DNA of 59,822 bases, the filler included. It is 4 parts of 4 records of this genome, joined end to end, with 100 filler letters (N's around TTAATTAATTAA, not from the genome) between each part and the next. Parts side by side here need not be neighbours in the genome. Positions count along the whole stretch, not along the records: positions 13,130 to 34,582 come from SRR22947727_2290; 3 more parts are not named here. One strand, written 5' to 3'. Below are positions 1 to 59,822 of this stretch, piece after piece. Both the position numbers and the translations under genes were made by a program. The notes beneath the pieces were generated by a model, which worked only from the letters and a program-made list of their open reading frames with translations, ran no database searches and was not told the DNA's origin. Position 1 is the first letter of the stretch. Each line of letters starts with the position of its first letter.

Positions 1-1
1 T

Positions 2-637
2 GAACCTAAAGGTGAATTTAAAGCTAGTGGATATGGTGATTTGAAAGAATCTAAACTAAGAACTGCTATCAGCTCAATCATAAAACAAGAATTAATCGCT
101 GAAAATAAAAAATATCAAAAGACGATTAAAGAAATCGAAAAAGAAGCGAAATTAGCCGAGATAACAACGAAAATGGAAGCTTTGGACAAAGCCATTGAAT
201 CCAAAACTACTCGTTTAACTTCAATAGATGAAAGCGAAGACTTAAAAGAATTGGTTGATAAAAATGCTATCAAAGAACTTAAAAAAGAAGTAAAACTTCT
301 TGAAAAATATAAAGCTAAAGTTCAAAAAATGTATGAGAAACTTAGCAAAACAGATAAAAGCAAAGAAATCATAGATGAAGATAACATTGTTGAAGCAGAA
401 GGTGATGTAGATGATGCTAAAACAACTGCAGATGAACTTGAAAGAGCAGCTGATGCAGCTAAAGAAATAGCTGATATTGAACTTTTTGAAATGGAACCAT
501 CTGAATCTTACTTAGAAGCTAAAAAAGAAGCTGAAGAAAGAGTTGATAATGGAGAAGAAATTGAGGTAGTAGTTAAAGACTTCCCTGATCATGAAGAAAT
601 GTTATTTCAAGATCTAAAGGGTAAATACGAAGGGTAA
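2..637 (+). CDS. Phage prohead core/internal head protein (5'-truncated)
   Basis: Frame is open from the contig start (EPKGEFKASGYGDLKES...). Acidic coiled-coil with many L/I-x-E sites; lies directly upstream of the prohead protease. Confidence 0.55.
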   Translation, partial: EPKGEFKASGYGDLKESKLRTAISSIIKQELIAENKKYQKTIKEIEKEAKLAEITTKMEALDKAIESKTTRLTSIDESEDLKELVDKNAIKELKKEVKLLEKYKAKVQKMYEKLSKTDKSKEIIDEDNIVEAEGDVDDAKTTADELERAADAAKEIADIELFEMEPSESYLEAKKEAEERVDNGEEIEVVVKDFPDHEEMLFQDLKGKYEG

Positions 638-641
638 GATT

Positions 642-1253
642 ATGAGCAAGAAAGTACTAATAGAAGAAAATAAATTCTCAACATCAGGATTTAACCTTAC
701 GGAAGGTAAAACATCTGAAAGAGGGAATCCTATAGTAGAAGGTATTCTTGCAACTGCTGAAGTAAAAAATGGTAATGGTCGTTACTATAAACGTTCACTT
801 TGGGAACGTGAAATAGATAAGTACATGGAATCTGTTAAAGATAAACGCGCTTTAGGAGAACTAGACCACCCAGAATCTTCTATTATTAACCTAAAAAATG
901 TATCTCATAACATTACAGATCTTTGGTGGGATGGGAATAACATAATGGGTAAAATAGAAATTTTATCAACCCCATCTGGAAACATACTTAAAGCATTAAT
1001 TGGTGATGGAATTCAAGTTGGTGTTTCATCTCGTGGTATGGGTTCACTACAAGAAACTGATGGTGTATTAGAAGTACAAGATGATTTTGATTTACTATGT
1101 TGGGATTTTGTATCAACCCCATCTAATCCAGGATCTTGGATGTCACCACTTAGAGAAGGAGTTGATTATTCAAACATCCCTAACCCATATAAAACAACAC
1201 AAAGTATAATTACAGACATACTATGTTCACAAGGTAGTTGCCCAATATTTTAA
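642..1253 (+). CDS. T4 gp21-like prohead protease
   Basis: Motifs KNGNGRYY, ALGELDHP (catalytic His), GVSSRGMGS (catalytic Ser), WDFVSTPS. Confidence 0.92.
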   Translation: MSKKVLIEENKFSTSGFNLTEGKTSERGNPIVEGILATAEVKNGNGRYYKRSLWEREIDKYMESVKDKRALGELDHPESSIINLKNVSHNITDLWWDGNNIMGKIEILSTPSGNILKALIGDGIQVGVSSRGMGSLQETDGVLEVQDDFDLLCWDFVSTPSNPGSWMSPLREGVDYSNIPNPYKTTQSIITDILCSQGSCPIF

Positions 1254-1277
1254 TCTTAAATTAAACATTAAATATAG

Positions 1278-1308
1278 AGAAGCCTGCTTAATTGTAGGCT
1301 TTTTTTTA
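1278..1308 (+). terminator. Intrinsic terminator after protease gene
   Basis: AAGCCTGC-TTAATT-GTAGGCTT hairpin followed by a T-run. Confidence 0.8.
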
Positions 1309-1336
1309 TCCTTTACATTTTGCTATCTCCTTGGTG

Positions 1337-1344
1337 TATGTATA
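1337..1344 (+). promoter_or_regulatory. Putative phage late promoter (TATGTATA variant)
   Basis: One-mismatch variant of the TATTTATA motif seen before other structural genes; lies just after a terminator. Confidence 0.4.
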
Positions 1345-1352
1345 TACTGAAT

Positions 1353-1417
1353 ATGCTATGAGTATCTTATATAGCATGACTATTAATTAATTTCTATTAC
1401 GTTTCTTAATAAACGTA
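1353..1417 (+). ncRNA. Candidate two-hairpin 5' leader of scaffold gene
   Basis: Stems ATGCTAT/ATAGCAT (1353-1377) and TACGTTT-CTTAAT-AAACGTA (1398-1417). Confidence 0.4.
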
Positions 1418-1444
1418 TTTCCCAAACAAAAAAATTTTAGGAAA

Positions 1445-2788
1445 ATGGCTACAAACCGAGATTTGCTTAAAGAAGCAATCGCAGATGCTAAAGCTGTCAA
1501 AGAAATGGCTATTGCAAATGCAAAATCTGCTCTTGAAGAGTCTTTTACTCCACACCTAAAATCTATGCTCGCTGCTAAAATCCAAGAAATGGATGAAATG
1601 GATGAAATGGAAGAAGAGGTAGAAGAAGGTAAAATGGCGATGTATGATGAAGATGATACAGAACCAATGAAGGAGGAAGAAGTTTCTGAAGAGTTGGATC
1701 TTGAAGAAATCCTTGCTGAACTAGAAGAATCTGAGGAAGAAGAAGAAATGGTAAACGAAGTTGAAACTGAAGAAACTGAAGAAGTTGAAGAAGAAGACAT
1801 GGAAGTTGAAATGGAAACTGAAACTGAAGAAGAAGATCTAGATATCGAGGATATGTCTGAAGAAGATCTAAAATCATTCATTGAAGACGTTATTGCTGAT
1901 ATGGTTGAAGCTGGTGAATTAGAAGCTGGTGAATCAACTGAAGAAGTAGAAGTTGAAGATGAAGGTGAAGAAATGGAAATGGATTCTGATGAAGATGAAA
2001 TGGAAATGGATGAAGAAGAGGAAGAAGTGAACATTGATGAACTTCTTGCTGAAATTGATTCTATGGAAGAAGCAGAAGAAATTGAAGAAGCTGGATTTGG
2101 AAAAATGTCAGCAGATTCAGATGAAGGCTTCAGTGACATGGAGGAAAAAGCTCTTGATGAAGTTACAGAATACGAAGAATTAGAAGAAATTTTCGGATTC
2201 GGTAAAAAAGGATCAGGTGGAACTAAGTTCGTTAAAGATTTCATTGAAGCAAATGATGATGCTATTGAAGCAGCAGAAGGTGACGAAGATGAAATGAAGA
2301 AACTTGTTACTAAATTCTACAACGAAAATGTACGTGGAATGGATGGATCAGCTCTTAGAAGCGATATTTCTGTTTTAAGACTTGCATTAGGTATGGGTGA
2401 GTTAGGTGGTAAATCTTCACGTGCTTCTCAACTTGAATCTGATTTATCTGAAGCGATTGAAACTATCGAAACATTGAAATCAGAAATCAATGAAGTTAAT
2501 TTGTTAAATGCTAAATTGCTTTACACAAATAAAATCTTCAAAGGTAAAAACTTGACTGAAAGTCAAAAGGTAAAAGTGCTTAACACTTTTGATAAAGCTA
2601 CAACAGTAAAAGAAGTTAAACTTGTATTTGAAACTCTTAATGAGGGTGTCACAACAAACAAGAAACCAATTTCAGAAAACCTAGGTAGTGCTTCAAAAGC
2701 AATGGGTACAAGTAAAAAACCAATAATTGAAGCTAACGATGCATTCTCACGTATGAGAGAAATTGCATTCTATAGCGCTAAACATTAA
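1445..2788 (+). CDS. Prohead scaffolding/core protein (gp22-like position)
   Basis: Extremely Glu/Asp-rich, C-terminal coiled coil (EINEVNLLNAKLLYTNK), located between protease and capsid genes. Confidence 0.8.
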   Translation: MATNRDLLKEAIADAKAVKEMAIANAKSALEESFTPHLKSMLAAKIQEMDEMDEMEEEVEEGKMAMYDEDDTEPMKEEEVSEELDLEEILAELEESEEEEEMVNEVETEETEEVEEEDMEVEMETETEEEDLDIEDMSEEDLKSFIEDVIADMVEAGELEAGESTEEVEVEDEGEEMEMDSDEDEMEMDEEEEEVNIDELLAEIDSMEEAEEIEEAGFGKMSADSDEGFSDMEEKALDEVTEYEELEEIFGFGKKGSGGTKFVKDFIEANDDAIEAAEGDEDEMKKLVTKFYNENVRGMDGSALRSDISVLRLALGMGELGGKSSRASQLESDLSEAIETIETLKSEINEVNLLNAKLLYTNKIFKGKNLTESQKVKVLNTFDKATTVKEVKLVFETLNEGVTTNKKPISENLGSASKAMGTSKKPIIEANDAFSRMREIAFYSAKH

Positions 2789-2810
2789 TTTTAAAAAACA
2801 AAACACAAAA

Positions 2811-4478
2811 ATGTCAAATTTAAATTCACTTTTAGAAAGTTCTGCTGACGGCTGGAAAAGCATGCAGAACGAAGGAGCTCGTATCGCGAGCAAGTGGGGA
2901 AAAACAGGTTTGTTGGAAGGTCTTAACACTGAGATCGACAAAAACAGCATGGCCTTGATCCTTGAAAACCAAGCTAAACAATTGGTTACTGAAGCATCAA
3001 CCAACGGAACATCCGGAGGTAGCTTCTCAGCTGGAGACGGCGCACAATGGGCAGGAGTTGCTCTTCCATTGGTAAGAAAAGTATTTGGATCTCTTTCAAC
3101 TAAAGAATTCATGTCAGTTCAGCCAATGAACCTTCCTTCAGGTCTAGTTTTCTTCTTGGATTTCCAATATGGAGATACTAAGCAATTGAACTTTGGAGGT
3201 AGCGATACTGTTTATGGAGAAAATGCTTCTCTATACGGTAACACAGAAACAGCAGCAGGCGGTCTTTACGGAGCTGGTCGTTTCGGATACTCAATCAACC
3301 AATTCTCAGCTTCAGTTTCTGATGCTAACCTTACAGTAAGTACAGGATCTTGGGCTGACCTAGATTATTCAGCTGAACTTTCAGCTTCTGCTGCTGCAGG
3401 AGAGTTTACTAAAGTAGCTGTTGCTCTAGCTGCAATGACTAATGCAGATGAAAAAGGAATTAGAGCATTTGCTTTAGCTTCAGGTTCAACAATGGAAACT
3501 GCAACATCTACACGTGCTTTACCTCAGTACACTTCAACTGATGGAACAAGCGTATTCTTCATCTTCACAGGTTCTGTTGCTTCAACAGGTATCCCAATTG
3601 ATAGTGTATCTACAAATGTTGTATTCTACAACGTACAGCCAGTTGATAACAACAGAGGTGATTTCGAAGATGCTGCTGGTGCAGGTCGTCCAAACGCTAA
3701 CTCTACTTCTGCTGATGCACTTGCTATTCCAGAAATCAATGTTAAATTGAAATCAGAAGCAATCGTTGCTAAAACACGTAAACTGAAAGCTCAGTGGACT
3801 CCAGAATTCGCTCAAGATTTGAACGCATACCAATCTTTGGATGCTGAAGCTGAATTGACTTCAATCATGAGTGAGTACATTTCTTTGGAAATCGATTTGG
3901 AAAACCTTGATATGTTGATCCAAGATGCATCTGCTGCAGATGAGTACTGGTCAGCTATTAACAACCGTTCTTTGAATGCTGATCGTACAGGATTTGATGA
4001 TCTAGGTTTCTTCAACGCACAAGGACAGTGGTTCCAAACTTTGGGAACTAAAATGCAAAAGGTATCTAACAAGATTCACCAAAAGACTCTTAGAGGTGGT
4101 GCTAACTTCATCGTAGTATCTCCAACAGTTGCAACTGTCTTAGAATCAATCCCAGGATTTGCTTCTTCATCAGATGGTGATGCTGCTAAAGGATCTTACG
4201 CATTCGGTATCCAAAAATCTGGACAATTGAACAACCGTTACACAGTTTATAAGAATCCTTATATGACTGAAAACGTAGTATTGATGGGTTACAGAGGATC
4301 TCAATTCTTGGAAACAGGTGCTGTATTTGCTCCATACGTTCCATTAATCATGACTCCAATGGTATACGATCCAGAAACATTTACACCACGTAAAGGTCTC
4401 TTGACACGTTACGCTAAGAAAATGATCCGTTCAGAATTCTACGGACGTATCTTCATTAGCGACTTGGCTTCAGTATAA
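2811..4478 (+). CDS. T4 gp23-like major capsid protein
   Basis: Motifs KWGKTGLLEGL, VQPMNLPSGLVFFL, AKTRKLKAQWTPEFAQDL, APYVPL, FTPRKGLLTRYA. True start is probably the ATG at 2811 (MSNLNSLLES). Confidence 0.96.
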   Translation: MSNLNSLLESSADGWKSMQNEGARIASKWGKTGLLEGLNTEIDKNSMALILENQAKQLVTEASTNGTSGGSFSAGDGAQWAGVALPLVRKVFGSLSTKEFMSVQPMNLPSGLVFFLDFQYGDTKQLNFGGSDTVYGENASLYGNTETAAGGLYGAGRFGYSINQFSASVSDANLTVSTGSWADLDYSAELSASAAAGEFTKVAVALAAMTNADEKGIRAFALASGSTMETATSTRALPQYTSTDGTSVFFIFTGSVASTGIPIDSVSTNVVFYNVQPVDNNRGDFEDAAGAGRPNANSTSADALAIPEINVKLKSEAIVAKTRKLKAQWTPEFAQDLNAYQSLDAEAELTSIMSEYISLEIDLENLDMLIQDASAADEYWSAINNRSLNADRTGFDDLGFFNAQGQWFQTLGTKMQKVSNKIHQKTLRGGANFIVVSPTVATVLESIPGFASSSDGDAAKGSYAFGIQKSGQLNNRYTVYKNPYMTENVVLMGYRGSQFLETGAVFAPYVPLIMTPMVYDPETFTPRKGLLTRYAKKMIRSEFYGRIFISDLASV

Positions 4479-4518
4479 GATCAAAATATGTCTTAATAGA
4501 TTATTAAGATTGCTAATA

Positions 4519-4549
4519 GGGGGAGAGTTTAACGACTCTCCCCTTTTTC
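4519..4549 (+). terminator. Intrinsic terminator after capsid gene
   Basis: GGGGAGAGT-TTAACG-ACTCTCCCC hairpin followed by TTTTT. Confidence 0.88.
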
Positions 4550-4553
4550 TATC

Positions 4554-4563
4554 AATATTTATC
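4554..4563 (+). promoter_or_regulatory. Putative phage late promoter (AATATTTATC)
   Basis: TATTTAT core immediately after a terminator, about 15 nt before the phoH ATG. Confidence 0.45.
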
Positions 4564-4578
4564 AACAAAACATGTTAT

Positions 4579-5277
4579 ATGACAGATTACAATCGTTCCG
4601 AAGAGGCACAGAATAAATTTAAAAGAAAAGGTAGACCAAAAAATCCAATTAAGTTTAATCTTACTTTAAATGATGAGCAAAAAGAAGCTAAACATCAAAT
4701 TCTCCATAACACAGTATCAGTTTTAAGAGGTAAAGCAGGCTCTGGTAAATCCTTACTAGCAGCTCAAATTGCACTAGATTTACTATTTATAAAAGAAATC
4801 GAAAAGATTATTATTACTAGACCAACTGTGGTTGCTGGAGAAGACATAGGATTCCTACCAGGTGGAATTGATGATAAATTAGCCCCATTTACTGCTCCAG
4901 TATATGAAAATATGCATCGTCTATATGATAAGACAAAAATCGAAAAGTGTATACTAGATGGTCAAATTGAAATAGTTCCTGTTTCTTTCATGAGAGGTAG
5001 AAACTTCACCAACTGTTTAGTAGTAGTAGATGAATCACAAAACCTAACAGATGTTCAAACTGAATTAATTCTTACTAGAATATGTAAAGGATCTAAAGTA
5101 ATATTCTGTGGTGATAGTGCTCAAATTGATTTAAAATATAAAAAAGACTCTGGGTTTGATTTTATAGTTAAACATATGGTTAATATTCCTAACTTTAACA
5201 CTGTTACATTAGAAAAAAACCATAGACACGAAATTGTTGATCATATATTAGATGTTTATAAATCATTTAGAAACTAA
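4579..5277 (+). CDS. phoH: PhoH-family ATPase (phage-encoded)
   Basis: Walker A GKAGSGKS, ITRP, GFLPG, FMRGRNF, VVDESQN, GDSAQID. Likely start is the ATG at 4579. Confidence 0.92.
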   Translation: MTDYNRSEEAQNKFKRKGRPKNPIKFNLTLNDEQKEAKHQILHNTVSVLRGKAGSGKSLLAAQIALDLLFIKEIEKIIITRPTVVAGEDIGFLPGGIDDKLAPFTAPVYENMHRLYDKTKIEKCILDGQIEIVPVSFMRGRNFTNCLVVVDESQNLTDVQTELILTRICKGSKVIFCGDSAQIDLKYKKDSGFDFIVKHMVNIPNFNTVTLEKNHRHEIVDHILDVYKSFRN

Positions 5278-5280
5278 GTA

Positions 5281-5288
5281 TATTTATA
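5281..5288 (+). promoter_or_regulatory. Putative phage late promoter TATTTATA
   Basis: Recurring intergenic motif (TATTTATAAT), 13 nt before the ATG. Confidence 0.5.
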
Positions 5289-5301
5289 ATAAAATATTAA
5301 T

Positions 5302-5748
5302 ATGGCATCCACACTACCACCTACTTCTTTTAACATTAAAATACGCGAAGAACAAACAGTTCGCAATAGTGTTATAGTAAATGAAGTAAAACATGTTATT
5401 GAAAATGTAACAAACGTTGATCATCGTATTGTTACTTGCCCTAATACTACATCTATTGATTTAATCAAATTAAATGGAACAGATCCTGGAGCAGGTACAT
5501 TCCCATCATCAAGTTTGGAATATGCTAGAATTACAAATCTAGATGACACTTATAGTGTTGCAGTAATAGTTAGTGGATCACAGGGTACTTTTACTCAAGA
5601 ATTAACTCCAACAAACTCAATGTTTGTTTTAAGTTCAAATGTTACATCAAGTAACTTTAATGGTAGCTTTGGAGATAATATTGAAACTATCCAAATATAT
5701 GCTATCAGTGGTAGTGTAGATATTGAATATACACTTGTAAACTCTTAA
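5302..5748 (+). CDS. Hypothetical phage virion protein
   Basis: Beta-rich, S/T/G-rich ORF inside the structural module. Confidence 0.55.
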   Translation: MASTLPPTSFNIKIREEQTVRNSVIVNEVKHVIENVTNVDHRIVTCPNTTSIDLIKLNGTDPGAGTFPSSSLEYARITNLDDTYSVAVIVSGSQGTFTQELTPTNSMFVLSSNVTSSNFNGSFGDNIETIQIYAISGSVDIEYTLVNS

Positions 5749-5752
5749 GAAT

Positions 5753-6910
5753 ATGGCAAATATACCAATTTGGCCTGGATCAAGTTCATTCTCCCCTGGA
5801 GAAACACCATTCGGGTTTTATGATAGTGATACATCCTTCCAAACTGATGCAGATAAATTTGCTTTATTTGCTGCTCGTAGATTGGGTTATCCTATTGTTG
5901 ATGTAGAATTACAAGATTTGAATTTCTACACAGCATTTGAGGAAGTGATTACTACTTATGGTAATGAACTTTTTGCGTATCAAGCATCCCAAAATTTCCT
6001 ATCATTTCAGGGTGCCTCTACAAATATAGAATCTGCTAATAACTCACTTCCACAACCCAATTTAGCAACCATTATTAGATTATCTGATCAATATGGAGTT
6101 GAAGCTGGAGTTGGTGGTAATGTTACATGGCATTCAGGATCTATAGATTTACAACCAGGAGTTCAAAACTATAACTTAGAAGATTTTGCAACTAATCAAG
6201 GAGTTGCGGCTGGAGATTTAGAAATCAAAAGAGTATATTACGAAGGAGCACCTGCTATTACTAGATACTTTGATCCATATGCTGGATCAGGTATGGGAAT
6301 GCAAGGTATGATGGATTCATTTGGCTTTGGGGGTGATTCACCTGCAATTAACTTTGTGATGATGCCTATTAATTTTGATTTGCAGAAACTCCAAGCTATT
6401 GAATTAAATGATCAAGTAAGAAGATCACAATATACTTTTGAATTAGTAAATAACAACCTTAAAATATTCCCAATCCCTGCAGGTAGCATGACTAAAATGT
6501 GGGTTCAATATATTAAAAAGTCTGATCGTAATAATCCTTACGTGGATAATGGAGGTGCTAGCGTTATAACAAATATTTCTCAAGTACCATACAATAATCC
6601 TGTATACTCAGAGATTAATTCAATTGGACGTCAATGGATATTTGAATATTCCTTAGCATTAGTAAAAGAGATTTTAGGATATGTTAGAGGTAAATATAAT
6701 AATTCAATCCCAATCCCTGGAGATGAAACTCAATTAAACGCTCCTGATTTATTAACATCAGCCGATAAAGATAAAAATCTATTAATTGATAGACTTAGAG
6801 CTTATTTTGAAGAGACATCAAGAAAAACTTTATTGGAAAATAGAGCACTTGAATCAGAACAATTACAAAAAGAATTAAATTACGTACCATATACAATTTT
6901 CATAGGATAA
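5753..6910 (+). CDS. Neck/head-tail adaptor (T4 gp13-like)
   Basis: RRLGYPIVDVEL, LGYVRGKY and C-terminal P.TIFIG; synteny with gp14/gp15-like genes. Confidence 0.8.
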   Translation: MANIPIWPGSSSFSPGETPFGFYDSDTSFQTDADKFALFAARRLGYPIVDVELQDLNFYTAFEEVITTYGNELFAYQASQNFLSFQGASTNIESANNSLPQPNLATIIRLSDQYGVEAGVGGNVTWHSGSIDLQPGVQNYNLEDFATNQGVAAGDLEIKRVYYEGAPAITRYFDPYAGSGMGMQGMMDSFGFGGDSPAINFVMMPINFDLQKLQAIELNDQVRRSQYTFELVNNNLKIFPIPAGSMTKMWVQYIKKSDRNNPYVDNGGASVITNISQVPYNNPVYSEINSIGRQWIFEYSLALVKEILGYVRGKYNNSIPIPGDETQLNAPDLLTSADKDKNLLIDRLRAYFEETSRKTLLENRALESEQLQKELNYVPYTIFIG

Positions 6911-6911
6911 T

Positions 6912-7424
6912 ATGGCTTTATACGGGGGATCAAGAGACATATCACTTTTTAGGAATGTTAACAGGGAGCTGTTAGGAAACATTATCACACAACAGTGTGT
7001 TTACTATAAACTTAAATTAAATGAGACTAAAGTAAACATGTATGGTGAAGCAGCAGGATCTAGATACTATTATGAGCCTGTTATATTGAATGCTCTCATT
7101 GAAAGAAACAATCAAGAATACCCAGAAAATGACTTAGTAGGAGTTGACTTCCAATGGGGTATTACTTATAAATTCTTTAGAGATGATTTGGTTGATGCAC
7201 AAGTTGTTCCTGAAGTAGGAGATATTATAATGTACTATGAAGGATACTATGAAGTTCATGCTACAAATGCTAACCAATATTTTGTAGGTAAAAACCCTCT
7301 ATATCCTTATAGTGAAAACCCACTAAACCCAGGATTAGAAGAATTTGGATCTAGCATTTCAATAATATGTGAAACCCATTACGTACCTGCTGATAAAGTA
7401 CAAATAACTAAAGAACGTATATAA
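6912..7424 (+). CDS. Head closure/neck protein (T4 gp14-like)
   Basis: NMYGEA and PEVGDII motifs; position after the gp13-like gene. Confidence 0.7.
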   Translation: MALYGGSRDISLFRNVNRELLGNIITQQCVYYKLKLNETKVNMYGEAAGSRYYYEPVILNALIERNNQEYPENDLVGVDFQWGITYKFFRDDLVDAQVVPEVGDIIMYYEGYYEVHATNANQYFVGKNPLYPYSENPLNPGLEEFGSSISIICETHYVPADKVQITKERI

Positions 7425-8695
7425 TGCCAAATAATAGAAAACCTGTACCAAAGTCTCAAAAAGAGATAATGAATAATCAGATCAACCCATTTGTTGATCC
7501 TGAAACGGGTGAAACACGTGGCAATCCAAACGATCCTCAAAACTTTAACCAATTCAACTCCAACACTCAACGTGGGGTATCACATAATAGATCAGAAGAG
7601 TTATCATCTAAAGGAGATAAATACAAACAATTCTCAGTAAGCATACAAGATGTAGATGAGGCAATTTTATTTTATTTTGAAAATGTTATTAGACCAACAG
7701 TCATTCAAAATGGGGAAAGAATTGCAGTACCATTAGTTTATGGTTCTCCTGAAAGATTTAAGACAATACAGAAAGATGGATTTTATAGAGACAAGAAAGG
7801 GAAAGTAATGTCTCCTATCATTATGTTTAAACGAGATAGTTTAAATAAAAATAGATCTATAACTAATAAGTTAGATGCTAACAACCCACATCTATACACA
7901 TCTTGGCAAAAATCATACAACAATAAAAATTTCTACTCTAATTTTGATTTGTTAAATAATAGAGTTCCTACAAAACAATTTATAGCAAACGTTGTACCTG
8001 ATTATGTTACTTTAGATTATAGCTTTATAGTACAAACATATTATATAGAGCAACTAAATAAAATAGTAGAGGCGATAAACTACGCGTCTGATTCATACTG
8101 GGGTAATCCGGAGCGATTCCAATTCAAAGCAAGTATCGACACCTTCAATACAATAAACGAATTAAACCAAGGTCAAAATAGAGTTGTAAGAAGTAATTTT
8201 ACCCTCAAAATGCATGGCTACATAGTACCAGATATAATTCAAAAAGATTTAAATTCTGTAAAAAAATACAATGGTAAATCAAAAGTAACATTTGGCTTAG
8301 AAACAACCTCAGGATTAGAATATGTTTCTTCTAAAAAACCAAAATCAGTTACTCAATTCTCAACTTCAACTGCAACAGGTGGTAGTGGTGGTGGAGGTGG
8401 AGTTGATCCTGCAATTTTAATTTATTTAAATACTAATATACAAAAAGAAGGAACATATGTTAATTCAACTACTGCAACATTCCCAAGTGGTTGGCTTGCA
8501 GCACCTGGTGGGTTACCAACTACTTCAATAAATAACTTTAGCATATTTATTAATGGGGCTTTAGTTGAGGGGGCAGCAATTACATCCTTTACACAAATTA
8601 ATGATGTAACAACCCTTGTAATAGACTCAACAGAACTAGGATATAGTCTTGATTCAACAGATGAAATAATAGCAATAGGAAAATTCAGTAGCTAA
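7424..8695 (+). CDS. Tail terminator/sheath stabiliser (T4 gp15-like) with C-terminal extension
   Basis: VPLVYGSPERF, PIIMFKR and PDYVTLDY motifs; Gly-rich linker leads to an extra C-terminal domain. Confidence 0.6.
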   Translation: MPNNRKPVPKSQKEIMNNQINPFVDPETGETRGNPNDPQNFNQFNSNTQRGVSHNRSEELSSKGDKYKQFSVSIQDVDEAILFYFENVIRPTVIQNGERIAVPLVYGSPERFKTIQKDGFYRDKKGKVMSPIIMFKRDSLNKNRSITNKLDANNPHLYTSWQKSYNNKNFYSNFDLLNNRVPTKQFIANVVPDYVTLDYSFIVQTYYIEQLNKIVEAINYASDSYWGNPERFQFKASIDTFNTINELNQGQNRVVRSNFTLKMHGYIVPDIIQKDLNSVKKYNGKSKVTFGLETTSGLEYVSSKKPKSVTQFSTSTATGGSGGGGGVDPAILIYLNTNIQKEGTYVNSTTATFPSGWLAAPGGLPTTSINNFSIFINGALVEGAAITSFTQINDVTTLVIDSTELGYSLDSTDEIIAIGKFSS

Positions 8696-8696
8696 A

Positions 8697-9095
8697 ATGG
8701 CAATAATAAAACCTAAACAACTATCATCCGAATTTTACACTATTAGTGGATCATTCTCGGGTTCATTTCACGGAGATGGGTCTGATTTAACTAATGTCCC
8801 TTTAGGTAATAAAATAATAACGGGAAGTATATCTGCTGAAGTTAATATTGATGATATATTTTTAGTTAAATCTGGAAGTACTGAATATTTTAAGATTGAC
8901 AGTTCGGGTTCAACAACAGTGCAAAATAATGCCCCAACACTATTTTTAATTAAGGATTCAAGCAATGTTGAAATGTTAAAAGTAGATAATAATAAAGTAA
9001 TAACTTTAGCAACTCATTCAACATATTTAACATCTTCCGCACCAAATGGTGGAATTTATTTCACTTCTAGTTCATTTTTTGTTGGATTAGATTAA
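8697..9095 (+). CDS. Hypothetical phage virion protein with SGS repeats
   Basis: ISGSFSGSFHGDGSDLT motif; structural gene context. Confidence 0.55.
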   Translation: MAIIKPKQLSSEFYTISGSFSGSFHGDGSDLTNVPLGNKIITGSISAEVNIDDIFLVKSGSTEYFKIDSSGSTTVQNNAPTLFLIKDSSNVEMLKVDNNKVITLATHSTYLTSSAPNGGIYFTSSSFFVGLD

Positions 9096-9102
9096 AATTT
9101 AA

Positions 9103-9110
9103 TATTTATA
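9103..9110 (+). promoter_or_regulatory. Putative phage late promoter TATTTATA
   Basis: AATATTTATAAATA in the intergenic region before 9141. Confidence 0.5.
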
Positions 9111-9140
9111 AATAAAAATAAATAATAAAATAACAATACT

Positions 9141-10373
9141 ATGGCAGAATGGAAAAAAGTCGCGGTCTCCGGAAGCGATGTATCCCAATTTAACAATGAT
9201 GCTGGATATTTAACATCAGTAACAGCACAGAACGCTTTCGCAACTGCATCCTTCGATGGTACTGAATTATTAGCAAACGATGCTAATGGAAATCTAACAT
9301 TTGCTTCATCATCAGATCAAGGACTTACTATTTCAGCTGATGCAGGATCAGATACATTAACATTTGGTTTAAATGCTATCCCAAATTCATCTTTAGCTAA
9401 TAGTACTATAAGTGGAAAAGCTTTAGGAACTAACCTAGATGATTTAACAGTTGATGATGCTACTTTAGAATTAAATACTGGTACAACTTATAATGGTAGT
9501 GCTGCTAGAACAATTAGCATTAAGGATGGTGGAGTTGATACAGATGCTATTGCAGATTCATTAGGTACAATTGGTGTGAATAGTTTCACAGGTTCATTTA
9601 GTGGTTCATTCATTGGAACAACAGATCTACCAGATTTAACAGATGGAAATGGTATTGCTGATTTCACTTATGATGGATCTGGTACAGCTACAGTTGCTGT
9701 TCAAGCTGATTCAACTACAGGTGGTAATGTAAAACCTGTTTCTGTAGGTGCTAATGGTGTTGGTTTAGATGTAGATACTATTGATGGAACTGGTTTGTCT
9801 GCTAATGGTAGTGGGTTACTAGATGTAGATTATGGTTCATCAGCTGGAACTGCAGTTGAAGGTAATACTACAATCACATTAACTCAAACAGCAGGAGAAA
9901 TTGATATCACAGGAACACCTGCACAAGCATTAGGGGGGGCTCCTTCATACACTATTGGTTTAGCCGATACAATCTCAGGTGATAGAACATTCTCAGGTGA
10001 TACTATTACAATCAATAACGATCTTATTGTTCAAGGTACAGCTTCATTCCAAAATACTACTAATTTAGAAGTAGCAGATAGGTTTGTATTATTTGCTTCT
10101 GGTTCAACTAGTACTGGAGATGGTGGTATTGTAGTACAACAAGCAACTCAAGATGTAGGTGAGCTATTTGGATATGATTCAGGAGCAACACGTTGGGGTG
10201 TAACAAGTAGTTTCTCTGCTGATAGTTCAGCATATACTCCAGATGCATTCATGTCAGCAGTAACAACATTAGCTAGTACTAACCCAAATACATCGGGTCC
10301 AGATGCAAGATATGACGCAGTAGGTAACATTTATGTATCATCAGGAGATGAAAGTATTTGGATATACGCTTAA
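9141..10373 (+). CDS. Phage fibre/whisker-like virion protein
   Basis: N-terminal WKKVAVSGS, SQFNNDAGYLT repeat, S/T/G/D-rich composition. Confidence 0.6.
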   Translation: MAEWKKVAVSGSDVSQFNNDAGYLTSVTAQNAFATASFDGTELLANDANGNLTFASSSDQGLTISADAGSDTLTFGLNAIPNSSLANSTISGKALGTNLDDLTVDDATLELNTGTTYNGSAARTISIKDGGVDTDAIADSLGTIGVNSFTGSFSGSFIGTTDLPDLTDGNGIADFTYDGSGTATVAVQADSTTGGNVKPVSVGANGVGLDVDTIDGTGLSANGSGLLDVDYGSSAGTAVEGNTTITLTQTAGEIDITGTPAQALGGAPSYTIGLADTISGDRTFSGDTITINNDLIVQGTASFQNTTNLEVADRFVLFASGSTSTGDGGIVVQQATQDVGELFGYDSGATRWGVTSSFSADSSAYTPDAFMSAVTTLASTNPNTSGPDARYDAVGNIYVSSGDESIWIYA

Positions 10374-10395
10374 TTTTGAAAAGATAAAAATAGTT

Positions 10396-10602
10396 ATGGG
10401 TTTTAAGGCATCAAGTCTAAAAGTAAAAGATCAAACACAAGAAAATAAAAACACCTCTCTATCCCCTGAGCAATTAAACCCTCAGGAGATAGAGATTTTG
10501 CTTTCTTTAGTAAAAAGATCAACTTTCGTTGGAGGTGATATTGAGAGTTTGTATAATTTGGTAGTTAAACTGCAAAAGCAGTATACAAACCAAACCAAGT
10601 AA
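10396..10602 (+). CDS. Small helical phage protein (paralog of next ORF)
   Basis: Likely ATG at 10396; L..QE..IL.L....F.G.D...L..L..KL pattern. Confidence 0.6.
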   Translation: MGFKASSLKVKDQTQENKNTSLSPEQLNPQEIEILLSLVKRSTFVGGDIESLYNLVVKLQKQYTNQTK

Positions 10603-10603
10603 T

Positions 10604-10804
10604 ATGAATAATCATACACTCAAAAATCTATCATTAGAAGAAGTTGCAGCTCTGCGACAATCTCTAAATGTTATTGATATCAAAGGATCATCTGCCCAAT
10701 TTATTGCTACACTACAACAAAAGTTAGATAATAAAATATTTGAGATTCAAAAATCAAATCAAACTCCACCCCCTCCTACAACAAAGGCTAAAGGTAAAAA
10801 ATAA
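10604..10804 (+). CDS. Small helical phage protein (paralog of previous ORF)
   Basis: LSLEEVAALRQSL...IKG......ATLQQKL pattern. Confidence 0.6.
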   Translation: MNNHTLKNLSLEEVAALRQSLNVIDIKGSSAQFIATLQQKLDNKIFEIQKSNQTPPPPTTKAKGKK

Positions 10805-10810
10805 CTACAA

Positions 10811-10818
10811 TATTTATA
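10811..10818 (+). promoter_or_regulatory. Putative phage late promoter TATTTATA
   Basis: AATATTTATAAT immediately before the structured leader. Confidence 0.5.
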
Positions 10819-10821
10819 ATA

Positions 10822-10879
10822 GATTATAGGCCCCTAGAGGGAAGTGGGTAACACACATTTGTTATAACCAACCATAGTT
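10822..10879 (+). ncRNA. Candidate three-way-junction cis-regulatory RNA
   Basis: P1 GATTAT(A)GG/CCATAGTT, P2 CCC/GGG, P3 TGG.GTAACA/TGTTAT.AA.CCA; a GC-richer island inside an AT-rich UTR. Confidence 0.5.
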
Positions 10880-10890
10880 AAAAATATTTT

Positions 10891-13029
10891 ATGCCAAATT
10901 GGAAAAAGGTCATTACCTCTGGTAGTGACGCATCTTTAAACTCTTTACTAATAACAGACAACCTTGAGCTTACTGGCTCATTCAACCACACAGGTTCTTA
11001 TGAGTTAAACGGAACTATGATCATCTCAGGATCAGACCCAGGCCAACCACCCTCAGCCTTACAAATATTTGGAGATATCCAAACATACGGATATCACAGA
11101 TTTGATCCAGTAACAACAAATATTGATACAGACATATCAGCCTCATACATTTATGTATCAGGTTCAACACAAGATTTATACTTTTCACAAAACGGTAGAG
11201 GATATTCAAACACAACTCGACTAAGATGGTTAGAAGGTAATATTAATACTGGGATATTATATGGTGGTATAGTAAGTGGAACCCCAGGAACAACAACCTT
11301 TGATGTAGCTGCTGGGGAAGGTATTATTACAACGATGAATGCTTTTACAGCTAGTGAGGGACCAAATCCAACCCTTAATAACGTAAAGTGGGATGATTTT
11401 TCAAACCAATCAATTACAAATTTAGCAACTGCTGATACAACTTGGTTACTCATTGATGGTAGTGGTAACTTGATACAACAAACTTCATCTCCTACAGAAT
11501 TACAATTTAGAGAGAACATACAAGTGGGTGTAGTTTTACACCCCAACCGAACTAATATAACCTTAGTAAAATCCTTTACTCAACCCTCTTTCGCATCAAC
11601 ACAACAATTATTTACATTTGTAAGATCATTTGGTGGAGTTAAATTATCAGGTCATACAATCTCAGCAAATGGTACTAATCTATCGTTAGATAGATCAGCA
11701 GGTACTTCATTTGCAATTGGTAGGAACTATGCATTTGATCCTGATAACCCATCACTAATGACCGATGCAGCATATTCTGCTCCTGGAATATTTAGATACT
11801 ATGCATCTGGTTCTGGGTTTGCAACAACAACCGGAACTACAGTAATAGATCCTGATAACTATAATACTCCTAGCACTCCTACGGGATTATCATCAATGGA
11901 TCCTAATAAATTCCAAATCCAAAGAATATTTTTCTTCCCTAAATCACCAGACACATTAGGTGTTTATTATGGTAGACAACAATATGGTACAATATCACAA
12001 GCACTTCAAAATCTCCCGTATGAAGAATTTGAAGAAAATGATAATACAAGAAATCAAGCAGTATTTTTAGGATATTTAATAGTAGAAAGCGGTACAACAG
12101 ATTTAACAGATACAGATGATGCCAGATTTATCCAAGCAGGAGCATTTAGAACTACTGGAGCAGGTGGGGCAGCTAGTGCGCCCGTAGTAACAAACCTAGA
12201 AGATCTAAACGATGTAGCAATAGCATCTGTAGCAACTGGAGATCTACTATATTGGGAAGGGGCTGAATGGCAAAACACAGACACATTAAATGGAATAACA
12301 ATTACCGGATCATTTCAAGGAGATTTAGATGGCAATGCAGATACTGCAACATCAGCTTCATATGCAGCAACTGCATCATCAGGAGTAGACGGTTTTACAG
12401 TCCATGGAGATTTTATAGCAGATGGAAATATAACAGGTTCTTCAGCACAATTAACTTCAGTACCTTCAGGTACAACAGAAACAAATATATTATTAACAGA
12501 TGGTTCAGGTAATTTAGTTACTAGAACTGATTTATCTTTACAAGGTACCACTGGAGCTCAGGGTACTACAGGTGCAACTGGACCTCAAGGAACAACTGGA
12601 ACCACTGGTACTCAAGGAACAACTGGAGCAAATGGAGCTCAAGGAACAACTGGAGATACTGGATCTCAAGGCGCTACAGGAACACAAGGTACTACAGGTA
12701 CAACAGGTTCACAAGGAACCACAGGTGACACTGGAGCTACAGGCTCTCAGGGTGCAACAGGAACACAGGGTATAACAGGAGATACAGGAACACAAGGTAC
12801 TACAGGTACTCAGGGTATAACTGGAGCTACAGGCTCTCAGGGTGCAACTGGAGCTACAGGCTCTCAAGGTGCTACTGGAACACAGGGTATAACAGGAGAC
12901 ACTGGCTCTCAAGGTGCTACAGGTGCAACTGGTTCTCAAGGAGCAACGGGTAGTCAAGGAATAACTGGTGATACAGGTTCACAAGGCGCTACTGGAACAC
13001 AAGGAATAACTGGTGATACGGGTTCTCAA
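10891..13029 (+). CDS. Phage fibre protein with collagen-like domain (3'-truncated)
   Basis: N-terminal [16 protein letters not shown]...GDLLYW...W.N fibre motif, long G-X-Y run to the contig end. Confidence 0.75.
12541..13029 (+). repeat. Collagen-like (Gly-X-Y)n coding repeat
   Basis: Uninterrupted [21 protein letters not shown] units; the contig ends inside the repeat. Confidence 0.92.
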
Positions 13030-13129
13030 NNNNNNNNNNNNNNNNNNNNNNNNNNNNNNNNNNNNNNNNNNNNTTAATTAATTAANNNNNNNNNNNNNNN
13101 NNNNNNNNNNNNNNNNNNNNNNNNNNNNN
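13030..13129. other. Artificial contig-joining spacer
   Basis: N44-TTAATTAATTAA-N44, with stops in all six frames. Confidence 0.97.
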
Positions 13130-13324
13130 TTGTATGTCAATCTTGTAACCTGTCAACTTGGCAGCTAAACGAGCATTTTGTCCCTCTTTACCTATTGCAA
13201 GTGATAGTTGATTATCCTTTACGGTAACCTTTGCACTTTTTGTGTGTTCATCAATATCAACCATCTCTATGTCTGCTGGTCCTAAAGCTTCAATGATAAA
13301 TCTGACTTTATCTTCTCTCCACTC
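13130..13324 (-). other. nusA: NusA C-terminal KH-domain fragment fused in frame to pyrH (probable chimera)
   Basis: [17 protein letters not shown]...[26 protein letters not shown] is the NusA second KH domain. Confidence 0.85.
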
Positions 13325-13885
13325 AACAACATTAGTATATGAAATGTTAGCGAAAAGTTCTGCAGATTTGTCTACTTCTGGGTCAGATGAATACACACCT
13401 TCTACTCTTGTTGATTTAAGTACTATATCTGCTTCTATCTCATTAGCTCTTAAAGAAGCTGCAGTGTCAGTTGTAAAATAAGGGTTACCTGTACCTGCTG
13501 CAAATATAACAATACGTCCTTTTTCAAGATGACGAATAGCACGTAATCGTATGTATGGTTCAGCAACAGCGGTCATTGTTATTGCGGATTGAACACGAGT
13601 CTGAGTTCCATTTCTATCAAGGGCATCCTTTAAAGCTACAGCATTGATTACAGTTGCTAACATACCCATGTAATCAGCATTTGCTTGAGCCATGCCTTTT
13701 GCAGACTCTTGAACACCTCTAAAAAAGTTTCCTCCACCTACAACAACTGCAATCTCAATTCCTTCAGCATTAGCTTTAGAAATCTGATTAGCAATGTTTG
13801 TTAAAATTGAAGGTGAGATACCAAAATTGGTATCTGAATCAGCAAATGATTCTCCAGAGAGTTTTAAAAGTACTCTCTTGGTCAT
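13325..13885 (-). CDS. pyrH: UMP kinase (C-terminus replaced by NusA sequence)
   Basis: [42 protein letters not shown]; directly downstream of tsf. Confidence 0.9.
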
Positions 13886-14494
13886 TTAGGAACCTACTTC
13901 CACCCTAGAAAACTGTTTAATATAGATTTTTTCTCCTAGTTTTCCTGACATTTCTTCTATCATAGTGCTAACTTTTCCTTCATATATCTCAGGATTGCAA
14001 AAAATTTGTTCGTTAAGAACATTGTCTTTGTAAAAAGAGACGATACGACCTTCGATTATCTTTTCAATAACTTCAGCAGGTTTACCCTCATTTTCTGATT
14101 GTTTTGAAATGATATCTTTTTCCTCTTGAAGTTTCTCTTCTGAGATGTCTTCAATGTTTAAGTAAGTTGGTTTCATAGCTGCGATATGCATGGCTATTTG
14201 CTTTGCTGCATCTTTAAATTCCTCAGATTTAGCTACAAAGTCTGTTTCGCAAGCAAGTTCAACCAATACACCAGATACTGCTCGATCTTGTTGGTAATGA
14301 ATATAATCACCTATGGTTCCTTGATTAGCCTCTTTATCTGCTCTTTTTTTCGAGTCAGCTAATCCTTTCTCTCTTAAGTATTTGACCGCTGCATCGAAAT
14401 CGCCTTCGGATTCAGTTAAAGCTTTTTTAGCATCCATCATTCCTGCACCAGTCATATCTCTAAGTTTTTTAACATCAGAAGCTGAAATACTCAT
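13886..14494 (-). CDS. tsf: Elongation factor Ts (short form)
   Basis: VKKLRDMTGAGMMDAKKAL, ELACETDFVAK. Confidence 0.96.
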   Translation of the reverse strand: MSISASDVKKLRDMTGAGMMDAKKALTESEGDFDAAVKYLREKGLADSKKRADKEANQGTIGDYIHYQQDRAVSGVLVELACETDFVAKSEEFKDAAKQIAMHIAAMKPTYLNIEDISEEKLQEEKDIISKQSENEGKPAEVIEKIIEGRIVSFYKDNVLNEQIFCNPEIYEGKVSTMIEEMSGKLGEKIYIKQFSRVEVGS

Positions 14495-15204
14495 TAATCA
14501 TCTCCCTTTTCTGCTTTTTCAGTTTGAAGCCCTGCACCTTTAGCGCAAGCTCCAGCAATCGCTGCAGTAACTACTTCTATGGATCTTATAGCATCATCAT
14601 TTCCAGGAATGACAATATCTACACCAGTTGGGTCCACATTTGAATCTGCAATACCGATAACAGGAATATTTAGTTTATTAGCTTCAGTCAAAGCAGTTGA
14701 TTCATTCATAAGATCAACAATAAATATTGCATCAGGAAGTTTGTTTAAGTTAACAATTCCACCGATTGATCGGGTTAACTTTGCAATCTCTCTTCTAATT
14801 CTTAGCCTTTCTGGCTTAGGGTAAGCATTAATCTCACCAGAATCTTCAAGAGAGATAAGTTCTTTTAGATAGATAACTCTTTTTATAATAGTTTTAAAGT
14901 TTGTAAGCATTCCACCTAACCATCTATGGTTTACATAAGGCATACCAGCAGCTTCTGCTTGCTCCTGAATAACATTTTGAGCTTGAGGTTTTGTACCTAC
15001 AAAAAGTACTTTCCCGCTATTTGCTACAATTTTTTGAACGAATGCTTCTGCTTCTGCAATTGCATCGTAAGTAATGCGTAAATCTAAAATGTGAATTCCG
15101 CTTTTGTCCCCGTAAATAAATTTATCCATTTTAGGGTTCCATCTTTGTGTTTGATGGCCGAAGTGAACTCCTGCTTCTAAGAGTTCTTTCATGTTCGTAC
15201 TCAT
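14494..15204 (-). CDS. rpsB: 30S ribosomal protein S2
   Basis: LLEAGVHFGHQT, RWLGGMLTNF, PGNDDAIRS. Confidence 0.98.
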   Translation of the reverse strand: MSTNMKELLEAGVHFGHQTQRWNPKMDKFIYGDKSGIHILDLRITYDAIAEAEAFVQKIVANSGKVLFVGTKPQAQNVIQEQAEAAGMPYVNHRWLGGMLTNFKTIIKRVIYLKELISLEDSGEINAYPKPERLRIRREIAKLTRSIGGIVNLNKLPDAIFIVDLMNESTALTEANKLNIPVIGIADSNVDPTGVDIVIPGNDDAIRSIEVVTAAIAGACAKGAGLQTEKAEKGDD

Positions 15205-15207
15205 TAT

Positions 15208-15295
15208 TCTCCTTTGGTTGTTTCATCCCACATCTATTACTTTCGCGGCTTCCAAGCTTTCGCTCACCAAGGAAGCTTTAAAGATATGGTGTCTA
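15208..15295 (-). ncRNA. Putative rpsB (S2) autoregulatory leader
   Basis: Structured 5' UTR with CCATATCT/AGATGTGG closing stem and internal GCTTCC/GGAAGC helix, ending in AAAGGAG SD before rpsB. Confidence 0.55.
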
Positions 15296-15330
15296 TTTCT
15301 TTTTAAATGATAACCATGAATGGTTATTAA

Positions 15331-16191
15331 TCAACCTCTAGGATGAGTTCTTTTAAATTTTTCCTTAAGTTGTTTTTTTGAAACATGTGTATATATCTGA
15401 GTAGTACTTGGATCTGTATGGCCCAAGAGTTCTTGTACAACTCTAAGATCTGCTCCTCCATCCAGTAAATGTGTTGCAAACGTATGTCTAATACTGTGTG
15501 GAAATGTTCCTAAGCGTAATTTAACTATCCTTCTTACTTCTCTATCGGTTATCTGGCTTCCTTTAACTCCTAAATAAAGAAAATTATCCGATGATGGGGT
15601 AACTAATTTATGTCTATTTTCGGACCAGAGTAAATAATATTTATATGCTTGTTTAGTCATAGGGAGTATTCGTGTTTTACTACCCTTTCCAAGTACCCGT
15701 ACCGACATATTGTTTTTTATATCCGGTAGTTGAAGATTTGTTAATTCAGAAACCCTCAATCCTGACGAGTATAAAAGCTCTACTATAGAACGATCTCTGA
15801 TCTCTTTTACTGTGGTTACGGGTATATCGTTCATTAAAGAATTTATATAATTGCTAGTCATAACATTAGGAAGTTTTTTCTCAGTTTTTAATGCTTTGAA
15901 ATTAGAGTTATCAGGGATATCCATTTTTTTAGACTTATTACACCAGTTCAAAAAAGATGTGAGTGAGGCAATCTTTCTATTTAACGTTCTCTTTGAATAA
16001 TTCTCCATTGCTAGATTTTGAATATATTTCTCTAGATCTAAAGAGTTTGAAATATTAATAAAATTATAAAACTGTTTAATATCTGTTTTATACGCAAGAA
16101 CAGTGTGATCAGAGTAATTTTTTAAATCTTTTATCGTAACTAAGTATTCGCTTAGCAATAAGTTCTGATCTTGTTTATTGGTTATTTTCAA
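15331..16191 (-). CDS. xerC: XerC-like tyrosine recombinase
   Basis: LLYSSGLRVSEL, HSIRHTFATHLL, LLGH...TTQIYTH; usual actinobacterial position upstream of rpsB. Confidence 0.85.
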   Translation of the reverse strand: MKITNKQDQNLLLSEYLVTIKDLKNYSDHTVLAYKTDIKQFYNFINISNSLDLEKYIQNLAMENYSKRTLNRKIASLTSFLNWCNKSKKMDIPDNSNFKALKTEKKLPNVMTSNYINSLMNDIPVTTVKEIRDRSIVELLYSSGLRVSELTNLQLPDIKNNMSVRVLGKGSKTRILPMTKQAYKYYLLWSENRHKLVTPSSDNFLYLGVKGSQITDREVRRIVKLRLGTFPHSIRHTFATHLLDGGADLRVVQELLGHTDPSTTQIYTHVSKKQLKEKFKRTHPRG

Positions 16192-16933
16192 GTCTTTTCT
16201 CTAACTTTCTCTGAAGGGCTGAGAGAAACAATGTAATACATAGGTACAAAACTGTTAGTACCAAATAGGTTTCTGCAAATCTAAACGTACTACCAGAATA
16301 TAATCGACCTCTATAAGTAAGATCCTCCACAGCTAACACAGACAACAATGAGGAATCTTTCATCATTGAAATAAAATCATTGCCTAGAGCTGGAAGCATA
16401 TTTCTGAAGGCTTGAGGAAGAACAATAAATCTCATTACTTGTCTATCGGTTAATCCAAGGGATGCTCCCCCTTCACGTTGTCCTTGAGGAACTGATTCAA
16501 TACCTGCCCTAAAAACTTCAGCGATATAAGCACCATAAAAAACAGATAAAGCAATTATTGCACGAACCAACATTGGGACATTGCCATTGTTGATATTGAA
16601 AAATTCAGCAGTGTTGGCAACAAGTACGAAGGCTACAGTAAATATAAGTATGAGAACTGGAACACCCCTGATAAATTCGATGTAGGTTCTAGATAAGGTA
16701 CTTGCAACTTTATTTTTGGAAATACGACCTATTCCAGAAACTAGACCAAGAAATAATGCAATAACGAAAGATGCAAGTGTAGATAAAAAGGTAAGTTTTA
16801 AACCAGGAAGTATGAAATAAAAGGCTTTGTTATATTCAGGATCGACAACAATTATATAAAACATCCAAGCGATAATGAAAGATAAGATTATCATCCACCA
16901 GTTTTCAGGTTTGAAAAGGTTTTTAAGTTTCAT
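16175..16933 (-). CDS. Polar amino acid ABC transporter permease
   Basis: YIEFIRGVP, AEVFRAGIESVPQGQ (EAA-like loop), LGNDFISMMKDSSL. Confidence 0.9.
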   Translation of the reverse strand: MKLKNLFKPENWWMIILSFIIAWMFYIIVVDPEYNKAFYFILPGLKLTFLSTLASFVIALFLGLVSGIGRISKNKVASTLSRTYIEFIRGVPVLILIFTVAFVLVANTAEFFNINNGNVPMLVRAIIALSVFYGAYIAEVFRAGIESVPQGQREGGASLGLTDRQVMRFIVLPQAFRNMLPALGNDFISMMKDSSLLSVLAVEDLTYRGRLYSGSTFRFAETYLVLTVLYLCITLFLSALQRKLEKRLENNQ

Positions 16934-16951
16934 TCTTTACCATATTAAAGC

Positions 16952-16977
16952 AATAGGCACGGATTTCCGTGCCTATT
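16952..16977. terminator. Perfect inverted repeat / terminator
   Basis: AATAGGCACGGA-TT-TCCGTGCCTATT between the SBP and permease genes. Confidence 0.7.
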
Positions 16978-17005
16978 ACAATTTAAATTTTTATAAATTT
17001 AAAAG

Positions 17006-17890
17006 TTATACTTCACAGTCCTCAGGAAGATATTCAGCTGGAATGTTTTCATCACATTCTGCAATATCATCATAAGTTACTGAAAAATCAGGAGAGAAGA
17101 ATTTAGCATTAATCTCTGCAAGTTTTCCACTGTCTTTCATAGCAGCTAATCCTTGATTGACTACGTCAACAAGAGGGCTTCCATTAGGAAATGCAAATCC
17201 AAGTTGTTCTGAAGTAAGATCTCCACCAACTAGTTTCACTTTATCTTTGTTTGCGCCCATGTATCCAAGACCTGCTGTTTCATCAATAATTGATGCATCA
17301 GCGTCTCCTGAGATAACAGCAGCTATAGCGAAATCAAAAGTATCAAAAGCTTTGACTTTATCTTCACCTAAAGCTCCAACTGCAAACTCGTAGTTTGTTG
17401 TACCTTTTTGTACAGCAACTGTATAGTCTCCTGCTTTAAGGTCATCAATGCTCATTACCATTGAATTATCAACTGCAACAAGTACCTTTTGAGCTAAGTT
17501 TATGTAACCATCAGAAAAGTCAACAATTTCATCTCTTTCAGATGTAATTGTTATACCATCACCAGCAATCATGAACTGACCGTCAGCTGTTGCTTGGATC
17601 ATTCCATCCCATGCTGTTGGAACATATACAGGGGTAAAGTTCATCAACTCTCCCATGTGATTGAAAACGTCATAATCCCAACCTAAAGCTTCGCCTGTTT
17701 CAGCGTCAATATAGTTGAATGGAAGATATGCGTTCTCAACAGCGAATGTAAATTCACATCCACCAAGATCTGGTAATCCGTTATCACCAGTTGTAATATC
17801 TACCTCGTCGCAGGGAGTAGCAGTACCTGAACAAGCAGTAGCCACCATTGCGAGAGCAAATATTAAAATAAGTGTTTTCTTATTTTTCAA
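17006..17890 (-). CDS. Polar amino acid ABC substrate-binding lipoprotein
   Basis: Lipobox ATAC, ENAYLPFNY, ITITSER, VQKGTT; TTG start with GGAGG SD. Confidence 0.88.
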   Translation of the reverse strand: MKNKKTLILIFALAMVATACSGTATPCDEVDITTGDNGLPDLGGCEFTFAVENAYLPFNYIDAETGEALGWDYDVFNHMGELMNFTPVYVPTAWDGMIQATADGQFMIAGDGITITSERDEIVDFSDGYINLAQKVLVAVDNSMVMSIDDLKAGDYTVAVQKGTTNYEFAVGALGEDKVKAFDTFDFAIAAVISGDADASIIDETAGLGYMGANKDKVKLVGGDLTSEQLGFAFPNGSPLVDVVNQGLAAMKDSGKLAEINAKFFSPDFSVTYDDIAECDENIPAEYLPEDCEV

Positions 17891-17965
17891 TTTTTAAACC
17901 TCCGTTTAAGTTAAGTGATAAGTATTGCATAAATATACATAAACATGAATATTTATTCAGAATTT

Positions 17966-18721
17966 TTATGCATCTAATGTATTTTTATAGTCCGGTTGAC
18001 GTTTCTCCATAAAAGCAAGCATTCCCTCCGCAGCATCAGAATGAATAAATCTACTTTTTTGGTTAATGCCTTCTAATTCTAATGATTCTGAGAATGTGGT
18101 ATTTAAACCATTTTTGATTTGCTCTTTATTCATGCAAATAGAGATGAAACTTAAACTATCTAGTTTTTCGATTAGAGTATTTAATTCACTCTCTAACTGT
18201 GCAGAGTCGACAAGCTTGTAAAGCATATTTAAATCATTCATTGTTTGGCCATCAATTTCTTCAGTGGTCATCATTAATTCCTTAGCTTTTTGTACCCCAA
18301 TAATTCTTGGAAGCATCCACGAACCTGCAAAGTCTACGACTAACCCTCTTCTTGCAAAAACTTCAATGAATCTAGTATCCGGTGTTGCAATTATAAAATC
18401 TGACAGGAGTATCATATTCGAACCTGCTCCAGCACATATTCCATCTACTACAGAAATAACAGGTTTCTTACAATCCCACAAAGTCTGTGCTGCTGCGGAT
18501 ACATCGTCCATTAAAGCATTGAGGTTTTCACCAAGTTGAGCTCCAGATGAAAAATTACCATTTGAATGAGACAAGACCAGATACTTAAGATCGCTCTTAT
18601 CAAAAGAGATTATTTCCTTACGTAATTCGATCCAGTCATTTGCTGAAATAGAGTTTTTAGTTTTTGGATCATTGAACGTAAGAACTAGAGTATTTTCTTT
18701 ATTTGTCGATTCTAAAACCAT
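17966..18721 (-). CDS. Enoyl-CoA hydratase/isomerase family protein
   Basis: FSSGAQL, KPVISVVDGICAGAG, EGMLAFMEKRQP. Confidence 0.88.
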   Translation of the reverse strand: MVLESTNKENTLVLTFNDPKTKNSISANDWIELRKEIISFDKSDLKYLVLSHSNGNFSSGAQLGENLNALMDDVSAAAQTLWDCKKPVISVVDGICAGAGSNMILLSDFIIATPDTRFIEVFARRGLVVDFAGSWMLPRIIGVQKAKELMMTTEEIDGQTMNDLNMLYKLVDSAQLESELNTLIEKLDSLSFISICMNKEQIKNGLNTTFSESLELEGINQKSRFIHSDAAEGMLAFMEKRQPDYKNTLDA

Positions 18722-18758
18722 ATTCGAAGTTTAATAGAAATTAACTTAGAATGTAAGT

Positions 18759-18866
18759 ATGGGATTTGATCCAAATAGACCTTACAAAGCAAACAGAACA
18801 GATTATGTAAACATAGCTCTCTCTATAGTGCTTGCAGTTATTGCAATTATTTGGGCATTAAGTTAA
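18759..18866 (+). CDS. 35-aa single-TM small protein, probably leaderless (absent from ORF track)
   Basis: MGFDPNRPYKANRTDYVNIALSIVLAVIAIIWALS*; TAGAAT box ends 6 nt before the ATG. Confidence 0.6.
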   Translation: MGFDPNRPYKANRTDYVNIALSIVLAVIAIIWALS

Positions 18867-19434
18867 AAGAGCTCCTGTGGAGTTCTGTTAATCCATTTTT
18901 AAATATCGCATCTCTATGTTTCAAAGTTCCATAGCCCTTATTACTAGCAAAATCATACTCTGGATATTTATCTGAGATTTTAATCATATAATTATCTCTA
19001 CTCACTTTTGCAATAATACTTGCAAGTGCAATAGAGATACTTTTATCCTCTCCCCTAGTTAATGATTCGGCGTTACCTATATCAATATTGAAATGATCAA
19101 CATAAATTTTTTCAGAACCACTAATTAATTTATTTATAGATTCTGAAAGCACAACCTCATTTGCTTTCTGTATACCGTATTTATCTATTTGATTGTTGTC
19201 ACATATTGAAATGGCATACATAATATCTGTATCTTTTATCTGGTTAAAGATTACGTTTCTTTTTTTGGGACTAAGTTTTTTTGAATCTTTTACTTCTGAA
19301 AGATGTTTGGAATCTTTCTGATTAATTTTGACTGCACATCCAACGATAGGTCCAGCAAAACAACCTCTGCCGACTTCATCAGCACCTATTACATACTGAT
19401 TCGGGTTTTGTTCCCAAATAGTATGTTCAATCAT
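18847..19434 (-). CDS. rnhB: Ribonuclease HII
   Basis: GADEVGRG, DSKKLS, IALASIIAKVSRD, NKGYGT. Confidence 0.94.
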   Translation of the reverse strand: MIEHTIWEQNPNQYVIGADEVGRGCFAGPIVGCAVKINQKDSKHLSEVKDSKKLSPKKRNVIFNQIKDTDIMYAISICDNNQIDKYGIQKANEVVLSESINKLISGSEKIYVDHFNIDIGNAESLTRGEDKSISIALASIIAKVSRDNYMIKISDKYPEYDFASNKGYGTLKHRDAIFKNGLTELHRSSFNLMPK

Positions 19435-20005
19435 ATAGATTTGAGAAATTGCTGAATGGATATACGATATAAAATGCTTTTCCTAATAAATTTTCAATTG
19501 GCACATATCCAAAAACTCTTGAGTCCTGACTGTTGCTTCTGTTATCGCCAAGTAGAAAATATTGATTATCCGGCACTGAATAGTTAGAGATTGAACTGTA
19601 GGTTTCGTTTATAAGACCATTAAAGATAAGTAAGTTATCATTTCTGTAAATATCCCCATCCTTATCAATTCTTATGTTATCTCCTGGCAAACCAATTATT
19701 CTTTTAATATAGACTATTTCATTTTGACCGTTGAATAAACTATCCCACACTTGCAAAGAATCTATAAGCTTTTCTGTCTCTGAATTATTTGAATGTGTTT
19801 CTGGATGGTAGAAAACTACAACATCTCCAACTTTATAGTCAATATCCAAAATGTCATCCTTTACAACAATAACTCTGTCAGAAACAGAAATTGTAGGGGT
19901 CATCGATTCGGATGGAATAACATATAATTGAAAAAAATATGTCCTTACTAGGGTAGCTAGTAATAGTGCTACAACGAGTGTTACTAAATTCTTAAAGATT
20001 TTTAT
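19427..20005 (-). CDS. lepB: Signal peptidase I (probable non-AUG start)
   Basis: Frame extends upstream of the ATG at 19903 to encode a TM helix and IPSESM (catalytic Ser). Also YIKRIIGLPGD and GDNRSNSQDSR. Confidence 0.9.
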   Translation of the reverse strand: MKIFKNLVTLVVALLLATLVRTYFFQLYVIPSESMTPTISVSDRVIVVKDDILDIDYKVGDVVVFYHPETHSNNSETEKLIDSLQVWDSLFNGQNEIVYIKRIIGLPGDNIRIDKDGDIYRNDNLLIFNGLINETYSSISNYSVPDNQYFLLGDNRSNSQDSRVFGYVPIENLLGKAFYIVYPFSNFSNLYD

Positions 20006-20025
20006 GATATTCTAATATTAATAAG

Positions 20026-20370
20026 TTATGAACGATCTTCTTTAATTTTTGCAGATTTACCGACTCTGTCTCTTAAGTAATAGAGTTTAGATCTTCGAAC
20101 TTTACCTTTTCTTGTTACTTCAATGGAATCAACAATAGGAGCATGTACAGGAAATATTCTCTCGACACCAACTCCAAAAGATAGTTTCCGAACTGTTATA
20201 GTTTTGTTTATCGCAACACCATTGGTTGCAATAATTACACCTTCGAAAGTCTGGATTCTCTCACGGTTTCCTTCTGAAACTTTTACATTTACTTTAACGG
20301 AATCGCCTGCTTTGTAGGAAGGTAACTCTTCTTTTAGGTTTGACTTTTCTATTTCTTCAATTAAATTCAT
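20026..20370 (-). CDS. rplS: 50S ribosomal protein L19
   Basis: [28 protein letters not shown]. Confidence 0.98.
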
Positions 20371-20407
20371 AACTTCTCCAGTAGAGGATTATATAAGTTA
20401 TTTTGCT

Positions 20408-21046
20408 TTATATGTCCCTTAAATTATTCTTTTTCCACTCTTCAATTTTTTTATGATTTCCGGACAAGAGAACCTCTGGTACTTCCATATTTTTATAAAT
20501 CTCTGGCCTTGTGTATACAGGATGATCTAGTTTTCCATCTGTAAAAGACTCAGTTAGTAATGATTCTGAATTACCAAGTGCTCCAGGTATTTTTCTTATC
20601 ATCGCTTCTAAAAGAAACATAGCAGGAACTTCTCCACCAGATACTACTGTTTTACCTACAGAAATTTGATAATCAGAGTGGATATCAATAATTCTTTGAT
20701 CAAAACCTTCATATCGTCCACAAATAATATTCGCTGATTTAAATGTATGAAGTTCTTCAATTAACGGTTCGTCGAGTTGTTTTCCTGATGGGGTTAAAAA
20801 AATATTGATATCTGAAGTTACAGAAGATATTGCATTATCTAAAGGTTCTGGCATTAAGACCATACCTGGTCCTCCTCCATATGGAGCATCGTCGACTTGC
20901 CGATAGTCACCCAATCCATACTCTCTTAAATCAGTTGTGGAGATGTTAAATAAATCATTATCATGTGCTTTCGATATGATTCCTGTTTCTAACCATGCTT
21001 CAATTAAATTGGGAAATAAAGTAACGATATTATATTTTGATAACAT
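20408..21046 (-). CDS. trmD: tRNA (guanine37-N1)-methyltransferase
   Basis: VDDAPYGGGPGM, CGRYEGFDQR, SGGE, VPEVLLSGNH. Confidence 0.96.
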   Translation of the reverse strand: MLSKYNIVTLFPNLIEAWLETGIISKAHDNDLFNISTTDLREYGLGDYRQVDDAPYGGGPGMVLMPEPLDNAISSVTSDINIFLTPSGKQLDEPLIEELHTFKSANIICGRYEGFDQRIIDIHSDYQISVGKTVVSGGEVPAMFLLEAMIRKIPGALGNSESLLTESFTDGKLDHPVYTRPEIYKNMEVPEVLLSGNHKKIEEWKKNNLRDI

Positions 21047-22880
21047 TTTCAGAACTCACATCTTCAAGATTTTTAAATGAAGTGTAAAGTGTATTTCTTA
21101 AGTAAGGTATTTTATCAGCATCTTTTATAAGATTTATAAATTCTGAATCAGTAGTTTCTTGTCCGTGATTAGCACCAGAAGCTCTGCTTATATTTTCATT
21201 TATTAATGTTCCGCCTAAATCATTTACACCTGACCTAAGCAAAACTTTTGCACCATCATGTCCAAGTTTTACCCAACTGGCTTGGATATTGTCTACTGTG
21301 TTATAAAAATAGATTCTGGCAAGCGCATGCATAAGTACAATTTCATCCCAAGTAGGACCTGGCATGCTTTTTCCTTGGAGGAAGATTGGAGACCCCATAT
21401 GGACAAACGGAAGTGGGACAATTTCTGTAAATCCTTGTGTTTTGATTTGTATGCTTTTTATTAATTTAAAATGATTAACCCATGATTCTAAATCATCAAT
21501 ATGTCCAAACATAATTGTTGCCGTAGACTTAATTCCCAATGAGTGAGCCACTTCCATTACATACCCCCACTGAGAAGAGGTAATCTTATCATCACATAAG
21601 AACTTTCTAATCCTGTCATCAAGTATCTCTGCTGCTGTTCCAGGAAGGGTTCCAAGCCCTGCTTTTTTAAGTTCTGTTAAATATGTTTCGATAGATTTAT
21701 TAACCGTACTTGCACCTTGCCATATCTCTAGAGGGGTAAAACCGTGAATATGCATATCTGGTAACTCATCTTTAATTTTTTTGACTAAATCAATATAAAA
21801 ATCCCCGGTGTAGCTTGGATGAATTCCGCCCTGTAAGCAGACTTCAGATGCTCCAGTTTGGTGAGCTTCTATAGTTCGTTGTAAAACTTCCTCAGGAGTT
21901 AAAGTGTATGGCTTTTCTTTGAGGTCTAAACTTTGAGGACCTTTTGAGAAACCACAGAATCCACACTTGTAGTAACACTGATTTGTATAGTTAATGTTTC
22001 GATTTTTCACAAAAGTGACTTTATTGCCGTGAACACTTCTTGTTAAATTATCAGCAATTTCCACAACTCTATTCACATATTTTCCAGATGTTTTAAAGAG
22101 TTCTAAAAGATCACTTTCGCTTAATGTTTTAGTTTTGTCGAAATTATCTAAAATCTTTTCAAAATTAGAAGTTTTATAATCAGATAAACTTTCAGAGGAA
22201 AAGTTTACTAATTTTGGGATTGGTACTCCGCTACCAGGATACCATTTTGTGGTTTCTCTCTTGTAACCTCGTACATTTCTTGTTTGTAAATAATTTGTAA
22301 ACTCTGTTTTTTCTAGATTCGATCGGGCCTCATTGACATCAAATAACGGTGATAATAATGTTCTCTCATATACTGGTTCTTCTGTCTTGCCCTGTAATTC
22401 AAATATCTGGTCTTTGCTCCAGTCTCGTAGAAATAAATCATCGATTCCATTTTCAATAGCTTCTTTAGCGTCATCCACAGAGTTCGCATAAATCGAGATA
22501 TTGAAATAGGTAGCGCCGTTTATAGATTGTAAAAAAGCAACGTCACTTATGTCCTCTATTAATATTGTTGAAGGCTTGTTTCTAGAGATTATCTCTAGTC
22601 CATTTTCTTTATTACCTTTGTATCTATAAATAAGTCTTTTTGAATTGTGGGTTATTTTAGAAGTAACATTTTCATCAGTAATAAACCATGCTGACGAACT
22701 TATTGAAAGATCTGAAGCTACAGTTTGAAATCCTTTAATTAAAAGATTCTCATAATTAACGGGGATTTCACTTTTTAATGTAAAAGTTGAGGTACCTTCT
22801 TTTGCTCTTGAGTTTAAGTATATTTCATTATCACTATCACATGGACGTATTCTTAAATATGAGATATTTTTATCTATCAT
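21030..22880 (-). CDS. cofH: FO synthase subunit CofH with N-terminal extension
   Basis: NRNINYTNQCYYKCGFC radical-SAM motif, EVCLQGG, PGTAAEIL, NIQASWVKLG, NDLGGTL. Confidence 0.88.
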   Translation of the reverse strand: MIDKNISYLRIRPCDSDNEIYLNSRAKEGTSTFTLKSEIPVNYENLLIKGFQTVASDLSISSSAWFITDENVTSKITHNSKRLIYRYKGNKENGLEIISRNKPSTILIEDISDVAFLQSINGATYFNISIYANSVDDAKEAIENGIDDLFLRDWSKDQIFELQGKTEEPVYERTLLSPLFDVNEARSNLEKTEFTNYLQTRNVRGYKRETTKWYPGSGVPIPKLVNFSSESLSDYKTSNFEKILDNFDKTKTLSESDLLELFKTSGKYVNRVVEIADNLTRSVHGNKVTFVKNRNINYTNQCYYKCGFCGFSKGPQSLDLKEKPYTLTPEEVLQRTIEAHQTGASEVCLQGGIHPSYTGDFYIDLVKKIKDELPDMHIHGFTPLEIWQGASTVNKSIETYLTELKKAGLGTLPGTAAEILDDRIRKFLCDDKITSSQWGYVMEVAHSLGIKSTATIMFGHIDDLESWVNHFKLIKSIQIKTQGFTEIVPLPFVHMGSPIFLQGKSMPGPTWDEIVLMHALARIYFYNTVDNIQASWVKLGHDGAKVLLRSGVNDLGGTLINENISRASGANHGQETTDSEFINLIKDADKIPYLRNTLYTSFKNLEDVSSENVIKI

Positions 22881-23992
22881 TGCTTTGGATACCCATCTTC
22901 ATCAATAACATTACTAACTTTTTCTAAAACTGGTGGACTTAACCATTCATTATTTATGAAATTTGGATAAACCGGTAATCTTTTAATTAAAGTTTGGCCA
23001 CTTACTTGAGATAGTTTCTCTAGGTTCTCAATATCTGGCCAAAGATGGTCGGGATTAACCCAATCAATAGTTTTAGGAGATATGCCACCTAAATCATTTA
23101 TACCACTCGTAAGATACATTTCTATATCTGGTGATAGATTTGGAGGTACCTGTAGTGATATTTGTGTTGGGAGTAAAATCCTTACAGTTGCGATAATTCT
23201 TAGAAACAAATCATTAATTACCTCCGCATTATTTCTCATCAATGTGTTTTGTTTAGCTCTAAAATTCTGAAGTATTATTTCCTGAATTGCGGCATTTTCT
23301 TTACATGTATTAACTAATTGGACAATATCTTCAATTAATTCGTTTTTAGTTTCTGTAATTCCAATCAGTAAACCTGTTGTCATGGGGTATCTCATTTCCT
23401 GTGCGTTATTGAGCGTTTTTATTCTCAGGTCGATTTGCTTAGTATTTGCTTTGTAATGTGCTCTCCCCTTTTCTAATAATTTAGGTGAATAGCTCTCTAG
23501 CATTAAGCCTCCTGATGGAGAATATTTTTTATAGTTAGAAATCTCATCCGATGTCATAAGTCCTGGATTTGCATGTGGGAATATATTGTATCTTTCGTGA
23601 ATCCTTTTCATATTTTCGGTTAAATATTCGTTTGTAGTTGTGAAACCAAAGTTATTTAACTGCTGTTTTGCGAAATCCCATTTAACTTCAGGCTTATCCC
23701 CTAATGTGAATAACGCCTCAAAACATCCTGAAGATTCTCCTACGGATGCTATTGATTCAACTTCTTCATAACTGAGATATGTTCCACCTTCTTTTGGTGA
23801 TTTAACAAATGTGCAGTATGCACATGAATCTTGGCATAATGTTGTAAGGGGTATAAAAACTTTAGGACTATATGTTATTTTATCTCCAAAATTTACTTTT
23901 TTTATCTCAAAAGCTTCTGACGTCAAATCAGAGGTAGGGGTAGCTCCAAATAAATAATTTTCGACTTTTTCTTTTAACATTCCTAATAACAC
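22877..23992 (-). CDS. cofG: FO synthase subunit CofG
   Basis: ITYSPKVFIPLTTLCQDSCAYC, PHANPG, QVPPNL, GINDLGGISP..DWVNP. Confidence 0.92.
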   Translation of the reverse strand: MLLGMLKEKVENYLFGATPTSDLTSEAFEIKKVNFGDKITYSPKVFIPLTTLCQDSCAYCTFVKSPKEGGTYLSYEEVESIASVGESSGCFEALFTLGDKPEVKWDFAKQQLNNFGFTTTNEYLTENMKRIHERYNIFPHANPGLMTSDEISNYKKYSPSGGLMLESYSPKLLEKGRAHYKANTKQIDLRIKTLNNAQEMRYPMTTGLLIGITETKNELIEDIVQLVNTCKENAAIQEIILQNFRAKQNTLMRNNAEVINDLFLRIIATVRILLPTQISLQVPPNLSPDIEMYLTSGINDLGGISPKTIDWVNPDHLWPDIENLEKLSQVSGQTLIKRLPVYPNFINNEWLSPPVLEKVSNVIDEDGYPKQ

Positions 23993-24077
23993 TTTAGAGT
24001 TAACAAATATTTAATAAATTTAACACAATTTACGTGCTGAATCCTTTATGATTATGATTTGATTGTAAGAGGTATTA

Positions 24078-25091
24078 ATGAACATTTCGATTTTAGGCTT
24101 TGGGCGAATAGGTAGAGACCTTCTTCGACAAACTCTCAATAATGACTTAATAAATATAGTTTCGATCTCTGATATTGCAGACAAAGAAAATCTTCTTTAT
24201 TTACTAAAGTATGACACTATATACGGAAAGCTTGATGCAGAAATTGAAAATACTGAAACAGGTTTCAAAGTAAATGGTAAAGAAATCCTTTTCAATAACT
24301 GGAAAGATGCATCTGAAGCTTCATGGGAAGATGTACAAACCGATATATTAATCATATCTACCGGAAGACAACAAGATATTGATGAAGTAAATGAGCACCT
24401 AGAAAAAGGGTGTAAACGCGTATTAATTGCATCAACGCCTAAACCTGGAAGCGATATTCAAATATATGTTCCTGGTGCCAATGATTCAGAGGTTGACTTT
24501 TCAGATAAGAAAATTTCACTGGGTTCAAATACAGCAAATGCTGTATCTCCTCTACTCAAAATTTTGAATGAGAGTTTTAATGTAGAAAGGGCATTTTTAA
24601 CAACTGTTCATGGCTACTCAAACTCAAACCGTTTAGCAGATGTCGCTGGAGAGGGGTTCAGGTTAAATAGAGCAGCTGGAGAAAATATTATTCCTAGTAT
24701 TACAAAATCTTCTGAAGTAATTGAAACTGTTTTACCATTTATGAAGGATAAAGTTGCTTCATCTTCCATGACGGTTCCAGTCCCTGATGGAAGTACTGTT
24801 GATTTAACTATTGATATTAGCAAACCAGCTACCGCAGATGAAGTTAATGAAGTAATCTCAAAAGCAGTTAAATACCTACCGTATAACAAAGTTCTAGATA
24901 TTACATTTGACCCAATAGTCTCATCTGATGTTGTTGGCAACTCGCATTCAGGCATCATTGATGGATTAGCAACTATGGAAATAAACAAAAATAAAATTAA
25001 ACTACTCGTGTGGTTTGATAACGGATGGGGTTACAGCGCGAGAATAATTGATACAATAAACAAACTCGCAGAAAGTAGTACAAATGAATAA
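24078..25091 (+). CDS. GAPDH-like protein lacking catalytic Cys (pseudo-enzyme)
   Basis: Full GAPDH fold (GFGRIGR, LLKYDTIYG, VPVPDGS, WFDNGWGYS) but SLGSNTANA replaces SNASCTTNC. Confidence 0.88.
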   Translation: MNISILGFGRIGRDLLRQTLNNDLINIVSISDIADKENLLYLLKYDTIYGKLDAEIENTETGFKVNGKEILFNNWKDASEASWEDVQTDILIISTGRQQDIDEVNEHLEKGCKRVLIASTPKPGSDIQIYVPGANDSEVDFSDKKISLGSNTANAVSPLLKILNESFNVERAFLTTVHGYSNSNRLADVAGEGFRLNRAAGENIIPSITKSSEVIETVLPFMKDKVASSSMTVPVPDGSTVDLTIDISKPATADEVNEVISKAVKYLPYNKVLDITFDPIVSSDVVGNSHSGIIDGLATMEINKNKIKLLVWFDNGWGYSARIIDTINKLAESSTNE

Positions 25092-26088
25092 CATCGCAAT
25101 AAATGGTTTCGGCAGGATTGGAAGATCTATTCTTAGGATAATTATTGAAAGTAATTCTGATCTAAACGTAGTTGCTATCAACGACCTTGGAAATTATGAA
25201 AACCTTTCATACCTTTTAAAGCATGACTCAGTTATGGGTGTATTAAATCATGAAGTAAAGCTTGATGGTGACATATTAAAAATAGATGAAAGAGAGATAA
25301 AATTAGTTTCCGTAGCAGATCCTTCCCAGCTGCCGTGGAGTGAATTAAACGTAGATATTGTTATTGAATCAACTGGAATCTTTGCAGATAGACAATCACT
25401 CGAAAAGCACATAACAGCTGGTGCAAAAAAAGTCGTGTTAACAGTACCACCAAAAGACGCTATAGATGCAACTGTTGTACTTGGTGTAAATGATGAAGAT
25501 ATTACAGATGAATCTCAATTAATTTCCAATGCTTCGTGTACAACTAATTGTTTAGCCCCTATTGCAAAAGTCTTAAATGATAATTTTGGTATAAAATCGG
25601 GTTTGATGACAACTATCCATGCATATACAAATGATCAAGCGTTAGCAGAAACTACACATAAAGATTTTAGAAGAGGAAGAAGTGCTACACAAAATATCAT
25701 TCCTACATCAACCGGGGCAGCAAAAGCTGTTGGTATGGTTCTTCCTGAATTAAATGGTAAATTAGACGGTATGGCCATGAGAGTTCCTGTTCCAGATGGC
25801 AGTGTGGTTGATTTAGTTGTAGAACTTGAAAAAAATGTTTCAATTGAAGATGTCAATAATGCTGTTAAAAAAGCTTCGGAGAATGAGCTTAAAGGAATAC
25901 TTGAATACTCTTCTGTTCCGTTAGTTTCTACTGATATTCTTCAAAATCCACACTCAAGTATTTATGATGCATCATCAACACAGCTTTTAGATGGCAATCA
26001 TATAAAAGTTGTATGTTGGTACGACAATGAGTGGGGTTACTCAAACAGAATAGTTGACCTTGTTAATATGCTTGTGAGTAAAAAGTAA
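25084..26088 (+). CDS. gap: Glyceraldehyde-3-phosphate dehydrogenase, type I
   Basis: INGFGRIGR, SNASCTTNCLAP, TTIHAYT, WYDNEWGYS. Confidence 0.97.
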   Translation: MNNIAINGFGRIGRSILRIIIESNSDLNVVAINDLGNYENLSYLLKHDSVMGVLNHEVKLDGDILKIDEREIKLVSVADPSQLPWSELNVDIVIESTGIFADRQSLEKHITAGAKKVVLTVPPKDAIDATVVLGVNDEDITDESQLISNASCTTNCLAPIAKVLNDNFGIKSGLMTTIHAYTNDQALAETTHKDFRRGRSATQNIIPTSTGAAKAVGMVLPELNGKLDGMAMRVPVPDGSVVDLVVELEKNVSIEDVNNAVKKASENELKGILEYSSVPLVSTDILQNPHSSIYDASSTQLLDGNHIKVVCWYDNEWGYSNRIVDLVNMLVSKK

Positions 26089-26090
26089 AA

Positions 26091-26504
26091 ATGGATTTAC
26101 CAAATCCTCCGCAAGCAGTTGGTAATTATATAACGGTAAAAAGAGCAGGAAATCTAATTTATACATCTGGTCATATACCAATAACCGAATCTATTAAATT
26201 TACAGGAAAAGTTCCGAGTGAAGTAAGCGTTGAAGAAGCCTATAAAGCAGCGGCTTTATGTGCGGAGCTAACTTTATCTACATTAAGTACAGCTTATGAT
26301 TTGAATTCACTAACTCCCCTCAATGTTGTCGGTTTTGTAAATTCAGATCCTTCTTTCACTGATCATGCTGGTGTCCTAAATGGTTTTACAGACAAATTAT
26401 CAGAAATCTACGATGAAAAAGCTACTCGATCTGCAGTTGGAGTAGCAAGCTTACCGTTAAATGTAAGTGTTGAGGTACAGACTATTTTTATGTTAAATGG
26501 GTAA
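26091..26504 (+). CDS. RidA/YjgF family protein
   Basis: PQAVGNY, YTSGHIP, TRSAVGVASLP..VSVEV (catalytic Arg retained). Confidence 0.85.
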   Translation: MDLPNPPQAVGNYITVKRAGNLIYTSGHIPITESIKFTGKVPSEVSVEEAYKAAALCAELTLSTLSTAYDLNSLTPLNVVGFVNSDPSFTDHAGVLNGFTDKLSEIYDEKATRSAVGVASLPLNVSVEVQTIFMLNG

Positions 26505-27201
26505 ATTAGTAGCAATCTCAACAGGGACTCAAAGTGTAACAATGTCCCCAGGTGAAATAGAATGTTCAGTGTTGAACATGGCATTTGTCACCCTATGTAA
26601 TAAATATGGTGCCGAAGCCATAATTGTACCTCCACAGGACTTATCTGTAGATTTTACAAATGCAAGCTTTGATCGCTTAATCATTACCGGTGGTGGAGAT
26701 ATAAATCCTAAGCGATATGGACAAGATTTAAATGATAAAACTGAAAGGGTTTCAGATGAAAGAGATCAGACCGAACTTAATCTTCTTCAACTAGCTGAAG
26801 ATAATTTTATAAAAACATTGGCTATTTGTAGAGGCCACCAATTGCTGAATGTATACAAAGGTGGGTCCCTACATCAGGATATTAGTGAAAGTTTTGAGAC
26901 AGATATAGAGCATCTACAAATTAACGAAGCTGCTTCAAAACACATACACAATGTCAACATATTAGAAGATACTACTTTAAATAAAGTCTCAGAAAAGAAC
27001 TTGGTTGCTGTGAACAGTATTCATCATCAAGTAGTTAACGAACTTGGAGAAAATCTAAAAATTAATGCTATTTCGGAAGATAATTTAATTGAAGGTATAG
27101 AAGGTACAACCGATTGGGAAGTCATTGGAATACAATGGCATCCAGAAAACTTGCTTGATGACGAAATAACTAATGATTTAATGAAATGGCTATTGAACTA
27201 A
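26497..27201 (+). CDS. Gamma-glutamyl-gamma-aminobutyrate hydrolase family (peptidase C26)
   Basis: TGGGDINP, AICRGHQ, VNSIHHQ, GIQWHPE. Confidence 0.88.
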   Translation: MGKLVAISTGTQSVTMSPGEIECSVLNMAFVTLCNKYGAEAIIVPPQDLSVDFTNASFDRLIITGGGDINPKRYGQDLNDKTERVSDERDQTELNLLQLAEDNFIKTLAICRGHQLLNVYKGGSLHQDISESFETDIEHLQINEAASKHIHNVNILEDTTLNKVSEKNLVAVNSIHHQVVNELGENLKINAISEDNLIEGIEGTTDWEVIGIQWHPENLLDDEITNDLMKWLLN

Positions 27202-27666
27202 ATCAAGATTAATCAGAGTTAAAATATTTTCTTTATATTCAAAGAAATCACTATTGTAAGGAATAATAATTTCTGAATCTTTTTTCAAAGTTAGATATAT
27301 TAATTCTTCAGCATAAAAATAATTTTGTACATAAAATTCAGTATTAACTTGTGAACCTACAAAAAAACCTGGCCAAGGAAGATTGTTAGAAATGAAATTA
27401 TTTATTTCACTTAAAGAGATAAGAACATCTTGATCTCTAAAGTTAACTATTTCATTAATTGAATCAAGATCTTTAAACTTTACTAGATACCGATTTTTCA
27501 AATGGGTTTTAAAATCTTCTATTTTATATTCTTCATCATTGATAAATACATCTAACCCGGATAAGTTAAATTTTCTAAAGTATACGTCATGATTAAGATA
27601 AATGTATCCATTAAGTGCGTGAGGCTTACCAAGTACTCCTAGAGGAAAAAGGGTTTTTTTAGTCAA
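27190..27666 (-). CDS. rimM: Ribosome maturation factor RimM (divergent)
   Basis: LGVLGKPHALNG N-terminal motif; position after rpsP-khpA. Confidence 0.75.
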   Translation of the reverse strand: MTKKTLFPLGVLGKPHALNGYIYLNHDVYFRKFNLSGLDVFINDEEYKIEDFKTHLKNRYLVKFKDLDSINEIVNFRDQDVLISLSEINNFISNNLPWPGFFVGSQVNTEFYVQNYFYAEELIYLTLKKDSEIIIPYNSDFFEYKENILTLINLDLVQ

Positions 27667-27913
27667 TAAATTCGACTGATGAATCTAGACCCTCTTCATC
27701 AGCAGCAGCTTGCGCAACTGTTCTTATTGCTCGTGCTACACGGCCTCTTTTACCTATGACTCTACCCATATCGTTTGAGGAAGTTCTAACTTCAATTGCA
27801 ACTTTGTCATCTGTTGAAGATGCTACTTCTACTTTTACTTCATCCTCATTTTCAACGATTTGAGTAACGATATATTCAACAACATTTTTAACTATATTTC
27901 CTGATTCAGACAT
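27659..27913 (-). CDS. khpA: KH-domain RNA-binding protein KhpA
   Basis: DMGRVIGKRGRVARAIRT; located between rpsP and rimM. Confidence 0.9.
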   Translation of the reverse strand: MSESGNIVKNVVEYIVTQIVENEDEVKVEVASSTDDKVAIEVRTSSNDMGRVIGKRGRVARAIRTVAQAAADEEGLDSSVEFID

Positions 27914-28311
27914 TATTCTTCTTCACTTCCCTCTGCGCTATCCGAAGCTTCCGTTTCGGCTTGTTCCGAAGCTTCATTTTTCTTGTTATTTGCTTTTGAG
28001 CTACTTTTAATTTTTGGCTGCGGAGCATTTGGGATTGAAACTACTTCACCTTTAGTTGATCTCCATTGAGCCCATGCTCCTGATATTTCAAGTAATTTCT
28101 TAGCTCGTTCTGATGGTTGCGCACCTTTGTCTAACCACGAAACTGCTTTTTCGACATTGATTTCAACTGTAGAAGGATTGTCATGTGGATTATAAAAACC
28201 TAAATCTTCAATAAATTTACCATCACGAGGTGAGCGAGCATCAGCTACTACAACTCTGTAGGTACGAGTTTTCTTCTTACCTCTTTGAGCGAGCCTAATT
28301 TTTACTGCCAT
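27913..28311 (-). CDS. rpsP: 30S ribosomal protein S16
   Basis: MAVKIRL, VVADARSPRDG, GAQPSE, actinobacterial-type C-terminal tail. Confidence 0.97.
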   Translation of the reverse strand: MAVKIRLAQRGKKKTRTYRVVVADARSPRDGKFIEDLGFYNPHDNPSTVEINVEKAVSWLDKGAQPSERAKKLLEISGAWAQWRSTKGEVVSIPNAPQPKIKSSSKANNKKNEASEQAETEASDSAEGSEEE

Positions 28312-28439
28312 AATGTATTTCCTTATTAATTACGAAATTCTATATTACTTTAACTGCATCTTAAACAGTCAGATTTAATAATATATCTTTAAAATAATAA
28401 AGGTAGAAATCATTTTAAAAATTAACTACTCTATCTTTA

Positions 28440-29060
28440 ATGGAAATTATTGAATTAGAACATCCACTTTCTCAACATTATCTTACGATTTTAAGAGATA
28501 AGAATACGACTTTTGAAACTTTTAGACTTGCTGCATCAAAGTTATCCTATCTTTTAATCATTGAGGCAACTAAAGAATTACAACTTGACGATAAAGAGGT
28601 AGAGACACCATTAATACCTACCAGTGGTAAAGAATTATCATCTAATACAGTTGCAGTTTCTGTATTAAGAGCTGGTCTTGGTTTAATTGATGGGCCTAAA
28701 GATTTAATCCCAAATATGACATTCGGGTACATTGGCGTTCAACGCAATGAAGAAACTGCAGAACCTGAAAATTATTATGAAAACTTACCAGAGGTAAAAG
28801 ATAAGGATATTTTCATCCTTGAACCGATGCTAGCTACTGGAGGGTCGTTGTCATATGCTATTGATACAGTTAAAAAATATAACCCTAGAAAAATTTATGC
28901 ATTAACTGTTATTTCGTCACCTGAAGGAATAAAATACATTTCTGATAAACACCCTGACATAACTTTGTTAACAGGATCGATAGATGAAAAATTAAATGAA
29001 AATTTTTACATTGTCCCTGGTCTCGGTGATATGGGAGATCGACTTTTTGGAACGGTTTAA
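28440..29060 (+). CDS. upp: Uracil phosphoribosyltransferase
   Basis: VLRAGLG, EPMLATGGS, IVPGLGDMGDRLFGT. Confidence 0.96.
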   Translation: MEIIELEHPLSQHYLTILRDKNTTFETFRLAASKLSYLLIIEATKELQLDDKEVETPLIPTSGKELSSNTVAVSVLRAGLGLIDGPKDLIPNMTFGYIGVQRNEETAEPENYYENLPEVKDKDIFILEPMLATGGSLSYAIDTVKKYNPRKIYALTVISSPEGIKYISDKHPDITLLTGSIDEKLNENFYIVPGLGDMGDRLFGTV

Positions 29061-29065
29061 CAACC

Positions 29066-30238
29066 ATGACAAAGAAAAAATGTGTTTTATTAGTTATTGA
29101 TTCCCTTGGTGTAGGTGCAGCTCCTGATGCAAAAGAATACGGAGATGAAAATGCAAACACTTTTAGAAATGTATCCAAATCAGTTGGCCCGTTACAACTT
29201 CCTACATTTGACAAACTAGGATTTGGACAAATGACAGATATAGCTGGAGTTCCTTCAATCAATTTTTCAAGTGTTGTAGGAAGACTTGCAGAAAAGTCAT
29301 TAGGAAACGATTCAACAACAGGCCACTGGGAAATTGCAGGACTTGTGACCAATGAAGCTTTTAAAGTCTTTCCAGATGGATTCCCTGAAGAACTAATTTC
29401 AGAAGTTGAAAGTAAATCAGGGCATACTTTTATAGGTAACTGTCATGCATCTGGAACTGAAATAATAAACGACCTTGGTAACGAACATCTTGAAACTGGT
29501 GCTCTAATTCTTTACACCTCAGGAGATTCAGTATTTCAAATAGCTGCTCACGAAAGTATTCTGAACATATCCGAACTATATAATGTCTCAGAAATAGCAA
29601 GAGAAGTTTGTGATAAATTCAACATTGGCAGAGTAATTGCAAGACCTTTTAAGGGTAAACAAAATGAATTTGTAAGGACTTACGATCGAAAAGATTTTGG
29701 AATCACTCCCCCTGGAAATACTATATTGCAACATCTCAGTGAAAGCGGTTACAAAAATTTTGGTGTTGGAAAAATAAGTGATTTATTTGGTGATGAATTT
29801 CTAACTGATTCTATACATACCGAGGGTGATACTGATGGTTTAAACAAATTAATTGGTTTATTAAAAAAGCCTGAATATGACTTTTATTTTGTTAACCTAG
29901 TTGATTTAGATATGGTCTACGGACACAGGGAAGACCCACAAGGATATTATGAAGGACTTAAAATTATTGATTCTGGACTTCAAAAGATTCTAGAAGAACT
30001 AAACGATGATGATTTGTTTTTAATAACTGGTGATCATGGAACAGATCCAACAGATGGAAAAACTGACCACTCAAGAGAATACGTACCGATCGTAGCATAC
30101 AAAAATAAAATCGAAAGTAAGGTAATTGGTGACAGATCTTCATTTGCAGATATTGCTTCAACAGTTTGTGATTTTTTTGAAATCCAAGATATTTTTGATG
30201 ATGGAAGTTCTTTCTATAAAGCAATCAATAATAAATAA
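29066..30238 (+). CDS. deoB: Phosphopentomutase
   Basis: DSLGVG, DSTTGHWEIAG, FQIAAHE, GRVIARPF, GDHGTDPT...HSREYVP. Confidence 0.94.
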   Translation: MTKKKCVLLVIDSLGVGAAPDAKEYGDENANTFRNVSKSVGPLQLPTFDKLGFGQMTDIAGVPSINFSSVVGRLAEKSLGNDSTTGHWEIAGLVTNEAFKVFPDGFPEELISEVESKSGHTFIGNCHASGTEIINDLGNEHLETGALILYTSGDSVFQIAAHESILNISELYNVSEIAREVCDKFNIGRVIARPFKGKQNEFVRTYDRKDFGITPPGNTILQHLSESGYKNFGVGKISDLFGDEFLTDSIHTEGDTDGLNKLIGLLKKPEYDFYFVNLVDLDMVYGHREDPQGYYEGLKIIDSGLQKILEELNDDDLFLITGDHGTDPTDGKTDHSREYVPIVAYKNKIESKVIGDRSSFADIASTVCDFFEIQDIFDDGSSFYKAINNK

Positions 30239-30285
30239 GTAAATACATTTATCTAAATCAAAAACATTTATTAGAATATAAAAAT

Positions 30286-31035
30286 ATGAAAATTGCTGTA
30301 TGTGCGAAACAAATACCCGATCCCGCAATCTCTGTGACCTATACAGATGGAAAAATAGTTAGACCTGATGAGCAAGTTTTAGACGATACTGATAGGTACG
30401 GCATAGAAGTAGCACTTCAGCTTAAAGAGAAATACGATGCTGAAGTAACAGTAATTAGCATGGGTAAACTTGGAACTCAAAAAGGTATCCAGCAGGCACT
30501 TCAAATGGGCGCAGATAAAGCCCTCGTAATTGAAGATCCTGCACTTGAAAATTCTAATTCTTTAATGACTTCAAATATACTCAGTGGTATGGCAAAACTA
30601 GCTGAAGCTGATGTTGTCATATTTGGAACTGAATCTTCAGATGGTTATTCAGGTGTAGTTCCTCAACAAGTATCACGATATTTAGGACTTCCTTGTATTT
30701 CTTATGTTAAAGGTATAGATATAAGTGAAGAAACTGAATTAACTAGGCAAACAATTGCAGGTTCTGAAAAAGTTATAATGCCAAATAAATGTGTTATTTC
30801 AGTAACAGCAAGTGGTGTTGAACCTAGATATCCAAATTTCAAAGATATTATGGCAGCTAAATCAAAAGAAGTCGAGAGAGTTGAATTATCCTCTTTAGAG
30901 TTTACTGCAGAACAAAATCAAGAATTTGTTGAAATTAAATCAATATCTAGCAATAAAAGCGGTGAAAAGCACATTGATGAAGGTGACAGTTTTAATCTTA
31001 TTATTGAAAGATTGAAAGAAATTAAAGCTATATGA
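30286..31035 (+). CDS. etfB: Electron transfer flavoprotein beta subunit
   Basis: VCAKQIPD, ALQMGAD, SSDGYSG, EPRYP. Confidence 0.92.
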   Translation: MKIAVCAKQIPDPAISVTYTDGKIVRPDEQVLDDTDRYGIEVALQLKEKYDAEVTVISMGKLGTQKGIQQALQMGADKALVIEDPALENSNSLMTSNILSGMAKLAEADVVIFGTESSDGYSGVVPQQVSRYLGLPCISYVKGIDISEETELTRQTIAGSEKVIMPNKCVISVTASGVEPRYPNFKDIMAAKSKEVERVELSSLEFTAEQNQEFVEIKSISSNKSGEKHIDEGDSFNLIIERLKEIKAI

Positions 31036-31955
31036 AATCACTAATTATTGGAGAAGTCAGCAACGGAACCCTTTCCTCAGGTACATTGGAAATCATCACT
31101 AAAGCACAAGAAGATAATTTAGATTTTAAACTAGTTGTCATAGGTACAGAAAATAATCCTAAAATAGGTTCCGACACTTTTGAAGTAATTTATGTACAAC
31201 TTAACCCTGATGAATTATCTTTGTCTTCAGCAGCTGACACGCTTGTTGATGCTATAAAAACGGATTCGATCGAACTTGTTTTAGCATCTTCAACATATGT
31301 TGGACGGGATATCTCAGGCTTTTTATCAGTTGATTTAAATTCAAGTCCTGTAGCTAATGTAATTAATTTTGAAATAAACGGTTCTACCTTAACGACTACT
31401 AATTCAATAGATGGTGGAGAAAGTGAATATTTTACAAACGTAACTTCAGATGTAAAAATTCTTATTATAAGACCAAAATCGTTTGAAGCTAGTGATGTGA
31501 CATTAAGTGAAAACTACACTATAAGTTCAGTTGAAAAAAATGATCTAACAGTTAACGTTTTTGATGTATTTATAGAAGAAAAAACCGGTCCACAACTTGA
31601 AGACTCTAAAATTGTCATCTCAGCTGGAAGAGGTATGGTTGATGTAGGAAATCTAAAATATATAGAAGATCTTGCCGGTAAACTTAACGCAGCTATTGGC
31701 GGAACAAGAGCAATAGTAGATGCAGGATGGATGCCTTATTCTCAGCAAGTCGGCCAGACAGGTAAAACTGTTAAACCTGATGTTTATATTGCTTGTGGAA
31801 TCTCTGGTGCTACTCAACATCAAGTTGGAATGAAAGATTCAAAATATATTATTGCCATCAACAAAGATGAAGAAGCTCCTATCTTTCAGATTGCAGACCT
31901 TGGAATAGTTGGGGATACTCTAAATATTATTCCAAAACTTATTGAAAATCTTTAA
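31032..31955 (+). CDS. etfA: Electron transfer flavoprotein alpha subunit
   Basis: SAGRG, QVGQTGKTV.P..YIACGISGATQH, AINKDEEAPIF. Confidence 0.94.
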   Translation: MKSLIIGEVSNGTLSSGTLEIITKAQEDNLDFKLVVIGTENNPKIGSDTFEVIYVQLNPDELSLSSAADTLVDAIKTDSIELVLASSTYVGRDISGFLSVDLNSSPVANVINFEINGSTLTTTNSIDGGESEYFTNVTSDVKILIIRPKSFEASDVTLSENYTISSVEKNDLTVNVFDVFIEEKTGPQLEDSKIVISAGRGMVDVGNLKYIEDLAGKLNAAIGGTRAIVDAGWMPYSQQVGQTGKTVKPDVYIACGISGATQHQVGMKDSKYIIAINKDEEAPIFQIADLGIVGDTLNIIPKLIENL

Positions 31956-32353
31956 TCGCTAAATTTAATTTTATTATCAAATGGAAGAACATCTTCAAAT
32001 TTATATTTATTAGATTCACCTTTATGAACAACAATCACATTTTCTGTTCCGAACTCCGACATTCTTTGTCTTGAGACTCCACAAGGAAAAATAGGCTGTT
32101 CATCAGCATCTATACAAGCAACTGCAAGTGTATCAATTTTGACTTCACCTTCAGAAATTGCTTTGAATACAGCGACATCTTCCGCGCAGACGGTTGCAGG
32201 ATATGAAGCATTTTCTATATTACAGCCAGTATAAATATTTCCACTTTCAGTAATTAGTGCCGCACCAACTCTAAATTTTGAATATGGAGCATATGCTGTT
32301 TTAGCAACATCTTCAGCCATTTTAGCTAATTTGATATCAATTTCGTTCATCAT
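31952..32353 (-). CDS. cdd: Cytidine deaminase, homotetrameric type (third Zn Cys replaced by Ser)
   Basis: AYAPYSKFRVGAA, GCNIENASY, CAE, PCGVSRQ. Confidence 0.88.
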   Translation of the reverse strand: MMNEIDIKLAKMAEDVAKTAYAPYSKFRVGAALITESGNIYTGCNIENASYPATVCAEDVAVFKAISEGEVKIDTLAVACIDADEQPIFPCGVSRQRMSEFGTENVIVVHKGESNKYKFEDVLPFDNKIKFSD

Positions 32354-34580
32354 GATTTGCCTCTCCTGCTATCAAGTTTTCAAATTCTGATTTAGTTTTG
32401 ATGAATATCCTAGATCCTGATCCAGGCTCCATTGTTACACCATATAAAACATCTCCTGCATGCATAGTTTGCTGTTGATGAGTGACGATAATAAATTGCG
32501 CATCATCTTTGACATAATTAAGTAGATTTATCATTCTGTGAAGATTTGCATCGTCAAGAGCTGCTTCAACCTCGTCTAAAATGTAGAAAGGACTTGGAAA
32601 TGATTTGAAAATTGCAAAAAGGAATGCAATTGCTGCTAAAGATCTTTCACCACCAGATAAAAGACTGAGTTTTTTGACTTTTTTACCCTTAGGTTGGACG
32701 TTAATCTCAATTCCAGTTTCTAATAAATTATCTTTATCAGTTAGCTCTAATGAACCTTTTCCACCAGGGAATAATTGCTCAAAAATCTCTCCAAAATGAA
32801 CAGATATCGAATTAAATGATGAGTCAATTCTAAACTCTATCTCTGCTTCAATTTCTTTGATATGAAGTAATAATTCTTTCTTAGAAGAAGTTAAATCCTC
32901 AATTGAAGATGAAATTTCTTGGTGTCGTGTATCTAATTGCTCATAATCAGTTTTTGCTAGATAATTTACAACTCCGATATCTTCAAGTTTCTGTTCGATT
33001 AAAGTGATTTCTGTTTCAAGTTCTTTCTGGTTATGGTCTGAAGGGTTGAAGCTTTCAATAGTATCTATTTCGACGCCGTACAAATTAACCAACGTAGAGT
33101 AGTGATGAGCTTTTTCAGAAGAATATTGAGCTTTGTTAATTGAAAGATTTCCTTTTTCTTCATTAAGGGAAATATACTCCTTGTTATAGTTGTCTATCTT
33201 ATCGTCTAGCTCTGTTATTTTTGAATTTTTATTTCCATGTTTTTGCTCATAAACATCAGCTTGTAACAACATGGACTCTGCAGATTTATTTAATACTTCA
33301 ATAAGTTTTGTTGATTGAGAAATAATAGTTTCAAGTTCATTTTTGTAATCTGTATTTGGAGCGTAGTGAATCTCATCTATCGTGAGTTGCAATTCAGAAT
33401 TTTCATTGGTAAGAAACTTAATTTGTTCAGCTGCAGATACAAGTTGATTAGATCTTGAAGTTATTTCATCTTCTAGAGATTTAAGATTTGTACGTAGAAC
33501 TGTCTCTTGGTTTTTAAGTTCATCTTTGTAAGATGTATTATTTGAAATTATATTCTGTTGATCAATTTTAGAATTTAAAATTTCAAGATTTTTGTCATAT
33601 TCTGATCTCAGCATGTTCAAAGATTCTGTAGTTGCATCCAGTTCCCTATCAACGATTGTGTTTATATTTTTTCGTACCTTTGAAAATGAATTTCTAAGAG
33701 TAAGTTTTTTAGAAATTAATGAGGAGTGGTGTTCTAATGTGATGTCGGTTTCAGTTTTATCTTTCTGCCATTTCTCAAAAGCTTTCTCTGACAAAGAAAG
33801 GCTTTCCTCGAGTTTAAAGTTGATAGTTTTTAAATAGTCTAAGTCTTTTTCAAGGATGGCTTCATTTACTTCAAGTGACGCTGATTGGCTTTTATTATTC
33901 TCATTTATTTGTTTATTTAAAATTTCGAGATTTTGATTTAAATCAGTAAGAGTGTGTTTTTTAGATATTAGTTTATTAGAGAGGTCATTAATGGTAAGCG
34001 TATTTGTTAGTACTTTATTTTGAAGATCAGTTAATCGTTTTTCTTCTCTGATATTTTCTCTTTCTAAATTATCTAACCTCTCTGTTGCAATTTGTGCAAC
34101 AGATTTTACTTGCTCAGATTTTGTAGATAGTTTATTAGAGTAATCTTTGAAAAGTGAACTGACGGAGACCCCTTGACCTAACTCGGAGGTGAGGTTTGTT
34201 TTTAGCTTTTTCGCCTCTTCGGTAGAAGTTGAGATGTCTTCCATTTTTTTAGTTATTGCATCCACTTTATCGGTGATGTCTAATTCTTTATTGTTAAAAA
34301 TACTATATTTGAGCATATTGATATTGGTCTTATGATTTAGCAATGAAGCATTGAGTGTCTCATGCTCTTGAGCTTGTTCGGCCTGTAATTTTAAAGGTTT
34401 GAGTTGTTTGTTAATCTCTCGAAGAACATCCTTTGCTCTTTTAATTTCTTTGTCTCCTGATTCAATCCTTCTTAAAGCTTTGTCTTTTTTTAATTTAAAC
34501 GGGAGTATCCCTGCTGCTTCTTCAATTGTTATTCTGTGATCTTCTGGTTTTGAATTTAATATTTCAGCAATTTGACCCTG
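32337..34580 (-). CDS. smc: Chromosome segregation ATPase SMC (5'-truncated, short)
   Basis: Q-loop QGQI...EEAAG at the contig end, coiled coils, LLSGGER signature, ILDEVEAALDD Walker B/D-loop. Confidence 0.92.
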   Translation of the reverse strand, partial: QGQIAEILNSKPEDHRITIEEAAGILPFKLKKDKALRRIESGDKEIKRAKDVLREINKQLKPLKLQAEQAQEHETLNASLLNHKTNINMLKYSIFNNKELDITDKVDAITKKMEDISTSTEEAKKLKTNLTSELGQGVSVSSLFKDYSNKLSTKSEQVKSVAQIATERLDNLERENIREEKRLTDLQNKVLTNTLTINDLSNKLISKKHTLTDLNQNLEILNKQINENNKSQSASLEVNEAILEKDLDYLKTINFKLEESLSLSEKAFEKWQKDKTETDITLEHHSSLISKKLTLRNSFSKVRKNINTIVDRELDATTESLNMLRSEYDKNLEILNSKIDQQNIISNNTSYKDELKNQETVLRTNLKSLEDEITSRSNQLVSAAEQIKFLTNENSELQLTIDEIHYAPNTDYKNELETIISQSTKLIEVLNKSAESMLLQADVYEQKHGNKNSKITELDDKIDNYNKEYISLNEEKGNLSINKAQYSSEKAHHYSTLVNLYGVEIDTIESFNPSDHNQKELETEITLIEQKLEDIGVVNYLAKTDYEQLDTRHQEISSSIEDLTSSKKELLLHIKEIEAEIEFRIDSSFNSISVHFGEIFEQLFPGGKGSLELTDKDNLLETGIEINVQPKGKKVKKLSLLSGGERSLAAIAFLFAIFKSFPSPFYILDEVEAALDDANLHRMINLLNYVKDDAQFIIVTHQQQTMHAGDVLYGVTMEPGSGSRIFIKTKSEFENLIAGEANHDERN

Positions 34581-34582
34581 TG

Positions 34583-34682
34583 NNNNNNNNNNNNNNNNNN
34601 NNNNNNNNNNNNNNNNNNNNNNNNNNTTAATTAATTAANNNNNNNNNNNNNNNNNNNNNNNNNNNNNNNNNNNNNNNNNNNN
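34583..34682. other. Artificial contig-joining spacer
   Basis: N44-TTAATTAATTAA-N44. Confidence 0.97.
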
Positions 34683-34808
34683 ATAAATAAGCCAAATGAT
34701 AATAGAACTAAGCACCTTTCTTTTACGAAAAAAGGTACTATAGGTTTTGAAGAATTTGTATTAAATGAATTTAAGGTCTATAAAGATATAAATAATTACC
34801 AAGATTAA
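34683..34808 (+). CDS. 3' end of MarR-like winged-helix protein (partial)
   Basis: ...NDNRTKHLSFTKKG... matches the MarR wing motif D.R.K...T.KG. Confidence 0.4.
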   Translation: MNKPNDNRTKHLSFTKKGTIGFEEFVLNEFKVYKDINNYQD

Positions 34809-35021
34809 AATTTATAATCATCAACCTTAAAATTATTGAATTTTTTTTCATGTAGTGTCCATAATAATGATATTATTAGTCATAGAAAAAAGTGAATATT
34901 ATTTTAAATCAATATGTTGAAATAATTAATTAAACTGTCATAATTTCATTCTATTAAAAAATGTGTTGCTTTTATTCAAGTGTGATGCCATATAATTTAA
35001 CTAATTTTTAGAAAGATTTAA

Positions 35022-36311
35022 GTGAATAAAGACATAAATATATTAGATATTATTTTACCAATATGGAATGAAAGGTATTCTATTTTATTACACTTGACCT
35101 TATTTGTATTGATAAGCTTCTCACTTCTCTCACTTGCATCTTATTTATATAACGTAAATAAAAGTCAGTACTGGCTTCAAGATATATCTTTTAATGAAAA
35201 AATAGGAGTGAGTAATATTGCTAATTTTTTAAATGATGAGCGTATATCAAGAGCATACGAAACTGCTAACCTTGTCTATAAAAAAGATTCTGAATTAATT
35301 AGCGTTTCGTTATTAAAAGGTACTAGCAGATTTGATATTTTAAAAGATACAGTCTTGGCAGATGCAGAGGAGCTTTTAGTTAAAGTGATAAATGAAAAAG
35401 ATGAAGACATAATAGGATTTTGGAATAATTTTTTAAATCTGGAAACTTCTTACTATCAAATAGTTTTTAAAGATGATAATTTAACAGATCTTCAAGCAAG
35501 ATCAATAATTAGTGAGTTGATTAATGATTTCAATTATGATTATTCTATTAGTAATGCTATGAATTTTGATAAAATTGGCAATATAACATACGATAATAGT
35601 ATAGATTCTTATGTGTATCTTAATAATCGTTTATCCCTTGCAAAATCTATTCTCCAAGATAATAGCATTGAATTCAATAATATCAATTTCGACGCAAGTG
35701 AGACAATTTATCGGATTAATAAAATTCTTTTACAAATTTATAATGAAGATCCATCACCACTTGAAATTAACGTAGAAAAATTAACTTTTAAAATACAAAA
35801 AAGTAAAGAGTTGAAGCAAAAGTTAGAAGAGCTACATGAGAAATTCTACAGTAGTCCTGAACAATTAAGTACAGGGGAAAATCCAAGTCAGATAACTGTT
35901 GATGCTATCACACAATTAATTGATATAGGTAAAGAATTTTCTCAGTTAGACTATCAGGAAAGTATTATTGAAAGCGTATACGATATAGATCTGTCTATAA
36001 GATCTACTGAAGAAGATATTTTTGATATGCTTGCATTAAAAAAACAATACTTACAAGAAAAACATGTCGAACTAACGATAAACGAAATGATTAGTATTAC
36101 TAATGCAATTATTCAAGAAGTGAATAGCTATATAAATATAGTAGATAGTTATAATTCAGAATTGCCGTTATATTACGTAGGTAATACTTACTCTAAAATT
36201 GACAGTAAATTTAACATTAATGTTAATATTTTTGTCCTATTTGCAAGCATGCTTTATCTAGCAATTTATATACTCAATCTATTTTATCGAAGAAGTTCTT
36301 TAAACTCTTAA
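35022..36311 (+). CDS. Wzz/Wzc-like polysaccharide co-polymerase-type membrane protein
   Basis: INILDIILPIW N-terminus, two terminal TM helices flanking a coiled-coil domain. Confidence 0.5.
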   Translation: MNKDINILDIILPIWNERYSILLHLTLFVLISFSLLSLASYLYNVNKSQYWLQDISFNEKIGVSNIANFLNDERISRAYETANLVYKKDSELISVSLLKGTSRFDILKDTVLADAEELLVKVINEKDEDIIGFWNNFLNLETSYYQIVFKDDNLTDLQARSIISELINDFNYDYSISNAMNFDKIGNITYDNSIDSYVYLNNRLSLAKSILQDNSIEFNNINFDASETIYRINKILLQIYNEDPSPLEINVEKLTFKIQKSKELKQKLEELHEKFYSSPEQLSTGENPSQITVDAITQLIDIGKEFSQLDYQESIIESVYDIDLSIRSTEEDIFDMLALKKQYLQEKHVELTINEMISITNAIIQEVNSYINIVDSYNSELPLYYVGNTYSKIDSKFNINVNIFVLFASMLYLAIYILNLFYRRSSLNS

Positions 36312-36446
36312 ATATTCTTTTCCGCTCTAACAAGTAATTAATCTAAAAATATAGAACTTTTATTTAATAATTATAGTTAAATACAAATTTTCATATGTCT
36401 TTACAAATAAATTACAATTTTTAGACAATTTAAGTTTGAATTTTTT

Positions 36447-37802
36447 TCATTCAAAATATTTTTTAAAATATTCAATCAAGTCTTTTACATTAAGTCTTTT
36501 TTGCTCCATTGTATCACGATCTCTAACCGTAACAGTTTTATCTTCAAGAGATTCAAAATCAACAGTTATACACATAGGAGTTCCGATTTCATCATGACGT
36601 CGATAGCTTTTACCGATATTTCCAGAATTTTCTAGCATAACTCTACCTAAACCTAATTTCTGTAAGATGTTTTTAATATCTTTAGCATGATTAACTAAGT
36701 CTTCATTGTTTCTCTTAAGAGGAATAACTGCAGCTTTGATTGGCGCAAGGTGTGGTTTCAAGCTTAGTACAATTCTAATCTTACCATCAACCTCTTCTTC
36801 TCTATAGGCCTCATTAAGTAAAGCAAAAACTCCCCGTTCAACTCCAGCACTAGGTTCAATGCAGTATGGAATATACCATTTTTTTGTTTCTAAATCTTGA
36901 ACTGCTAGTTTTGTTGTGGAATCCTTATTTTCCATGACTTCAGCAGATATTTCAAAGTCAGATTGATTCTTAGTGTGTGAGCCTAAGTCAAAATCTTGGC
37001 GATTGGCAATACCTTCCAGTTCCTCAAAACCATGGGGAAATTTATATAGCAGATCTGTAGTAGCTTTAGAATAATGTGAAAGATCATTGCTTGGGGCCTC
37101 AAGAATTTCTAAATTTTCTTTTTTAATTCCTTGTTCAATCCACCAGTCAATCCTAGCTTGAACCCAATACTTAAACCAATCTTCATCAGTTCCAGGTTTT
37201 ACAAAAAACTCAAGTTCCATTTGTTCAAATTCTCGAACTCGAAAAATAAATTTTCCTGGTGTAATCTCATTACGAAAACTTTTGCCCATTTGACCAATTC
37301 CAAAAGGAACAGATCTACTTGTTGAATCTAAAACATTCTTAAAATTAGTAAAAATTTGCTGTGCAGTTTCAGGCCTTAAATAAACAAAAGATGACCCATC
37401 ATCAACAGGACCAATTGCCGTTTTAAACATTAGATTAAATGGTCTTGGCTCAGTAAGATTTTTTGAGCCACAGCTTGGGCACGCTTGGTCATTTAATTGA
37501 TCTTCACGCCATCTGCTCTTACAATCCTTACAATCAACGAGTGGATCTGTGAATGTATCTTCATGACCTGAATATTTTAATATATTTGGTGAAGTTAATA
37601 ATGATGCATCTAAACCTTCAACATCATCACGTTGCCAAACTATAGTCTTCCACCAAGCTTGTTTTAAATTATTTTTAAGCTCAACCCCCATAGGCCCGAA
37701 GGTGTATAAGCCTTTTTGACCACCATAAATTTCATCTGAATGGAAAATAAAACCACGTCGTTTACATAAAGCAACTAAATCGTCACTTTTTTCAACGGCC
37801 AT
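36447..37802 (-). CDS. glyQS: Glycine--tRNA ligase, alpha2 (single-subunit) type
   Basis: [28 protein letters not shown]...[30 protein letters not shown]. Start is ATG 37802 with GGAG SD. Confidence 0.94.
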
Positions 37803-38613
37803 ACCGACTCCAGTGCGCTTCCTCGTAAAGAGTTTCAATTAAACTACTTACACCGTCTGCTGAATGAACTCTTGATGCAAATATTCCTTTTAGAAAAGAT
37901 TTTTTAGACTCAATAGTTTTAACTCGATAACTCTTACCATAATTATTATCTAAGTAAGTCGCTAAAGTTTCATTAGAATCGACTAAGCCTAGAGCTATAC
38001 CTTGCTCTCCTGTCCAAAATTCACCATTGCACACTTTATCTGCATCTATTTTTTCTTTTCTATTTTTAAGAACCAGAGCTTTAAAATTTTCAAAAATACT
38101 AACTTGAACTTTAATTAATTTTTCAACATCTTTATCCTGCACATCTACAAATGGATCAAGAAAAGATTTATTTTCACCAGCAGTAAAAATACGTCTTTTC
38201 ACACCTAATTTTTCAATTAAATCTTTAAAGCCAAAAGAGGCACTAATTACTCCAATGCTCCCTACAATTGAACTTTTATTTGCTAATAGTTCGTCCCCAG
38301 CACACATCAACATATAGCCTCCACTGGCAGCGACATCTTCAGCTATAGTTATAACTTTCACTTTATTTTTTTCAGCCAATAGCCTGATCTTATTGTAAAT
38401 AAGTTCTGACTGCACAGGTGATCCACCAGGAGAATTAATCTGAATAACTACAACTTTTGGTTTCTTGCTAGTAAAGGCTTTTTCTAAAATTGGAGTAGTA
38501 TTTTCTATAGTTAAGCCTTTACTAAATCGGCCCATATCTCCAATAACACCTCTTAAACTAACAACATTAATGTTGGTTTTTTTCTTAAATGGATTAAATC
38601 TACTTAAAGTCAT
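37792..38613 (-). CDS. S49 family peptidase (SppA-like)
   Basis: [37 protein letters not shown]. Confidence 0.9.
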
Positions 38614-38681
38614 ATTTTTAAAGAGCTATTTCCAAAAAATTAATATTTTTTATAGGATCTATATTATAACTAATTTGCATT

Positions 38682-39692
38682 ATGAAAGAAACATATAAAA
38701 AGTCTCAAATACAGATAAATCCGATTGATAATCTTGCCATTCATTTGTCCTCAGCTGTCAAGAGACTAGATAATGAAATTAAGAAAAATATTCAAGATAA
38801 GGAGGTTATTGTAACTAATATTTCTTCGCATCTTATCATGGGTAAGAGTAAAAAAATTAGACCTTTACTAACGCTACTTTTTGCAAAAATTCTTAAATAT
38901 AAAGGCAATGCACATTTTAATTTAGCAGTTTGTATCGAATTTATCCATAACGCAACTTTGTTACATGATGATGTAGTTGATTATGCAGAAATTAGGCGTG
39001 GTAAAAAAACTGCTAACTTAATCTGGGGTAATAAATTAAGTATCTTAGTTGGCGACTACTTACTAAGTAAATCTTTTAAGCTAATGGTAAAAGATAAATC
39101 TATAAGGGTTTTAGAAATTTTATCTAATACCTCATTGATTCTAGCTCGAGGACAGATTCAAGATGCTAATAATATATCTAATGCACATTTATCAGAAAAA
39201 GATTACTTAGAGTTAATTTTCGCAAAGACTGCTGAACTCTTTAGTGTGTCTTGTTACTTACCAGCAGTATTAACTAATAAGAGTTTAAAGATACAAAATG
39301 AATTAAAAGAATTTGGTAAAAATTTTGGGATGGCTTTCCAGCTATCTGATGATTATTTAGATTATTTTGGAGACTCAAAAAAAATGGGTAAAAATATTGG
39401 TAAAGATTTTTTAGAAGGCAAGATTACTTATCCATTAATTCATTGTATTAAAAATTCTTCAAAAGCTAATCAAGCCTACTTAAATAAAATCTTAAAAAAG
39501 AAAAAACGAAATAAAGTAGAATTTTTAAAAGTACAAAAAATTATGGAATTATCTAATACTAAATTAGAATCTATAAAATTCACCAATAAATACCTAAAAA
39601 AAGCTCAGAATAGTATTAAAAGATTTGAGAGAGATTCAGATAAGGTGTATCTTGATAATCTAATTAACTATTTATTAATAAGAGATCATTAA
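38682..39692 (+). CDS. ispB: Long-chain polyprenyl diphosphate synthase
   Basis: [44 protein letters not shown]. Confidence 0.88.
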
Positions 39693-40774
39693 TGTCACAT
39701 AATTCTTTTGGTAAGCTTTTTAAAGTTACAACATGGGGGGAGAGCCATGGCACCGCTATTGGATGTGTAATTGATGGCTGTCCTCCGATGATAAGTCTTA
39801 CTGAAAAAGATATTCAAAAATATTTAGATTTGCGCAAACCAGGAACTTCAAAATTTGTAACCCAGCGCAAAGAAGATGATAAAGTTGAAATACTATCTGG
39901 TGTATTCAAGGGTAAGACAACAGGAACTCCAATTTCCCTAATTATTTATAATAAAGATCAGCGCTCAAAAGATTATGGTGATATTAAAAGTAAGTTTAGA
40001 CCAGGGCATGCTGATCTAACTTATTTTTTAAAATATGGGATTCGTGATTACCGTGGTGGTGGCAGATCATCTGCTCGTGAAACTGCAAGCCGAGTTGCTG
40101 CAGGTGCTGTTGCACGTAAAGTAATAAGACATATTCTTAAAAAAGATATAAAAATTAGAGGTGCAGTTACTCAAGTAGGAGCTTTAAGTATTAATCCAGG
40201 AAATTTTAATTGGACTTCAGTTGGTTCTAATTCATTTTTTTGTCCTGATAAGAAAATAGTTTCTGTGTGGGAAGAATATTTAGGACTTATAAGAAAAAAA
40301 GGTTTGTCTGTCGGTGCAACAATTCGAGTAAATGCCTCAGGCCTACCAGCTGGTATTGGAGAACCAATATATGGTAAGCTTGATACTGAACTTGCTGCAG
40401 CAATGATGAGCATTAATGCCGTCAAAGGAGTTGAAATTGGTCTTGGGATGGAGGCTGCAAGTATTACTGGTGATGAAAATTCTGATGAAATAAGAACTAA
40501 GGGTAAAAAGATTATATTTTCTTCAAATAATGCTGGTGGTATTTTAGGGGGCATTTCTACAAGTCAAGATATAGATGTTTCACTTTCTGTTAAGCCTACT
40601 TCTTCAATATTAAAGCCGCAAAAAACTATTAATGAAAAGTTAAAAAATACTACCATTTCAACAAAAGGACGTCATGATCCTTGTGTTGGATTGAGAGCAG
40701 TTCCTATCGCTGAAGCAATGATGGCCTTGGTCCTTGCCGATCAACTAATGCGCAATCGCGCTCAGTGTGGTTAA
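39692..40774 (+). CDS. aroC: Chorismate synthase
   Basis: [29 protein letters not shown]; alphaproteobacterial-type MSHNSFG N-terminus. Confidence 0.97.
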
Positions 40775-41589
40775 ACTTTTAAAATCATTAAATAATTTAA
40801 TAGATTATTAACTGATGAATTTTTTATATTAGCTTCTTTAAGTAACTTTAGTGTTTGTGCATACAGTATATCTCTATACTTTTCTAAGTATCTTTTTTCT
40901 TTAGTCGACATTTTTGGTTCATCGTTAAAATCATCACTAATTTGAAAGATTTCTCCAATATTCAATCCTATCTTTTTCAGAAGATTTATTTTTTTATTAC
41001 TTAGCTTTGCTGCTATTCCAACAGATTCTGTACAATACGACATGAGCTTGCCAGTTTTTAATTTGTTAATATTAATACGTTCACTATAAGTATTTTTCTT
41101 ATTTGATAAATCTTCAAACTGACCTTGAAGCAAACCACCTTCACCAGAAATTTTAGTTAAGGCTAAAATTAATTCTGTTTTTATCTTGCTATCTAATTTT
41201 AGCTTTGAACTAGATAACATTTTGTAAGAGAGTGTTAATAAACCACATCCCGCAAGAATTGCTGTATATTCATTATACTTATAATGAGTTGTTTTTTTCC
41301 CACGCCTATACTTATCATTATCCATTGCTGGAAGATCATCATGTACTAATGAATAATTATGTAACATTTCCACTGCAATACCTATCTTAATAGAATTACT
41401 AGGACTAACTTTTAAAACCTTGGCAAAAGTGTAAATAAGAAAAGGACGAAATCTTTTTCCTCCAGCTAAAATAGAATAGCTAATTGACTTATTTAAGGTA
41501 TTAGTGCTTTTAGGTAAAAATTTTTTTAAATCTGAATTAAATTTTTTTGTAAATTTATTTAACTCAATAGTAGTTTGAGTATTAGACAT
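40771..41589 (-). CDS. ispA: Farnesyl diphosphate synthase (short)
   Basis: [30 protein letters not shown]; follows xseB. Confidence 0.88.
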
Positions 41590-41828
41590 TATTCAATTTC
41601 TTTTTTTGAAACCTTACCGTCTGAAGATACTTTGATTTCTTCAAGCTTTAAAACTGCATCATTTAACTTTTGCTGACAATGCGCTTTTAAATGCGAACCT
41701 CTAGTATAAAATTCAATAGATTTTTCAAGGTCTATTGATCCATTTTCAAGGTTATCAACTATTTCTTCAAGCTCAGCTAATGCTTTTTCAAATGAAAGTT
41801 TTATAATATCGCTTGGAATATCACTCAT
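41589..41828 (-). CDS. xseB: Exodeoxyribonuclease VII small subunit
   Basis: LSFEKALAELEEIV..LE.G...LEKSI..Y.RG. Confidence 0.94.
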   Translation of the reverse strand: MSDIPSDIIKLSFEKALAELEEIVDNLENGSIDLEKSIEFYTRGSHLKAHCQQKLNDAVLKLEEIKVSSDGKVSKKEIE

Positions 41829-41831
41829 AAA

Positions 41832-42140
41832 TTATAAATATTTTTTTAATTCGTTTCTAGCAATTGTTAATCTATGAACTTCATCTGGACCATCAGCTAA
41901 TCTTAAAGTTCTCATCCCAGCATAAGCTTGAGCTAATCTAGGATCAGTTGTTACTCCCGCACCTCCATAAGCTTGAATAGCATCATCAATTATTTTTAAT
42001 GCCATTATTGGCGCAGCAACTTTAATCATTGCTATTTCATTTTTAGCAACTTTATTGCCTACATCATCCATCATTTTGGCGGCTTTCAAAGTTAGCAGCC
42101 TAGTCATTTCTATATTAATTCTTGCATCAGCAATTCTTTC
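41832..42140 (-). CDS. Acyl-CoA dehydrogenase, C-terminal part (5'-truncated)
   Basis: [28 protein letters not shown]. Confidence 0.88.
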
Positions 42141-42240
42141 NNNNNNNNNNNNNNNNNNNNNNNNNNNNNNNNNNNNNNNNNNNNTTAATTAATTAANNNN
42201 NNNNNNNNNNNNNNNNNNNNNNNNNNNNNNNNNNNNNNNN
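42141..42240. other. Artificial contig-joining spacer
   Basis: N44-TTAATTAATTAA-N44. Confidence 0.97.
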
Positions 42241-42336
42241 GTTTGCAATATCATCTAAAAGCTTTTCTGATTGTGAAAGTTCTTCATCAGCATTTTCTTT
42301 TGTTCTTGAGTCTTCATCAAAAGTATTATTTTTCAT
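42241..42336 (-). CDS. 5' end of an unidentified gene (runs off contig)
   Basis: MKNNTFDEDSRTKENADEELSQSEKLLDDIAN..., divergent from 42389. Confidence 0.35.
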
Positions 42337-42388
42337 ACAAATTTTGTTTTTAATTATTACCATATATTTTAGTTGTTAAAGGAGCGAG

Positions 42389-43000
42389 ATGGAATTTGAA
42401 TTAAATAAAAATAACACAGGGTTACTTGTCATAGACATGCAAAATGGGTTTTGTCATGATGATGGTTCTTTTGGTGGAGCTATGGGACTAGATATTAGTC
42501 CTTTGAAAGAATCTATAGATGGATGTGTCTCGTTGTTAAACGAAGCAAGACAAAAAGATTATCCAATTGCCTTCACTCGCTATATTTACAAAGAAGATTA
42601 TTCAGATGGTGGTGTGTTAGTAAAAGATTTGATGCCAGGCTTAGCAGAAGTGAACTCTCTAAAAGAAGGTACTTGGGACATTGAAATAATTGATGAACTT
42701 ACACCTAGTGAAAATGAAACTGTGATAAATAAAAATCGACCTAGTGCTTATTACAACACCAGCCTAAGTGATTGGTTAGAAGAAAATAATCTACAACAAG
42801 TAATTATTTGTGGCGTGACAACTAGCATTTGTGTAGAAACTACTACTCGTGATTTAAGCCAGGAAGACTACAGAGTAATAATTGCTTCAGATGCCGTTAA
42901 TGAGCTAGAAGCTGATAGACATGAAGTTGCATTGAAAACTTTGGCTTTTGGTTTTGCGTGGGTAGAAGAGAGTGGTCAAATAATTCAAAAAATGGGTTAA
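42389..43000 (+). CDS. Isochorismatase-family cysteine hydrolase (RutB-like)
   Basis: LLVIDMQNGF, KNRPSAY, GVTTSICVETT (Asp-Lys-Cys triad). Confidence 0.88.
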   Translation: MEFELNKNNTGLLVIDMQNGFCHDDGSFGGAMGLDISPLKESIDGCVSLLNEARQKDYPIAFTRYIYKEDYSDGGVLVKDLMPGLAEVNSLKEGTWDIEIIDELTPSENETVINKNRPSAYYNTSLSDWLEENNLQQVIICGVTTSICVETTTRDLSQEDYRVIIASDAVNELEADRHEVALKTLAFGFAWVEESGQIIQKMG

Positions 43001-43470
43001 ATTTCAAATTGTTGTTGTATGTTAACTTCAAAAAATTGATTGTCCATAAATAAAACTTTATTCTTATATTTACTGTAAAGTTTTTTAATAATTAAATTTT
43101 CCATTTCGCTGAAAGTCACAAGAAATGCGTTTATTCTTCTTTCGTTTAACTCATAAATATCTTGAGAAGCTTTGTAGGTACAAGTTGCACAGTCTCCGAC
43201 AATTAGAAAAATGGTCTTATTTTTATATTTTTTTTCTGAGTACCACTCAATCGTATTTCTTTTCATGACTTGTGAGACAAATTGAAGGCTTATATCAATT
43301 TCCACATCAAAATTTTCTAAGATATTTATTAAAGTTTTAGGACTATCTGTCTGAGGATTCAGCATTGAATTTATTATTAATACTTCCTTACTGATCGTTA
43401 AATTGTGTTTGATTCTTCCTACGACTTCAACTTGATCATAATTAACTGGTCTAATCTGTAAAATTTTCAT
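42997..43470 (-). CDS. UGSC-like CxxC redox protein (divergent)
   Basis: VGDCATCT...D...L...I motif resembling G-x-(U/C)GSC; coupled to the upstream partner gene. Confidence 0.55.
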   Translation of the reverse strand: MKILQIRPVNYDQVEVVGRIKHNLTISKEVLIINSMLNPQTDSPKTLINILENFDVEIDISLQFVSQVMKRNTIEWYSEKKYKNKTIFLIVGDCATCTYKASQDIYELNERRINAFLVTFSEMENLIIKKLYSKYKNKVLFMDNQFFEVNIQQQFEI

Positions 43471-44453
43471 GATTCAAGACCCTCCGTTAGGCTAATCCCT
43501 GAACCAAAGCAAACCATAGAATATCCTCCTGGATAACCGCCACTGACAACAATGTTGAGATTCTCAATTGATTTAAATAGATTTATTTTATCTTTTTTTA
43601 CTTCGCCAATAAATCCATATAAACCCCTATTTTGTAAATCTCCTCTTTCAAAAGTTGTATTAGTGTATAAATACTCCTTTAATTCAGATAATTTCATTCC
43701 AGAATTGTCAATTCTTTGAGCATGCTCTGGTGACATAATAATCCAGACGTCCTGATTGTAAAATGAATTGTATGTCCATGGATTTAATAGAGTGTGAACT
43801 AAACCATCAAGTAAACTCTCAACGCTTTTATTACCTAGGTCCACAACTTCATGAGGAGATTGTGATGAAAAAATAGTAACTGTTGATTCATCTTTTTTAA
43901 AGCCATTTCTCACGTGGTACTCATCCCATGGTGATAGCTTTTTGTTTTCAGAAAAGCAAAAACTAATTTTACCTAGATGACCATGAGTAGATGCATCGAG
44001 ACTTTCTGGAGTACCATAACAAATATTTCTAATAAATAAATAGGCAGCACGCCCTATAGCAATTGATTGCTTACTTCCTGGACCAATCGACCCCCTACCT
44101 CCATTGATATCCAAAATATCTGCAACTTTTCCTGAAATAAGAATAAGCGGTGATTGACTATGTATAGTTGTTACAACAGTTTCTAGATTAAATTTGGGAT
44201 TAATAAGAATATCGATACATTTCTTAACTACACCCCAGCATTCTGGGGTGCAACCAGCTAAAACAGCATTAGAAGCTAATTGATAATAATTAAATTCAAT
44301 ATTTAAGCTTTTTATGTATCCGTAATTATCGTCTCTTTTAGACCAGTCTTCTCCAAGCATTTTTTTTACTCGTCTGTAGGTTGGAGACACTAATGGTAAT
44401 CCTTCACCCCATTCAGAAGGGGTACTTTTAAGCCAGTAAAACCTACTCTTCAT
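43467..44453 (-). CDS. UGSC-associated 'GLPxxPPT' uncharacterised protein
   Basis: WGEGLPLVSPT..RV..ML, NAVLAGC.PE, IGRA, SPWDEYHV..G, SPEHA, VVSGG.PG. Likely start is ATG 44453. Confidence 0.65.
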   Translation of the reverse strand: MKSRFYWLKSTPSEWGEGLPLVSPTYRRVKKMLGEDWSKRDDNYGYIKSLNIEFNYYQLASNAVLAGCTPECWGVVKKCIDILINPKFNLETVVTTIHSQSPLILISGKVADILDINGGRGSIGPGSKQSIAIGRAAYLFIRNICYGTPESLDASTHGHLGKISFCFSENKKLSPWDEYHVRNGFKKDESTVTIFSSQSPHEVVDLGNKSVESLLDGLVHTLLNPWTYNSFYNQDVWIIMSPEHAQRIDNSGMKLSELKEYLYTNTTFERGDLQNRGLYGFIGEVKKDKINLFKSIENLNIVVSGGYPGGYSMVCFGSGISLTEGLES

Positions 44454-45201
44454 TCGATAATTCATTGAGTAGCTCTTCCTCCAATGAGAAGCTATCTTGT
44501 AAAGATAACTCATTAAATTTATCTACATTTTGAATAATCATTTCTGTTGAATTAGTTTCGCTATTTGAAATTTTATCTAGGTAGCTAGTTAAAACACCTA
44601 TCAAGTCTTTTCTTGAACAAACTTCGTTAACTAGACCATCGTTTAAAAGCTTGTAGACGTCAAGTTCAGAAGAGTTAATGAGGATCTCTAAAGCTCTAGA
44701 TCTTGTTGTGGCCTTAATGATTCGAGACATACCTCCACCAGCAGGTATTAAACCTAGTTTAGTTTCAGGAAAACCAATTTTTGAATCTGAAGATATTATT
44801 CGAAAGTCACAACTCAAAAGTAGTTCGAATCCACCAGCTAGACAATGTCCACTTGAGACTCCTATTATCGGTTTCTTGTATATTTGATTTTTTCTATAGA
44901 ATTTTTTTAGCAAATTTTCTTCTATGACTTTTCTCTCAATCTCACTTTCGGGCTTTTTCTTTCTTGTGAGTAGTGGTATTAGTTTTTCTAAATCTGCACC
45001 AGCTGAAAAAAATTCTTCACTTTTACTTTTTAAGACACCAACTTTAATATGGCTCTCATTCTCTATATAGTCCCAAATATTGCACAGTTCATATATAAAC
45101 TCAGGATTGAAAGCATTTCTCTTATCAAGCCTGTTCATTTCGACTAAGAGAACACCTTTTCCATATATTGTCTCAAAATATTTATAATTTTCAGAATCCA
45201 T
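44443..45201 (-). CDS. Enoyl-CoA hydratase/isomerase family protein
   Basis: FSAGADL, GHCLAGGFEL, FPETKLGLIP. Confidence 0.9.
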   Translation of the reverse strand: MDSENYKYFETIYGKGVLLVEMNRLDKRNAFNPEFIYELCNIWDYIENESHIKVGVLKSKSEEFFSAGADLEKLIPLLTRKKKPESEIERKVIEENLLKKFYRKNQIYKKPIIGVSSGHCLAGGFELLLSCDFRIISSDSKIGFPETKLGLIPAGGGMSRIIKATTRSRALEILINSSELDVYKLLNDGLVNEVCSRKDLIGVLTSYLDKISNSETNSTEMIIQNVDKFNELSLQDSFSLEEELLNELSNEE

Positions 45202-45252
45202 TGTGCAAACCTTTCATGTTTCAGACTACAATAATTAGAGCTAGGAGTAAAT

Positions 45253-46266
45253 TTGTTAAAAATTATATTTAAAAAGTTGATTTTTATTCCAATCGCATCA
45301 TTTTTTGTCAGTAGTTTGGCCTTTGTCGTAGTTAACTTGACACCTGGTGATCCAGTTGAAGTAATTGCTGGGGGAATTGCTTCAGAAGAGACTAAACAAG
45401 CAATTAGGGTTGAGCTAGGTTTAGATCAGAATATTTATGAACGCTACCTTGACTATCTTGGTGACTTATCTCAAGGAGATCTTGGAACATCTTTTTATAC
45501 AAAAGTGCCAGTTATTGACAGTATCAATCAATATTTATTTGATACTTTTGAACTTATTATTATTTCCCTAATAATTGCTCTATTTTTAGGATTCATCATC
45601 GGGGGTATTGGTGCCTACTTTAGAGGGAAAGCACTTGATAGGTTTACTAATTTTCTATTGTCAATTATTCAATCAGTACCAGATTTCTTTTTAGGTCTTT
45701 TGTTAATTTATTTCCTTTTTTACAAATTACAAATTGTTCCTGCTCCTATTGGGAGGATAGGCCTTACTGATGTACCCCCAGATCAAATTACAGGTGGCCT
45801 CTTAATTGACTCTGCACTTTCAGGAAATTGGGAAACTTTTAGAGTTGGGCTAAAGCATGCTATCTTGCCATCAATAACTCTTGGAATATTTTATTCATCT
45901 TATTTTGGCAGAACTGCAAGAAATGTTCTTGGTAACTCTCTTAACTCTAAACAGGTTGAATTTGCTAAATCACTAGGATTATCCAAATTTAGAATTTTTA
46001 TATACGCATTAGTTGATGCAAGGACACCAATTATTACATATATAGCAATTTTATTTGCAGGATTATTTGGAGCATGTGCAATAATCGAAACTGTTTTTGC
46101 TTGGAATGGTATCGGATCGTGGGCAATAGAAAAAATTTTAATGTTAGATATTCCAGCTATACAAGGGTTTATATTGTTTGCAGGACTAATTACTCTCTTT
46201 ACTTATACATTTCTAGATATATTAATAACCTATCTGGATCCAAGGATAAGAAAGAAAACCTTATAA
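45253..46266 (+). CDS. Peptide/nickel-type ABC permease (DppB-like)
   Basis: PGDPV, GDLGTS, PDFFLG, IETVFAWNGIG, LDPRI; TTG start with AGGAG SD. Confidence 0.9.
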   Translation: MLKIIFKKLIFIPIASFFVSSLAFVVVNLTPGDPVEVIAGGIASEETKQAIRVELGLDQNIYERYLDYLGDLSQGDLGTSFYTKVPVIDSINQYLFDTFELIIISLIIALFLGFIIGGIGAYFRGKALDRFTNFLLSIIQSVPDFFLGLLLIYFLFYKLQIVPAPIGRIGLTDVPPDQITGGLLIDSALSGNWETFRVGLKHAILPSITLGIFYSSYFGRTARNVLGNSLNSKQVEFAKSLGLSKFRIFIYALVDARTPIITYIAILFAGLFGACAIIETVFAWNGIGSWAIEKILMLDIPAIQGFILFAGLITLFTYTFLDILITYLDPRIRKKTL

Positions 46267-47081
46267 TGAAACTTGTAAAAAAAATTAACAAGCAAAATCT
46301 ACCCGTAATCCTTTCTTTTATTGTTCTATTTAATTTTTCCTTTGGAGCCTTTTTATATAATTTTACGCATGATCCATACGCAACGAATATCATAGAACGT
46401 TTAAGCACTCCGGGGGGAGCATATCTTTTCGGAACTGATGAAGTGGGGTTTGATATTTTCAGCAGAACAATCATAGCTGGAAAGATAGATTTATTTATTT
46501 CTCTGTCTGGAACTTTTGCAGCTTTAATTATTGGCTTACCTCTTGGACTGATGGCAAGTGATAAAACGAAAAATGCAGATAGAATTATGAAAGTTTTAGA
46601 TATGTTCCAAGCTTTTCCTTTGCTTGTATTGGCGATAGTTATAGTTGCAATGTGGGGAAATAATATAAGAAATGTAATCTTTGCTATTATTTTGATCAAT
46701 GTTCCTAGATTTACTCGACTTATAAGAAGTGAAGCTTTAACAGTAAGAGAATCTCGTTTTATCGAAGTAGCAACAGCAATGGGTGCAAGCAAAACCAGAA
46801 TCATTTCTAAACATCTTTTGCCAAATATCTTAGGTACTTTACTCGCACAAGCTTCAATAACAACCGCTCATTCTATAGTTGTCGTTGCGGCACTTAGCTT
46901 TATTGGTATAGGAGTTGTTCCTCCAGAAGCAAGTTGGGGCTCAATGATTAGAGCTGGGTCTCAATACATGATAACTGGTCAATGGTGGATGTCTCTATTT
47001 CCAGGATTAGCAATATTCTTAAGCGTTCTTAGCTTTAATACGATTTCACAATATATATTGAGAAAATATGAACAAATTTGA
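46266..47081 (+). CDS. Peptide/nickel-type ABC permease (DppC-like)
   Basis: FGTDEVGFDIFSR, HLLPN, LSFIGIG, SWGSMI. Start is ATG 46266, overlapping the previous stop (TAATG). Confidence 0.9.
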   Translation: MKLVKKINKQNLPVILSFIVLFNFSFGAFLYNFTHDPYATNIIERLSTPGGAYLFGTDEVGFDIFSRTIIAGKIDLFISLSGTFAALIIGLPLGLMASDKTKNADRIMKVLDMFQAFPLLVLAIVIVAMWGNNIRNVIFAIILINVPRFTRLIRSEALTVRESRFIEVATAMGASKTRIISKHLLPNILGTLLAQASITTAHSIVVVAALSFIGIGVVPPEASWGSMIRAGSQYMITGQWWMSLFPGLAIFLSVLSFNTISQYILRKYEQI

Positions 47082-47871
47082 TAAAGAAGTAATTTTAGAT
47101 ATAAGAGATTTGTCCGTAAATTACAATTCCAGTGGGAATAAAATTTCAGCAGTAAAGAAAGTTTCTCTTTCTCTTGAGAAAAATAAGATGCTGGGAATTA
47201 TTGGAGAAACTGGATCAGGGAAATCGTCGCTAATAAGAGCGGTGAACGGTCTAATAAAACATCCAGGGACTACTTCTTTTGATAAACTTGAAATATTATC
47301 AAAAATAGGTTCGAACAATAATTTTGATTTCTCTGAAATGAGGGGTAGCGAAATTGGATTTATTCCACAGAATCCATTCGGATCACTAAATCCTGTATAC
47401 AAAATAAAAAAACAATTTAATTTTGTAAATAAAAGACATCAATTATTTGGTAAAAAAGAAATGGGGAGTGAGATAATTAGATCTCTTGCTGAAGTTGGAA
47501 TAGCTGATCCAGAAAGAGTTTCAAATTCTTACTCATTTGAGCTTAGTGGTGGAATGGCTCAAAGAGTTGTTATCGCTCTATCCTGCTTTGCCAAGCCTAA
47601 ACTCCTTTTTGCAGACGAACCAACCACTGGTCTTGATGTAACCGTGGAAAGACAATTGTTAGATAATTTTTTTACCCTTGTGAACAATAACGATATGACT
47701 TTAATTATTGTGACACACGATCTGGGTATTGTGGCACAATACTGTGATGAAGCAGTAGTTATGTTTAAAGGATCAATAGTAGAAAGAGGATCTGTTGAAG
47801 AAATATTTTTAAACCCCCAAGATGACTATACAAAGAAATTAATAGAGGCATCAAGTGAAGAAATTAGTTGA
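47068..47871 (+). CDS. ABC ATPase (DppD-like)
   Basis: GETGSGKS, LSGGMAQRV, ADEPTTGLDV. Confidence 0.92.
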   Translation: MNKFDKEVILDIRDLSVNYNSSGNKISAVKKVSLSLEKNKMLGIIGETGSGKSSLIRAVNGLIKHPGTTSFDKLEILSKIGSNNNFDFSEMRGSEIGFIPQNPFGSLNPVYKIKKQFNFVNKRHQLFGKKEMGSEIIRSLAEVGIADPERVSNSYSFELSGGMAQRVVIALSCFAKPKLLFADEPTTGLDVTVERQLLDNFFTLVNNNDMTLIIVTHDLGIVAQYCDEAVVMFKGSIVERGSVEEIFLNPQDDYTKKLIEASSEEIS

Positions 47872-48814
47872 AGCAAAAAATCTAGAAGTTAAATTTAAAC
47901 TGCCAAATAATAAATTTGTACACGCACTTAATGGAGTGGACATTGAAATTAATGAAAATGAAACTTTAGGATTAATTGGGGAGAGCGGTTCAGGAAAGTC
48001 AACATTAGGAAAAACCCTACTAGGGTTGATTAAATATAGTGGAAACATTGATATCTTTCAAAACGAATTAAAACTAGATGATAAATCACTTATACGTAGT
48101 ATCAGGAAAGATATAGGAGTTGTATTTCAAGAACCCTTTCTTTCATTGAATCCTAGGATGAAAATTAAAAATATATTGTCTGAACCACTTCTAATTCATA
48201 GTCCAGATATTTCAAAAGACGAAATACGAGAAAAAATCAATCAATCAGTTAAAAATGTATTCCTAGATATTGACTATTTAGAAAAATACCCTTCTCAGCT
48301 GAGTGGCGGAGAACAACAAAGAATAGGAATAGCGAGGGCAATAATTAATAGTCCTAAATTGGTAATTCTTGACGAACCGACCTCCTCACTAGATTTATCT
48401 GTTAGGAATGAGATTTTGAAACTATTAAAAAACTTACAAACTGAGCTTGGACTTACGTATTTGTTTATTAGTCATGATATTCATACTATTAAAAATATAT
48501 CTGACAGAACAGCCGTAATGTATCTAGGCTCGATAATGGAACTTGGAAGGACAGAAGAAGTTATTGAAAGTCCAGTCCACCCTTATACTAAAGCTCTACT
48601 ATCTTCTGTCCTCTCTCCAAATCCCAATGATAAGAAAATCCAAATAAAACTTAAAGGTGAGATCCCAAAAATAACAGCATTACCCAGTGGATGTCTGTTT
48701 AGCTCTCGCTGTCCAAACCCAACCAAAGATTGTGAACAAGGAACTACTGCTAGAGGTTTAATTGAAGTTCATGATGAACATTTTGCTGATAGATGTTGTG
48801 TAAATTGTAAATGA
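47855..48814 (+). CDS. ABC ATPase (DppF-like)
   Basis: GESGSGKST, LSGGEQQR, HPYTKALL, C-terminal GC.F..RC motif. Confidence 0.92.
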   Translation: MKKLVEAKNLEVKFKLPNNKFVHALNGVDIEINENETLGLIGESGSGKSTLGKTLLGLIKYSGNIDIFQNELKLDDKSLIRSIRKDIGVVFQEPFLSLNPRMKIKNILSEPLLIHSPDISKDEIREKINQSVKNVFLDIDYLEKYPSQLSGGEQQRIGIARAIINSPKLVILDEPTSSLDLSVRNEILKLLKNLQTELGLTYLFISHDIHTIKNISDRTAVMYLGSIMELGRTEEVIESPVHPYTKALLSSVLSPNPNDKKIQIKLKGEIPKITALPSGCLFSSRCPNPTKDCEQGTTARGLIEVHDEHFADRCCVNCK

Positions 48815-48858
48815 TTGATATAAAATGATTAAAGCTAAAAAAGTATTGATGTAATAAA

Positions 48859-50415
48859 ATGATTAAACAAGATTTTGGATATATACCTTTAAATGTCGCT
48901 AATGGTATAAGAGAGTTTTCGATAGCTAATCCTGGAAAAATAGCAATAATTGATGGCAATAGAAGTATTTCATATAGAGAGCTTGATATTAGATCGAGTC
49001 AGGTTGCCAATTACTTTATTTCCAAGGGTTTTAAAAAGGGAGATAGGGTCGCAGTAATATCTGGGAACAGAATGGAGTATCCCGAGATAGTTGCCGGTTT
49101 GTCAAAAGCAGGCTTGATTGCTGTTTTAGTTAACCCAAGATCTGTTTCTAGAGAAGTTGAATATTTTATTAGACATAGTGGTTCAAAAGGAGCAATTATA
49201 GAAAGTTCTCTTGTTCCATTAGTAGAAAATTATATTTTTGAAACTTCCGTTGAACAAATTTTAACTATGGACAGTGATGATTTTGGTTTAGATTATGAAA
49301 AGACAATAAAGAGTCAAGAAAAATATGATCCATTCGTATTTGTTGATGAAAGAGAGCCTTTTAAAATTTGTTATACATCTGGAACTACTGGAGAACCTAA
49401 GGGTATAACAATTAGTCATAGATCAAGATGTTTAGTTTTTATGGCAACCGCTTTAGAGTGGGGGTTGGGTCCTGATAAAACTACCATTGCTGTTGCTCCT
49501 ATGTATCATGGTGCAGGTTTTGCATTTAACTATGGGGCTTTATTTACAGGTGGGCAACTCGTTATTCAGAGAAAATATGATCCCTTAGATCTCTTGGAGA
49601 TGATAGATAGATATAAACCTGACTCAATATTCCTTGTTCCAGCACATGCTATTCAATTAAGAGAACTTGGCCAGTCTACTATTAAAAAATATGATTCAAC
49701 ATCTCTAAGCTGTTTGTACTTTAATGCTGCACCTTTGCCACAAGAATTGAAACTCTGGGTTATAGATACATTTGAAACAGCAGGGTTACATGAACTTTAC
49801 GGAGCAACTGAAACAGCAATAGTCACAAACTTAAGACCTGAGTTCCAGAAAAGTAAAGAACGGTGCGTTGGCCCTCCCTGGTTTTTCAACCAAGTAGAAC
49901 TTTTAAATTCTTCAGGGGAAGAAGTTAGTGTTGGAGAACAGGGCGAGCTTTATGCAAAATCTCCATTTATGATGAATGGTTACTGGGATGACGATAAAAA
50001 TACCTTAGAAAATACTAATGAAAGAGGTTTTTTTGGAGTTGGAGATATAGCAGTAAAGGACGAGGACGGATTTTATTATATTGTAGATAGAAAAAAAGAT
50101 ATCATTATATCTGGAGCTACAAACATTTCACCAAGAGAGATTGAGGAAGTAATTTTAGAGTTTCCTGGGATTATCGATATAGCAGTAGTGGGGAAAAGAT
50201 CAGAAAAATGGGGTGAGGAAGTATCAGCTGTTATGGTCAAAAATAAAGATATCGATATTCAAGATCTTGAACAGTACTGTAGAGATAATTTATCTGGTTA
50301 CAAAATTCCTAAAAACTATCACTTTGTAGAATCTCTTCCAAGAAATGCATCAGGTAAAATTTTAAAAAGAGTAGTAAAAGACCAGATTGAGAAAAATCAA
50401 CTTAACGAATTATAA
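48859..50415 (+). CDS. Acyl-CoA synthetase (class I adenylate-forming enzyme)
   Basis: YTSGTTGEPKG, YGATE, GD, DRKKDIIISG, LPRNASGK. Confidence 0.92.
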   Translation: MIKQDFGYIPLNVANGIREFSIANPGKIAIIDGNRSISYRELDIRSSQVANYFISKGFKKGDRVAVISGNRMEYPEIVAGLSKAGLIAVLVNPRSVSREVEYFIRHSGSKGAIIESSLVPLVENYIFETSVEQILTMDSDDFGLDYEKTIKSQEKYDPFVFVDEREPFKICYTSGTTGEPKGITISHRSRCLVFMATALEWGLGPDKTTIAVAPMYHGAGFAFNYGALFTGGQLVIQRKYDPLDLLEMIDRYKPDSIFLVPAHAIQLRELGQSTIKKYDSTSLSCLYFNAAPLPQELKLWVIDTFETAGLHELYGATETAIVTNLRPEFQKSKERCVGPPWFFNQVELLNSSGEEVSVGEQGELYAKSPFMMNGYWDDDKNTLENTNERGFFGVGDIAVKDEDGFYYIVDRKKDIIISGATNISPREIEEVILEFPGIIDIAVVGKRSEKWGEEVSAVMVKNKDIDIQDLEQYCRDNLSGYKIPKNYHFVESLPRNASGKILKRVVKDQIEKNQLNEL

Positions 50416-51203
50416 AATTTTATTATCTCGGAACTGTATATCTTTGGCTCTCTCATGTGAAGCTGTCCAGGATGATCTGATTGCAAAGACAAAGCACTGT
50501 TTTTAGTAATCTTGTCTGCTTCAATATCGCAATGTGTCAATAAATCTTTCTTTGAATTAAGAAAAAGAATTGGTACGTCAAGGTTCTTCAAAAGGGAGTC
50601 AGGAACGTACTCAAATGCCGCATTGTAAGCCCAATTATACTTTTCTAAACATTCTAATATTCCTACAGCCCCAAAGTTGACAAGTTCTTTAGAGGCTTCA
50701 TGACCATAAATTCGTTTATATCTTTCCCACGCCCAGATTAAATGTTCACCATTTTCACTGATTTCTATATCTGGAGACCAATTGTTCATGTATTCTTGTC
50801 TTTCTTCTGAAGAAAAATAAGGAACACCGTTTAAAACACAAAAAACTGCATCATCTTGACCTTTTAAGTTAATAATTTCAAGTGCTAAAGAAGCTCCTGT
50901 GTGACATCCCCCTGTTGCATATTTTTTTATATCTAATTTATCAATCCCCTCAACTAAAATGGATGCATATTCTTCGATTTTAAGAGGTTTCTTGGGAGGT
51001 GTTGAATTTCCATATCCAGGAGTGTCGAATGCGTAAACTGAAAAATTATCAGCGAGATAGGGCATTACATTTGCATAGACTTTAGCGGATTGTGGTGATT
51101 CGTGGAATAAAAAAAGTGCAACATCTCCTTCGCCTATATGTGAATAGTGAATTTGTCCATTATTTATATCAATATATCCATTTTTTAAAATATCTTTTTT
51201 CAA
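50397..51203 (-). CDS. Alpha/beta hydrolase fold protein, atypical G-C-H-T-G elbow
   Basis: LFHESPQS, AFDTPGYGNS, GGCHTGA. Confidence 0.85.
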   Translation of the reverse strand: MKKDILKNGYIDINNGQIHYSHIGEGDVALFLFHESPQSAKVYANVMPYLADNFSVYAFDTPGYGNSTPPKKPLKIEEYASILVEGIDKLDIKKYATGGCHTGASLALEIINLKGQDDAVFCVLNGVPYFSSEERQEYMNNWSPDIEISENGEHLIWAWERYKRIYGHEASKELVNFGAVGILECLEKYNWAYNAAFEYVPDSLLKNLDVPILFLNSKKDLLTHCDIEADKITKNSALSLQSDHPGQLHMREPKIYSSEIIKFYNSLS

Positions 51204-52279
51204 ATTACCTCAAAACCTTCTACAAGCTCCCTAACGATACTACTTGCTGATTTTGTCTCCTTCACCATACCACTAATTTGTCCTGCTGGATTATTCATTA
51301 ATTCATATTTTTTAGATGTTTCGGCAGACCATACGAAATCATCAAAAAGTACAAACTGAAGAGGCATAGGAAGTGTTGGAAGGTCAGCATTTTTCCATTT
51401 GTCCAATATTTCAGTTCTATATATTCTTGAAGGTTTTCCAGTATAAGTTCGGCTAATTACAAAATCTTCAGTAGAACCATCTACTAATTGTTTTTGATGT
51501 TCTGGATAAATATCAGTTTCTGTAGCAAATAAAAACGCTGTTCCAACCCATACCCCAACACACCCTAGCGAGACAGCTGCTGCAACTCCTCTGCCGTCAG
51601 CAATACCTCCAGCTCCCAAAACAGGTACTTCCACAGCGTCAGCAACTTGGGGTAATAATGCAAAATTTGCAATATTACCCGTATGCCCTCCAGCCTCGTA
51701 ACCTTGAGCAACGATTATATCTACTCCAGCGTCATTATGAATTTTTGCTGTCCTTACGTTGCCAACAAGGCCAAGGGTTTTGGTATTTGTATTTTTTACT
51801 TTTGATACTAAGTGTGAAATATCTCCAAGACCCATAGAAATGAACGGTACTTCTAAGTCTACTATCAGATCAATCTGCTCTTCGGCTGCTCTTCTTGATA
51901 CTGTTTCTTTAGCGGGTAACTTTATAAAATTTATCTCATATTCATCGCACAGATTTTTGATGAAATTTAGGTGTTCTGGATATTCATTTTTGATTACTTC
52001 CCTGACTTCTTCTCTTGTTTCAGAATCTGCAGCTACATCTCTAGGCAAAAGAGTACCAACACCAAAAGGTTTCTCTGTATTCTCCCTTATTTTTTTAACA
52101 GAAGTCTCTATTTCTTCAAGTGTTAAACCCGAAGCACCTAAAAAACCAACACCGCCAGCATTAGACACTTCATAAACAAGTTCAGGGGTAGTTGGTGTAC
52201 CCATTGTTTTACCCATTCCTGCTTGAAAAATTGGATAAGTTATTTCAAATTTTTTACAAAATTCTTTATTAAACTTCAT
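51200..52279 (-). CDS. Nitronate monooxygenase/FabK-like FMN oxidoreductase
   Basis: PIFQAGMG, VSNAGG, AQGYEAGGHTG, AGGIADGRG, VWVGT, AGQ. Confidence 0.88.
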   Translation of the reverse strand: MKFNKEFCKKFEITYPIFQAGMGKTMGTPTTPELVYEVSNAGGVGFLGASGLTLEEIETSVKKIRENTEKPFGVGTLLPRDVAADSETREEVREVIKNEYPEHLNFIKNLCDEYEINFIKLPAKETVSRRAAEEQIDLIVDLEVPFISMGLGDISHLVSKVKNTNTKTLGLVGNVRTAKIHNDAGVDIIVAQGYEAGGHTGNIANFALLPQVADAVEVPVLGAGGIADGRGVAAAVSLGCVGVWVGTAFLFATETDIYPEHQKQLVDGSTEDFVISRTYTGKPSRIYRTEILDKWKNADLPTLPMPLQFVLFDDFVWSAETSKKYELMNNPAGQISGMVKETKSASSIVRELVEGFEVI

Positions 52280-52284
52280 ATACT

Positions 52285-53448
52285 CTAGTCAATTACTACT
52301 TCACCCTTAACCAGACCCTTGGCAATTATGGTTTTCATAATATCGTTAGTACCTTCTCCTATAGCCATTAAGGGGGCATCTCTATAGAGTCTTTCAATTG
52401 AGTATTCTGTAGAGTAACCCATTCCTCCATGAATTCTCATAGCATCTAATGCGTTTGCAATTGCAACTTCTGAGGAAAAGTATTTTGCCATTCCAGCCTC
52501 AGTGTCAACTCTCTTACCTTGATCTGCCATAGAAGCTGACCACCAAGTTAATAATCTTGAAGCTTGCACATTAGTCGCCATCTCTGCAAGTTTTAATTGT
52601 ATTGCTTGAAATTCATTTATTTCTTTTCCAAATGCTTTTCTTTCTTTTGAGTAACTTAGTGCCTGGTTGTATGCTTCTTGAGCAATCCCAACAGCCCTTG
52701 CAGCAATGTTCAATCTTCCAATCTCAAGAGATGAAAGTACTTGCTGTAGACCTTTTCCTTCAACTTCTCCCAAAAGCATCGATTTATGTACTTTCACATC
52801 TGAAAACATTAAAACACAGCTCTCAGGTCCTTTATATCCCATTTTTCCGATATCTTTACTAATTTCGAAACCCTCAGCAGTTTGATCCATAAGTAAAACA
52901 CTCATACCCTTATGGGCAGGTTGTGCACTGGTGTCAGTTTTAACTAAAACCGGTAAAGGGTTTGCAAACCTTCCATTTGTAATCCACATCTTGCTTCCAT
53001 TAACAATATAGTGATCACCCTCTAGGACGGCTTTTGTTTGAATCCCCTGCAAATCTGTTCCAGCATCAGGTTCAGTTAATCCTACACCTGTTCTTAATTC
53101 ACCAGTTGCTAGTTTCGAAAGATACAGATTCTTTTGCTCTTCGGTTCCGTGTTTACTAATCATCCATGTAGAAAGAGAGTGGCTTCCAATTATCCCAGCT
53201 ATTCCCATCCATCCTCTTGATAGTTCTTCAAATAATATAGCCATAGATACGAAATCAATATCTTGCCCACCATATTCCTCAGGAATTAGAATTCCGAATA
53301 ACCCCATCGATTTCATTTTTTCTACAATTTCGGTTGGATATGTTCCCGATTTTTCCAATTCAGAAGCTACAGGCCTAATTTCTTTATCTACAAAAGATCT
53401 AATAGTTTCTCTGAAAAACTGTTGGTCAGTTGATAAATTAAAATCCAT
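52285..53448 (-). CDS. Acyl-CoA dehydrogenase
   Basis: LTEPDAGTD, NGSKMWITNG, RKAFGK, IHGGMGY, IGEGTNDI. Confidence 0.94.
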   Translation of the reverse strand: MDFNLSTDQQFFRETIRSFVDKEIRPVASELEKSGTYPTEIVEKMKSMGLFGILIPEEYGGQDIDFVSMAILFEELSRGWMGIAGIIGSHSLSTWMISKHGTEEQKNLYLSKLATGELRTGVGLTEPDAGTDLQGIQTKAVLEGDHYIVNGSKMWITNGRFANPLPVLVKTDTSAQPAHKGMSVLLMDQTAEGFEISKDIGKMGYKGPESCVLMFSDVKVHKSMLLGEVEGKGLQQVLSSLEIGRLNIAARAVGIAQEAYNQALSYSKERKAFGKEINEFQAIQLKLAEMATNVQASRLLTWWSASMADQGKRVDTEAGMAKYFSSEVAIANALDAMRIHGGMGYSTEYSIERLYRDAPLMAIGEGTNDIMKTIIAKGLVKGEVVID

Positions 53449-53496
53449 TTTTACTCCTTATTTTCCCTTTTACTATTTTACATCTAAGATTAAAGA

Positions 53497-54324
53497 ATGG
53501 AAAATAACTCCAAACAAACTTATCACTATTTGTACATCCCCGGAAATAGATTAGAACTTGTTAAAAAAGCATATGAAAAAAAAGTAAAAAATATTATTAT
53601 CGACTTGGAAGATTCTGTTCCTCTGGCGGAAAAAGAAATAGTAAGAAGTAGTGTTTGTGAATTTGTTACTGATAACGATTTAAATATAAATATAAATATA
53701 AGAATCAACTCAGATTATGAAATACAAAAAGAGGATATTAAATCAGTTTTAAAAACTAAAGTTAAAAATATATTTGTTCCAAAATTAGAAATTAATTCTG
53801 CAATAGTTACCGAGAGTCTTGGAGATAAGTTTGAAAATGTAATTGGAATCATTGAAACAGCAAAAGGTCTCGATGATTTGAAAAGAATATCTTCAAAAAT
53901 TAAGATTCAACAACTTGCCATTGGCGAGGTTGACTTTTCAACTGATTTGGGAATTGAGGAAACAGCTCAAGCACTTTTATTTTATAGATCTAAACTAGTT
54001 TATATTTCAAAAATACTCAATATCAAGCCACCTATTGGTGGAGTTTATAAAAATATTAATGACTTCGAGGGTCTCCAAAAATTTGCTAGCAATATCAAAG
54101 AAATTGGATTTGAGGGCATGCAAGCAATCCATCCTGAGCAAGTAGAAATAATAGATGCTATATTTAAACCGACTTTGGATGAGATTAATGAAGCTAAAGA
54201 ATTACTACGTGACATAGAACTTAATGACAAAAAAGGAATCGGTGTCTTTGTTGATAGTAATGGTTCTATAGTTGATGCTGCGATGATTATGAGAGCAAAA
54301 AAAATTATTAATCAATCTGAGTAA
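53497..54324 (+). CDS. CitE-like acyl-CoA lyase
   Basis: LYIPG, IIDLEDSV, IIETAKG, IHPEQV, F.P...E, VDAAMI.RA. Confidence 0.88.
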   Translation: MENNSKQTYHYLYIPGNRLELVKKAYEKKVKNIIIDLEDSVPLAEKEIVRSSVCEFVTDNDLNININIRINSDYEIQKEDIKSVLKTKVKNIFVPKLEINSAIVTESLGDKFENVIGIIETAKGLDDLKRISSKIKIQQLAIGEVDFSTDLGIEETAQALLFYRSKLVYISKILNIKPPIGGVYKNINDFEGLQKFASNIKEIGFEGMQAIHPEQVEIIDAIFKPTLDEINEAKELLRDIELNDKKGIGVFVDSNGSIVDAAMIMRAKKIINQSE

Positions 54325-54668
54325 TAAATTATTCCTTTATCGCTAATTTTGTCAAAAAATATTTTTTTACCGATTTCAGGATTTCCATTTGTGATCAATA
54401 TATTGCAAATTATTTTTATATTCTTTTCTATCTCAACCAATCCAACAAAATACGGTGGAGTAAAAATTTCAGGATTTGGACTTCTGTGAACTTCCGTAAA
54501 AGAATAAATTACACCTGAACCATCAGTGATATGAAAATCTAAGTTATTTGATAAGCAAACCATACAGAAATCTCTTGGATAGAATTGTTTGTGTTGACAA
54601 TCTAGACACTGCTGAACAGAAACTTTTCCTTTTTTAACTAGTTGTATCCAGTCTTCCCATAATTCCAT
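54312..54668 (-). CDS. DUF35 Zn-ribbon/OB-fold protein (ChsH2 C-terminal-like)
   Basis: QQCLDC...FYPRDFCMVC, G.IYSFT, PY.VGLVE. Confidence 0.88.
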   Translation of the reverse strand: MELWEDWIQLVKKGKVSVQQCLDCQHKQFYPRDFCMVCLSNNLDFHITDGSGVIYSFTEVHRSPNPEIFTPPYFVGLVEIEKNIKIICNILITNGNPEIGKKIFFDKISDKGIIYYSD

Positions 54669-54672
54669 AACT

Positions 54673-55818
54673 TTAACTGATTCTTTCTAAAATCATCGAA
54701 GCATGGGTGGAGAAAACTCCACCTGTACCATGAACAAAAGCTGTCGACGCACCGTTTACCTGTCTATCTTTTAGTTTTCCACTTAACTGGTTAACAGCTT
54801 CAATAACTAAAAGAAGTCCTAACATTCCTGGATGACAATACGATAGACCCCCACCTGATGTATTTAATGGGTACCGCCCTCCCTTATAAAATTCACCCTC
54901 CTGAAACATCTCAATTATTTTTTTTGGCTCAGCTAAACCAATAGAGGCTAGAGTTGAAAGAACTGTTATCGTAAAAGAGTCATAAACTTGTAAAACATCA
55001 ATATCACTGAGCCTCATACCAGATTGTTTTAAAGCTTCTTCTGAGGAAGCTTTTGCACCTGTAATCAAATAATTTGGCATTTGAGAATAACTAATATGAG
55101 TATCTCTTTGTCCAAACCCAGTTGTTTTTATTTTTGGTAAATTTAATTTATCAGCAATCTTGTCGTTGGTAATCAGAACTGCTCCACCTCCATCAGTTAC
55201 TAGACAACAGTCAAGTTTGTGCAATGGTGAAGATATTAAGCCTGAATCAAGGACATCCTGTACTTTTAATTCACCACTTGAATAGTGATAAGCTTTTTTA
55301 TTTAATTGAGCCCATTTTCGAGAATTTACAGCGACCTCCGCTAAATCTTGTGAATTTATATCCCATTCGTAAAACCCTCTTTGGGCTACTAGAGCATATA
55401 AAGATAGAGGTGATAGAACGCCCTGCGAGTACTCAAAAAAATTTTGAGGTGTATGATTTTCAAGCACACCTCCTAGGCTTCTAGATTTTGCAGATCTTTG
55501 ATTTGAACCGTATGAGACTACTGCAATGTTACAATAACCAGATTCTACAGCATCAATTGCTCTTTTTATAAAAGTTAAATATGAAGAACCTCCTAAAAAT
55601 GAACTTTCCGTCCACCTTGGAGATATTCCTAGGTATTCTGACATTCCAACAGTAGAAAATCTTTCAACACCATTTGTAGCTAAACCATCAACGTCTTTTA
55701 GGGAAATTCCTGCTTCATTTAGTAAAGTATTTATTGCCTCAGATTGGATTTCATAAATACTCCTTGGCCTGTCGTAAGGTATTATGTCTATAGCTGAATT
55801 AATAGAAGCTTTATTCAT
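54673..55818 (-). CDS. Thiolase-superfamily protein lacking nucleophilic Cys (SCP2/Ltp2-like)
   Basis: LGGSSY where Cys is expected, LDCCLVTDGGGA, VYDSFT, NTSGGGLSYCHPG. Confidence 0.85.
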   Translation of the reverse strand: MNKASINSAIDIIPYDRPRSIYEIQSEAINTLLNEAGISLKDVDGLATNGVERFSTVGMSEYLGISPRWTESSFLGGSSYLTFIKRAIDAVESGYCNIAVVSYGSNQRSAKSRSLGGVLENHTPQNFFEYSQGVLSPLSLYALVAQRGFYEWDINSQDLAEVAVNSRKWAQLNKKAYHYSSGELKVQDVLDSGLISSPLHKLDCCLVTDGGGAVLITNDKIADKLNLPKIKTTGFGQRDTHISYSQMPNYLITGAKASSEEALKQSGMRLSDIDVLQVYDSFTITVLSTLASIGLAEPKKIIEMFQEGEFYKGGRYPLNTSGGGLSYCHPGMLGLLLVIEAVNQLSGKLKDRQVNGASTAFVHGTGGVFSTHASMILERIS

Positions 55819-56206
55819 TTTCGAATAACTCAACTATAGTTTTAGCATCCTGAATAATGACTCTGCTATTAACGTATATTGATGATGAGATTTCTATAAA
55901 AATTTTGTCATCATCTTCCCATTGCCTAAGAGTGCTGCTTTTAATCTCTATTTCTTCATCTTGAAAAACCATATTTTTGTAATTAAAGTTCATTTTTTTT
56001 ATTCTAGAAGACTCACTAAATGTATTTTGAATTTGCTTTACTATCAAAGCTCCAAAAACTTGTCCGTCTACTACTGGTTTGGGTATTAAGTTTTCTTCTA
56101 AGTACTCATTGTCATAGTGTATTTTATGCCAGTCCCAAGTTGATCCTGCATAAAGAATCATATTTGGAAGAGTAAATTTATGCTTTAGATTTTTAATATC
56201 CATCAT
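55811..56206 (-). CDS. MaoC-like hot-dog dehydratase subunit
   Basis: YAGSTWDWHKIHYD...PVVDGQ hydratase motif. Confidence 0.8.
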   Translation of the reverse strand: MMDIKNLKHKFTLPNMILYAGSTWDWHKIHYDNEYLEENLIPKPVVDGQVFGALIVKQIQNTFSESSRIKKMNFNYKNMVFQDEEIEIKSSTLRQWEDDDKIFIEISSSIYVNSRVIIQDAKTIVELFENE

Positions 56207-56697
56207 ATCTCCTGAAAAATTACTGTTTCAAAGTTTTCACATTTCAGATTTTTACCCTGATCGAAATACTGTATTAAATTAGTTAAGATAAGCAAAGATT
56301 TATTTTTTGACGATGTTTTTTCAACAATATTTTCAACAGAATAAATAGCAGTAATAGTGTCTCCAACATAAAAGGGGTCGTGAAACAAATAGTTGTTACC
56401 TCCTCTTATATACCTGGTCCCAGGTATATTTATTCCCCAATCATGAGCAATAGCCCCATCGTCACCTGGAGAACCCCCCATAAAACTATTGGTCTCAGTA
56501 ATAAAAGTTGGTGGGACTGGAATTGTTCTATACCCAGCTCTAATTGCTGTTTGTTCATCGGAATAAATATCATTTGTTTCATTTATAGCTAAACAATAAT
56601 ATCTAACCATAGAAAGAGAGACGGAATCCGGAGATGTGTACTTGAATTTTTTCTTTGTTATGTCAATAATTTCTTGTGTAATTAGTTTTTTTAACAT
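56203..56697 (-). CDS. MaoC/FAS1-like dehydratase N-terminal hot-dog subunit
   Basis: YCLAINETN.IY.D...A...GY...PVPPTF, RGGN.Y.F..P..VGD. Confidence 0.8.
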   Translation of the reverse strand: MLKKLITQEIIDITKKKFKYTSPDSVSLSMVRYYCLAINETNDIYSDEQTAIRAGYRTIPVPPTFITETNSFMGGSPGDDGAIAHDWGINIPGTRYIRGGNNYLFHDPFYVGDTITAIYSVENIVEKTSSKNKSLLILTNLIQYFDQGKNLKCENFETVIFQEI

Positions 56698-57818
56698 TAG
56701 AAACTCTTAGCAAATGGTTCAATCTCTATTAAAAATTCAGGTCTTAAAAGTGAGTGACATATAATTCCCGTTGATGAGGGGAACGGCTCCTTGAGTAATT
56801 CTTTTCTGACTGATGAAGTAGATCTATAATCCTTCAGTCCTAATGGAGTAACGTATTCAATAGTCTTTATGAGGTTTGCTGGACTCATATCAGCAGCTTC
56901 TAATACTTTGATAATGTTTTGATAAGTATATTTAGTTTGTTCATAAATGTTATTTTCATATATTGCTTGTTCAGATTCAGGATCCAATGAGGCTTGGCCT
57001 GACATAAATAAATTGTTTCCACATTTCACAGCTGGAGAATATGTTAATTTTTCATACCTTTTCCAATCTGGATTAATTTGCTTTTTCTCACCCTTAGCTG
57101 CGGTTATGTTTATAGAAATTAAGGAATCGTTTTTCGAAACCTTAGTCATTAGGATTCCTGTCGCCCCAGGATATACTGGACCCAATTTTTCTTTTCTAAC
57201 TTTGCCAGTGTACTTATAATTTAATAATCCTTTAGGTGTAATGTGATCAACTGTTTTCACAATATCAGAAAGCTTAAATCCTGTAATTTGTAATATTTTG
57301 TCTGCTTGGTCATAAATATCTAAGGTCTGAGCCACAACATCATTCTCATCTATATCATCAGAGGGTGTTAAGGTTGGAAGATTAATTATATTATTTTCTT
57401 TATAAGCCAAATCTCTTTCAACTCTTATTTCTAATTCAACTAAGGCATCTGGTCTCAGTAAAGAATCAACAACAAACAACTGTTTATTTATATCTTTAGA
57501 CAGTCTCTCATCTATAACTCGTTCATACTCCTCGTAATAATCTAATCCTTTAGTTGTAATGTTTTCAGTAACATGAGTAGCGTCTGACAAACTCATTCCT
57601 TCTGCATTCAAGATACATTCAATTTTATCTAAAGCTGTATTAGTCTGCTCTACCATTCCTCCTCTAACTACTATTTTTTTTTCGTTAGGGTCGTATTCTG
57701 ATGCCGAATGACCTGATATATATAAAGAGCCATCAAGTGACAAACCAAGTGAGAAACTGTATCTTTGATAATCAAACCACTTAAATTCTTTTGGATTAAT
57801 ACTTTGTAATTTGTTCAT
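56697..57818 (-). CDS. Rid/YjgF-family protein with three tandem domains
   Basis: Three Q-T...I..IL...G/D.S..D/N units, LYISGH/LFMSGQ, LLRPDALVELE/LLRPEFLIEIE. Confidence 0.75.
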   Translation of the reverse strand: MNKLQSINPKEFKWFDYQRYSFSLGLSLDGSLYISGHSASEYDPNEKKIVVRGGMVEQTNTALDKIECILNAEGMSLSDATHVTENITTKGLDYYEEYERVIDERLSKDINKQLFVVDSLLRPDALVELEIRVERDLAYKENNIINLPTLTPSDDIDENDVVAQTLDIYDQADKILQITGFKLSDIVKTVDHITPKGLLNYKYTGKVRKEKLGPVYPGATGILMTKVSKNDSLISINITAAKGEKKQINPDWKRYEKLTYSPAVKCGNNLFMSGQASLDPESEQAIYENNIYEQTKYTYQNIIKVLEAADMSPANLIKTIEYVTPLGLKDYRSTSSVRKELLKEPFPSSTGIICHSLLRPEFLIEIEPFAKSF

Positions 57819-59106
57819 TTAATATCCTCCTCATTATGGCACCTACATCATCAGTTTCTTCTATTTTAAGTAATTCCTGTACAAGTTCATCATCATGTTC
57901 CAAATTTGAATTTTGATAAAATTTCTCCAATATAGAATCTGAATTTAATATTGAGTTTGATGAATTTTTTTCCTCAAAAGTTTTTACTTCTCCATTTTTA
58001 AATTTAATTTCAATTTTACCCTGAATGCTTGCTGCAGTTTGGGTGTGTTCGAAATCTAAAACCTCTATCTTTTTGATGAGATCTTGAATTGCATCATTTT
58101 TAATATGTACCTCATCAAAACTATCTACAGTTAACTCTTTTTTTAACATAAATGAAGCAAGAGACCAGTAAATATTGAATTTTGCTTCGTAAGGTGTTCT
58201 TGGATTTAATTTATTTTTGGCGACGATATCATAACTATCTTTGGGTAAATGTATTATAATTTTTTCAATTCCTGAGATTTCAAGATTATTGATTATTTGT
58301 GAAGCAAGTCTTATAGTCGAGATGCTTAACTGACATATTGGATATGGTTTAAAACTTACATTATTAATTTCCCAATTTTTATCACTTAGATCAAAAACCT
58401 TATCTTTTATGTTTATATTTGAATATAAATTGTAGATGCCATTTTTATCTTCAAATATGTTACTTGATCCTGTAACTCCAAGATTCACCAACTCGGCTGC
58501 ATTACAACCGCTGAAAGATGCCCAACCTGGGTGGACAATTTTTGTGTTGTCTCCATTTTTTAAAAAAGATAAATTTCCAGAACAAAAACTTCCTGCAATA
58601 CCTATTGAGTTAACTAGAGATATTTTTGAAAATTTGTTTAAATATCCATATATTAGAGCTGATGAAAATACTCCCACAACCGATGTCGCATGAAAGCCTT
58701 TTTTATGAAATAGATGCTTTTCTATGCTTGCCAGATGTACGGCAAGGTCCACTCCTATAACCAGTGCGGTTAAGAAATCTTCTCCATTAATTTTTTTGTT
58801 AAAAGAGGAGTATATCGCAGCTGGAACAGTTATAGCTCCAGTGTGAATTAATGCATCATAATGCGTGTCATCAAAATCCAAGCTATGTATCAACATACCA
58901 AGATAAAGTGGGCTCATCCTATTATTGTCACCAAGATTGTTAGCCATGTTTTGATTCAGTTCTGCATTCCCACCGGTTCTTATTGATGCAATTATATTTC
59001 CCAATGAATCAATCAAGAGATTTTTAGCAGCTTCCAAGTTTTCACTTTGTAGATTTTTATACTGAATGGAAGAGTACTTATCAACAAAATTTTCTGAAAT
59101 TGTCAT
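57796..59106 (-). CDS. MmgE/PrpD family protein
   Basis: HSLDFDDTH....HTG, GFHATSV, KIVHPG, FKPYP.C, AKF. Confidence 0.9.
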   Translation of the reverse strand: MTISENFVDKYSSIQYKNLQSENLEAAKNLLIDSLGNIIASIRTGGNAELNQNMANNLGDNNRMSPLYLGMLIHSLDFDDTHYDALIHTGAITVPAAIYSSFNKKINGEDFLTALVIGVDLAVHLASIEKHLFHKKGFHATSVVGVFSSALIYGYLNKFSKISLVNSIGIAGSFCSGNLSFLKNGDNTKIVHPGWASFSGCNAAELVNLGVTGSSNIFEDKNGIYNLYSNINIKDKVFDLSDKNWEINNVSFKPYPICQLSISTIRLASQIINNLEISGIEKIIIHLPKDSYDIVAKNKLNPRTPYEAKFNIYWSLASFMLKKELTVDSFDEVHIKNDAIQDLIKKIEVLDFEHTQTAASIQGKIEIKFKNGEVKTFEEKNSSNSILNSDSILEKFYQNSNLEHDDELVQELLKIEETDDVGAIMRRILNEQITKY

Positions 59107-59109
59107 CTT

Positions 59110-59822
59110 TTAAGTGATTACGCCATTATCTTTTAAACGCTGAATCTCTTCTTCTGAATAGTTCAGCCTATCCCTGAGAATGTTTTCTGTATGTTCGTTA
59201 TACATAGGTGCTCGCTTAATATCTTTTTTATTTTCTTTTCCCACATTTACGGGACTCAGTACTTGCTTGACCTTTCCAAGCTCAGGATGTTCATACTCAA
59301 AAAACATTTCTCTTGATATTGCGTGTTCGTCATCAAATACATCTTTAAGGCTATTAATTGGGCCTGAAGGAATCTGCTTATCTTTTAAAAGTTCTAACCA
59401 TTCACCTGCTTTTTTTTGAGAAAATATTTCGTCAAGTATTGTGATTAATTCTTTTTTATTATCGAACCTCAGTGAAAAATTACTAAATTTTTCGTCTTTA
59501 AGTCTTTCGTCTTCTAGTAAGTCTCGTAGTCTTTCCCAAAATTTTTCCTTCGCACATCCAACGACAAACCAGTCATCCTCACCTTTGAATAGTTGAAATG
59601 GAACTAGAGAAGGATGTGATGATCTTGAAGATCTTTCAACTTCATATTCTTTGCTAAGCCACCAAGTTGCAGGATAGGTCAATAGAGATAAAGCTGTGTC
59701 GTATAAACTTAGATCACAATCCATTCCTTCGCCGGTACGTCTTGCAGAATGCACTCCTGCAAGAATTGCAATAGAAGCTATCAAGCCTCCGGAGTAGTCT
59801 ACTAATGAAAGACCAGATTTTG
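59110..59822 (-). CDS. CaiB/BaiF class III CoA-transferase (5'-truncated)
   Basis: SLVDYSGG, DLSLYD, HPSLVPFQLF, APMYNEHT. Confidence 0.88.
   Translation of the reverse strand, partial: KSGLSLVDYSGGLIASIAILAGVHSARRTGEGMDCDLSLYDTALSLLTYPATWWLSKEYEVERSSRSSHPSLVPFQLFKGEDDWFVVGCAKEKFWERLRDLLEDERLKDEKFSNFSLRFDNKKELITILDEIFSQKKAGEWLELLKDKQIPSGPINSLKDVFDDEHAISREMFFEYEHPELGKVKQVLSPVNVGKENKKDIKRAPMYNEHTENILRDRLNYSEEEIQRLKDNGVIT

Follow-up and report, generated by a model that had tools for sequence, protein, structure and literature searches.

A GAPDH paralogue without the catalytic cysteine, encoded in overlap with the canonical gap gene, as a candidate non-catalytic partner of bacterial GAPDH

The locus described here raises the question of what a full-length GAPDH-like protein lacking the catalytic cysteine does immediately ahead of, and in overlap with, a canonical gap gene. 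The host of this gene pair is a tiny marine actinobacterium, and all positions are given along the window, namely the whole stretch of DNA analysed (59,822 nucleotides, filler included), with every feature on the plus strand. Based on the comparisons in this work, we propose, with the chances in our judgement evenly balanced, that the upstream product is a non-catalytic subunit, probably NAD(H)-binding, which co-assembles with GAPDH.

The overlapping gene pair and its active sites

The upstream gene, gapX (product X, 24078..25091), codes for a 337-aa GAPDH-like paralogue that lacks the catalytic Cys, and the downstream gene, gap (product B, 25084..26088), for a 334-aa type I GAPDH of canonical form, whose Cys152 is TGT at 25537-25539. 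The gap start codon lies inside the gapX 3′ end within an 8-nt overlap (ATGAATAA, 25084..25091), an arrangement that looks typical of translational coupling, and a Shine-Dalgarno-like AAGAGG (24067..24072), as read from the sequence, is found 5 nt ahead of the gapX ATG. The original prediction had described two full-length gap homologues overlapping by 8 nt, the second of them canonical; re-reading of both ORFs and of the overlap bears this out, and B has SNASCTTNC, the His, Arg231 and Glu314 all in place. Promoter-like sites around the pair were not above chance (18 vs 15.2 expected), and no terminator-like site was found in 23800-27400.

Both proteins contain the Pfam domains Gp_dh_N and Gp_dh_C, with E-values for X of 1.9e-24 and 9.3e-40, and share 38% identity across 331 residues. 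Against the type I GAPDH model TIGR01534 (cut-off 367.2 bits), B scores 440.9 bits, whereas X scores 272.6; with the Epd model TIGR01532, X reaches 200.5 bits for a cut-off of 530.55 and also lacks the catalytic Cys, and there is no NCBIfam model of GAPDH or E4PDH whose cut-off it attains. B is the sole canonical GAPDH match in the nearest related genome. The AF2 monomer model of X has a pLDDT of 91, with the S-loop as its sole low-confidence part (pLDDT 54-70), and Foldseek assigns the model to the GAPDH fold at TM 0.93 to 3dbv, 1gd1 and 1hdg.

The residue numbers used below (Cys149 etc.) are those of the conventional G. stearothermophilus numbering. The active-site stretch, SNASCTTNC in B, reads SLGSNTANA in X, wherein Asn151 (AAT, 24528..24530, two changes from TGT) occupies the position of the nucleophile Cys149 and Ala that of Cys153, so that codon and motif confirm the predicted loss of both cysteines. 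Beyond the losses named in the original prediction, X carries R195->L (Leu196), G209->K (Lys210), R231->T (Thr232, ACG, 24771..24773, in place of the phosphate-site Arg231) and E314->G (Gly316, GGA, 25023..25025, in WFDNGWGY vs WYDNEWGY). Arg195, Arg231 and Thr208-Gly209 we take to be the anion (Ps/Pi) site residues of GAPDH. Judged by these residues, X is incapable of GAPDH and E4PDH chemistry; with the nucleophile, both phosphate-site arginines and Gly209 gone, it has no means of catalysing the GAPDH reaction. The Rossmann dinucleotide-binding motif GFGRIGR (residues 7-13, 24096..24116) and His178, the equivalent of His176 (CAT, 24609..24611, within TTVHGYS), are retained in a reading frame free of frameshifts, as had been claimed. 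The S-loop, however, had been called intact, and since the second Arg of its RRxR motif is replaced by Leu in X, it is conserved but not fully intact.

Conservation, selection and expression of gapX

By sequence, X falls into an old clade with members in many phyla, for which gapX is our informal name and which we define as full-length GAPDH-like proteins with Arg231 replaced by Asn or Thr and Glu314 by Gly; the window X, with Thr232 and Gly316, fits this definition. It is the replacement of Arg231 and Glu314, and not cysteine loss, that marks the clade. Position 231 is Asn in 56, Thr in 11, Ala in 1 and Arg in 0 of the 68 X sequences, vs Arg in 68/68 B; Glu314 is found in 0/68 X (Gly in 61/68) and in 68/68 B; Gly209 occurs in 0/68 X, and both anion sites are damaged in 68/68, Cys-keeping copies included. 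Residue 149 itself is S in 23, N in 18, C in 17, A in 9, P in 2 and I in 1 of the 70 X rows; it has changed at least 14 times and switched between Cys and non-Cys at least 5 times, and the former active-site stretch 141-160 retains 1 column conserved at ≥90%. On this alignment, the catalytic position of X is free to vary. Within Acidimicrobiia, the motif GSNT[AS]NA is present in 27/27 copies, and the Asn codon of 30 Asn-type X genes is AAT in 18 and AAC in 12. Relatives retaining the Cys had been named as a point against the original prediction: none occurs among the 27 Acidimicrobiia copies, while outside the class 17/59 distant copies keep both Cys149 and His176. We read the Cys as dispensable for the function of the clade, the Asn form not thereby being an accident, and in view of the 17 distant copies the ancestral role of the clade may therefore be enzymatic.

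The same distant Cys- and His-keepers could point to an enzyme of another substrate or chemistry, wherein the Cys forms would oxidise a different (e.g. non-phosphorylated) aldehyde and the Asn/Ser/Ala forms would act Cys-free via His176 and NAD. Other branches of the superfamily have dehydrogenases that work without a Cys on the GAPDH-like C-terminal fold, and such a role for X would accord with the Asn being invariant within Acidimicrobiia and with the retention of His176 (65/68 X, Lys in 3), S148 (67/68), T150 (61/68), and R194 and R197 (68/68 each). However, it would have to tolerate six chemically different states of residue 149 and anion sites damaged even in the Cys-keepers; the residues conserved in X yet rare in other GAPDHs are only N/T231, G314, I280 and A298, and therefore no new catalytic constellation emerges; and no substrate-related gene is conserved nearby. 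We consider this alternative quite unlikely.

What X does keep fits a dinucleotide-binding, oligomerising subunit, as far as the alignment can indicate. In the Rossmann region, G7 and G9 are retained in 68/68, G12 in 65/68, R10 in 64/68 and D32 in 64/68 X sequences; against this, N313 is missing from 13/68. The columns conserved at ≥90% in X make up 11/28 of the S-loop vs 41/309 elsewhere, the S-loop being a tetramer-core element of GAPDH. At one S-loop position, 68/68 B and 54/68 X have Ala, where most of the 122 other representatives of canonical GAPDH have Leu or Val.

If X were a decaying duplicate on its way to becoming a pseudogene, this would explain its evolutionary rate, about twice that of B, and its 52 columns conserved at ≥90% vs 125 in B. 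Decay would not explain a reading frame unbroken in 81/81 X copies, nor the omega of X in 30 Actinomarina pairs (0.048-0.147, vs 0.032-0.094 for B; dS(B) 0.12-0.92), nor a clade so old and so widely spread over phyla. The dN/dS comparison, which had been suggested as a check for relaxed selection, thus gives an omega of about 0.05-0.15 and indicates purifying selection on X. Contigs from RNA libraries likewise cover both genes in 4 libraries from 4 studies and bridge the junction in 4/4, with DNA carry-over possible in such libraries, and X is probably expressed. Decay is excluded, with next to no probability left to it in our estimate, because of the purifying selection, the linkage to gap in every relative examined and the presence in RNA libraries. 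The expectation that a streamlined genome would not keep a useless copy is upheld as regards purifying selection, but X is not a recent duplicate in a streamlined genome; that X is a functional pseudo-enzyme coupled to GAPDH agrees with the selection, the constant linkage and the RNA cover.

In two of the RNA runs (X1 and X7), 23900-24053 is left uncovered by contigs and the cover starts at 24072 and 24116. This might be a hint of transcription beginning immediately ahead of gapX, but a stretch left uncovered by contigs proves nothing.

Linkage to gap and the proposed role of X

Related loci were sought with a 10-sequence X alignment. In all 59 X-bearing loci, under about 12 phylum labels, a canonical gap lies directly downstream on the same strand, and X-then-gap is the order in 26/26 Acidimicrobiia loci; the proposed survey of tandem gap pairs thus found a canonical gap beside X in every relative examined. 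In genomes of the same genus X adjoins B in 23/25, the two without a match being 74% and 80% complete. The spacing of 81 pairs is -4 (29), -1 (18), -8 (12), 0 (9), +1 (4) or 2-88 nt (9), and the genes overlap or abut in 68 of them. Of all features of X, only its linkage to gap never varies, and no third gene was found conserved beside the pair. In the protein tree, a single branch (SH-aLRT 99) parts X from B, and the two subtrees mirror each other. Desulfobacterales are nested inside Acidobacteriota, and gammaproteobacteria are grouped with a Marinimicrobia copy, in both the X and the B trees; because these groupings cross taxonomy in both, the pair seems to travel as a unit. Patristic distances of X and B correlate at r = 0.88 over 68 loci, although such correlations, as well as the Fisher test, overstate the support, since genomes so related do not count as independent samples.

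Any two genes in one operon would likewise be expected to lie side by side and to diverge together. A natural X-B fusion was sought among longer proteins with the window protein and then an alignment as queries and none was found, which is weak evidence. Two apparent fusions among the representatives were rejected as assembly or sequencing artefacts, P0141 since it ends in frameshifted text and P0260 since it joins non-contiguous parts.

Based on these findings, we see the gapX product as a folded, conserved GAPDH paralogue, probably expressed, in which GAPDH catalysis is lost while the NAD-binding motifs of the Rossmann fold, His176, the core of the S-loop and the C-terminal sheet persist. 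X would be co-produced with the only catalytic GAPDH of the cell through the overlapping, translationally coupled genes. X and B would form mixed GAPDH-type oligomers, e.g. X2B2, with X as the non-catalytic subunit, which from its motifs probably still binds NAD(H). In such oligomers X would act on the active subunits by altering their stability, cooperativity or redox behaviour. The NAD(H) binding, the physical association of X with B and any regulatory effect are inferred. The prediction of the X + B complex gave a score of 0.57, with one unrelated control as high as 0.44, a result that counts neither for nor against association.

Alternatively, X may act on its own, as an NAD(H)-binding sensor or as a moonlighting, RNA-binding or scaffold protein, without assembling with B, and the operon would then merely secure co-expression with glycolysis. 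Conservation of the Rossmann motifs and D32 beside lost catalytic and phosphate sites would suit such a protein, and so would the downstream neighbours, which in 10/38 scanned are PFK, PK, PGK, glycerate kinase or phosphorylase; a precedent is the inactive flagellar GAPDH-like protein of trypanosomes, in which the ligand site may have been retained (PMC4106842). A stand-alone role leaves unexplained, however, the constant place directly upstream of gap, mostly with overlap, across about 12 phyla, the S-loop as the region richest in conserved columns and the close co-divergence of X and B, and we hold it to be unlikely. An assembly or protection factor that binds nascent or oxidised B transiently, like a chaperone, and forms no stable subunit would be backed by the linkage and the coupling just as co-assembly is, and Cys149 of GAPDH is oxidation-sensitive. 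The data suit such a factor as well as they suit a stable complex, with nothing specific against it; we give this possibility a poor chance.

Returning to X as a co-assembling subunit, we put forward a wider hypothesis more tentatively, at somewhat short of even confidence: the glycolytic GAPDH of a dozen phyla may be a two-gene, two-subunit enzyme with X as an obligatory NAD(H)-binding non-catalytic subunit, the pair having spread horizontally as a unit, and the mixed tetramers would have properties absent from the homotetramer, for example a changed cooperativity, feedback by NADH or oxidant tolerance.

Comparison with known systems

GAPDH ranks among the best-studied enzymes, and in bacteria it is regarded as a homotetramer. 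The enzyme probably has an undescribed non-catalytic partner in about a dozen phyla of bacteria: no description of a bacterial Cys-less GAPDH partner was found in the main texts of the literature searched, and the best 60 of 140 matches of a PDB profile search comprised only canonical GAPDHs and engineered C149A/S mutants. The carriers of the pair include Actinomarina, Marinimicrobia, Acidobacteriota, Bacteroidota, Planctomycetota and further groups that are abundant and for the most part uncultured. If the proposal is true, an obligatory non-catalytic partner would give a core step of glycolysis a new quaternary form and would provide a clear example of a pseudoenzyme subunit in bacteria. The database name of X is 'type I glyceraldehyde-3-phosphate dehydrogenase', and metabolic reconstructions therefore count a second, non-working GAPDH.

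Inactive relatives of dehydrogenases have been reported elsewhere. The trypanosomatid flagellar GAPDH-like protein TbGAPDHL is without key catalytic and substrate residues and was judged inactive, with the cofactor-site region possibly retained, and its authors read it as the relic of a lost pathway (PMC4106842). It differs from X in being a eukaryotic flagellum component, in not lying beside an active GAPDH and in being poorly conserved among its orthologues (PMC4106842). Vertebrate ALDH16A1 and other dead members of the aldehyde-dehydrogenase type, which belong to a different superfamily, have been proposed to act via protein-protein interaction, and the GapDH-superfamily section of the same dehydrogenase review, in the passages considered, contains no inactive GAPDH partner (PMC12041015).

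Compared with type I GAPDH (GapA; EC 1.2.1.12; TIGR01534; e.g. 1GD1), X has the same two-domain architecture and fold (TM 0.92-0.93) at 36-38% identity, and shares the Rossmann motif, His176, the S-loop framework and the WxDNxWGY strand, whereas it lacks Cys149, Cys153, Arg195, Arg231, Gly209 and Glu314, falls below the family cut-off and forms a separate clade. The chloroplast A2B2 GAPDH of land plants is a heterotetramer of two paralogues, GapA and GapB, one of them regulatory; both are catalytic, and GapB regulates via a C-terminal extension that carries a pair of Cys. X differs in being, as predicted, non-catalytic and in having no such extension (337 aa vs 334 aa in B). Nevertheless, the chloroplast A2B2 enzyme would be the best functional analogy for the putative X2B2, in which the assembly of X with B is a prediction.

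Tandem gap homologues and their neighbourhood

Two open reading frames lie in tandem on the plus strand, X (gapX, 24078..25091, 337 aa) and B (gap, 25084..26088, 334 aa), with an 8-nt overlap (ATGAATAA); both products contain the domains Gp_dh_N and Gp_dh_C (Pfam) and share 38% identity over 331 residues, so the two full-length GAPDH homologues of the original prediction are borne out. With 440.9 bits, B exceeds the cut-off (367.2) of TIGR01534, the equivalog model for type I GAPDH, whereas X stays below it (272.6 bits) and also fails all other GAPDH and E4PDH models. At the site of SNASCTTNC in B, X reads SLGSNTANA, and its codon 24528-24530 is AAT, which confirms the claimed replacement of the nucleophilic Cys by Asn. 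Further substitutions, in the conventional G. stearothermophilus numbering (Cys149 etc.), are Arg231 to Thr, Glu314 to Gly and Gly209 to Lys, while Ser148, Thr150 and Asp32 are retained. Among the motifs that had been called intact, the Rossmann GFGRIGR and His176 are indeed kept, but the S-loop is not fully intact, as the second Arg of its RRxR is Leu. Modelling of X with AlphaFold2, using 68 relatives, gave a mean pLDDT of 91 with uncertainty only at residues 181-210, the S-loop, and the model matches solved GAPDHs with TM 0.92-0.93.

NCBI assigns proteins with 85-86% identity to X to Candidatus Actinomarina sp., and the nearest genomes have a size of about 1 Mb. The nearest of them, G001, has no GAPDH-like matches besides X and B, and therefore B is the sole catalytic GAPDH found there. 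Upstream of X, on the opposite strand, lie cofG, an N-terminally extended cofH and trmD. The 4-nt overlap of cofG (22877-23992) with the FO synthase subunit gene cofH (21030-22880, minus strand, 616 aa) indicates a split cofG/cofH arrangement; TIGR03551 matches residues 254-601 of CofH, and about 235 residues at its N-terminus have no NCBIfam match at E <= 1e-10. Downstream on the plus strand, only 2 nt separate the gap stop from a Rid/YjgF-family gene (26091-26504), which overlaps by 8 nt a peptidase C26/class-I glutamine amidotransferase-like gene (26497-27201), and gapX, gap and these two genes form a four-gene same-strand block. Scanning of 23800-27400 gave no terminator-like sites, and promoter-like sites near the pair did not exceed the count expected by chance. 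Four RNA libraries, from four studies, contain contigs with 95-100% identity to both genes, and one contig in each library bridges the X/B junction; X is thus probably expressed, and the contigs, which carry no strand, end or expression-level information and may include DNA carry-over, fit co-transcription of the pair.

Conservation of X and loss of the phosphate sites

X lies directly beside B in 23 of 25 same-genus genomes, and the two genomes with no X match are 74% and 80% complete. The motif GSNT[AS]NA occurs in all 27 extracted Acidimicrobiia X sequences, that of the window included, and the Asn codon in 30 Asn-type X genes is AAT in 18 and AAC in 12, and therefore the amino acid, not the codon, is conserved. 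Nei-Gojobori dN/dS was calculated for 276 Actinomarina pairs, of which 54 had usable dS (0.02-1.5); where dS(B) lay at 0.12-0.92 (30 pairs), omega was 0.048-0.147 for X versus 0.032-0.094 for B, and the window compared with locus L002 gave 0.070 and 0.054, respectively, with dS near saturation. Such low values indicate strong purifying selection on X, somewhat weaker than on B, and no sign of the relaxed selection that would have marked a useless copy. Together with the constant position beside B and the invariant motif, this excludes that X is a decaying copy.

Residues were compared between 68 X sequences and their 68 partner B, the canonical gap product encoded directly downstream of each X (alignments A4 and A5). 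Arg231 and Glu314 are present in every partner B and in no X, in which position 231 is Asn (56), Thr (11) or Ala (1) and position 314 is Gly in 61; Gly209 is likewise found in 67/68 B and 0/68 X. Cys149 is invariant in B and remains in 16 X, the others having Ser (23), Asn (17), Ala (9), Pro (2) or Ile (1), and a quick IQ-TREE tree of 165 rows, without 13 near-duplicate Actinomarina loci, requires at least 14 changes at this residue, at least 5 of them between Cys and non-Cys. Therefore, Cys loss is a repeated, secondary event; the function of the X clade tolerates almost any small residue at 149, and the feature common to the clade is the loss of the phosphate sites. Retained are the Rossmann glycines G7 and G9 and Arg194 and Arg197 (68/68 in both proteins), as well as Asp32 (64/68 X), Ser148 (67/68 X) and His176 (65/68 X), all three 68/68 in B. 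Given the residues lost, X cannot act as a GAPDH.

The X-conserved residues that are rare in other GAPDHs are only N/T231, G314, I280 and A298, no new catalytic residue set appears among the conserved residues, and just one column of the former active-site stretch 141-160 is conserved at >=90%; that X is an enzyme with new chemistry is improbable. The S-loop has 11/28 columns conserved at >=90% versus 41/309 elsewhere, columns and sequences not being independent. The dinucleotide-binding parts of the fold are retained, and a role as an independent NAD(H)-binding or moonlighting protein is possible but rather unlikely. The parts that build the tetramer core are retained as well.

Spread of the clade and co-divergence with gap

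In a search of 1.84 billion representative proteins with X as query, Arg231 and Glu314 were missing from its best non-Actinomarina-like relatives too, which come from Actinomycetota, Acidobacteriota, Planctomycetota and unclassified marine bacteria; they are named only 'GAPDH' or 'type I GAPDH' in databases and form one group of 20 (support 88) in a FastTree tree of 160 rows. A clade-motif scan with one genome per species gave 80 loci, 21 of which are Bacillaceae-type single canonical gaps caught by a less specific pattern. The other 59 have an X-type gene, in every case followed by a same-strand canonical gap with SNASCTTNC, Arg231 and WYDNEWGYS. Their record labels, MAG labels as deposited, span about 12 phyla: Neomarinimicrobiota/Marinimicrobia, Latescibacterota, Fibrobacteraceae, Acidobacteriota, Eisenbacteria, Krumholzibacteriia, Desulfobacterales, Planctomycetota, Bacteroidota, Pseudomonadales/Porticoccaceae, Bdellovibrionales and an actinobacterium. 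X is thus a member of an old clade spanning many phyla. The most degenerate members, in L058, L064, L073 and L107 (Bacteroidota) and L060, L085 and L089 (gammaproteobacteria), have lost the WxDNGWGY strand motif (WYHAALAMA or WHE-SLGHA), hence also Asn313, and still have a canonical gap directly downstream.

The spacing from X stop to B start was taken from 81 pairs, which comprise that of the window, those of 26 Acidimicrobiia loci and all but five of the 59, these five being omitted for one partial gene; it is -4 (29), -1 (18), -8 (12), 0 (9), +1 (4) or 2 to 88 nt (9). The signature W[FY][DN]NGWG[YF] occurs in 118/401 genomes of the class, the unpublished G256 included, once per genome, and is absent from the reversed control. 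Three families account for most occurrences (59/65, 45/48 and 10/12), with one further family at 2/9 and 2 occurrences elsewhere; the remaining sampled families gave none, and therefore the distribution is patchy.

One branch (SH-aLRT 99) splits X (70 rows) from B (95 rows), and 69 partner B group together (support 85), apart from the GAPDHs of Bacillaceae and of X-less Acidimicrobiia. The X and B subtrees mirror each other, taxonomy-crossing groupings included, which with the patchy families suggests that the pair was gained or lost as a unit. Patristic distances of X and B correlate (r = 0.88, Spearman 0.84; 2278 non-independent pairs from 68 loci), X evolving about twice as fast. One S-loop position is Ala in 68/68 partner B and 54/68 X, and mostly Leu or Val in 122 other canonical representatives; common descent or co-adaptation could account for the shared Ala. 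Downstream neighbours of 38 pairs varied, 10 being glycolysis-related (4 PFK, 2 pyruvate kinase, 1 PGK, 2 glycerate kinase and 1 phosphorylase), with none constant, and therefore the conserved unit is the X/B pair alone. A search for fused X-B proteins found none, which is weak evidence.

X is linked more closely to gap than to anything else. The best-supported mechanism would be co-assembly with B, with X as a putative non-catalytic subunit, a proposal we regard as evenly poised; that X is a transient assembly or protection factor is very unlikely. The predicted functional pseudo-enzyme tied to an active GAPDH is supported in its upkeep and its gap linkage, and only partly as a whole.

Comparison with known systems

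An inactive GAPDH-like protein is described from trypanosome flagella (PMC4106842), and the accessible part of a review of aldehyde dehydrogenase superfamilies mentions pseudoenzymes for ALDH16 only (PMC12041015). No bacterial Cys-less GAPDH partner was found in full-text literature searches, which covered few subscription journals, or among the best 60 of 140 matches of a PDB profile search; as far as these searches reach, the X/B pair is undescribed. Two very long representative proteins, P0124 with 2089 aa and P0130 with 1455 aa, have four and two GAPDH-like domains, respectively, which alternate between two subtypes; every domain has Cys, His, Arg231 and Glu314, and these form their own clade in the 160-row tree, unrelated to the X clade.

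X shares fold and architecture with type I GAPDH, but lacks its defining catalytic features and falls below its curated cut-off, and therefore is not classed as a GAPDH. Functionally, the closest analogue of the pair is the chloroplast A2B2 GAPDH, in which both subunits are active and regulation acts via a C-terminal extension; this extension belongs to the plant enzyme, whereas X has none.
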